Shown here piece by piece: positions 1-64,000 of a stretch of 64,000 nt of DNA. The notes under the pieces were generated by a model, which ran no database searches, was not told the origin of the DNA, and saw only the letters and a list, made by a program, of their open reading frames with translations. The stretch comes from Eledone cirrhosa (taxonomy: Eukaryota): NCBI GenBank assembly GCA_964016885.1, contig OZ024744.1, positions 74,958,001 through 75,022,000 on the forward strand, in the 5' to 3' direction. The position numbers and the translations under genes were made by a program. Within the stretch, counting starts at the first letter, position 1. Each line of letters begins with the position of its first letter.

Positions 1-4
1 ATAT

Positions 5-109
5 TTCTATTATATGTATTTCGAAAATGTAAGAGTGGTTACATAATTACCCTCTGGTAGAAGGTTATTATGTAACCACTCTGACATCTTCGAAATACGT
101 ATAATAGAA
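5..109. repeat. Imperfect palindrome of a PLE pLTR piece carrying the 3' part of a hammerhead
   Basis: Arms 5-55 and 59-109 are reverse complements. The right arm reads A-GAAG...CTTC-GAAAT-ACGT-ATA (stem II, GAAA, palindromic stem III); the CTGANG core is lost at the inversion centre. Confidence 0.6.
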
Positions 110-277
110 TTATGTAATAAAAAGATGTACGAATAAAACCGTCTCTCTTATTCATTATATTGAAACTCCGGTTGATACCTTACCGAGAAAAACGCTAAGG
201 AATACAAATCGTGGAGTGCTTTACGTCTGTTTACGAAAATGTAGGCGGATTATATATCAACCAACTTTCATCAGCTG

Positions 278-347
<70 letters not shown>

Positions 348-436
348 AGCGTAAAACTAATATGACTTTGTGTTATTGCATTCTTGAATTACATATACAT
401 ATACACACACACATACACATACACACACTCACGTAT

Positions 437-529
<93 letters not shown>

Positions 530-541
530 CATGTATGTATG

Positions 542-598
<57 letters not shown>

Positions 599-1729
599 AT
601 TAACAATACACGGCCCATGTCAATAGTGTCAAAAGCTCTGTGTGTGTAACATTAAACAAATGTTAAAGACCAACAATATAACAACAACATTACTGGTTTA
701 TCACAGTAATAGTATGGCGTACTACAATGAAAAGTCACGATGTCATATAACGCGAACACTCCGAAACGTAGTTTTTGTAAGAGAGTTATCCCGCCCAATA
801 TAATATAATACAATTAGTTAGTCATACATTGCTAATGGTTACATACTACATTATTTTCAACATTTAATACATCAATATACTGTAGACAGAGAATGTATTG
901 TCGCCGCTAGTAAATAGTTGTTTTCAAAGAGAGTATATTTAAAAGATAAATCCTTTTACACGCGTGAAAACACCTACTATTTCAACAATGAACTACTTCG
1001 GAATATCACTATTTCTTTCTTCTTTATTTGATAAGGATTAACGAGATAAGACTGCCTCTGTCCAGGTTTCAATTGTATTGCACTTTTATAATTTTTTCTG
1101 GTATTATATGTAGCATTGTCGGAGCAGTGTGGTCTATTAGGTACTTCGTTTCGGAACCGCGAGGTTTCGAGTTCGATCTCACTGCACAACACAAAGGAAG
1201 CTAGTTTCTACTATAAGTGAGATACATGGTCAATCAATACAAGCCAGAAATATTATATAAACATAAATTGAACAGAGGGATGTTGGATATGTATATTTAT
1301 GGTTGTGTAGTTATGAAGATCACTTCGTGACTAGATAGTTTTGAGTTCTGTCATACTGCATGGGATCTTGAATAATTGTGTTTAACTATAGCTTCGTGTG
1401 GACCAAAGCCTTGTTAGGGAAATTTGTAGATTGAAAGAGAGTTCAGAAATCTGTCCTATACCTGTGTATACACACGCACGCGCGTACACACACACACACA
1501 CACACAGAAACATATATGAATTTTGAATAAATATTAGCTTCAAGTTATCAGTTCCAACGCAGGTTTTTGAGATGATAGTCCCAAAATAGGGGAACATTGG
1601 ACAGCTTCACTCGTGTGACTTCACATCCCGCATGACGTATATCGGATATCTCCAAGGTCTTATATGCTCAACTTGTTAGATTCATTTTCATAATCAAAAA
1701 CGTGTGTTAAATTTTTAATTTAAAGCAAA

Positions 1730-1784
<55 letters not shown>

Positions 1785-1833
1785 CTCGCTTTCTCTCCCC
1801 CTCTCTCTCTCTCTCTCACTCTCTCTCTCTTTG

Positions 1834-1897
<64 letters not shown>

Positions 1898-3400
1898 GAG
1901 GGAGAGCTCAAGTAGAAAGTAACTATATGGATACACACGTATATACATACATAAATATATACAGGTATACATACATACATACATATATACTTAAATGCAT
2001 ACATACGTACGTACATACAAACGTATATGCATACAGGCATTCACACATACATACATACATAATACATACATACATACATACATACAACTTAACTGAAGAG
2101 AGATTGTCAATCAATAACACATTTAAGCTCAATGTGTATATCTATATATATATGAAGTGAAGTTGGGCGTTGTTTGTTTGTTTGTTTGGTTTTCCGAACT
2201 TGCAGGCTACACCGTTCATCCGATTTTCATGAAACTTGACACATATATAAAACTCGACCCGATAATCGGGGCCCCAGAAGCCAAAAATCGATATTTTCAA
2301 AAATCGTCCGATTTCGGTGAAACTCGACGCAAGTGTGTATTTTGATCCTGGGATGAACGTGGGCTACATTAAATTCGATATTTTCAGAATTCGTCCGATT
2401 TCAATGAAATTTGATATTACCACAATAATATATCCATTAGGAGTTACTCGAAGGCTGCAAGAGTACAGAAAGCTTTTTTAAACTCATAAATCATGCGTTA
2501 AATGAGACCTTTAAGAGTTAGGGCAGACAATTATTTATAGTTTATAGTGCTTATTTATTTAGACTACTTGCATGCCATTTCAGTTAAATATAATTCATTT
2601 TTCGCCTTCCTTAAATTTAAAAATCCCCATTGGAACTAGGGGATTGTCGACATCTTAGCGTTAAACTTTTCATATTCCCCCTTATTCAAGTTCAAATACA
2701 GTATTATGCCTATCTGAAAGGAAACCAAATTTAATGGTGTCTTTTGTGATACCAAAAGCTAAAAGCGGTGAGTAAATTTTCAAACAGTCTTAAATAATCA
2801 TGCTTTTTGAAAAAACATTTACTAAAAATAATTTGACCAAAATGTTCTAAAAAATTACTTAATTCATAACACTACTGTCACAGCACAGGAACTGAGTAAG
2901 TTTTCGGGTTTTTAAACATAAGTACACCAGGGTTTGTGCCTTTTCCATTATTAGCCCACCTCTAATGGCATTTTTTGTTTTGTTTACGACTAAATGTTAT
3001 GAGCGTATTTGCAAATTGCTATTGTTGTTTAATTTTTTAATTAGTTGTCATAGACCATCTGCATGCAGTGCAACTTATTGCGCACACGTACACACCTGCA
3101 TGCAGATAAAAACTGACAGCTAATAAAAAATCGATAATTTGCTTATTAAGACATCGGTTAAAAAGATAGATTGAATGTACTTTAGAAAATTGTTTGAATA
3201 TATTGTTCTTTTGGGCATGATATGTCAGAAATATAGCTACTATTCACTTTAGTTATTTTTTGTAACTAAGAAACGGTTCCTTTTGGGTGGATACTTAACG
3301 AGAAAGATCCCAGGGTTTGGGACAGGTTTGTTTCAGGCACTGTATAGACGCCAATTTTGTCACACCTTGGTCATGAATTCGTATTATTTTCCAATAGATA

Positions 3401-3656
3401 CCGTATTTTCCGCTCTAGAAGGCTCACCGGGATATAAGGCGTATCATTTAAAATAAGGTCCGCACAACGGCGTGTAAGGCCAACCAGGAAAATGCTATCT
3501 TCTTTACTTTTAGTCTAGATCTATTACTTCTTTTAGAGCCGTGATTGATTACCATTGTATTATTTATACATAAGGCTCATCGGAGTATGAAGCGCAGAGC
3601 TGTTTTATGATGAAATTTGGGTATTTTAAGTCCACGTTATAGGCCGGAAAATTCGG
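3401..3656. mobile_element. Tc1/mariner-superfamily (Tc2/pogo-like) MITE
   Basis: TIRs CCGTATTTTCCG...CGGAAAATTCGG flanked by TA on both sides (3399-3400, 3657-3658); internal TATAAGGCG-type repeats. Confidence 0.7.
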
Positions 3657-3780
3657 TAAGTTATTATAATCATATTTCCAAATCTTCCCATTCACCAGTA
3701 ACCATGCTACCGAATCTAGTGTCATCTCTCTCTGTACTTAATCACCCCTCTCTAACCTAACAGCTTCGTTACACGTCGTT

Positions 3781-4299
3781 ATGCCCACACGGAAACGATC
3801 AAGACTTACCTCCAAAACAGATACAGCTACTGCTTTGAGACGACGAATTAGGCGTTCTCAGGTATGCGTTCATTCACTATTGGTTAATCCTTTATGCAAT
3901 ATTCTCCCTTAATGTTAGCAAGCACTGCGTTTATCCTAACTGCCACCACTTTTAAGCAACTACAACATTCTAATCGTAGTTATATTAAATTTATTGTCTT
4001 ACCTTGATTCCCTTTTGTTCATATTACACTTTTCTCATTTACTATTGGCACAGTGCCTTTGGTTTAGATAACCAGTAGCATTAATTAACTTTAGGAACCC
4101 TAGGAAACTTTAATTAACTCTAGGAAACTTTAATTAACTCTAGGAAACACCTGCTGAGCGCGAATCTCGACTCGCTGATAGACGTCTCTCCCGGCTGGTT
4201 GAGTCACCAACATCCCGTACGACAAGGCTTCCTGATGTTCACCTTCGTCGCCAACAAGCGCTTGCGGAGGAGTTACCAACGTCCGACACATGTCCATAG
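3781..4299 (+). pseudogene. Spliced N-terminus of a Helitron Rep/helicase-like protein (exons 3781-3861 and 4144-4299)
   Basis: MPTRKRSRLTSKTDTATALRRRIRRSQ, then a GT..AG phase-0 intron, then ETPAERESRLADRRLSRLVESPTSRTTRL... The ETxxxRxxRL repeats resemble Helitron N-termini. Stop at 4297-4299. Confidence 0.55.
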
Positions 4300-4689
4300 T
4301 ACTGGATCTGTGATATCTTAATTCGGAGAAGTAGCAGTTCTGCCTTGAATCATTCTCTGATCTCCGAGCTACGCACTCTCTCTAGTAACGTTACCCCGAA
4401 GACCCTTCGGAGGAAACCCTTTTCGGCTGCTTGTATTCGCGATCGTATTCTATCTGTCGTTCATATTTAGATTTTTTACTTAGTCACTGAAGAATAATTT
4501 CGATGAAAATACAAATATGCACGTTATCTATATCAGTCTCTTTACCGTTGACCGTTTGTTGTTCATACACATTTGATTCAGCATCACAAATTATCCCATT
4601 CACATGAATATTGAAATTTTCTACGCGTCTTATACAATTGTTTTTTGAAAACATCCTTCTATATATGTATATATATATATGTATGTATG

Positions 4690-4771
<82 letters not shown>

Positions 4772-4804
4772 TATGTATACGTACATATATATATATATAT
4801 ATGT

Positions 4805-5890
4805 ATACAGCCGTACAGTAGTATGTATATACATACATACAGGCACACATATATATATGTGCGTATGGATTTACCGAACATTTATTATAATGTTCGGTTT
4901 GTTTGTAAACAAACAGCCCGAATTAAGCCGTACAGTGTTCGGCAACCATCGTTGCCCTTTTGTTCAACACTGACAAAGGAACGATGAGCTAGTTTCTAGC
5001 TTATTAGCTGTCATCAGCCCCGTATACCTTCCTGTCAGTCGATTGAACGTTTGAAAGTATATACTTTCCTTATGCATATTAACGGCTGAGCAGCCTAATG
5101 TGCATATCGACTGAGTTAGTCGGCCGGCCGTACCGAGAACTATAAATGGAAAAAAATGAAATTTCATTTCTCACTCTTAGTACGGCTGATACTTAAATAT
5201 AAGTGTGTATACGTACATACATATGTGTATACAGACGTACAGTAGTGTGTATATACATACATACGTGCACACATATATATATACGTATGGGTTTACCGAA
5301 CATTTATTATAATGTTCGGTTTGTTTGTAAACAAACAGCCCGAATTAAGCCGTACAGTGTTCGGCAAACCATCGTTGCCCTTTTGTTCAACACTGACTAA
5401 GGAGCGATGAACTAGTTTCTAGCTTATTAGCTGTCATCAGGACCTTTGTTAGTGTTGAACAAAAGGTCAACGATGGTTGCCGAACACTGTACGGCTAATA
5501 ATTCGGGCTGTTTGTTTACAAACAAACCGAACATTATAATAAATTTTCGGTAAACCATTACGTACATATATATATATATGTGTGTGCATGTGTGTATATA
5601 TATACATACTCCTGTACGTCTGTATACACATATGTATGTACGTATATATACTTATATTTAAGTATCAGCCATACTAAAAGTGAGAAATGGAATTTCATTT
5701 TTTTCATTTATCGTTTTCGGTACGCCCGGCCGACTAACTCACTCGATATGCAAATTAGGCTGCTCAGGCGTTAATATGCGTAAGGAAAGTATATACTTTC
5801 AAACGTTCAATCGACTGACAGGAAGGTATACGTTGCTGATGACAGCTAACAAGCTAGAAAGTAGTTCATCGTTCCTTTGTCAGTGTTGAA
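4805..5890. mobile_element. Non-coding 423-bp HHR repeat unit (family C, retrozyme-like): about 1.5 tandem units followed by an inverted unit
   Basis: Direct repeat 4805-5017 / 5228-5440 with period 423; inverted copy 5445-5890. HHR motifs at 4982-5022(-), 5405-5440(-) and 5831-5871(+). Confidence 0.8.
5831..5871 (+). ncRNA. Type I hammerhead ribozyme (family C)
   Basis: CGTTG-CTGATGA-C-AGCT-AACA-AGCT-A-GAAAG-TA-GTT-CATCG; stems I and III each carry one mismatch. Confidence 0.7.
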
Positions 5891-5917
5891 GAAAATAATT
5901 TCATTTTTTCCATTTAA

Positions 5918-5959
<42 letters not shown>

Positions 5960-5963
<4 letters not shown>

Positions 5964-6327
5964 AGAGTTAGGACCCCGACAGCTGAGCTCCAGCCGTTTC
6001 GACAGCTAGATCCGAATTGAGTTCGGATCTAGCTGTCGAAACGGCCGGAGCTCAGCTGTCGGGGCCCTGGCTCTCTTCCTATTACCCACTCTACTACCCT
6101 AAGTATCGTGTTCTCTGGTGCGTTGTGGCCCACATGGCTCCTTACCACACTTTCTTTCTTATATATGTATATATGTATATATATATATATAGTCCAGAAT
6201 TAGCCGTCGAAACGGCTTGAGCTCAGCCGTCGGGGTCCTACTCGTTCCTATTACCCACTCTACTACCCTAAGTATTGAGTACTTTGGTGCCTTATGGTCC
6301 ACCTGGTTCCTTACCACAATTCCTTCG

Positions 6328-6330
<3 letters not shown>
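5960..6330. mobile_element. PLE pLTR tail pieces (family G): palindrome 5960-6080 plus tandem copy 6190-6330
   Basis: GAAACGGCTTGAGCTCAGCCGTCGGGG...ATTACCCACTCTACTACCCTAAGTATTGAG is homologous to the 3' end of the PLE at 15940-19060; flanked by (TA)n. Confidence 0.75.
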
Positions 6331-6359
<29 letters not shown>

Positions 6360-7447
6360 TTACTCTATAACAGAAATTATCTAATTGACTTTTTCTCGAG
6401 AACAATTTTTAAGTTACCTCTGTCTGACTAATGTTGCGCATTAAAATCTTTTATACTCCCTGTCTTAATCTCAGTCCTCTCTCAACATTGTATTCATATA
6501 TGACGTACTTCAACATTTTTTAGCTAATAATTTTTCCCAGATTGGAAAAAGTTATTTTCTGTTGGTACGTAGAACTAAAAGGGAAATGTGCAAACAGATA
6601 AAAGAAAGAAGAAAAAAACAAGAACCATTACCAATGTTATTTCTCTGAACAATTTTTAATCTCCTACAATTTATTAATAAAACAAATGTTGTTGACACGT
6701 AGAAATATGAACATTCTTTGTAATGTTCGCTTTAATCTGAAAATGGCGTCTGGTAGCAGTTGGTAGGTCTTAAAATCAGCTGATTTAAATCATTTCAAGT
6801 GGTTGTGGGATTCAAATGAATTCATTCTGGAAAGAATTCTAAGATAATAAAGATCTACCATATATTACTAAATTTGAACTTCCAGATTAGTTTACAATCT
6901 ATACTTTTGTTGTTTAATCCAAGAACAGTCCTGCTCGTGTAAACTTATGACCAAAAGGTGTTTAATCAGCGACCCCCCCCCCCAATGTTTTCTGTATAAT
7001 GGACTACATTATCTGTGTCATTTCATGTTTTTAAGAGATTAGAATGTGGGATATTTGGTGGCCATTTGGGGCAAGTTAAATGCTATCAGATTTGAAGAGT
7101 TGAGTCGTAAATTCCATGTTGCTCTGCTTACTTTTACAATTGTATAAAACATAAATAACCAAGTAAATTACTGATAAATTTAATTATTAAAGGATAATCA
7201 ATAACCCATTGTCTAATGTATTTGACAATCCCATCAATACACTTCAGCGTCATTTGACTAACTAGATCACGGTTCTTTTAGGTCAGATAATCTATATTAC
7301 ATCAACGAAAACCTTGTTTAAGTAAAACATTTCTTATTGCATAATCCCCTAACACTGGTCCGCTCCATTGAAATTTTCTGTCGACTCTATGCATCCTGTC
7401 CGACGCTCTACCGATACTGCCAATCCATCACCCTCGTATGCGTTATA

Positions 7448-7695
7448 ATAATTGTTTCTAGTTTTGGCACAAGACCAACAATTACTCCAGTCCATTACTG
7501 GTACTTTATTTTATCGACCCCGTAAAGATGAAAGGCAAAGTAATACCGCCGAAGTTAACTTTGCCCTTCATCCTTACGGGGTCGATAACATAAAGTACCA
7601 GTAATGGACTGGGGTCGATTTAATTGACTCCCCCTCCCTAATAGGAAAAAGAATTGTCGGACTCAGCCTGGTGCCTAAATCAGAAACTGTTATTA
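7448..7695. mobile_element. Inverted pair of tRNA-derived SINE fragments (Meta-domain-like core)
   Basis: GCC(T/C)TTCATC(C/T)TTACGGGGTCGATAA core on both strands, meeting near 7550. Confidence 0.75.
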
Positions 7696-8567
7696 CAACG
7701 TATACTACATATCGTAATGTATTCCTTATTACAGACCTCTCTTTCAAGCATCGCCCTACTTCTTTTGTATTGTATCTATATGGAAACTCCACCCCCACAA
7801 TATGGGCACAATCACTCGTTTTGTATCCTGGTGTTTTGTTGAGCACTCTTCTTATTCTGCGTTCTTGTCATAAGCTGCTGAAACGTTTGTAAATTTACAT
7901 TAGCCTTCATTGTTATAATAATGAAATTATTGTGCACTACAACTCAATAAAGGTGCATGTATAGAACATAGAAAAATGTACAAATGTCAGGAAAGTGAAC
8001 TGCGTATGAGTCATGATATACATGTGTGCGTGTGTATGAAAGGAGGATAGATATATACACTGGTAAGAGGAAAATATTTCAACAACTGAAACATAAAAAG
8101 ATAAAAACAACACCCTACAGTCGTTGAGTGATGCAAATTGTGTACACGGCTGTCCAATTACACAATCAAAGAGCCGGTATGAACTTAGAAGTTTATATCC
8201 TAGAGGCTTTTACTTTATCAATTTAAATAATAATGTATCGTGACAAAATGATGTTACCTGAAGCTTTTCTAGGTGCATTTGTAAACATTTTACACATATA
8301 TAGCATAACATAGGGGCGTAACAATTGTGAGTTTTAATTAATTTTAAATGGTTTTATGAAAATATGATAAAGTCAAGCAATAACGGGATATGAGATTTTA
8401 AGATTAAAATATGTTTCCGTCCAGTCAGGTGTGCATTTTATTTTCTCTTAGCGTTTTGTGAACAAACAATCTAATGCACCTAGACAGTAAATACTCAATT
8501 CAAATGGTTCAACTTTTTTTTTGTAAACTTTTATATTCTAGTTTTCAAAACTTTAGAGTTTTATTAA

Positions 8568-8777
8568 ATAATAGTTTCTTATATAGGCACAAGGCCAGCA
8601 ATTTGGGGGGAGGGGGAAGTCGATTAAATCGACCCCAGTGCGTGACTGGTACTATATGTTATCGACCCCGTAAGGATAAAAGGCAAAGTTAACCTTTCCA
8701 GGATTTAAACTCAGGCCGTAACTATGCTGCAGAACATGGCGTCTGACCATCTACCGATACTGTCAATCCACCGCCAG
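8568..8777 (-). mobile_element. tRNA-derived SINE
   Basis: Reverse complement has a GGCGGTGGATTG head, a B-box-like GAGTTTAAATCC, the CCTTTTATCCTTACGGGGTCGATAA core and a GGCCTTGTGCC tail. Confidence 0.8.
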
Positions 8778-8837
8778 AGTTTTATTAAATAATATCTAAC
8801 TATACGTAGAGACAAGTCTAGAAAGAATTAACAAGCG

Positions 8838-9022
8838 TTTGGCAGTATCGGTAGATGGTCAGACGCCATACTTTGCAGCATAGTTACACCCCTTTACGGT
8901 CTGAGTTCAAATCCCGCCGAGGTAAACTTTGCCTTTCATCGTTAAGGGGGTCGATAAAATAAAGCACCAGTAATGCACTGGTTAATTGCTGGCCTTGTGC
9001 CTAATGTAGAAACAATTATTGT
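8838..9022 (+). mobile_element. tRNA-derived SINE
   Basis: B box GAGTTCAAATCC, core GCCTTTCATCGTTAAGGGGGTCGATAAAATAAAG, tail GGCCTTGTGCC..AGAAACAATTATT. Confidence 0.8.
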
Positions 9023-9111
9023 TAGCTATTAGATACACTATATCAGAGACAATACTAAACAGAGTATAGTAAAGAATTCAAAGAAACCGGGAAGTTTCTG
9101 CGCGAGCAAAT

Positions 9112-9545
9112 AATGGTTTCTTATATTGGAACAAGGCCAGCAATTTTTGGGGAGGGGAATGTCTATTAAATCGACCCAGTGCGTGAATGGTATTTTATAT
9201 TATCGACCCCGCAAGGATGAAAGGCCAAGTTAACCTCGGCGGGTTTTGAACTCAGAATGTAAAGGGACGTAACTCAATGCCTCGAAGCTGGGTGTCCGAT
9301 GCTCTACCGATTCTGCCAATCCACCACCCTATAATAAAAATAGGTTTTGGATAATAATAGCTGTTTCTACTTTTGGCACAATGCCAGCAATTATCTCAGA
9401 ACATTACTGGTACTTTATTTTATCGACCCCGTAAGGATGAAAGGCAAAGTTAACCTCGGCGGGATTCGAACTCAGAATGGCAAGGACAGTAACTCTATGC
9501 GTCAAAGCATGACGTCCGACCCTCTACCGACACTTTCAATCCACT
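9112..9545 (-). mobile_element. Two tandem tRNA-derived SINE copies (9112-9330, 9355-9545)
   Basis: Each has TATCGACCCCG(C/T)AAGGATGAAAGGC and GAACTCAG (reverse B box). Confidence 0.8.
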
Positions 9546-10485
9546 GATAGTATAGTTCTCTGTGTGCCGACTGTGTCAATAAATATTTCTAACAATTATG
9601 AGGGTTGTAATAAATGTTTTATGAAGGATCTAATTTGTCCATTGTAATGATTGACTTCTTGGTCTCGTGTAACGTTATTCATTAATACTAATAACAATAC
9701 GCCAACAAGACTAACTCTAGTAGTCGATGTGTGTGCTAGAAATAGCAGTCAATTTTGATTCAATTTACAAATGGAAGGGCATGAATAATGAAGTTCAAGA
9801 CGCACGATGGCTGTAAAAAATGTCATTTTCAGAGCGGTAAGCTCTTAGATCTTAAGTATGCTTGAGCGAGACTGACCTAGGTCTTAGCGTGAACACCAAG
9901 AAAATATGCCACACAAGATTGCATTCCTCAAGATAAATCACTGCATGTCAAAATGTGCAGTATAGTCATTATGGCGCTTTGAACCTATGAATCACATTTA
10001 ATCCTTCGTTCAATTATCTAAGTGCTACAGGCCGGCTCAGCCAGTTTTGACCGGGCTATACAAACAACAACACCAAAAACAACAACTACTACAAGAATAA
10101 TTCAGTAATGTTTCAATCTCCACGATGTGCGCTAGATGAAATAACTCTTAAGAAACGAACAACTCCAGCTGTGAACATGGAAATAATGGAATATAGGGTA
10201 TGTTTCATTAGAATAAAGTTCTGCTAGAGGATAGATGGAGAAATAATAGATGAAGAAATAAATGGAAAGGGAACATTTTCTAGAATGCTATCAGAACTCA
10301 ACATTTTATAAGAGATTTCTGATTACGAGATGCTGCATACCACAAATATAACAGTCGCAGCAACAAGAGAAAAATAAAATCGATGAGTAGAGTGAAAGTC
10401 TTATCACATATATTGGAATAGTATTTATAAAAATAATAGAGAAGATACACGTGAAATTTTAATTACATTATCTCATCTATCATAC

Positions 10486-10800
10486 GTGTTTTCTTTCTTT
10501 CTATCTTTCTTTCTATCTATCTTTCTTTATATTTTCTTTATTTCGTTCTTTCTTTCTTTGTTTTTTTTCGTTTTTTCTTTCTTTCTCTCTTTCTTTCTAT
10601 CTTACGTGTGGTTTCTTTCTTCCTTTCTTTCTATCTTTCTTTCTTTCTCTCTTTCTTTGTTCTTTTCTGTCTTTCGTTTTTTATCTTTGTTTCTATCTTT
10701 CACTCTATCTTTCTTCCTTTGTTTATTCTTTCTTTGGTTGTTGCTTTCTTTCTTTCTTTCTTTCTTTCTTTATTTCACTCTCTATTATTCTCTATCTTTC
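10486..10800. repeat. Degenerate (TTTC)n/(TCTA)n low-complexity tract
   Basis: Seen directly. Confidence 0.9.
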
Positions 10801-10949
10801 TCGTTTGTGTATTTGTTTATATACCTGCGTGTTCATATCAGTATTGGGTGGTAAATAAACTTATGACTCTCACTAGTAACATCATGATTATTCAGCATAA
10901 CATCTATATATAGTGATAATAAACCGGGAGTTATCACCGCAGATATACA

Positions 10950-10986
10950 CGAGTTAAAGATCCGTTCAGTGAAACGCGCGTCCTCG
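10950..10986 (+). ncRNA. Decayed minimal type I hammerhead
   Basis: CGAG-TTAAAGA-T-CC-GTTC-AG-T-GAAAC-GCGC-GTC-CTCG; stems I and III are perfect, core is mutated. Confidence 0.6.
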
Positions 10987-11016
10987 AGAATGATATGCAA
11001 ATTTGTTGTGGCACTA

Positions 11017-11060
<44 letters not shown>

Positions 11061-11158
11061 CCACCACCCCACTCTCCAGAGCGTGAAATTAATAAACATT
11101 CGTTGTACTGCCTCTCTGTTTTGTTCCTGTTCAAATTTTCCATTATATATATATATAA

Positions 11159-11192
<34 letters not shown>

Positions 11193-11228
11193 ACGCAAAC
11201 TCACATACGCACGTGCGCACGCACACAA

Positions 11229-11366
<138 letters not shown>

Positions 11367-11377
11367 ATATATATATA

Positions 11378-11628
11378 TAGAAGTAGTATCACAACAGTTA
11401 GTTCACCATACCGAGAACAAATGTTTCACCTTATTCGGATCTTCAGCTCGGTCTAAATCGGTTTAGACCGAGCTAAAGATCCGCGAAGGTGAAACATCTG
11501 TTCACGGTATGGTGAACTAACTGTTGTGATACTGCTTCTACCAAACTCGTCCCATGGACTGAGTGCTCTATTATCATGGATATAACCCACCAGTGTTTTA
11601 CTACGAAATACGATTCTCGCTGAATTTA
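11378..11628. mobile_element. Palindromic PLE pLTR cassette (arms 11378-11540) with two inverted hammerheads
   Basis: Arms are reverse complements around 11459; the tail continues to 11628; (TA)n on both sides. Confidence 0.8.
11410..11452 (-). ncRNA. Type I hammerhead ribozyme (family H)
   Basis: ACCGAG-CTGAAGA-T-CC-GAATAA-GG-T-GAAAC-ATTT-GTT-CTCGGT. The mirror copy 11467-11508(+) has CTAAAGA. Confidence 0.8.
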
Positions 11629-11900
11629 TACATATATATATATATATATCTTCGCTCCTTCGTTCTTCACTTTATTTCTCCACTATAACTCTACATATAA
11701 TAATATTCTTTTCTCTCTTTATCTCCCCATTTTTCTCTCTCTTCTTCCAACAGTATAATTTAAATAAACGTTTTTTTTTTTTAATCTTTCGGACATTCAT
11801 TTGCATAATCACACAGAATTTTTCTACTATCCAGAAAACTTTCAACCGCCAAGGTTGCTTTTTCCACGGTTATGTCAATATTTATAAAACAAATCTTGTA

Positions 11901-11961
11901 TTTTATCTGATGAAAGCGCACCAAGAATGCCTTAGTGGTCCTTGAAATATATATAATAAAA
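11901..11961 (+). ncRNA. Type I hammerhead ribozyme (family A)
   Basis: TTTTAT-CTGATGA-AAG...CTT-GAAAT-ATAT-ATA-ATAAAA, within pLTR fragment 11860-12090. Confidence 0.8.
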
Positions 11962-12474
11962 TAATTATGGTTTTATAAATATAGTTTCCATTTATTAATA
12001 TATTGAATATTTACTCCAGTAATTTGTTGAGTGCTTTATGTCAGTTATATACTTTTAAATAAATTATATAAATTAAATATAACTTCTGCATATATATATA
12101 TATATGGAGTGTGGGTGCATACATATATATTTTTAATCTTTGTAATGTATATATATAAATGTATATATATAATGATAAACCGCCACCCATATCAACCACC
12201 AATTTATACCCCCCCCCCCCCCCCTACGCTGCAGGAAAAATCATCCTTATGAATTAAACCACCGATCAAAACAAAATTCACTGACCACCATAGGAACATC
12301 AGACATTCTCACACGCCATGTATAATTATTTATCCATTACCATTATAGGGGCTCTGACACTTAGAGAGTCGGGGTAGACCGATACAGATCGAACCTTGAG
12401 CTGATCAGTGGCGAAACGCGCGTCACCAACCAATCAACGTAATGAAGGAGTAACTACTCGTCCTTGTTTTATTT

Positions 12475-12525
<51 letters not shown>

Positions 12526-12554
12526 AAAGAATAGAGGTGTAACACACAAGTTAT

Positions 12555-12730
12555 TATATATTGGTAAACGGAATAGAAAATGCTGACAAATTGTTCACAG
12601 TTGAAAAATGGTTTAATTAGGAATAAAAGAGTATTAGTGATTGTATGCACTAATACTCTTTTATTCCTAATTAAACCATTTTTCAACTGTGAACAATTTG
12701 TCAGCATGTTCTATTCCGTTTACCAATATA
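12555..12730. repeat. Near-perfect palindrome (about 85-bp arms) in (TA)n
   Basis: TATATATTGGTAAACGG...TTAGTG / CACTAA...CCGTTTACCAATATATA; no HHR core seen. Confidence 0.85.
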
Positions 12731-12918
12731 TATATATATATATATATAAACAAATGGTGTTGGTCATCCACTTTTCTAAAACACAAATCATACACAAAAC
12801 GCCAGCACCAATAGTTTTGCAACAGGTGTCAACATGAATGGACCTATTATTTTTATCTAAAGACATTTTTTCCAATTCCATCCCGCCCGTCACCTCAATC
12901 TATTTTATTTCTCATCGT

Positions 12919-12955
12919 TTCTTCTGATGAAGGACTAGCGTCCGAAACGTTAGGA
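12919..12955 (+). ncRNA. Minimal type I hammerhead (PLE-type; stem I decayed)
   Basis: CTGATGA-A-GGAC-TAGC-GTCC-GAAACGTTA. The downstream tail 12985-13045 recurs inverted at 58082-58145. Confidence 0.7.
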
Positions 12956-13039
12956 CCCTCTTCCGGCTATATCAAGCGTTAACCTAACATATACCTTCCA
13001 TATACTGCACCGATTGTGTTGTTATTTCTGTTTACCTTT

Positions 13040-13152
<113 letters not shown>

Positions 13153-13357
13153 ATATTTGGGGAGGGTCATATTTGCGTAATATTGCCAGAATTAATAACA
13201 GAACACACTCACTGTTTGGTTGGTTTTCGCTTCTCGCTGTCTTTTATATCTGCGGTCTAACTTACTCGGTCCTCAACGTTGCCATTGACTGACCGACGGT
13301 CAAAAATAATACAGATACAATATAGACACAAACACATATATATAGTTTACATAATTT

Positions 13358-13397
13358 ACATAAATCTTTCGTTGCACATCTGCAACATCGTCAGTGG
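13358..13397 (-). ncRNA. Type I hammerhead in the PLE 3' UTR
   Basis: CCA-CTGACGA-T-GTTGCA-GATG-TGCAAC-GAAAG-AT-TTA-TGT; sense to the PLE ORF. Confidence 0.75.
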
Positions 13398-13679
13398 TGT
13401 TATATTCATTGTTCCTCCTGTTGTGTTGTATGTCTACGCCATTTTTTATTCAGTCTGTCTATATATTTATTTATTTATTTATTTGCTTGTTTGTTTATCT
13501 TATTTTATTTTGTCTTCTTTGCGCATGCGTTTGCGTGTGTGTATAGTGCTATGTGTGATGTGTGACTAGTGTGTATAGTGTTGTGTCTGCTGGGTGACTA
13601 GTGTGTGTTTATGTGCTTGTTGTTATTGTGCTTGTGTATGTATTTATTTATCTTATTTTATTTAATTTTATTTACTTAT

Positions 13680-14420
13680 TTATACTTCTCTTAGGTCAGT
13701 GTTGTTTGTTTGGGTGTTGTTGTTGTTCCACTCATTCTTTCTGTTTAGCTTTGGCCTTCTAATTTCTATTTCACTGGCCTCTCTGATTTGCCTATCTGCT
13801 GGGTCATTCCTATGTTTAGATATTATTCTAATTTCTATGTTGTCTATGTTACCGTCATGTTGTTGTTTAGCATGTTCGTATAGTACTGACCCGTTTTTTC
13901 GTCCTTTTAGTTCCCCCCAGTGTTGGTCTATCCTTTCACCTATGCTACGAGCTGTCTCACCTATGTATGTTGTTGTCATGTTTCTGCAAGTACCCTCTGT
14001 ACATCTTATGCTATAGACTACGTTTCTAGTTTTACAGTTTATCCGGGGGTTCACCTTACATATGATACACTTCCTATTGGTACAGTGGGTTTTCTTAAAA
14101 GGGTAGGTTTTGCTGATCAGGGATTTTATGGTGGTTTCTGGCTTTTCTACCACCTTTATTTTTAAGTGGGTCTTTCTCAGGGCCTTTCTACACTGGTTAG
14201 CTAATTTCCCTCCAGGGGTGGCGTCCACAAACATGACACTCTGATATCTCTGGTTGTCGTACCATGATGTGGCCTTCCCTATCTTATGTCTAGCCCTATC
14301 TAAGCTATTCCATGATTTGCTCCTGTATAGTGGGCAAATTCCTTTCATGTCCAGTTCTATGAGGGTCTTATACTTTTCCATGGCTCCTTTGTATACTCTG
14401 ACTCTGTCTCTCAGAGAACT
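13680..14420 (-). CDS. PLE thumb/linker, Cys-rich segment and GIY-YIG endonuclease (frameshifted from the RT ORF)
   Basis: HCTNRKCIIC..NCKTRNVVYSIRC...YIGETARSIGERIDQH...RQIREASEI...PKLNRKNEW. Confidence 0.9.
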   Translation of the reverse strand, partial: SSLRDRVRVYKGAMEKYKTLIELDMKGICPLYRSKSWNSLDRARHKIGKATSWYDNQRYQSVMFVDATPGGKLANQCRKALRKTHLKIKVVEKPETTIKSLISKTYPFKKTHCTNRKCIICKVNPRINCKTRNVVYSIRCTEGTCRNMTTTYIGETARSIGERIDQHWGELKGRKNGSVLYEHAKQQHDGNIDNIEIRIISKHRNDPADRQIREASEIEIRRPKLNRKNEWNNNNTQTNNTDLREV

Positions 14421-15897
14421 GTATGCGGTTGATGAAGTGTTGGATGTGTCCTTCCATTTCTGTTGGGTCGCACATGCTGGACACATTCTTCATCACTCGT
14501 ACCAAATCTGCGATCAGAATATTAAACTTAGCACTACTGGACATTGCTGAGTTTTTGAGTATCAGGTATTTGGAGGCCATGGGTTTAGCATAGTGTGAGT
14601 GGAGAATTTGGGCTCTCTCGTCTATAGTGTTAATCCAGAGTTCTGTGTCTAATACAGGTAGTCTATTGTTAGGGTGTTTGGAAGGGAAGTCTATAGTTAC
14701 AGTTATACTCTGGTGTATGGAATTAGCTAGCTGCTGGATGCTTTCCATCGTGCTACGTTCTAAATCAAACTTGTTAGTGCTCTCTAGTGGGGGTGTTCTT
14801 ATAACTATATTGATATCGTCTACATAACGAGAGTACATGATGAGGTCTATGGAGCTTTCATTAAGGAGATCTTTAAGTCTCCTTTCCCACCATACCATGA
14901 AAAGGTTGGCAACATCACCAGCTATGCTGACGCCGATGGCTGCTCCCTCATTTTGGGTGTAGATTTTCTCATTGAACTTAAATATGTGGCCCTTTAGGGT
15001 AGTTTTGATACTAGCCCCTATTGCATGTGCGACCATTTTTCTTACCTGATCAGTGTTTTGGGGGGTCCGTATGGCTTTGGTCCACCCAATCCACCTTCCT
15101 ATGGGAGTCTTTTTAGCCATTGAGGTTATGGTGGGGGGTCTACCTCTTATAGGTCTACTAGGGCAGAAACATCTAAGGTCATGGCTGTCTAGGTAGTCAG
15201 TGTCGTAGGTAAGTCTAAGTAGGAGGCCCAGTTCGTCTGTGTCGACGTCGCAGAACTCCACCTCACTCTCAATGATCATCTCCACACATCTTTTCACAGC
15301 AAAATCAATGTTAATGGATGGGTACAGTGACACCACATCCATGCTGCCTATTATGCAGTTGGATAGGCTCCTGTTTTTGTTGCACTCACTGATTCTGCTG
15401 AGGAGGTCCTCTGTACTTTCACATACATCTGGGGACATCTTGATTATGGGGCGTATAACCATTGAGAGGAAGTAGGAGATCCTGTAGTTGCTAGCTATAT
15501 TAGCTCCGCATACGGGTCTTGTTGGTGGTCCTGTTGTCGGGTCGTCGACTGTCTTGTGGTCTTTGCGGAGCCCATACAAGGGTGGTATGCCATTGTTAGA
15601 CGCCTGGAAGTTGTTGGCAGTGCGTCTGCTTGGCTTTAGGATGTCAGTCCACATCATCATGTGAGCGTTGAGGATTTTTTCTCTCCCATCGTGTGTTAGT
15701 TGTGCAACTTCGCTCGTGTTGGTGATGTGGGGTTGCATTGCCTCGATGTAGTTCGGCATGCTATCTATTGACATCCTACCAGACTTATCTGTGGGTAGAC
15801 ACACTACCTCACCATCCCTTGTGCGCTGCTTGAGGCTAACCAAGCCTTCTACAGGTTTTCTCCTAAGTTGTTGGGCCTCTGGTCTGCTCTGTCTCAT
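14368..15897 (-). CDS. PLE reverse transcriptase
   Basis: PTDKSG, RPVCG, SMDVVSLYPSI, EGAAIG..AGDVANLFM, YSRYVDD and LPVLD motifs; frameshift near 14420. Confidence 0.93.
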   Translation of the reverse strand: MRQSRPEAQQLRRKPVEGLVSLKQRTRDGEVVCLPTDKSGRMSIDSMPNYIEAMQPHITNTSEVAQLTHDGREKILNAHMMMWTDILKPSRRTANNFQASNNGIPPLYGLRKDHKTVDDPTTGPPTRPVCGANIASNYRISYFLSMVIRPIIKMSPDVCESTEDLLSRISECNKNRSLSNCIIGSMDVVSLYPSINIDFAVKRCVEMIIESEVEFCDVDTDELGLLLRLTYDTDYLDSHDLRCFCPSRPIRGRPPTITSMAKKTPIGRWIGWTKAIRTPQNTDQVRKMVAHAIGASIKTTLKGHIFKFNEKIYTQNEGAAIGVSIAGDVANLFMVWWERRLKDLLNESSIDLIMYSRYVDDINIVIRTPPLESTNKFDLERSTMESIQQLANSIHQSITVTIDFPSKHPNNRLPVLDTELWINTIDERAQILHSHYAKPMASKYLILKNSAMSSSAKFNILIADLVRVMKNVSSMCDPTEMEGHIQHFINRIQFSERQSQSIQRSHGKV

Positions 15898-16722
15898 AGT
15901 GTACCTGTCTACTACCTGTCTAATCTTATTTCTAGCTATGGTGGATCATAACGCACCAGAGTGCTCAATACTTAGGGTAGTAGTGTGGGTAATAGGAAAA
16001 TGTTTAACCTCGACGGCAGAGCTCAAGCCGTTTCGATGGCTATTTCTGGACTAAATTAGAATTTTTAGCGAGGTAATAAATAGCCGAAATTTTGAAGGGG
16101 TAATTCCTTATATGAGAAGATTGTAGTTGTCAAAAGGATTGGTCAGAATTTCTTGTAAACACAATTAAGTCTCTCTTGGTGGTAGGTGGGAGGTCGGGGT
16201 GGCTGAATTTACCTGTAGAACAATGAGGGAGTCGGTGGAGCGGGTCAGCGTTGAAAGTGAATTCTATACAGCAAATTCTAAGGAGTGTATATGAAATTAG
16301 GCTTGGTAGAAAACAGGTGAAAAATAATGAATTCTGGGGGAATTTGATAGTAGGACGTTATAAAATTAAAAGGTAAATAAATTGAGATTAAAAGATAATA
16401 AATAAAAAAAAATAATAAAAAAATTAAATAGTAGCAGATAACAAAAATCTCTAGAGTCTAAAGCAGCTGTTATATTTTTAGCTGGTTTTGCGTTTTCGGC
16501 CAATGCTATATAGAATTTACTGGGATGGGGTTACTGAGTCTACAATGGGCTGCCTCAGGATGGGCGAAAGAGGAAAAAGGAAAAGAAAGGGGAGAGGGAG
16601 TGGAAGGAAGTGAAAGGAAGAGATAAAGGGAAAAAGAAAAGAAGTACATCTACCTATATATGCTTGGAGTTTCCCCAATCTTGTTCGGCAAGTGTGGAAA
16701 AGAAGGATGTTGCTGTCATTTT

Positions 16723-18630
16723 CTACCTACCCGGGTCATGAGGGGGTTTGAGGCCGAGGTAAGTCCTATGCAATCGGTGTTTACATGCAGTTACAAGTTC
16801 GTCTTTTTTGTTTAGGAGTTGGTCCTTCGTAAACAACATTTGTATTGTTTCCTCCGAGCATAAGTTACACGGACGGCGTCCTCCCTTGTAGGAGTTAGCC
16901 CTGGACAGTAAGCTCAAAGTAAGATTGTGTGTTATGTTGTTATTTTAGTGGTCCCATATGTGGCCCGAAAGTGTAGTGGCATGTCGCCAGGCCGGGTTTC
17001 GGAACGTATGTCGGTGTTGGTAGAGCCGGGTCTTAAAGTCACAAGCGATTAATCCTATATAGACTTTGATGGAGTTTTCTGTCCTCGCGTTGCATTGGAA
17101 GATCACGTTATGTTATCGGCATCTGTTATTGAGGGGGCACGTAGAAATATCAGGGTAGTTTCACCTTCTGGTCGGCTCTCCACTGATGTCTAGGTTGTTT
17201 CTTCCATAGGAGTTGAGTTTCTTGTTGTTTGATGAGGCGTTGGTTTGTGCGAAGTTGGGTGTCGTGCTGTAAAAGATATTGACAGTATTTTTGTTGATTA
17301 TGTTTTGGTAGCGGTGTTGTGGTGGGAAGTGTTTTTCGAGGAGCCTAAAGAAGATTTTCCTGATTGGTTTGGCCACCTCGGCATTGTGGGGCGGGTTAAA
17401 CCACGTTACGTGGCGTGAGCGGCGGCGTCGCCTGCTGGTTCCGCTAAGGAAAGCTGGATAAAAGGAGTATTCCTCTCGAAAGCCGCTTCGACTGAGGGCT
17501 TGATTGTAATAAGGCGCATATTCATCGAATATTTGCTCATTAGCGGACAAAGGAGATATGCGGAGGGAGATGTTTTTAACCAGGTTATTGGTTATGTTTC
17601 CAGGATCGTTAGAGCGACGGTGGATGTAGGGAAGGTTGCCGTTTTGTTTCCTGTATGGGTAGTACAGATCATTTTCGAGTTTGAGGGTAACGTCCAGGAA
17701 ATTGACTCGGGTTAGGGACGTTTGTAGGGTGATTTTAAATCCTCAGTCCCGTAAGAAGTTGATTAGTTGTTTACGGACCCGGTCTGTACTACTACACTTT
17801 GAGGATAAATATCCACCGCCGAATGCTGGCAACATTTCGGTGAGTTTATGTAGTAGGAATAATCCTATAAGATTGGTCACCTCGGCCGAGTCGGGAGTTC
17901 TCTTTATCCACTTGGAGTTGTCGAAAAGGAGGACTGTCTTCCTGGCGTGGAGAATGATGTTTCTTTCCTGGTCGGTGATGCGTGTGGTTGTTTTGGCAAA
18001 GTCTAAAGCGGCTGTAAGGAGCGGTAAGGTAATAGAGGTGTAATAGCTCTCTATGTCGAACTGGAAGAATTTGGTGTCCCGTTTGTCCTCAATATTCCTG
18101 AACCATGAGATGTCTTCCTGGGTGCTGACCCAAGAGCTATGTCTCGCGTTTTGCTTAACTTTTGGTATAACGTGATCTAGGATCTTTTTACAGATTCTCC
18201 CTATGTCCGACTTCGTCGGGTTTATAAGCCTGTTGGATGGTTTGCGGTCGAAATCGGATTTATGGTCCTTCAGGTTGAAATAGGGAGTCCGTGGGTCGAG
18301 AGGTTCAGTGCGGTCGGCAACTCCGAGGTTGGGAGTAATTTGTTGTCCCATCTAGATTTAAGTCATTTAATTTTTGAAAGGTTAGCCTTTTTGTAGGTGG
18401 AATTCAGGCTGCTCCTGATAATTGTGTGGTATCTGTCAGGGTTGACGAAATAGAGGTTTCCAGTTTTGTCCGAATGCACCAGGATGTCGTTGGTGCATTC
18501 ATACACCGTTATTTTGCTACGCAGTTGTTGTAGGAATCGCTTTTATCTGGGTTTAAATTTTATACCCTTGATCAGGTGGAAGAGGTCGTTCTCGAGGGTG
18601 AGAGCATAGGGTTCGGTGGGGGAGATTTTA
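16723..18630 (-). pseudogene. Disrupted PLE RT + GIY-YIG ORF
   Basis: RLINPTKSDIGRICK, FDIESYYTSI, NFLDVTLKL, WFNPP, VYIGL, CNLCSEE..LLNKKDELVTACKHR; several frameshifts; the YRDD region is deleted. Confidence 0.88.
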
Positions 18631-18951
18631 AAAAAAAAATGGTTTTTTTTAAATTTATTATCTTTTAATCTCAATTTATTAACCTTTTAATTTTATAACG
18701 TCCCACTATCAAATTCCCCCAGAATTCTTTTTCGCCTGCTTTCTACCTAGAGTAATTTCATATACACTCCTTAGAATTTGCTGTATAGAATTCACTTTCA
18801 ACTCTTGACCGGCTCCACCGACTCCATCATTGTTCTACAGGCAAGTTCAGCCGTCCCGACCTCCCACCTACCACCAAGAAAGACTTAATTGTATTTACAA
18901 GAAATTTTGACCAATCCTTTTGACAACTACAATCTTTCCATATAAGGAATT

Positions 18952-19046
18952 ACCCCTTCAAAAGTTCGGCTATTTATTACAACGCTAAACATTCTAATTT
19001 AGTCCAGAAATAACCATCGAAACGGATTGAGCTCTGCCGTCGGTGT
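18952..19046 (+). ncRNA. Hammerhead-like fold with non-canonical core TTCAAAA (family G; mirror copy 16007-16101 on -)
   Basis: ACCCC-TTCAAAA-..GGCTATTT...AAATA(G/A)CC-ATC-GAAACGG(C/A)T-TGAGCTC-TGCCGTC-GGTGT. Confidence 0.55.
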
Positions 19047-19556
19047 TAAACATTTTCCCATATACATGTGTGTGTGTAGGTGTGTGTGTGTGTGTGTGTA
19101 TGTATATAGATATATAATTAGAAAGGGATAGAAAGAGAGAGACAAAGAGTGGGGGTGATAGGAAATTGACTAAATATAGATAGGCATGCAAGTTTACTCG
19201 TAATGAAATTCTTTATGTTGAATACCGTAAAATGACATTTGAAAGAAAATGCTTGTACACGAAATGGCGAATAATTCTTTCAACACAAATATATAAAAGA
19301 TGAGTGTTTACTTATTAACACACACATACACGCGCACATACACACACAAACACAGGCCCGCACACACACACACACACACACACACACTCTCTAACTCTGT
19401 ATATGTATAGATACATATATATATTGTGTTCGGAAAAGATTGTTTTGGTAAAAACAGGAGTAAGCAGGAGAAAGCTCTCAACAATCGTTATTTTTTGTTA
19501 CGATGGAGAATTTTATAAAAATAAAATAAGATGCTGAGGTTACATATATCGTTTAA

Positions 19557-19644
19557 TCATTATAATTATTTCTACGGTTCTCCATGCAGTCGAGATGTCC
19601 TTCATGCATTTGCTGTTGAATATGAGAACGGTTTCCTCAGATGA
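19557..19644 (-). ncRNA. Type I hammerhead with 61-nt domain II (family J)
   Basis: TCAT-CTGAGGA-A-ACCGTTCTC...GAGAACCGT-A-GAAAT-AATT-ATA-ATGA. Confidence 0.8.
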
Positions 19645-19702
19645 AAATCGATATATTTGATATGTCGCTGACAGGAAAACACACACCCTAATGTCTGTGT
19701 GC

Positions 19703-19839
<137 letters not shown>

Positions 19840-20016
19840 CATATATATATTATGTATATGCATATATATGCATATATATGCATATATAAGGCGTCGAGAG
19901 CATAGTTCAGCATATACGTGTATCATGTGTAATGTGTTTCTGTACGTTATTCCGGAAAAGTGTGGGGTGTATGATGTGAACGAATAAAATTATACGCACC
20001 TCTGCATATGCATTAA

Positions 20017-20017
<1 letters not shown>

Positions 20018-20066
<49 letters not shown>

Positions 20067-20067
20067 A

Positions 20068-20102
<35 letters not shown>

Positions 20103-20128
20103 ACAGGAGTAGTAGTAGCAGTAGCAGT
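20018..20128. repeat. (AGT)n microsatellite, followed by long compound (TA)n/(TACA)n tracts to about 22460
   Basis: Seen directly. Confidence 0.95.
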
Positions 20129-20163
20129 ATTACTGGTAGTGCACACACTCACACATACATACA

Positions 20164-20288
<125 letters not shown>

Positions 20289-20437
20289 GTATATATGTAT
20301 ATATGTATGTATATATATATATATATATATATTCATATGTATATATATATTATGTATATATATACATATATATATATATATGTACATATGTGTATGTATA
20401 TATATATATATATATAAATATATATACATATATATAT

Positions 20438-20489
<52 letters not shown>

Positions 20490-20730
20490 ATTTATATATA
20501 CACATAAACATAAATATAGCTTATGGTTTTCAAAAGTTTTAACTTTGTGTCACAACACAAAGCTGAAGCATAATAGAGTTCAAGAAAATGGTAAGAAAGA
20601 ATATAAAACGTCAAAACCATACCGTCTTATTTTGTCTGCTAGCAGAATAACTCACAATTTTAACATGTTCTCAGTTGGAATGTAATAAGCTTTTTATATA
20701 TTATTTCATTTAGTTTTTAGTGAGTATGTT

Positions 20731-20788
<58 letters not shown>

Positions 20789-20891
20789 TTTTATATATAT
20801 GTATGTATATATGTATATATGCATCCACGTATGTATGTATGCACGTATGTACTTATCTATGTATGTATATATTTATATTTATATATATGTG

Positions 20892-20923
<32 letters not shown>

Positions 20924-20998
20924 CAAATGTATATTCATACACAAACACACGTATGTTTGTATTTATATACATATATACATATACAAATATATATATAT

Positions 20999-21116
<118 letters not shown>

Positions 21117-21358
21117 GATTTGCGCGTTTGCTTATTTTTAATGTAAAAATTTCTATTTTATATATTTTATATTTTTTTAGAGTTTATTATTTTCTACATA
21201 ACGTTTCCCGCATTTTGAAGAATGAAATCTAAACAAGGAAAAATTGATATATGAAAGAGAAAATTAATTCGAAAACAAGCCACTTTGTGTGTATATTTGC
21301 GCGTGTGCGTGTAATGTGTACGTAAAGATAAGTGTGTCCGCATATGTAACTGATCGTA

Positions 21359-21456
<98 letters not shown>

Positions 21457-21492
21457 TATATACACATATTCATATGCATATATATACACATT

Positions 21493-21569
<77 letters not shown>

Positions 21570-22004
21570 CATATATATGCCTTCGGATCTCTATTTTGAT
21601 ATTTTGATATATGTATATATATATATATATATATATACAGATATATACATACATACACACACACGTGTGTGTGTAGCTGTGTGTATGTACGTATGTATGT
21701 ATATAATAAATATTACACTGAATTTGCGTAAGTGCACGTGTGTTTGGATTTGTTTGTTTCCAAGTTTGGCCGTGTATCAGTGAATATATTTATTTTATTT
21801 TTCGCTATCAGTTTCACTGAGTGTGTTGTTCTGTGTGTATACAGTTTTAAAAGTGATTCATCTAGCTTTATAATCGCTGTGAAACATATTCCTATATAGC
21901 TGTTTACCTTTGCTTATATGTATGTTCGCAAATATACACAGGCACAACACGTAAACGTAGACATATAGACACCTATACATTCATATTCACACACACGCAC
22001 ACTG

Positions 22005-22072
<68 letters not shown>

Positions 22073-22117
22073 ATTTATATATAAAACATATATAAAATAT
22101 ATATATATGTATATATA

Positions 22118-22151
<34 letters not shown>

Positions 22152-22159
22152 GTATATAT

Positions 22160-22245
<86 letters not shown>

Positions 22246-22382
22246 CATCTAATTTTGTAGATACGTGCGCATGTATATATGTCTTAGGTCTGCGTATGAT
22301 TAAGCAATTTTAGGAATATTTTGAGAAAATGAATTTCAACAAGCCATGATATATATATACTTTATATATATATATGTAAATA

Positions 22383-22438
<56 letters not shown>

Positions 22439-23036
22439 CATATATATATACATATATATACGTATATTAAAATACCGTAACCGTACATGTCTACTTGCTT
22501 ATACATTCAAGTTTATGATTTTATTTTGTACCTTTTTTACAATTTTATTATATATAACGCAAAGTAAAAATGTATAAGTTAATATATATTTGTATGCGTT
22601 TGTGCATGCACAGGTATATTTCCGTGTGCAAAAGACACTTTCTGTGAGTGTGTGCGTTTACGTTACATCTATGTATTTATATATGTATGCATTATTGTAT
22701 GTGTATATGTATGCATCTATGCCTGTATTTTTGTATGTATTTATATATGTCAATGTGTGAGTGTATTTGTGTGCTTAAACCATTTTTAACTTTGAATATC
22801 ATGTCAAATAGAAGTCCTAAGATCGTAAATATGATGCATTGCGTTGAGATTTCTCACATGTTTACATACACATCCAAGAATATAAGAAAGTATACACATA
22901 TAAATATATATATATCTGTCTACACACATATACACACACACACACTCTCTCTCGCACACACACACACACATATACAATTATATGAAAGCATATGTATATG
23001 TATATATATATAACTATATGAAAGCATATATATATA

Positions 23037-23083
<47 letters not shown>

Positions 23084-23264
23084 ATTTGTTTTTATTTTTT
23101 CATATTTAATTGTGTAATTCGCCGAAAGTCACAACTTGTCTTTTGCCTTCTTCTTTTGTTGCAACCCAACGTGAATTGGAATGAATAGCCCAGCCTTAAT
23201 GAACTGAAACTATGATGATTTCCAGAGCTTGACTGAAAAGAAGGGACTGTTTGTTTTCCCATTG

Positions 23265-23314
<50 letters not shown>

Positions 23315-23329
23315 GTGAGTATATATATA

Positions 23330-23527
23330 TACTCACTGGAGCAACATGAAATAAAATGTCTTGCTCAAGGAAACAATACATCACCCTATCCGAGAATTGA
23401 ACTCACAACCTTTCGATTGCAAGCCCAATACTCTAACCACTAAGCAATATACCCGGGTGATGTGTTGTTTCCTTGAGCAAGACATTTTATTTCACGTTGC
23501 TCCAGTTTACTCAGCTGTAGAAATGAG
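23330..23527. mobile_element. Inverted pair of CORE-type tRNA SINE fragments
   Basis: TTCCTTGAGCAAGACATTTTATTTCA on both strands. Confidence 0.75.
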
Positions 23528-23551
23528 ATGATAGGACTGGGGTCCCTATCA

Positions 23552-23701
<150 letters not shown>

Positions 23702-24151
23702 AGAAGTTATACCGAAACCGGTGACTTTCCTTAATTGTTTGCAACAATATAAACACAAATGATCCCTAAATTAATGATTATCTGTATTTATTAATGCCAG
23801 GACTTCTATCTCCAGCATTAGAAACTCTTTATTTCCCCCATTCTCTAAACAAAATATTTTTCTTTTATCTTTTTAGAGAGAAGGCTATTGACTATCTACC
23901 TCTTCAGATATGGCAATATTTGGCGTGGGCTGGAAGAAGATATATCTACATCGAAGAACATGCCCGAATGCTTAGAAAAGAGGAAACACCTCAAAAACAC
24001 CCAAGGGACAGATAGTGGTGTTTAACTAGGAGAGTAATTGAGCTCAACATAAAGTAGGCAATGACAGGATTTGATCGAGAACGAAAATATATTTCAACCA
24101 ACTCTCTAACTATACAGCCAGCCAATCTTTCTCTCACACTCTCTCTCTCTA

Positions 24152-24231
<80 letters not shown>

Positions 24232-24232
<1 letters not shown>

Positions 24233-24790
24233 TTTCTGAATTTGTTTAGCAAGATTTTTTATCTGAAAACGTGTGTTGAAACCGATATTGTTATACTTTG
24301 GGAGGGTCATGTTGCCAATAAGAAACACACGCACCAGCTTCTTTCACTTCAATGTATTATAATCAATTTATAAATTTAGGAATTTATAAATTTCCGGTTG
24401 GTTGGCTGGTTGGTTGGTTGGTTCCACAACCAGATGATTGTTTATATATTGTCAAAGTTATTTCGTCACACATTGTGTGACCTCTTCAGTGACTGGGGAT
24501 TCTTTTCTTTGTTTTTTGTGCCTCTCCTTTGTTCTGTCCCACAAAAACAAGATGGCGTGGGACAGAACAACGGAGAGGCACAAAAACAAAGAAAATAATC
24601 CCCAGTCACTGAAGAGGTCACAGAATGTGTGACGAATGAACTTTGACAATATATAAACAATCATCTGGTTGTGGAACCAACCAACCAACCGGAAATTTAT
24701 AAATTTATTATAATAAATTGAAGTGAAAGCAACTGCAACTGGTGCGTGTGTTTCTTATTGGCAACATGACCCTCCCAAAGTATAACAATA
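24232..24790. mobile_element. Palindromic PLE pLTR cassette (family B) with two inverted hammerheads (24451-24493 -, 24605-24647 +)
   Basis: Arms 24285-24545 / 24557-24790; same sequence as the 3' UTR of the PLE at 62310-63470. HHR GTCA-CTGAAGA-G-GTCACAC-AAT-GTGTGAC-GAAA..CTT-TGAC. Confidence 0.85.
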
Positions 24791-24794
24791 TATA

Positions 24795-25569
24795 TATATA
24801 TATATATAACGGAAGATGTCTGTCTGTGTATGTGTATGATTTTTGTACATTTCCACATTTCTCTACTGATTTTGATGATTTTTTTTCCTATGTGCTCCAA
24901 ATTTACCAAAGATGGTCAACGCGTCGTAAACTTTACCAAAAATGTCCTGCTTCCATGAAAAAAATCGATAAAACTAAATACATGCTGTAACCCTCTCTCT
25001 GACACGCTTATTCACTCTCTCTACTACCCAACAGCGACAGATATCCCGTTCCCAATTCCCGGTGAGACCATGTTTTTAACAAATCACAAGGGGCAAATAT
25101 TGTCGGTGGTGGGCATCCATTTGGGGGAGCCATGCTTCTCCCATGGCCAACTTTATGTTGCCTGTTCCCGCGTAGGGAACAGGAATGGACCTTTTGCTTA
25201 CATTCCTCAAGGGATGACACGCAATATCGTCTACAAAGAGGTGCTATAGATGTTGGTGCAGGTGTTGGAGGTTTGGAGCTATGCCGTCTGGAAAACTATT
25301 TCTGGGTGTGAGATCTGGCGGACAGATCTGACACCCAGGGGCACCAGGGCCACCATCTTGCAACTCTGGTCTGCTAAATTCGCTATTGGAAGATTATTAA
25401 CCCATCATTGATTCTCCAAAATACTAATTGGTTCGTAACATTTAATAACCGGTTCAAATGCTTTATGCACTTAATTGATAAGCTTATTCGCTTTCAAGCC
25501 ACGTTTACCTGTATGTAACTTTTCATAGCAAATGAACAAACCCGAGCAACGCCGGGCTAAACTGCTAGT
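24795..25569 (+). mobile_element. Non-autonomous Helitron with PIF1-helicase C-terminal remnant (25050-25249)
   Basis: QFPVRPCF..NKSQG/ILSVVGIHLGEPCFSHGQLYVACSRVG..TRNIVYKEVL*; 3' hairpin CCCGAGCAACGCCGGG followed by CTAG-T at 25541-25569; GTCTGTCTGT 5' region. Confidence 0.9.
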
Positions 25570-25580
25570 ATATATATATG

Positions 25581-27426
<1,846 letters not shown>

Positions 27427-27432
27427 TATACA

Positions 27433-27515
<83 letters not shown>

Positions 27516-27554
27516 ATATATATAATATATAATATAATCTATATATATATCATG

Positions 27555-27688
27555 TTATTTTATTTTATCGACCCTGAAAGTATGAAAGGCAAAGTTTACA
27601 TTGGTTTATGAACTCAAGGTACAGGGATGAACTAATTATCGCAAAGCATTATGTCCTATACTCGAATGATGTTGCCAATTCCCCGACT
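27555..27688 (-). mobile_element. Degenerate tRNA-derived SINE
   Basis: TTTTATCGACCCTGAAAGTATGAAAGGCAAAG..GAACTCA. Confidence 0.65.
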
Positions 27689-27959
27689 AAATATACTTTG
27701 CTAGCTGCAAAAAACTGTAACTATTCTGTATTTGTGTTATTGGGTTGTAACATAAATTCCCGCCGTTATGATAATTTGTTTGTCTTTAGAAATCGGCGGG
27801 ATTTTATGTTACAATCTAATAAAGAAGATATTTGAACTCGTGAATTATAAAAATGCAGTTGTTATTCTTCATAACTTTATGTCTCATTTTGCAAATGAAT
27901 TTAGATTTCAGTTGAAAATATTATCACTAAAACGTGTTACTCGGATATCCTATTTATAC

Positions 27960-28400
27960 ATTTAGCTGTTTTAAATATTTGTCTACTCCATCTACTCTAT
28001 CTATAATTTCCTTTCATAGTTTTTGCGTGTATTGTACTCTGCCTAGGTAATTTATTCCCAAGTGCTTATGAGGTTGATTAGGTTTGAATTATTTTATTTC
28101 TTAATGCGGCATGGAATTGGAATTCTTATTTAATTTTCTTCTTTTCAAAATTACTATTGTATATTTTTCAAATACGAATATTCTGTCAGTTTTTCTAGCA
28201 AGTAAATGAAGTGCTTTTTTTCTAGCAAGTAAATGTATAGAGCTTATTGTAGTTTTCCTGGTTGTTTATCATCTAATCGATAACTTTAGGAAATCTTCCT
28301 AAATAAGATCGTTGAATGTTCGTACATATAATTTATATCCGAGTAAAGACAGGTAGGTTGAAGACGTTGAGATCAGGTAAAAACGAAGTGTAGAAACGAA
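27960..28400 (-). mobile_element. Possible heavily decayed Tc1-like transposase fragment
   Basis: Weak remnants across frames (DKQPGKL, RVQY..K...W); low similarity only. Confidence 0.3.
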
Positions 28401-28831
28401 GCTATCTTGACGTTATGTTCTGGTGACGATCGGGTTATATTTTACAACTCCTTTTTTTTTTGTATGTATTTACAGAAAATCACAAATATCTGTGTTATTG
28501 ATAGTTTTAAGGTGCATTTGAAAGGAAGTTAAATTCTACCTACATATTATAAAATAGCAATGAATATTGCCTGTTAAAACAATGTAGTAGACATTTCGAA
28601 TGAGCCAATATCATTTTCAATGCTTACATTATTATCTAAATATGAATAGAAAGAAATTACTCGATTTTTCAAATATTCTTCCGTAAACTCTTTCAAACAT
28701 TTTCATATATTTCTGTATCATATCAGGAAATGGAATTTTTGAAACAGTCAGTTCACGATTAGCGAATGGATTAATGGTGATTTACATTACTGACACGTAC
28801 ACACACATACACACACATACGCACATACACG

Positions 28832-28904
<73 letters not shown>

Positions 28905-28908
<4 letters not shown>

Positions 28909-28989
28909 GTAGAATTCCATTAGAACTAATTTTTCTGTATAACGAAATTTTTTAATGCCCCATGAATTTCGTTATATCGGAATTTCACA
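28905..28989. mobile_element. Short Tigger/pogo-like MITE remnant
   Basis: TA-CAGGTAGAATTCC...TATAACGAAAT..ATTTCGTTATATCGGAATTTCAC inverted ends. Confidence 0.5.
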
Positions 28990-29271
28990 CACTCTCACTC
29001 TCTCTCTCGCTCTCTCTCAATATAGTTCCATGTGTGTGTGAGGGGAGGGGGAGGGAAATGTGCTTGTGTATGTAGATGTGTGTATGATGTGTGTGGATAT
29101 GTCCGTATGTATGGCAAATATATATATCGACATAAATGAAAAATGTATTACACAATTTCTAAAGATTGTGTTTGCAACTAATCAAATGTTGATGTAACAT
29201 TGTAAAAGTATATGTTGATGTGATATAGAGCATTGCTATGCTGATTCTTTACTTCAGTTTCTCGAATAATT

Positions 29272-29452
29272 AATTGTTTCTACTTTTTGGCACAAGGCCA
29301 GCAATTACCCAGTACATTATTTTATCGACCCCGTAAGGATGAAAAGCAAAGTTAACCTGAGACAGGATTCGAACTCAGACCGTAAAGGGACGTAACTATG
29401 CTAGAAAGCATGGCGTCCAACTCTCTAAGAATACTGCCAATTCACCGCCCTT
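29272..29452 (-). mobile_element. tRNA-derived SINE
   Basis: Same family as 8568-9545. Confidence 0.8.
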
Positions 29453-29681
29453 TTCTCGAATAATTAATAACCTGAAACTAGTTTTATTTTTAAAATATTT
29501 GGATTCTAATAAAATATGTACAATATACGTATTGTATTGAACACGCTTTCACCATTTGTAAAACAAACGATCACCACTCGAGACACACACAAATATATAT
29601 ATACATACAAACACCAACGTAAGCGCGCGCGCACACAATCATATCTATATAGAGAGAGTTATGTAGACAGACCGACAAATA

Positions 29682-29719
<38 letters not shown>

Positions 29720-29726
<7 letters not shown>

Positions 29727-30385
29727 GGAAAAGAATGAAACGAAATTTCATTTCTCATTCTTAGTACGGCTGATACCTAAATATAAGTATGTATACGTAC
29801 ATACATATATGTGTACAGACCCACAGTAGTATGTATATATATACATACATGCACACATATATATATGTACGCATGGGTTTACCGAACATTTATTATAATG
29901 TTCGGTTTGTTTGTAAACAAACAGCCCGAATTACACCGTACAGTGCTCGGCAACCATCGTCGCCCTTTTGTTCAACAACAGATGATGGAACGTCTGAAAG
30001 TATATACTTTTTTTTCCATTTATCGTTTTCGGTATGCCCGGCCGACTAACTCACTCAATATGCAAATTAGGCTGCTCAGCCGTTAATATGCATAAGGAAA
30101 GTATATACTTTCAAACGTTCAATCATCTGACAGAAAGGTATACGATGCTGACGATAGCTATTAAGCTTTAAACTAGTACATCGTTCCTTTGTCAGTGTTG
30201 AACAAAAGAGCAACGATGGTTGCCGAGCACTGTATGGCGTAATTCGGGCTGTTTGTTTACAAACAAACCGAACATTACCATAAATGTTCGGTAAACCCAT
30301 ACGTACATATATATATGAGTGCATGTATGTATATACTACTGTACGTCTGTACACATATATGTATGTACGTTTACATACTTATATA
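29720..30385. mobile_element. Family C HHR unit, forward piece plus inverted piece (HHR 30143-30183 +, GAAA mutated to TAAA)
   Basis: Homologous to 4805-5890; stem I CGATG/CATCG is perfect. Confidence 0.8.
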
Positions 30386-30521
30386 TAAATAGGAGAGAGA
30401 GTGGTGGGGAGGCAGACTGACAAACAAAGAGGGGACAATTGGTGAGAGAGGGAAGGAGAGAAAGAGATAGGTCACTTGCTGAGGAGTGAGAGGAGATGGA
30501 TACAATTTAAGAATGGGGTGG

Positions 30522-30578
30522 AGAAGAAGAAGAAGAAGAAGAAGAAGAAGAAGAAGAAGAAGAAGAAGAAGAAGAAGA
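30522..30578. repeat. (GAA)n microsatellite
   Basis: Seen directly. Confidence 0.95.
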
Positions 30579-31211
30579 GTATCAATAGGGGGAGGAGGAG
30601 AAGTGAAGATGAAGGAAGAAAACTAGTTGTATATGAGAAAAGAGGAGAGGGCAGCAGGGTTTATTTATGTAGGTGGAAGGACGTAGCTATTTCTGAAGAA
30701 AATAATTTCATGCATGACTATTTCTCAGGGGTACTTGGACTCCGTATATTCGAACTCCTCCGCAAAATCGGACTGACGGTGGCCCGTCTGGGGAAGGAGT
30801 GTCGCGAGGTGATTGGCTGTTGTAGCGGGTGTCGCAGGCCATTGTCCGCGGGAATGCTTTCGATGTCTTGTCCGCGTGGCGCATCCCCTTTACCAACGTG
30901 CCCTAGGGCCCAGAGCGCAAACACCACCCCTTCCCATTCTTCCGTGACACTATATTCCATACCATTCCTTCCCTTTACCAGTTTTTTTTCTTTTTCTCTA
31001 TTTTCTTTATATTTTCCTATCTTATATTCCATTCTTCTCAGTCTAAGTTTTATTTTTCTATTAAACTGTATTTGCATGATATATTTCATAAAATAAATGT
31101 TCTTGGTTAAAGGGAGCATGTTTACTGAAAGAAGTAAATAAAATTGACACATGCTGGATTTTTCGTGCTAAATGTATATTAAAATTTACTTACTAGCAAT
31201 GTCTACAATAA

Positions 31212-31390
31212 TAATTATTTCTCCATTGGGCACAAGGTCAGCAAATTGGGGGAAAGGGAAAATCGACCCCGTAAGGATGAAAGGCAAAGTTAACCTCCGT
31301 GGGATTTGAACTCAGAATGGCAAGGGCCGTAACTCCATGCGTCAAAGCATGGTGTCCGACCCTCTACCGATACTGCCAATCCACCGCCTG
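31212..31390 (-). mobile_element. tRNA-derived SINE (internally deleted)
   Basis: Same family as 8568-9545. Confidence 0.8.
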
Positions 31391-31599
31391 TAGTTTATGG
31401 AAGACCCAGATTATTTACAAATCGACCCTAAACCTACGAATCAAATTAAGAAAGGCATGAACGACACTGCATCTTGTTTTACTGGGATTTTCGAAAGTAG
31501 GTTTATAAATATCAATTTTCAGTAGTTATATGTAACTGTCTCTGTGGTCTAGTGGGGGTATTAGAGACAGTAAAGCTTATTTATAAATACGTGAAATTA

Positions 31600-31941
31600 A
31601 TAGAAGACCCTCTTCGGTCACGATTGACCATAGGAATTGCACCTAGAAAGTTTCTCTCTGAGGCACAAGTCCGGCCAAGTTTGTTTGTGGAAGACCAGCA
31701 GTCGTTCATGCATACCAGTCTCCCCTCTCCACGCCACCGATGTTGTCCAAGGGAAAGGCAATGACCGATACAGCTTGGTACCTAGTGTCGTCACAATTCA
31801 TTTTCTATAGCTGAGTAAACCGAAGCAACGTGAAATAAAGTGTCTTGCTCAATGACACAACGCAACGCTTGGTCCGAGAATCGAACACACAATCTTTCGA
31901 TTGCAAGCCCAATGCCCTACCCACTAAGCCATACGCCTTCA
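31600..31941 (-). mobile_element. Near full-length CORE-type tRNA SINE
   Basis: Reverse complement: GGCGTATGGCTTAGTGG A box, GTTCGATTC B box, GTGTCATTGAGCAAGACACTTTATTTCACGTTGC CORE-like block and 3' tail. Confidence 0.8.
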
Positions 31942-31984
31942 CATTGAAGTTAATAAAGATAAATTATAATAACAATAAGTTTTG

Positions 31985-32365
31985 TGGGGTATCTTTTGCA
32001 ATCGGATGCTAGCTGAAGCATATTAGTTGGCCTCAGATCAGTCCCTGATTTCAGAGGCTCAATATATCACGCAGTATTTTGGCAGTACTAGTGTTGGCAA
32101 AACTTCAGGCATTGCCTATGAAGTCGAGGATCCCAAGGCTTTTGATCCAAAGACGTAAGACGTTTAGGGACCGTGTATAGCACGCCAGAGACACTTATCA
32201 CGCCTTGATTCTAAATGATACTCAGTTCTAATAGCACCTGCAAAGTCTACATGCTTATTAATCTTTTCCATTTCCTTTTCAGTCACATTGTGGTCTTGAT
32301 GGATCGCAATATCAATTAGAATCAATTTTGTGTGGTTGCTTGTTTTTGCATCAATATCGGGGTCG
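31985..32365 (-). mobile_element. R4/Dong-like non-LTR retrotransposon 3' fragment (restriction-like endonuclease)
   Basis: PDID....KLILIDIAIHQDHNVTEKEMEKINKH...NTSTAKILRDILSL*. Confidence 0.75.
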
Positions 32366-32384
32366 CTGTGTTGGACCTTGTGTT

Positions 32385-33050
32385 CTTGAATTCCGTGGAA
32401 ATAATCCAAATGTTGTTCGCCAAGGAACAATTATTAAATAAAAAGTATGAACTCGTCACCTCGTGCAAACACCGGATTTACAAAACATACCTCAACTTCA
32501 GACCTTCTCACGATCTAGGATACCATCAGCAAACCTAATTAGCACCCATAAATACACACAGCAAAAGCTCGTAAACAAAATTATTAGCCCGTGAAACCAG
32601 TACATAAGCTGCTCTTCTTTACCTACCCGAGCTGCATATCCATCCCTTCAGTCCTACGAATTTACTCCTGTAGAGGTACGTACCACAGCATTCTATTTAC
32701 GATAGCGGCATTAAAATGACAACACTCACACTAGCACTCCACTAAACAAATGTCAATACCTAATTGCACACGGACAGCCCACGTGACCCCTTTGGATCAT
32801 ACATACGTACCTAAGAAAAACACAGGCCCATTATATTGCATAATAAATAGTAATTACGCACGTCATCCATTCCACTATAAATACCTGAAATATAATCACC
32901 GCCACAAATGCACGACAAAACGTGGATTTCTTAAGTAAATCAAATCTATACTCCTAACGGTAATTCAAAGTGACTTAAGTACTAGCGTAGTTATAGTAAA
33001 ATACTTGCCCTAGATTTTACTTTAATATTACCGTCTAGTAGGCTAAACCA
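32385..33050 (+). mobile_element. PLE 3' fragment (endonuclease C-terminus plus UTR)
   Basis: EIIQMLFAKEQLLNKKYELVTSCKHRIYKTYL aligns with the C-terminus at 16723-16860; the 3' boundary is uncertain. Confidence 0.75.
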
Positions 33051-33122
33051 TTTTACTTTCGATCTTTTTCAATATGCTAAACACATTTATTTTATTTATA
33101 TTAATAATTATTTTATTATTGA

Positions 33123-33800
33123 CTAGCAGCTGGACCCGGCGTTGCACAGGGTAGGACACGTGAAATAGCAACACACATATGCAAAGATTGAGGAATGTAG
33201 CTGTGTACTTTTTGAATTCCCTTATACTCAGGGAATGATTGTTCATCTACTGGAAACGTAGAACACCAGCAGGCCCGAATCCAGTAGTTGCAGTGTCAGT
33301 GGGCTGATTGCGGAAATACTGTATGCGAAAGGAGTAAGTAAGTGTTGTGGAGCGATGTATGTCGTAAAGTTTGTTCACAAATGACGTCACGGATGGGGAA
33401 CACACATCAATCTGAAGGAGCGACGTAGTCAATTGTGTGAAAACCAAGAAGGGATGTACGTTTAAGTAGGGATATTGAGATGACGAAATCAGAGTAGCAA
33501 CACAGCTGCAGCAGGTGTTACGGTGTCAATAACACGGTAACGTACACGGAGCCAGGATTTGCGCGTGGTGTAAGCACAAAGCGTCAATAGGGCGCCGACA
33601 AAAAATTTAAGGTCCTCCTCATTTCCTCAATTCCCCGAAAATGGTCCTGCTGTAAGTGCTGTGTCCTCTGTTAAATAAATCAAATTTTTAATGAAATATT
33701 ATACGCTACTTACGAAGTTTAAGTAGCATTTATATTGAAAATGAAAATGGCATGTAATGCTCGATGCTAATTCGTAAATTTCCTAGAAACCACTAATCGA
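33123..33800 (-). mobile_element. Helitron 3' end and body
   Basis: Reverse complement CCCTGTGCAACGCCGGGTCCAGCTGCTAG-T (hairpin + CTAG), matching the terminus at 25541-25569; distal boundary uncertain. Confidence 0.7.
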
Positions 33801-33857
33801 ATCGGAAATTTTGTTGTCCTAGGCAATGCGAGGGTTTTTTCTATTGCCATTAAAATG

Positions 33858-33942
33858 GGTCTGACGAGCCGTGGATTACAGAGTCGGGATAGATCGATAC
33901 AGATAGAACCTTGAGCTGATCAGTGGCGAAACGCGCGTCACC
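33858..33942 (+). ncRNA. Type I hammerhead with 54-nt loop II (family I)
   Basis: GGT-CTGACGA-GCC-[54 nt]-GGC-GAAAC-GCGC-GTC-ACC; decayed second copy at 12351-12427. Confidence 0.85.
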
Positions 33943-34277
33943 AGCCAATAAAAGTAATGAAGGAGTAACCAATCGTCCTTGTTATTTTATTTCACTATAT
34001 ATATAGGTAAAATGTGAAAAAGCACAGAGTTATATTCAAAGACTATTTTTATTTTTATCTGACAGAATGTATATTTTTATAATTGTATGATCGTTAAATT
34101 AAGTGGAATTACAATTTGTCATATATACCAGTTGGTACATCAGTTTTATCAAATCTTTAAAAATAAGTTTGATCTTAGAACATATGTGAATATATAATAC
34201 ATACACACATACATACACATGTGTGAATATATATACATACACACATACATACACATTTATATATATATATATATATA

Positions 34278-34548
34278 TTTCGTTTCTGAATTTGTTTAGC
34301 AAGATTCTTTATCTGAAAATGTGTGTTGAAACCGATATTGTTATACTTTGGGAGGGTCATGTTGCCAATAAGAAACACACGCACCAGTTGCTTTCACTTC
34401 AATTTATTATAAATTAAATTAATAAATTTAGGAATTTATAAATTTCCGGTTGGTTGGTTGGTTCCACAACCAGATGATTGTTCATATATTGTCAAAGTTC
34501 TTTCGTCACACATTATGTGACCTCTTCAGTGACTGGGGATTATGTTCT
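34278..34548 (-). mobile_element. Family B pLTR fragment with intact HHR (34491-34533)
   Basis: GTCA-CTGAAGA-G-GTCACAT-AAT-GTGTGAC-GAAAG-AA-CTT-TGAC. Confidence 0.85.
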
Positions 34549-34561
34549 TATATATATATAT

Positions 34562-35290
34562 GCTTAGTACAGATAGTGCCATGGATGCTAAAATAAATCA
34601 TACGATTGCGAAAGCTAGTGTTGCTTTTGGGAAATTCGAGACGCAAATCAGGTCAGACAGGGTATCACAAGAAACAAAAAGCTTTCTGTGTGTAAAACCT
34701 ATGTTCTTATAGCTCTGTTATATGCGTGCTAAACTTCGACAATTACATGCATGATATGAAGCAGTTGATATGGTATCTGGTACATCATGAAAATCAAATA
34801 GCCCTCGTATACATCTAATACTGCTGTAGTTGAGAAAGCGGGTAGCACCAATATTGAGAAAAGAATAATTTTGAATCAGATGCACTGGTCCTGTTGTCAG
34901 AATGGACGACGGAAGTCTGCTTTAACAGACATTTTATGAGAAGTAGACCATATGGGAAAAGCCGCAGGATACACCGATGAAGCGGTTTAAGGATGTTATA
35001 AAAAGCAATCCCAAAGCTTTAGAGATTGATGAGGGTAAGGATAACTTGAAGGCATTGGAGACATTCGATCATGAAGAAAGATTGTCAAGAATAGATGTTG
35101 TGTCTCACACTGATTTGACGCTTTCGCTCCATAAGCACGACTCAAGCGGTCTACCTACAGCAATACATCAGGAATATAGTACAATCTGTGTAGCCGATTT
35201 CTTTTCTCAAAAGCAGAATTATTGTCCACAAATCAAACAGCTTGCGGGACGGTTCCACCGCCCGGTCCCACGATTGTGCCAAAAGACAGA
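34562..35290 (+). mobile_element. RTE-clade LINE 3' fragment
   Basis: DAKINHTIAKASVAFGKF..., NQMHW..RMDDGSL, KPQDTPMKRFKDVIKSN resemble the RTE ORF C-terminus; frameshifted. Confidence 0.8.
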
Positions 35291-36057
35291 CAAATCATGT
35301 GTTACATATGATAAAGTTCTTGAAAAATAAGGAGCGGAGCTGAGAAGACACCTGCTTGCATCTGGTCATACAATGTTCAGTGAAGAAATAGCACTCTTCT
35401 AAATAAGGATCAATCAATATATATGTATAACCATGTAGTACCCATAGAAAATGACGAGGATTTTAGTAAAAAATATTTTATTTTATTTAATTCATGATTA
35501 CAACATTTTATGGCATGTAGGTAGGTAGGTAGGTAGGTAGGTAGGTATGTAGGTAGTAAGGTTGGTAGATAGGTGGGTAAGTAGGTATGAAAATAGGTAG
35601 GTAGGTAGGTAGGAACAAATGTCATGATTCGCATATTGCAGCTGGCTAAAGAATGAGGACGATAGTCTTCAATACATGGCATCAATTACGTTCTTCTTCA
35701 TGAAACTTTCGATTCACATTATAGCGATCAAGAGGTGAGTTACTTAGTTTCGAATTGGATTTATATAAATTGAAGTGGGTATATTATATATAAACATAAC
35801 TAGACACAAATACAGTGACGACATATATGACGACCTAATATATATATATATATATAGGAAGGTAGAGAGAGAGAGAGTGGGAGAGAGAGCGGGGGTCGGG
35901 CATGCGTAGAAGGGCATGTTTATGTATGTATGTATATGTGTGAAAGAGAGAAAGTATGAGAGATATAGTGAACCCAACTCACGAGTTTTTCTGCGTATAT
36001 ATATATATATGCGTTTCATGCGCGCGTGCATGCATGCGCGAGTCTATATATATAGGG

Positions 36058-36195
<138 letters not shown>

Positions 36196-36614
36196 CGTGT
36201 GTGTGCGTGTGTGTGTGTGGCTGTGCGTGTGTGTGGCTGTGCGTGTGTGTGTGTGTGATTGTGTGTGCAGTCAATAAAATATATATAATTCAAAGATGAT
36301 CACGAATATATATATGAAAAGACACGTAAGTAATATATTTATTCTCGGAATTTAACTAATCTTATATTGTTTATTGATTGCTAAACAAACATAATTTTTC
36401 AACATGATTATATTGTTCATGTTATAATGCATAACTTATTCAAAACATATTTTCCAAACAGGAATTTTCTCCATTTTCTCCATTCTATATGTTTGTATTT
36501 ACTTCTCTTCATTTACTTTATAAGAGATTGAGTTCTATTAGGAATAACTATATTTTATATATTTATACATACAGACACACACTCTCTTATCTCTCTCTCT
36601 CGCTCCCTCTCCCA

Positions 36615-36673
<59 letters not shown>

Positions 36674-36831
36674 CACTTCCAAATTTAAATAGTTTTGTTA
36701 TTTATAAACTTATATATAGTATGTAGGTATATATGCATATTTATGTGTGTGTGGGGTGGGTGGGGTGGGAGTTTATATACATACTATGTCCATACAATTT
36801 ATCGGAGATATATAGGAAAACGGATTTATAC

Positions 36832-36883
<52 letters not shown>

Positions 36884-37479
36884 ATATACATATGCATATA
36901 TATATATATTTATATGTGTATGGGTGTGTGATTATGTATGTGTTTGTGTGTGTGTATGCTTGTATGTGTGTGTTTATTGGCCACAATTATGCACACACAC
37001 ATAACATTCGAGAAGATAACGATAAGTTTATAGAAACAAGTAAGTATTCTTTCGGAGGTGTGTATGGGCGTATTTATGCTTGAGTATGCATATATGTGTG
37101 TTTGTATGTGCGTGCATGGTTATGCATGCGTGTTTTATATATGCTTAAGCGTCCATATACATAGTTTTGCAAAGAGCTTTTTATTGATATTTGCTATGGT
37201 ATAGCTTAATATATTTTATTTTATAGAACCCCTCAAAATAATTTGTTTATAGTCTTGGCGTTAATTATGTCATTGTTGTTGTTGTTTCTGTCATTGTTGT
37301 AACTGAGTGAGCAGATTATTAATCAAAGACCGTTCTGACATTAACTTTTTCTAGAACCACGTTATCCAGTGTTTTCATTCATCAACTCATGACGGTAACA
37401 TATGATTTGAAGCATGGTTGGTTGCTATATCTAGTTGGTTAAAATAGACCATGTACATACATTATTTATTTGTTTTATA

Positions 37480-38560
37480 GTGATAAATAATATCTTGAGA
37501 AATGTTTAGAACATTGTATTGATGAAGAAATTGTATCTAAATTCCAAATGTATACACTTATTTTTTATATGAACAATGTGATTTATATCTTCGAATCATT
37601 TTTATCCGCCTAGTTGATTAAGAATTTATTTTCAGATTTACTTTTGATAAGTTTGTCCAAGAGCATAAGAACATCGCTCGCTTAGTTCATCTCGTTGAAA
37701 GGAATATTCCACAGTATTTTGAAAAATAAAATAAAAGCCAATATTGTTCTTTGTATTGAACATAGTTTATCATCTCTACTCTTCTGAATACCAAAGCAGG
37801 CAAATATGATAAGCTAAATATAAAATACAAGCCAGCTTAGTTGTTTGTTATACTAAGTATACACGTTAATTTGCCTTACATCAAAAACGTGAGGCGTGAA
37901 ATCTTTTTTATACAAAATCATATGTTGATCATTGTTTGAATGTGTCTGATTGTAGTTCTCTGATCGTGACTGACCTGAAACTTTAAAATGACTACAAACC
38001 CAACAGTTGTATAGAAGTAGTTCAACCACAGTTATCCCGATGCAATACACACATTGCATCTCAAAGTGACAGGCACCTGGATCTATGAAAGATATTTGAA
38101 ATAAGTTAAAGAGAATCTACACGTTTTCTTTGGTTGCACATGGTGACAGATTTCAAAAATGTATTTTGTAGGAGTTGATATCAAATTGCATCAGTTACTC
38201 CAAAGAATTAAAGAATATTGAGAAACACATTCAACTCAGTGAAAACTGACGCCATCATCACTAGCTATATTTTGAATATAACCAACTTTAATATTCCCCA
38301 ACTCCATCCCTATAAAATAATACAGATTGTCAGGTTCTACGATAATCTGAACTCTATTGGTTCATATGTTTTGATGACAGACAAAATTATTCTTAGTTGT
38401 AATTTGAGTATCAGATATTTCAATTCACGTCACTGTATAAATGTAAGTAATGCATTTCAGACTGTCTAGAACTGGTTATCTGAAAGATGTTACCATCAAT
38501 ATAACAAAACTTTATATAAAAATCTATTATATTAAAGCTTTTGTAGATTTCGTGTCAAAT
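37480..38560 (-). mobile_element. Fossil hAT (Charlie/Buster-like) transposase
   Basis: Colinear decayed motifs resembling SxxTVxRRI, FSLQLDESTDI, CVGICTDG and TH; many stops. Confidence 0.5.
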
Positions 38561-38799
38561 ATCAGTCATGCTGAAAAGGGGTTGTTTATATATATATATA
38601 CACAGAGATCTATACATGCATCCTCCTTGGGTGTTAGGTTGAATCCACCAATATTATATCGTGAAATCATAGACAAATAATAATCAGGAGAAAAAAAGAG
38701 GCGAAAGTAAGAAGAGGGAGTAGCATCTTTCTAAAACTCTCTCCCTCACACACTATCTCTCACTCTCTCTCTGTCTCTCTCTCTCTGATATATATATGT

Positions 38800-38850
<51 letters not shown>

Positions 38851-38926
38851 ATATATATCCAAGGAAAACTTGAACAGTTATGGTATTTTTCTTGGTTATG
38901 TCAACATTTATAAAACAAACTTTGTA

Positions 38927-38983
38927 TTTTATCTGATGAAAGCGTACCAAAGTTTTGGTACCCTTGAAATATATATAATAGAA
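38927..38983 (+). ncRNA. Type I hammerhead (family A)
   Basis: TTTTAT-CTGATGA-AAG-CGTACCAA-AGTT-TTGGTACC-CTT-GAAAT-ATAT-ATA-ATAGAA. Confidence 0.8.
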
Positions 38984-39368
38984 TGAATATGGTTTTATAA
39001 ATATAGTTTTCATTTATTTAATATCATTGAATATATATATATATATGAAAAGAGAGTAAGATTATATACAAAACAGTGATTATAGAGAGAAGGTAGACTT
39101 GGAAACCACACGGAAAATATATTTAAATAATGTTTTTCTTTTTTTCGTTGATCCGTCAAAGTGACATTATTGGAAAAAAAAAGGAACAATTTTTTTTTAA
39201 TGGGAGTTTTATAATGTATATAAAATATATAAAACATTACCGATTTTGATGTATCGATGTAATCCATCTTATCAAATATAGAATATTGCAATTAAAAAGA
39301 ATTTTAAAAGGATCAACAATTTAAATTTTATAATTAAGTGTTGAAGGTTTTCTTTTCATCTTTCTTGT

Positions 39369-39440
<72 letters not shown>

Positions 39441-40146
39441 GAAAAGAGTCAGGACCACGAGGGATGAGCTCCGGCCGTTTCGACAGCAAGATCCAAGTTC
39501 AGATCTAGCTGTCCTGACTCTTATACCTTATTAAGTATAGAAAAATAGTGGAAAGATGTTTGTATGTTAAAGGGAGGTAATTACCGGTGCTGCTGTAATG
39601 TTACTTGTCAAACTATTGACTTGTACCGGCATAGTAAGAAATGTTATTTATTATTTAAAGGAAGTTAACGTAAGTAGGGTTAGTCGACTCAATGTGATGA
39701 GGCGGTGTTAAGGTGTGAGAATGAGTATGAATTATTAGTAAAGTCATTAAAGTCTATAGACAAGTTTAACTAGCGCAAGTGGAAAGTTCAGTGTGAGTTT
39801 GAAGGCCTAGAAAGGTAAAGTCACTTTAGATGGAATTTGTATAATTATATGATCAGTTGTCTAAGAAGTTGCTTGGGTATAAGCGACAGTTCTGTAAAAT
39901 TGCCCGAAGATCTGTCTGTGTGGAAGAATATAGTAGGGTAAGCGCAGCTGAATGTATGCAGTACAGCTTCCTGGAGGGAGAATAGAGGGTGGATGATGGT
40001 GTTGTTCCAAGTTGTTTAATGGTAAGTCCACCGCCCATAAGTCAGGCCAGGGTGTGATGTTGAGAGCCTTGGATGTTATGGTGGTTATGTGGTTGTTGGG
40101 GTCCATCCATATAAAGATTGTTATAGTCTATGGCCGCAATAAATGA

Positions 40147-41135
40147 CAGTTTCAGCCATACTATTTATGAGGTCTTGGGGGTGCTTGCACTATATAGTAT
40201 AGTTCCATTAGGCAGAGTTGGCAACTTTTTAACCCCATACAATTTCAAAAAAAGCTGCCAACTCTGCCTAATGGAAGTATACTAGATAGTGCAAGCACCC
40301 CAGGACCTCATAAATAGTATGGCTGAAACTGATTGTTTGGCGAGCTAGACTTTTGCGGTGGTTGTTCCAGTGCGAGAGTATCGGCGAGATCGCAGTTGTG
40401 CAACATAATAGCAACATGTTTTCGCAGCTGAGAAGGGACTTTAGCAGTTGCTGCTTCTTGTAGGGTGAGGTGCCAATGGCTGTCATCGTATAACATACCA
40501 CGCATCTGGCAAGCCAAACGGTAAGTGGAACATTGATGGCCATTGATGGTTCTCAGATCTTGGAAAGACTGTGGTCCTCTAACCTCGAACAGTAACAATG
40601 ACGATAAGCCGTCTGTGTTGTCGTGAAATAAATAGGTTTTTGATTTTGTGTATGCAAAAATATCTGTACACGAATATATATATTAAAATAACAGATTAAA
40701 GTTTAAGCAAAGAATCGCTGCTTTCACCCTTAACGGGATCTTCTGAAATTAAACATATCAGTCTGTCAACGCGGAAGTAAATATTTCGAAAAACGTTATC
40801 TTATGCAGACAGTCAGATATACAGAGACATATTATAAGGGCGCTACGTTATAGCTATGTATCTATCTAAAAAGACATACTAAGAAAAAGAGGGGAATGTT
40901 GTGCGACGTCATAAGAAAGAGTGAAGAATGTCGTATAAAGGGAAGTGTTGACATTTGAAATTTTAAAGAAGTGAATGTTTAAATAATGTCTTTAATCTTT
41001 TAACAAAATTCAGTAGACAAAAATACCCTCAATTTTTACTTGGAAAAAGTTACATCTATGGTGCAAATTTGGTTTCTGTGTGGCAGAATGTTTGTTACCT
41101 ACATACGGCGATCAGCTTTATAGAATATATTTATA
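40147..41135 (-). mobile_element. Deleted Helitron with Rep-helicase linker remnant (40240-40598), interrupted by a PLE UTR piece (40676-40950)
   Basis: LLFEVRGPQSFQDLRTINGHQCSTYRLACQMRGMLYDDSHWHLTLQEAA...PSQLR is the typical Helitron block; Helitron-like 5' end near 41130. Confidence 0.85.
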
Positions 41136-41527
41136 TATAAGCAGTAGCACTAAGGCAAGCGTTTAAGCATAATGGGGGTGTATATGAAAACATATACGAT
41201 ATTTTTATAAGTAATAAACATATGGGTATATTCGATATCAAAAGAAACAATTATTTTCCACTATTATTCTCCCTGAACATGTTACAAATTTGTCAGTATG
41301 GTTCAGAATGCCAGACAGCGCTATTTATTGATTTGTTAATATTCATGAGTGACCTCCACTCAACTGGTACTGGCATGGAAATAGTTTAAATCTACAGAGA
41401 ATTTTGCGTGATGAACATTTGCTGGGGATGCTCATTTGCATATAGCAAAATTAAAGAAATAGGCTGTAGTTGCTCATTTCCATATAGTATGAACTAGGCT
41501 TTTCATACTATATATGAACAGCCTAGT

Positions 41528-41559
<32 letters not shown>

Positions 41560-41605
41560 TATGTACACATATATATACATATATATATATATATACATAT
41601 GTATA

Positions 41606-41691
<86 letters not shown>

Positions 41692-41703
41692 AAACTAGGC
41701 TGT

Positions 41704-41758
<55 letters not shown>

Positions 41759-41792
41759 CATATGTATATATATATGCACATGTATATATATG

Positions 41793-41869
<77 letters not shown>

Positions 41870-41914
41870 GAATATGTATATATATATATATATTTATAAA
41901 TATATTTATATATA

Positions 41915-41954
<40 letters not shown>

Positions 41955-41958
<4 letters not shown>

Positions 41959-42301
41959 ATATTAATAAATGGAAACTATATTTATAAAACCATATTTATT
42001 TTATTATACATATTTCAAGGGCCACCAAGGCAGATTATGGTGCGCTTTCATCAGATAAAATACAGATTGGTTTTATAAATAATATTTATAAAACAAATCT
42101 GTATTTTATCTGAAGAAAGCGCACCATAATTTGCCTTGGTGGCCCTTGAAATGTGTATAATAAAACAAATATGGTTTTATAAATATACTTTCCATTTATT
42201 AATATATTGTGTATTTACTCCACTAATCTGACGAGTGCTTTATATCAGTTATAACATTGTTTTTTAAGCCTGTTGAATCCCAACAAATTAAATATAACCT
42301 C

Positions 42302-42305
<4 letters not shown>
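41955..42305. mobile_element. Palindromic family A cassette with two intact hammerheads (41999-42060 -, 42104-42165 +)
   Basis: Arms mirror about 42081; cores CTGATGA and CTGAAGA; flanked by (TA)n. Confidence 0.85.
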
Positions 42306-42349
<44 letters not shown>

Positions 42350-42708
42350 GAGGTTATATTTAATACTAGAGCTAAATAAATAAATAAATAAATAAATAAA
42401 TGTATCAACCGATACTCAACTTCCAAGTTTCTCTATCTATCTCTATCTATCTCTTTCTTTTTTCCTCTCTCTATATATATATTTCTCTCTGTTTCTTTAC
42501 ATGAAGTTCTTCTCTTTATCTATCTTTCTATATCTCTCTATTTAGTCACATGCATTTCTTCTTTTTCTTCGTTTCTCTTTCTTTCTCTCTTTATCTCTTT
42601 CTTTTTACAACTGTCCACAATATTTTTTACTGCCAAATCAACCTCCCAAATGCAAGGTGATTGAAAGGTATGTCGTATCTATTTATTTATAAGACTGTTT
42701 ATATTGTA

Positions 42709-42770
42709 TTTTGTCTGAAGAAGGCATAACATATTGTTAATATGATATCCCTGAAATATATATAACGAAA
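42709..42770 (+). ncRNA. Type I hammerhead (diverged family A)
   Basis: TTTTGT-CTGAAGA-AGG...CCT-GAAAT-ATAT-ATA-ACGAAA; compensatory changes relative to other family A copies. Confidence 0.85.
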
Positions 42771-42900
42771 TAAATATGGTTTTATAAATATAGTTTCCAT
42801 TTATTTAATATCATAAATATACTCCAAATACTTGTTGAGTGCTTTTATATCAGTTATAAATATTTACTCGTTGTTAACCCAACAATTTAAATATAACTTT

Positions 42901-42990
<90 letters not shown>

Positions 42991-43039
42991 ATATATATGT
43001 ATATATATATGTATATATATGTATATGTATATATATATG

Positions 43040-45095
43040 TATATTTATTAAAATAACAGATTAAAGTTTAAGCAAAGAATCGCTGCTTTCACCCTTAACG
43101 GGATCTCCTGAAACTAACAAAAGTCAATATGTGAAGGCAGAAGTGAATATTTCAAAAAACGTTGCAACCGGAGGAAGACAGGAAGACGATACTTTGGTTC
43201 GTGGAAACGTTCCCTGGCAAAGAACGGGAAAAAACGCATATAATACGTCATTCATTGGAGCGGTGAAAAACAATTACACGCAAAGACAGAACCACGTTTA
43301 TGGTATAAAAGAAGTCGTAGACTAATATTCTCTTAGGTGGTTCATAGAGACGTTCACTGGAAATGAACGGAAAAAACGAAGATAATACGTCATATGTGAA
43401 GCGTATAGAACAATTGTACGCAAAGACAAAAAACCATGTAAATGGTATAACTGAAGTCGTAGACTAAAATTCTAGCTAGGAAACCGAATGATTCTCCGCA
43501 CAGAGTTAAGAATAAAGTAAATAAAATACAGAGGTAATTGAAATTAAATAAATACACACACGCATCCAAATACGTACATACACAAGCATACGCGAAAACA
43601 CCCGCCATAGGTATACAAATACACGCACATATAAATATGTCTGTGTGTGCGTGTATACAAATAATTAAATAAACGTATATAAATAAATAAATACGTATAT
43701 AATAAGCGCACACGCATACCTACATGTAAATACACAAATGTTCGGAGACCACGTCAACCAAAACACGAAGTACGCATATACACACACCCTACATACGTAC
43801 GAACCCGCATACTCACACAGACGCAAAACTCACGTATACCCATAACCAAAAGCATATGTCCCAGAATATATAAAATATACGCCATAACATATACAATCAA
43901 ATATACGTACGAGAAAGAATACATACATTCACAAAACATACAGGTAATATATACTTACCTGTGTGAATAAGTAATGGTATAAACATAACATATACTTAGC
44001 TACCACATCAAGACGTAAAATATCCGCGTATAGATCGTACTATCCGTTTGGGTATAATGTGGGGCTGTAATACAGGAAAGTTTTGTGCAATTTATGTTTA
44101 CAAGCCGAAATTGCCTCAGATTTTTTGTTTAAGATGTGGTCTGTGGCGTAGAGTATTTCCAGGGCATCAGCGGCGCAGAGGTCACATGGTCTTTTATTTC
44201 CGTTATACGATCTAGCCCTAGCTAGGATCTCCCAGTGTAACTTTTATTGGGTGTGGTTGCCTTTTAGAGTCCAGATATGAGCTGAAAGTGACGTCATATT
44301 CCTTCTTAGAGGCTAACGAAAAGAATGGGTATGCATGTAAAGACGCTACTTGAATCTATTGGCGGTTAACCCTATGTAGGCCCTACGGAGGTGGGTGTTT
44401 CAACCTTACATTTGTAGACAATGTTACTAAAGAGGCATTTCCCGGATAGGGGGCAATCAAACCAATTCCTACAATTACAGTTAGTACTAAATACAGGGTT
44501 GCACGTATTCCTACGCCTAGGGAGTTTAGCTAAATTTGAAGCTGTGATGTTATGTGCAAGGTTAGGAGTCGTAGAGTAAGACATTTTAATAGTATTTCTA
44601 TTAAAAATTTTACTATATTTATATGTAGGGAAAAATGCTTCGTAATAAGGGAGAGAAAGATCTTAGCTAATGGTGTGGCTACCTCCATATTATATGGTGG
44701 GTTGTACCATATAATGCGTCGGGATCTATTTCTTCTAGGTCTATTTTCGTACTCTGTATATGCTACCTTATCGATAAATCCCCACCGAGCAAGAGCTTCA
44801 TTGTAATATGTGGAATGGTCGTTGAAAATATGCTCGTTAGTAGATAGACGGGAAAGCCTCAAAGAAACGTTTCTTACCAGGTTGTTGGTTATGCTGGCAG
44901 GATGGTTGGAATGCTTACTTATGTAATTAAGCCTATCATTCGGCTTTCTATACGGGTAATACAAGCCATTCGATAAATTGAGGGTAACGTCGAGATAATT
45001 GGCGACAATATGTATAGAGAGGTTGAAGCCTTTAAAGAAGGCTGTGAGTTCTTTTCTGAACCTGGCGCAAGCAGAAGGGCCGCACTTAGTCATGG
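43040..45095 (-). mobile_element. 5'-truncated PLE (second lineage): RT thumb and GIY-YIG remnants (44036-45095) plus 3' UTR
   Basis: [61 protein letters not shown]. Confidence 0.88.
43065..43115 (-). ncRNA. Hammerhead-like fold with variant core (family M; second copy 40700-40750)
   Basis: AGTTT-CAGGAGA-T-CCC-GTTAA-GGG-T-GAAAGCA-GCGATTCTT-TGCT-T-AAACT; the other copy has CAGAAGA. Confidence 0.65.
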
Positions 45096-45111
45096 TCATA
45101 TATTTTATATA

Positions 45112-45275
<164 letters not shown>

Positions 45276-45370
45276 TATATATATGGTGGCTGCCAACTCG
45301 TTTTCGAGTACGACCACTACTTTATATCCATGTAGGAGAACGCCTACCGATGCGCCGAACGAGTGATTTA

Positions 45371-45445
<75 letters not shown>

Positions 45446-45650
45446 TATATATATATAAATATATATATTTATATATAAATATATATATATATATAGTATT
45501 AAGGATACTATTTATGGTTATGTATGTAATAAAATCTTTTATGGTAATATATTTTTTATATGAAAGATAGTCATTAATTACTATCTTATTACCAGTAAGA
45601 TAAATAGCTCAATGTAATAACATCGGTTGTTTTACAGAGCAGTTACATAC

Positions 45651-45711
<61 letters not shown>

Positions 45712-45715
<4 letters not shown>

Positions 45716-46132
45716 TAAATCTACCAATCAATGGTAAGGTCTAAACCGTATGAAGAACTCAATGTAATCCGTATGTTGATGATGTCGTAAAGTAAAGTTT
45801 AAAATACAAATCTTTCAACGATATAATTCATTGGATACAGAGTCAAAAATAGAAATATTAAAACAATGAAATTAAACAAATAACGGTTAATTCATAGTAA
45901 AACTCATTATTTTACGTTACTTTCTGGGGGAGGGGGGTAGTTCCCCGTATGTCCATTCTATTATTGATCTATGTAAAATATATTACAAAATATCATAGTA
46001 AGAAAATACATATACACGTCTTCAGAAATAATGATCAATAATAGAATGGACATACGAGGAACTACACCCCAGAAACGATCGTAAAATAATGAGTTTTACT
46101 ATGAATTAATTGTTTTTTGTTTAATCTCATCG

Positions 46133-46138
<6 letters not shown>
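45712..46138. mobile_element. Family D-related pLTR with inverted partial copy
   Basis: Similar to 25695-26005; HHR 45904-46034(-), with its 3' half repeated at 46035-46090(+). Confidence 0.75.
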
Positions 46139-46191
<53 letters not shown>

Positions 46192-46409
46192 ATAGATACG
46201 TTGCTTTATATATATAGTATCCCCCAGTGAGCTCTATTCCCGGACCAGGCGATGCGTTACGTCCTTAAGCAAGACATTTTATTTCACGTTGCTCGTTCTA
46301 CCAGGAGTTGCGACCAATAGATAGTATTAGCAACTGGAAAGCCCACTTACTCTAGTTACACCCGATTGAAACAGGGATGAACTTATATATATAAATATAT
46401 AAATAAGTA

Positions 46410-46863
46410 GAAGTGGTATTAATTTGTTGGAAGTCCGACAAACATAAATATTTATAACTGATTTAGAGCACTCAACAGTTTACTGGAGTAAATATTCAAT
46501 GATATTAAATAAACGGAAACTATATTTATAAAACCATATTTATTTTATTATTTATATTTCAAGGGTAACCGAGACAATATTGGTACGCTTTCATCAGATA
46601 AAATACAAAGTTTGTTTTATAAATAGAGACATATCCATGAAAATCATACCTTATCGGTTGGAAATTCACAGGATAGTCTCTCTAGTGATTTTCCAACCGA
46701 TAAGGTATGATTTTCATGGGTATGTCTCTATTTATAAAACAAACTTTGTATTTTATCTGATGAAAGCGTACCTTTGTTATCTTGGTTACCCTTGAAATAT
46801 ATATAATAAAATAAATATGTTTTTATAAATATAGTTTCCATTTATTTAATATAATTGAATATT

Positions 46864-46865
<2 letters not shown>
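46410..46865. mobile_element. Palindromic family A cassette with two intact hammerheads (46543-46603 -, 46751-46811 +)
   Basis: Arms mirror about 46678. Confidence 0.85.
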
Positions 46866-46904
<39 letters not shown>

Positions 46905-47280
46905 GGGTGTGTGCGTGTGCGTGTGTGTGTGTAAGTATATCAAACTAGAGAAATTGAGGTTATATACATATATATATATGTGTATACCTCGCGTTGTTCA
47001 CTATTTGAATCTTGCATGTATGAGTGTGTGTGTGTTTGTACACATAAAGCAAAGCTATACATGCATGCGGGATGTACATGGCATATTTAAACGGTACGAA
47101 AAAATAGACACATTAGTTGTGAAAAGAAAATTATTTTGCCGCATATGTGAGGAAACACATGAATTGCACATTAGTAATTTATAGAATGAAATAGATTTAC
47201 TATTTACTATTAGAAACGCGGACAGCATATGTGTCTGTGTGTGTTTGTGTGGAGAGCGAGAGAGAGGGGGGAGAGGGGAT

Positions 47281-47349
<69 letters not shown>

Positions 47350-47525
47350 TGAGAGGGTGAGATATGTATATATGATATATATTAATATATGTATACATGT
47401 ATATATGATATATATGAAAGAGAGAGGGAGATGTATATATGTATATATGTGTATATGAATAAAAAACTACGTACATACACACACACACACATATACATAT
47501 ATATATATATATATATGCATGTACG

Positions 47526-47562
<37 letters not shown>

Positions 47563-47714
47563 GCATATATATGTATATATATATTTTTTACTCCGTTTTG
47601 AATCGAAAGTAACCACAGTAGGTATATATATATATATATATATACATAAATATACATGTATATATGTATATATTATATTATATTATATTGAGTCATATAT
47701 TATAGTTATACCTA

Positions 47715-47790
<76 letters not shown>

Positions 47791-48024
47791 TATACATAAA
47801 TATATGAATATTTATATGTAATGTATACATGTATACATATGTATATTTATGTATATACATATATATATTTTTTTACATATATGTACAAATATATATATAT
47901 CTACATAAATTTATATATGCTTGTATGTGTGCGTGTATAAACGAATATTTTCACTTCTACTCATATATATATATATATATATGTGTGTATACATATATAT
48001 ATATATATATAATATATATAATAT

Positions 48025-48100
<76 letters not shown>

Positions 48101-48149
48101 CACACGCACATATATATATACAATATGTAGACATACATATATACAAAGG

Positions 48150-48336
48150 TAAATTGGCAATATCGGTAGAGGGTTGGACGCCATGCTTTCTAGCATAATT
48201 ACGTCCTTTTACAGTCTCAGTTCAAAATCCCGCCGAATTCAAGTTTGCCTTTCATCCTTACGGGGTCGATAAAATAAAGTACCAGTTATGGATTCGATAA
48301 TTGCTGGCCTTGTGCCAAAAGTAGAAACAATTATTA
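48150..48336 (+). mobile_element. tRNA-derived SINE
   Basis: Same family as 8838-9022. Confidence 0.8.
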
Positions 48337-48662
48337 TCATATTTATTCATAGGTAAGCATATATATGAATTTATTTCTGTATGTATATATGTATATATGC
48401 ATGTATGTCCATATATATATATGTGTGTGTATATATAAATATACGTATATATATATGTATAAATATATATATATATGTGTATATATAAATATATACATAT
48501 ATCCACCAAATCTTCAAGCACATTATAAATTATTTCTCTATCGTGTATGTATATACAGGTACTTGCTTAATATGCATACACACATACACACATACACACA
48601 CCCATACACACACACACACACACACATACACACACACACACTCATACACACAACTCACATAT

Positions 48663-48693
<31 letters not shown>

Positions 48694-48971
48694 CCACCAA
48701 CACATTTTAAATTATTTTTCTATCGAGTATATAGGTACATGCATAATATACATACACACACATACACACACATACACACACATACATAGACGTACATACA
48801 CATACTCGCACTCACATATATAAATATATATATATATATTTATTTATTTATAGAGCTACATAAATATATGTTGAAATATGGTTTTGTATATAGATACATA
48901 TATATATACATGAATTTGTATATATATATATATTATAAATTAACAGGAGGCTGGACTAAATAAATAAATAT

Positions 48972-49020
<49 letters not shown>

Positions 49021-49023
49021 AAT

Positions 49024-49054
<31 letters not shown>

Positions 49055-49386
49055 ACGAAGGAGTTGTGGTAAGGAACCAGATGGACCATAACGTACCAGA
49101 GTACTCAATACTTAGGGCAGTAGAGTGGGTAATGGGAAGATCTTTTCCTATATATATATGAACACACACACACACACACATATATATATGTGTGTGTATG
49201 TGTGTGCGTGTATATGCATGTGTATATGTGTGTGCATGTATGTATGTGTGTGTGTGTGTGTATAATAAGCAAGTACCTATATATTCATACACGAGAGAGA
49301 AATAATTTATAATGTGCTTGAAGATTTGGTGGATATATGTATATATATATATATACACACATATATATTTATATATACACACACAC

Positions 49387-49441
<55 letters not shown>

Positions 49442-49590
49442 CATATAATTATATATATACACACACATATATATATGTATATATATATATACATATACAT
49501 ATATATAAGGACATACATATATACATACATACATACATACATATAGAAATACATTCATATATAGGCTTACCTATGAATAAATATGCCCAT
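48335..49590. repeat. Diverged inverted duplication of low-complexity DNA
   Basis: 48335-48660 mirrors 49155-49590 (CCACCAAATCTTCAAGCACATT / AATGTGCTTGAAGATTTGGTGG); a family G tail at 49053-49148 lies in the spacer. Confidence 0.75.
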
Positions 49591-49940
49591 AATGATATAT
49601 ATATATGTTTGTATATATGTGCGTCTATATATTGTGTGTGTGTGCATATGTGTTTCTATGTGTGTGTATGGGCGAGTGTCATTTGGACACATCTAATATT
49701 TAAAATTTCTTGTTATATATTTCGCCTGTAAATTCTACATTGATTTGCAAAATATGTTAACATATTCATACACTTTAAATGTGGTCAAATATAAGAATTT
49801 GTGTGTCTGTATGCGGATTATAACGTGAACATCTCGCCGATATGGCATATATATATACTTCTATATATACATTCATACAGGCAGGTACGTGTAAGTCTGT
49901 GTGAATGTTTCTCTATGTACGTTCAATAAATAACTATAAA

Positions 49941-50938
<998 letters not shown>

Positions 50939-50955
50939 TATTATATACATATATA

Positions 50956-51073
50956 CTGAGTTCAAATCCCGTCGAGGTTAACTTTACCTTTCATCATTTC
51001 GGGGTCGATAAAATAAACTACCAGTAATACACTGGGATAATTGCTGGTCCTGTGCCAAAAGTAGAAACAATTT
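50956..51073 (+). mobile_element. 5'-truncated tRNA-derived SINE
   Basis: GAGTTCAAATCCC...CCTTTCATCATTTCGGGGTCGATAAAATAAA. Confidence 0.75.
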
Positions 51074-51155
51074 TATACATATATACATACACGCACATAC
51101 ACACACACACATACACACATCCATATATAAATAGTTATACACAAATACACACACT

Positions 51156-51268
<113 letters not shown>

Positions 51269-51347
51269 ATTTACCCACTCTACTGCCCTAAGTATTGAGT
51301 ACTCGGATACGTTATGGTCCATCTGGTTCCTTACCACATTTCCTTCG

Positions 51348-51388
<41 letters not shown>

Positions 51389-51495
51389 TTATATGATTTC
51401 TAATGCAATGAAATATCTATGATCTTCGGCAAATCACTGATGAGGGACTCATTTTATTACTTATATATATATATATACACATATATATATATATA

Positions 51496-51535
<40 letters not shown>

Positions 51536-51674
51536 TATATATATATATTATATATATATATATATAAATATATATATACTTACATATATATATACTTATA
51601 TATATGTATAATACCAGTAATACCCCTTAACATTTAGGTATGGTTAAACACCTATATATATGAATATTTGCAGG

Positions 51675-51730
<56 letters not shown>

Positions 51731-51859
51731 TTTGCAGGTATATATAACTATATATATATACACGTATGTCAACTCACACGGGCAGACATACGCAAACATA
51801 ACATTATAAATTAATATATAACTATATATGTATATATGTGTATCTCTATATTTATATAT

Positions 51860-51867
51860 ATCTATCA

Positions 51868-51945
<78 letters not shown>

Positions 51946-51976
51946 ATATCTATATATCTATCTATCTATCTCTCTA

Positions 51977-52009
<33 letters not shown>

Positions 52010-52109
52010 ATATAAACATATATGACATATATATATATAGTTATTGAATATATTTATTTTAATTGCATATATATATATATATATATATTTATTGAATATA
52101 TGTCTTTTA

Positions 52110-52148
<39 letters not shown>

Positions 52149-52555
52149 AATATATGTCTTTTAATTGTATATATATATATGTATATATATATATACGTTT
52201 ATATACATACACATGAAATATTCATGTATATGCATTTATGCGAGTGTGCACATGCATTCATACATACGATCATACATACATACATAAATAAATACATACA
52301 TACATACATACGTGTATACATACATACATACATACATACTTACATACATACATACATCTATACATACATACATCTATACATACATACATACATACATACA
52401 TACATACATACATACATACATACATACATACATACATACATACACACATACATACATACACACATACATACATACATACATGCATACATACATACATACA
52501 TACATACATCTATACATACATACATACATACATACATACATACATACACACATAC
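51860..52555. repeat. Compound (TATC)n, (TA)n and (TACA)n microsatellites
   Basis: Seen directly. Confidence 0.95.
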
Positions 52556-52869
52556 ATGCGTATGCGTGAGGGCTTGTTTGTTTGGCAGGTGATATATATA
52601 TGTATATACGTTCATGAATTTGCTCAGCTGTATGTGTGTTACGATATGCATTTTTCTGTTATTATACCTTTCGGTGTTTAAGTCTGCAAAGTGAGGTAAT
52701 AATCTAAAGGGATGTAACTCTGGTTAAGTCTACCATTCCGTAAATAGAAGTCGATAAAATGATCACCAGATTAAATACTGGGATCGATATAATTGACAAC
52801 ACGATTAAATTCGATGTCCCACCACGGCATAAGTCCAATTGTATGCGCATATATGCGTATATCTATAAA

Positions 52870-52966
<97 letters not shown>

Positions 52967-53518
52967 ATATATATATGCAACTAAATATATATATATGCAA
53001 CTAAACATATATATATGCAACTAAATATATATATGCAACTAAATATATATAGATATATATGTGTGTGTGTATGTGTTTGCGTGTAAGTGTGTATCTGTGT
53101 GAGGGTGTGTGTGTGTGTATGTGTGCGTGTGTGTGGGTACGTGTATTATTGACGGACATGTGAATGATTACTAATACCGGCGTTTAAATATTATGGCTAA
53201 ATGTTGAAACTCTAGAGTGACAAAGCTCACCATCTAGCCATTATATATATATATATATTTTTTTTTTTTCAATCATATTTTTTTTTTAATCATATTCTTC
53301 AATCATTTTTCAATCATATTTTTATTATTTGTTTGACCCGAATAGCATCCTCGCTTCTATGGCTTTGCGATTAATGGTTTAACCATCGTCTCAGTGTGTT
53401 TGTCCTTTTAACGTATGTTTATTGCTCTAGTTCACTCGTTTCTATTGAGCGCTTACCACACATTTCGGAAGATTTTTTTCGCTAATTTCCAATAGCCGTA
53501 ATGCGATTCTCGCTAATT

Positions 53519-53549
<31 letters not shown>

Positions 53550-53649
53550 TGACGTTATAGTCACTTATATATTATGGAATACTGGTGGCTTCTTGCTAAA
53601 ATAATTTCTATACTTTTCATTTATATATATATAAATATATATATATAAA

Positions 53650-54263
53650 ATGTTATACTTTGGGAGGGTCGTGTTGCCAATAAGGAACACACGCACCAGT
53701 ATTTTTTACTTCAATTTATTATAATAAATTTATAAATTTAGGAATTTATAAATTTCCGGTTGTTTGGTTGTTTCCACAACCAGACGATTGTTTATATATT
53801 GTCAAGAATGGAACAGCAACATCACAACTTACAATTAAGGACAAAATGAAAACACACACGCACATAGAACAAACAACCAACCAGTAACATGTAAATAAAC
53901 AAATAAATAAACAAATATAAACACACACAGACACCCGGATGTAAAACATGCGCGAACTAAGCACACAACACACACAAAAACAAGATGGCGTAGAACAAAG
54001 GAGAGGCACAACAACAAAGAAAAGAATCCCCAGTCACTGAAGAGGTCAGAGAATGTGTGACGAAAGAACTTTGACAATATATAAACAATCATCTGGTTGT
54101 GGAACCAACCAACCAACCGGAAATTTATAAATTTATTATAATAAATTGAAGTGAACAACTGGTGCGTGTGTTTCTTATTGGCAACATGACCCTCCAAAAG
54201 TATAACAATATCGGTTTCAACACACGTTTTCAGATAAAGAATCTTGCTAAACAAATTCAGAAA

Positions 54264-54268
<5 letters not shown>
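53650..54268 (+). mobile_element. Family B PLE 3' UTR (53806-54268, HHR 54033-54075) preceded by an inverted pLTR piece
   Basis: Starts at codons EWNSNITTYN*, matching the end of ORF 62858-63391. Confidence 0.85.
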
Positions 54269-54341
<73 letters not shown>

Positions 54342-54403
54342 CATAGAAATGACTTCTTCACAACTAGAACTGTTTCATTCGAAGGAAATCAACAATTAGG
54401 CCC

Positions 54404-54450
54404 TTTCCTGATGATTTCCTTCAAATGAAACAGTTCTAGTCCTGTAGAAG
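54404..54450 (+). ncRNA. Type I hammerhead (family P) within palindrome 54342-54462
   Basis: TTTC-CTGATGA-T-TT-CCTTCA-AA-T-GAAACAG-TTCTAGTC-CTGT-A-GAAG. Confidence 0.7.
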
Positions 54451-55523
54451 CCATTACTGTATTAAATATTTATACTAACCTATGTATTGAGTACCTTACT
54501 TACTGTGGTTACCCCCGATTGAACCCGGGATAAACACACACACACACACACATATATATAATTACATGTGTGTGTATGTGTGTCTATATATAATATCGTA
54601 CCAACGTAAAATATTAAATGATATTACTCGATTATTACAGATGTGTTTTGAAAGAAATTGATTAATTACCCCTGGAGACAAACAAAAAATGTAATGAAAT
54701 GTATCGAGGTGATTGTTGGGATAGCTCCACCCATGTCATAGATGCTGAACATGCGTGGTAGCCATTAGGCGAAAAGTCTTTCCTCACTGATTTTCCGTGT
54801 TTTGGAGTATTTTTAGTCTTCACTATTCTTCTTCTTCGCTTCTTTATTCCTGAAAGGACCATGGGGAAGAGTACTCAAACACTTCTTTCAGCTGATCCTA
54901 TCAGAAAGTTCTCCAATTGATCCGGCTCGATCCGCAAGCGATACTAGCCAAGCCCATGGATGTTATAAAAACCATCTTGCTTGTGGTCTAACCTTTGGTC
55001 TCCTGCCGGTTGGTTTTGCCTGTAAAATCTGTCCACCGATTCTTTCCTGAGACATTTTAACCACATGCCCATATTATCAGAGCTGTGATCTGTAAATTCA
55101 TGTCAGTATCTAGAAACGGGAAGTACAAACACCTATTATAATAATTGATATATATAAATGATATTTGAAACATTATGATGACTCTGTTTAAGGAACCATA
55201 TATTCCCAGTGGCTCTTTAGCCAAACGGACGTTATCTTTTCTAGGTACAGGCTTATATTCAAATTAAAAGACGACCAATCAGTAACCAGGTTCCCTTAGT
55301 GTAATGGAAAACCCAATTGCCTGTTATCCAGTATATGCTTGGTTACATTCCTTGCTGGTATCTCGACCTAAATTTCTCTGTTTTCAAACGTTCTTTGGCC
55401 GATGTTTTGAACTACTATTTACAGTGCTTGAAAGTCATTATATAGTCAATAGCTATATATTTAGGGAACATCAGTATTTAAAATTAAAAATGTTCCTAAT
55501 CTCTCTTAAAGCAACCAAATATA

Positions 55524-55638
<115 letters not shown>

Positions 55639-55788
55639 TTAGAAACACACAGATACATGCGGACACACACATATATACATGAATGCATCCGCACCCAACT
55701 GTGAGTTAAGGGTGCCAACTTCACCGATGTTGCTCAATGAATGACTGGGACATACGTACATACATATATGTATATAGACGTACAGTAG

Positions 55789-55877
<89 letters not shown>

Positions 55878-56127
55878 GAGAGGTATAGAGATTGTTTTAG
55901 CAAGAAGCTAACGGCATTCTATAACATATATGCGACTATAACGTCAAGATAGGAAAAGTAGTTAACGAAAGATTTAGGAAAAATAACTCAAACTCATCTC
56001 AAAAGAGAATCAGGATATAAATTCATCAACAGAATTTAGTAAAATCCAGGGAAAAAACTATAGACCTTTAACTCATGATAAAATAAAGTTTGAAACACTT
56101 ATCCTTCAATTTGGAATAACATCAAAT

Positions 56128-56208
56128 GCTCTGTATAGTCTTAAAAGACTATTTCATGAAAACTTTCAGTGGAGATGGTCACGGTTGGATTTCATTCATC
56201 AGCAGAGC
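56128..56208 (-). ncRNA. Type I hammerhead with full stem III and 40-nt domain II (family K)
   Basis: GCTCTG-CTGATGA-ATGAAA-[28 nt]-TTTCAT-GAA-ATAGTCTT-TT-AAGACTAT-A-CAGAGC; all three stems are perfect. Confidence 0.9.
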
Positions 56209-56475
56209 TCAACAGAAAACCAGGGCTCTCACAGTAATATAATCCGAAAAAGGGAATTCTAAAACTGGCTAGTTCGCCTTCATGTGTATTTATGAAAAAG
56301 CACATGAGGAAAAAAAGGGGCTAGTGACGTCAGGATGGAAGTGAATGTTTATTTACAAGAAATAGCAATCAAATACATTCTGAAAAAAAACTCTACAAAA
56401 GGAGTTCAGCAAAATAGCAATATATATATATATACATACTACTGTACGTCTATATACATATATGTATGTACGTAT

Positions 56476-56638
<163 letters not shown>

Positions 56639-56669
56639 GTTGCTTTAAGAGAGATTAGGAACATTTTTA

Positions 56670-56996
56670 ATTTGCCTTATGTTGTTTATTACATAATAAT
56701 AATAATTAAGCTCTGTTGCCTACATAGAGCACTCTTTTTTCCTGGACTTTTCCGATGGAATTACTTCATTCACACATATATATATATATATATATATAGT
56801 TATGTAATAAACAACATAAGGCAATTATTACATTTACCAGTGGTTTCTTATTTTAGAGTTATTTTTAACTCTAAAATAAGAAACCACTGGTAAATGGAAT
56901 AATTGCCTTATCTTGTTTATTACATAATTATTAAGCTTTGTTACCTACATAGAGCACTCTTTTTTCCTGGACTTTTCCGACGGAATTACTTCATTT

Positions 56997-57000
<4 letters not shown>
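56670..57000. mobile_element. pLTR-like tail in direct and inverted copies (palindrome 56800-56928) carrying an HHR 3' half
   Basis: GAAACC-ACT-GGT-A stem III; 56670-56775 is repeated at 56900-57000. Confidence 0.6.
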
Positions 57001-58048
<1,048 letters not shown>

Positions 58049-58177
58049 TATATATATATATACATATACATATATATATACGTATGTAAAAGGTAAACAG
58101 AAATAACAACACAATCGGTACAGTATACGGAAGGGATATATTAGGGATATATATATATTATTTATATATATATATAT

Positions 58178-58812
58178 ATTGTTATGCTTTGGGAGGGTCA
58201 TGTTGCCAATAAGAAACACACGCACCAGTTCCTTTCACTCCAATTTATTAGATGTCAAATTTATAAATTTAAGAATTTATAAATTTCCGGTTGGCTGGTT
58301 CCACAACCGGACGGTTATACATATATTGTCAAAGTTCACACATTCTCTGACCTCTTCAGTGACTGAGGATTCTTTTCTTTGTTTTTGTGCCTCTCCTTTG
58401 TTCTGTCGTACACCATCTCGTTTTTGTGTGTGTTGTGTGCTTAGTTTGCGCATGTGTTACATCCGGATGTCTGTGTGTGTTTATATTTGTTTATTTATTT
58501 GTTTATTTACATGTTACTGGTTGGTTGTTTGTTCTATGTGTGTGTGTGTTTTCATTTTGTCCTTAATTGTAAGTTGTGATGTTGTTATTCCATTCATATT
58601 TTCTATTTAATTTTGGTTGGAGTTCATTTATGTTTATTGCCTCTGTGATTTGTCTAAACATTGCGTCTTTTCTGTGTGTAGATGCTATTTTTATTTCTAT
58701 GTTCTCTAATTTACGCTTATGTTCTATTTTAGCATGGTGGCAGAGTACAGATGATTCTTTTCTATCTTGAAAATCTCGCCAGTGTTCATTTATCCGTTCT
58801 CCTATACTACTT
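58178..58812 (-). mobile_element. Family B PLE 3' fragment (GIY-YIG C-terminus plus UTR; HHR partly deleted)
   Basis: SIGERINEH..MFRQITEAINI..PKLNRKYEW. Confidence 0.88.
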
Positions 58813-59046
58813 TTCAAATGAATCACTGACTTGATTTTCTCATTTTTCCCTCTCCTTACGTTGCCTCACCATCCTTATTTGTTCACCTGTCACTCTTTCT
58901 ACACCCAATTCTTTTCATCCCAATAACTTATTTTAGTTATTGTTCGCGCTAGCCTGAGGTATCTGATCTTTAATGCGAAGAAATACCTTTGATGGCTAGT
59001 AGATCACTGATGATAGATTGTCCTGGCTTCTCTTTCTAATTTTTAC

Positions 59047-59111
<65 letters not shown>

Positions 59112-59118
<7 letters not shown>

Positions 59119-59532
59119 CGAAATATAAGTCAATTGCATGAACTCATAATCCTTTATTTACTGCTATATATATTTCGATGATAGCCATTGAATGGCTATG
59201 ACCTCATCAGACAGTTAGTCAGTTCTTAGATATGCCAGCTCTGTGTTTATAGTGTCGATGGTATCAGAGCCTTGGGACATATCTCGCAAGGCTCTGATAC
59301 CATCGACACTATAAACACAGAGCTGGCATATCTAAGAACTGACTAACTGTCTGATGAGGTCATAGCCATTCAATGGCTATCATCGAAATATATATAGCAG
59401 TAAATAAAGGATTATGAGTTCATGCAATTGCCTTATGTTTTGTCACTATTATAACTCCGGAACCTATATCTTGGTTGAGTGCTCCCTATCTGCATACTGA
59501 AGTACTGGATTTTACCAACACTTACTTTCTTG

Positions 59533-59537
<5 letters not shown>
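59112..59537. mobile_element. Young palindromic cassette (163-bp arms, 59112-59449) with two identical hammerheads
   Basis: HHRs 59160-59215(-) and 59346-59401(+): ACTGT-CTGATGA-GGTCATAGCCATT-C-AATGGCTATCATC-GAAAT-ATAT-ATA-GCAGT. Confidence 0.9.
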
Positions 59538-59622
<85 letters not shown>

Positions 59623-60194
59623 AGGGAGAGAGAGAGAGAGAACGTGAAGTTGGAAAATATATTTTAGGGTCTGTTTTTCTTTATTTTCCGTTCTTTGATT
59701 CGTCAAGTGACATTATTGAAAACAAGAGAGGGACAATTCTTTTCAAAAAGAGTTTTATAATGTATATAAATGTATATAATGTAGATATTACCAGTTTCAA
59801 ATTATTAGTAAAATTCATCTTATCAACTATTACAATTAAAAATAATTTATGACAATTACAAACTAAAAATTAAAGATTTAAAATTAAGGGATAAGTTTTT
59901 TTCATGGGCAAAGTTGGGCAAACAGCTTTGGAATTTGTAGATGAGTAACTTTGGAATGAAATGTTGACTTATCACTGTCGTGGTCTCTTAGAAACAGGGC
60001 TCTTTCTCGGCGATTTCTGTTGTTGCCAGCATCAGTAGGTCCCGATGGGAATGGTGCACGTCTTCGTGTTGGTAGCTGTGAGGATGCTGAGGAGGAAGGG
60101 GATGAAGAATTTGAAGCTCTATGTCCAATAACAGTGTTGTCAGGGGAACGATTTCAATGATGCCATAGCTTCTGTAATGGCAGTTGGCTTTGAG

Positions 60195-60228
<34 letters not shown>

Positions 60229-60427
60229 ATATATATAAATATTTATATATATAGCTTGAAAATGAACAAGCATAACACAGGAGGCTATTGTACACTCACA
60301 CAGAAAGAGAGAGAAGGGGGGATTGAGAGACCAAGAGAAAGAGAAAGAGGCGGTTGGTCTCACCGTTGGTATTTTATCTCTTTACGACACACACAATCAC
60401 AAGAAGACACCCGAACGCAAACCCCTC

Positions 60428-60459
<32 letters not shown>

Positions 60460-60500
60460 ATATGCACAAGTCATTAGAGATATACATATATATATATATA

Positions 60501-61807
60501 TTTAATACAATAACAGAGATAGTTTAAAGCTAAACTCTGACTGGTAACCATCTCACTCAACAAACATTAGGTTATATTGAAATATAAACCCAATTTAAGT
60601 GTTTGGGGTGCTAACAAAATGTATAATTTGGAAAAACCAGTTGTATTATTTTATGAGATATAATTAAAGTTAAAGTATATCTCTCTTTCCAAACAATTGT
60701 TTCATTATAAGTTTTATACAAGTTTAGGAGAATGTTTCCAGTTTATGTAGAAGCCTAATATATATTCATGTAAGAATATATTTAGGTGGGCACTTATAAA
60801 TCGTCAGTGGAAGCCCATTAAACATTGATATAAGAAAACAATTTCTTACCGCTGTCAAAAATCATGTCCGTAAAGTAGCTCTCTCTCACCTCGAATGACC
60901 GCCAAATTTGAAATTCCAGCAGTTTTTGACTGAGGAAGTATCATAGCGACACGAAGCGGGAAGGGGAGACAACCCACGAAATGAGGAAAAAAATAATATA
61001 CACGCGGGTTAATTATTTTTTTGAAAACATTATCAATCCGACGTGTTTAAGAACTCAATTGAAAATAAAAAAATAAATATATGCTTGTATAAATTACACA
61101 CGCATATAGATATTTTCTTAGGCTAAATCAGAAGTTGTACCCGAATAAGAACCGCTTCTCATAACCGCAGTAAATGCAGAAAGTTATGCTATAAAGGGCA
61201 AATGGGAATATAATTCTCCGGCCGAAATATTAAGAGTAAAATATAAAACACACGCGGGTTAATTAGTTATTACAAAACCAATATTAGTTCCTCGTGTAAA
61301 GAACTCAATTAATAAAAGAAAATAAATACACATATGGATGTAATTATATACGTAGGCATATAAATATATATTTTCCTAGGCTGAAAAACAGAGAAGTTAC
61401 AACCAAAAAAAAGCCACAATATTTCACAACAGTAATAAATACGGAAAGTCAAATTCATAAGGTACCTGGAAATAAACACCTCTGGCCAATCAAGAGTAAA
61501 TATTTAATACAATAACAGAGATAGTTTAAAGCTAAACTCTGACTGGTAACCATCTCACTCAACAAACATTAGGTTATATTAAAATATAAACCCAATTTAA
61601 GTGTTTGGGTGCTAACAAAATGTATAATGTGGAAAAACCAGTTGTATTATTTTATGAGATATAATTAAAGTTAAAGTATATCTCTCTTTCCAAACAATTG
61701 TTTCATTATAAGTTTTCTACAAGTCTGGGAGAATGTTTCCAGTTTATGTAGAAGCCTAATATATATTCATGTAAGAATATATTTAGGTGGGCACATATAA
61801 ATCGTCA
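60501..61807 (-). mobile_element. Non-coding unit of about 1001 bp bounded by about 306-bp HHR-containing direct repeats (retrozyme-like)
   Basis: 60501-60806 matches 61503-61807; no ORF of 60 aa or more inside; one end lies in (TA)n. Confidence 0.8.
60687..60812 (-). ncRNA. Type I hammerhead with 97-nt domain II (family E)
   Basis: TTCCA-CTGACGA-T-TTATAAG...CTTATAA-T-GAAAC-AATT-GTT-TGGAA; the second copy 61688-61807 is truncated within the core. Confidence 0.85.
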
Positions 61808-61867
61808 TGTTGATTTAAAACTGCACTATCCACAAGTGTTTTTAACCTTCATATCATGTCTTCCTAG

Positions 61868-61932
61868 TTTATCTGATGAAAACAAAAATGTTATTGCATG
61901 ATGATATTTGTTTTTGAAATGCGCATAATAAA
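61868..61932 (+). ncRNA. Type I hammerhead (family L)
   Basis: TTTAT-CTGATGA-AAACAAA...TTTGTTT-TT-GAAAT-GCGC-ATA-ATAAA. Confidence 0.75.
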
Positions 61933-61963
61933 ATACCTGGAACTCGTTTAACCATCTTTTGAT

Positions 61964-63472
<1,509 letters not shown>

Positions 63473-63475
63473 TGT

Positions 63476-63561
<86 letters not shown>

Positions 63562-64000
63562 CGCGTGTGTGTGTATGTAGTGAATATATGTATGTACATA
63601 TACCCGGTTGTGTGTGTGCGTGCCTGCCTTACCATATTATGAATAGGTGTGCTCCTTTATGTTTACATGTGTTGAATTTAATACTATCTTATACGTTAAT
63701 GTCTGTATCTTTTTTGACTATAAGTATACACAAAAATACAAAATTACGTGTACATGCACATACGCACACAAATACTTATCAACGTGAATGAGTAATCACC
63801 CATAAATTACGTTTAAAAAGAATGCAAGAATTATGGTGTTTCTCTTATTTCAATGAGCAAAACATTTCCGTTTACAGAGGCATAATCGTTTCACAGTTAA
63901 AATTAAATGAATGTTCAATAAAATTGCAGTTATTTTCCCTTTTACCACTTTCTGTCTTATTTTTCAAATAAATAGTTAATACATATTGCCAACACTAGCG

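Follow-up and report, generated by a model that had tools for sequence, protein, structure and literature searches.

Metazoan non-LTR retrozymes have been described in Acropora and Mytilus (350-390 nt), in the axolotl as Rtz331 and Rtz353, and in newts as satellite 2 (PMC7229834, Cervera & de la Pena 2020). As reported there, circles are the dominant form of retrozyme RNA in mussel and are common in coral and axolotl. A dependence of retrozymes on PLEs has already been proposed (PMC7229834; 10.64898/2026.07.22.740005), and circle-templated copying of more than one unit has been proposed for PLEs themselves (PMC4209133). Insertions of PLEs are described with 5' truncation, partial tandem copies, an inverted 5' copy and a tail on one end (PMC8557442). 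In vitro, the tail corresponds to the interval between two internal initiation sites, and both strands of AT-rich DNA are cut and extended by the PLE (PMC11167929).

The repeat described here, family C, was analysed in the 3.0-Gb genome of Eledone cirrhosa and in a 64,000-nt stretch of it (the window), which is DNA rich in TA microsatellites. By its sequence features family C is a non-LTR retrozyme, and it represents a new family of a known class, for which an earlier description is possible. It shares with the retrozymes characterised in PMC7229834 a low-GC, non-coding unit of a few hundred nucleotides, a single type I hammerhead, tandem copies, thousands of copies and the presence of PLEs in the genome. 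It differs from them in that its unit is slightly longer, at 423 nt (466-500 nt in sister families), in that most of its copies are dispersed insertions of 0.3-1.6 units, which stop at two fixed internal 3' sites, form head-to-head inversions and have (TA)n as their target, and in that it is known from DNA alone. The available text of PMC7229834 has no description of such ends for its retrozymes, and no account of family C or of a PLE-type two-end signature in retrozymes was found in a literature search that stopped short of that paper's supplement and of repeat libraries. Family C is very probably a new non-LTR retrozyme family that is mobilised by PLE machinery.

One family-C copy in the window is made up as follows, where u1 is the first base after the predicted hammerhead cut:

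4660 to 4767: (TA)n microsatellite, adjoining the short 3' end of arm A
4762 to 5440, minus strand: arm A, 1.58 units from u393 to u216, 92.5% identical to the family consensus
4986 to 5409, minus strand: cut-to-cut span of about 423 nt, the predicted monomer or circle, with a branched hairpin fold
4987 to 5017, minus strand: second hammerhead, triplet decayed to GCU with U16.1 lost, predicted inactive
5410 to 5440, minus strand: first hammerhead, comprising the core and helices II and III, with triplet GUU and a cut predicted after 5410
5443 to 5895, plus strand: arm B, inverted and head-to-head to arm A, 1.05 units from u8 through to u29, 90.5% identical
5836 to 5866, plus strand: hammerhead of arm B, triplet GUU, with one change that breaks the helix III palindrome
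5896 to 5917, plus strand: tail remnant, about u247-268 (long 3' end), joined after an internal deletion, as read from the sequence
5918 to 5959: (TA)n microsatellite, adjoining the long 3' end of arm B

The initial annotation had set the limits of this copy at 4805-5890, which missed both ends; the locus extends from 4762 to about 5917 and includes an inverted second arm that had been overlooked. The two hammerhead cuts placed at 4986 and 5409, 423 nt apart, were recovered from minus-strand motifs at 5440-5410 and 5017-4987, and the first bases after the predicted cuts match. The cut triplet had been given as GUA but is GUU at 5410 and GCU at 4987, and the triplets along the locus are, in order, GUU, GCU and GUU. 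The four hairpins that had been quoted are present (4874/4889, 4897/4907, 5053 and 5156). Arm A, with its short 3' end at about 4768, is 5'-truncated at the core of the first ribozyme, and the hammerhead at 5410-5440 therefore lacks the 5' strand of helix I. The second ribozyme has lost U16.1, a position at which T is kept in 245 of 251 family-C passes. Given these two losses, the copy at 4762-5917 is predicted to be dead; it has decayed, and nothing points to a host function. Directly beside it, at 5956-6358, lies a different repeat, which has a period of 169 nt, contains a near-perfect inverted repeat of 61 nt and recurs 3' of several family-C copies.

The unit had been reported to recur at two other loci of the window, and both were found:

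29721 to 30391: second family-C insertion, with a minus-strand arm (u4-268), a short inverted piece and a plus-strand arm (u254-220)
57010 to 58053: third family-C insertion, with a minus-strand arm whose hammerhead has an intact core (57207-57177) and a rearranged plus-strand arm

In the second insertion the long end of the minus arm lies at a (TA)n tract (29685-29723), and the plus arm carries a decayed hammerhead (30148-30178). The plus-arm hammerhead of the third insertion is also decayed (57663-57693), and its long end is likewise at (TA)n.

The family-C ribozyme consists of a helix I of 6 bp with an internal loop, a helix II of 4 bp with a base mismatch that is replaced by a G-C pair in sister family D, and a helix III of 1 bp with a palindromic CUAG loop. 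The one-pair helix III with its palindromic tetraloop is as in HHR_Amex1, and the helix II base mismatch is as in HHR_Amex2, as these are presented in PMC7229834. Such canonical metazoan type I hammerheads are described as working in dimers (PMC4209133). Of 219 ribozyme copies, 168 retain an intact core (CUGANGA...GAAA...UH, with three helices), a proportion that is biased upward because the sample was partly chosen by the ribozyme motif; the family triplets are GUA (144) and GUU (107). Searches of Rfam gave no family at gathering score in the window and no match between the hammerhead families and the 121-nt ribozyme region at E<=10, and for three loci no hammerhead was among the 150 of 256 matches listed, which were only TA-driven and miRNA-like. 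The ribozyme call therefore rests on motif, geometry and covariation. A motif scan also picked up other hammerhead families in the window (11907-11955, 38933-38977, 42715-42764 and 61873-61927, plus strand; 56134-56202, minus strand; 42005-42159, 46549-46805 and 59165-59396), with a long helix II and a TA-rich helix III, and some of them are paired head-to-head.

In keeping with the structured RNA that was first suggested, the circular 423-nt consensus folds at -128.2 kcal/mol, with a z of -6.8 against 40 shuffles and of -4.9 for the antisense strand; the unit in the window folds equally well in antisense (z -8.7 versus -10.9). Both sides change in 20 of 81 consensus pairs, including pairs of helices I and II, across 11 units from three families with identities down to 60%, a set with a small number of independent lineages, in which two references were shifted, by 1 and 5 nt. 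The helices of the monomer are common to family C and its sister families. On the ribozyme strand, five polymorphic pairs switch between Watson-Crick and G-U, and four other paired polymorphisms break the predicted pair. Covariation, core retention and G-U tolerance are together read, at the level of sequence, as RNA-level selection. The unit is non-coding, as annotated: the longest ATG frame of the circularised consensus is 67 aa, the unit has no ORF with RT and GIY-YIG endonuclease, and no frame is endlessly open on the circularised unit. The motif ATGCAAAT at u303-310 (5748-5755 in the window) is kept in families C, E and D. It is octamer-like and was considered as a promoter; as it also makes up one strand of a conserved helix, that role is no more than a lead.

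At least 5,815 exact matches to a 28-nt ribozyme motif of family C are found genome-wide (0 for the reversed control), and a 32-nt motif at u63 has 1,969 matches. A looser ribozyme pattern, which also picks up sister families E and D, has 39,533 matches (control 1). Family E is 85% identical to family C, with units of 466-500 nt, and family D is 60% identical, with a unit of 466 nt. Young family-E insertions (L226, L227, L236 and L237) each have their own version of a hairpin at u75-112, common to all units and both arms, which implies many distinct source RNAs. The repeat is also abundant and variable in three sequence runs (contigs of one sample, kind unrecorded). Three samples of loci were drawn from the genome: the 30 best BLAST loci, 90 loci out of the first 100 listed ribozyme-motif places, and 90 loci out of the first 100 listed u63-motif places, the latter two all from the start of contig C1. 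Overlapping loci were removed before counting (7 from the end survey, 6 from a set of 91 arms, and 15 or 16 from larger arm sets).

The 423-nt consensus was used to plot the ends of family-C copies at 113 loci. The 3' ends are fixed, with 159 of 184 segments of at least 100 nt ending at u200-229 or u250-279, so that two end sites are defined, roughly 213 and 268 nt beyond the cut. The 5' ends are scattered over the whole unit. The start points thus do vary, as the initial annotation had it, but its circular permutation with free ends is wrong, since the 3' ends are fixed at two sites. Among segments of at least 150 nt, a TA-rich flank adjoins 68 of the 80 that end short and 46 of the 64 that end long, and 23 end elsewhere. 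Head-to-head pairs number 59; both ends could be classed in 38, of which 35 combine a short with a long end. The ends abut (TA)n, with no LTR-type ends; target-site duplication is masked by (TA)n, and one apparent 9-nt duplication is seen, at L041. Family C therefore has the features of PLE-type integration (two 3' ends, 5' truncation, partial tandems, an inverted 5' partner and an AT-rich target), and its ends match the PLE tail and inversion signature as published in PMC8557442 and PMC11167929.

Autonomous PLEs show exactly the same fixed 3' ends, tail and inversions, and vertebrate retrozymes are reported as derivatives of PLE terminal repeats, or pLTRs (10.64898/2026.07.22.740005). The copies could accordingly be 5'-truncated pLTRs of an autonomous PLE, an explanation that is improbable on several counts. 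Units are preceded upstream by further units, up to 5.7 units at L063 and 7.5 units at L225. Among 271 arms, the 5' end is joined to another family-C piece in 169 and free in 102, and none of the 102 free ends runs in sense into a PLE ORF in 300-nt flanks searched by tblastn with seven PLE pieces of the window as queries. Three tblastn matches were obtained in the free flanks; two are inverted and belong to a single insertion inside a PLE ORF, and one is about 200 nt off, behind an inverted piece. The 6-bp/4-bp canonical geometry of the ribozyme is also not that of the local PLE motifs with their long helix II. The claim that no PLE ORF is attached at the three window loci holds for the sense orientation. 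Consistent colinearity with an autonomous PLE with fixed termini had been named as evidence against a separate retrozyme; the termini are indeed fixed on the 3' side, but colinearity with an ORF was not found.

The template of the insertions was approached through the course of the arms across the cut site. In the set of 91 arms, which was chosen by a motif downstream of the ribozyme and not by the ribozyme itself, the cut site is crossed by all 77 arms that reach u10, and none stops within 8 nt of it. A set of 241 arms includes three long arrays that were added by hand, and its counts are corrected for how each arm was chosen; here 7 ends, against 9.9 expected, come within 10 nt of the cut site. 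Given the lack of a stop at this site, the cut linear monomer is not the template. Only an internal TA tract at u121-140 shows a clear excess of 5' ends (27 against 10 expected, 241 arms). Truncation of the 241 arms runs at 4.0 per kb during the first lap and at 4.7 per kb in later ones (about 4.3 overall). A rise in truncation after exactly one lap, as from strand displacement on a circle, is thus weak at most; the smaller 91-arm sample had hinted at a larger one. Ends do not pile up at whole laps in the 241 arms, and the arrays show no period-2 pattern, as for a dimer circle, the lag-2 distance being not below that at lag 1.

Passes within one insertion resemble each other. Discordance at 26 subfamily sites is 11.5% (96/836) between passes within an arm, 13.3% between inverted arms and 46.4% between loci, and at invariant sites every comparison gives a difference of about 6%. 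The within-arm value there, 6.3%, lies below the 11.5% at subfamily sites, a point against a circular template. The sharing of subfamily alleles within and between arms fits one template type per insertion, with about 3% later decay. No rank-specific alleles were found (49 versus 40, p=0.40), and the units within a young insertion are 0-3 changes apart and 8-25 changes away from other insertions of that family. As for the original proposal of a structured repeat retroposed from a circular or concatemeric template, the crossing of the cut site without a pile-up and the absence of a PLE ORF at the 102 free ends speak for it; the fixed 3' termini do not.

Judged from sequence, circular monomer RNA has about an even chance of being the actual template of the insertions. 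The same PLE-mobilised element could instead be copied from an uncut linear tandem transcript, derived from arrays or extended by template jumps, with the hammerhead trimming precursors or making by-product circles; this reading is plausible, if clearly short of an even chance. In its favor, the Anolis Poseidon protein is reported to initiate internally on unprocessed RNA, and ribozyme mutants to insert normally (PMC11167929). Nearly homogeneous arrays exist, of 3-7 units in family C and of 31 ribozymes in family D, and passes copied from a homogeneous linear array would match as well; in addition, an autonomous PLE of this genome, family N, reads through its own ribozyme motif. An uncut transcript would, however, be expected to leave a fixed 5' boundary at the transcription start, and none is seen except at the internal TA tract. 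Arms longer than one unit of 423 nt are frequent (101 of 241), but only 11 of 241 exceed 2.0 units, which makes long linear sources few, and the covariation of the ribozyme helices across families implies selection for cutting. Circle and uncut tandem are inseparable from DNA; the circle is favored given the missing 5' boundary, the few long linear sources, the structural selection on the ribozyme and the circles known in other animals.

Some tandem copies contain at least two complete ribozymes in succession, and the long arrays include L063 with 5.7 units, L225 with 7 ribozymes on one arm and L228 with 3. Variants are mosaic or repeated in blocks in L063, L225, L226 and the 31-ribozyme array of family D. 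These patterns leave rolling-circle copying unproven, and such arrays could supply linear multimer templates. In the long arrays, the mosaic and block-repeated variants point to DNA-level duplication. In the family-D array (L223-L224, G000:C1:5738327-5752443), the 31 ribozymes follow one another every 466 nt and an inverted arm is also present; the array's short and long ends lie at (TA)n, and its variants recur in a higher-order pattern of roughly 7 units. Higher-order variant blocks of this kind, together with the TA tract inside the unit, would also suit a dispersed satellite that spread at the DNA level, by TA-tract recombination or extrachromosomal circles, with a vestigial ribozyme. As an account of the family this is highly unlikely, even more so than an origin as pLTRs, given that fixed 3' and random 5' polarity, inverted pairs of a short and a long end, and strand-specific G-U tolerance are unexpected from DNA recombination. 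Spread at the DNA level is largely refuted for dispersal and likely for the growth of the long arrays.

Family N is a candidate source of the mobilising protein and is physically separate from the family-C locus. Its copy in the window is:

13121 to 15945, minus strand: 5'-truncated copy of family N, with RT, Cys linker, GIY-YIG-like end, 3' repeat with a hammerhead-like motif, and (TA)n end

Open frames of 1,217-1,218 aa in family N contain RT motifs, a Cys-rich linker and a GIY-YIG-like end, and each flanking repeat has a hammerhead-like motif. The family is young, with 150 best copies that are 99-100% identical in the endonuclease end and with several open frames (L231-L234). Its copies have two 3' ends at (TA)n, 45 nt apart and about 224 and 269 nt after the hammerhead-like motif, as compared to 213 and 268 nt in family C; the outer ends in 16 loci are 13 short and 3 long, with one locus without a match. 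Pfam gave only a sub-threshold RVT_1, on one window piece, and nothing on the full N protein. N is therefore called a PLE from motifs read in translation, of the Neptune or Nematis clade. Homologues of its endonuclease end are 11 unnamed proteins with 33-43% identity. The family-C unit has no homology to the 45 PLE 3' regions of the fetched loci beyond neighbouring insertions, and N therefore remains a candidate helper only.

In a single case (L103, 1352-1358; G000:C1:52963951-52963957), a family-C arm lies head-to-head with a 5'-truncated N copy, a junction that is possibly a template switch. This chimera was rejected as proof of the helper because the outer end of N is broken there, and a second one, at L041, turned out to be an insertion within a PLE ORF. 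A second PLE family, related to N, whose 3' repeat carries a clear minimal hammerhead, is found in the window at 58085-58608 and 62270-63628; the third family-C locus sits tail-to-tail with one of its copies. Three further minus-strand stretches (17161-18351, 26664-27161 and 44530-45321) are decayed PLE-like RT and GIY-YIG fragments that lack N's Cys linker context, and none of them has a Pfam match.

Family C can also be set beside mobile elements that use or resemble PLE machinery. With canonical EN+ PLEs (Neptune/Nematis type, Anolis Poseidon PAc), as portrayed in PMC11167929 and PMC8557442, it shares truncation, partial tandems, an inverted partner, an optional tail, an AT-rich target and a hammerhead upstream of the initiation sites. 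Unlike them it has no ORF, its tail is about 52-55 nt and not 30-40 nt, its hammerhead is canonical and not minimal, and no homology to local pLTRs was detected. A dependence on PLEs is likewise proposed for vertebrate retrozymes as pLTR derivatives (Li, Clavereau & Pollet 2026, 10.64898/2026.07.22.740005) and is supported here by the ends. The link drawn there is one of co-occurrence and pLTR homology, whereas here it is one of integration ends, with no pLTR homology found. The Chlamys PLE MRC1 (PMC8557442) is similarly non-autonomous, forms pLTRs and has multicopy head-to-tail insertions, but the MRC1 type resembles its autonomous partner at the 3' end, and the account given there describes its clade as being without canonical hammerheads.

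These observations suggest a route by which family C may spread. A copy with two intact ribozymes would be transcribed on the ribozyme strand, and paired hammerheads, acting as dimers, are predicted to cut out a 423-nt monomer that a host ligase would close into a circle. The RT/GIY-YIG protein of a PLE would nick both strands of a (TA)n tract, and reverse transcription would start inside the RNA at two points, some 213 and 268 nt past the cut. The DNA evidence is of copies that extend variably, cross the cut site, often exceed one unit and often lie head-to-head as a short and a long end. The long arrays, from their variant patterns, would then grow by DNA-level unequal exchange. In short, the insertions may be a genome-wide record of a Penelope protein that primes at two fixed sites on a ribozyme-made circle and runs round it, a combined reading that is held tentatively, at somewhat less than an even chance.

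The link between retrozymes and PLEs has so far come from co-occurrence and repeat homology. In family C, the insertion ends themselves carry the signature of two-site initiation, mapped to the base. A protein-free structured RNA of 423 nt offers a minimal substrate for what a PLE protein recognises in trans, and whether a circle or an uncut tandem is copied is a question for PLEs in general that family C allows to be asked. If the reading of priming on a circle is true, it would directly link the circular RNAs of animal retrozymes to their mobilisation, a connection that has so far only been proposed. With a superfamily of about 40,000 ribozyme copies and an intact candidate helper in the same genome, this should be testable in vitro.
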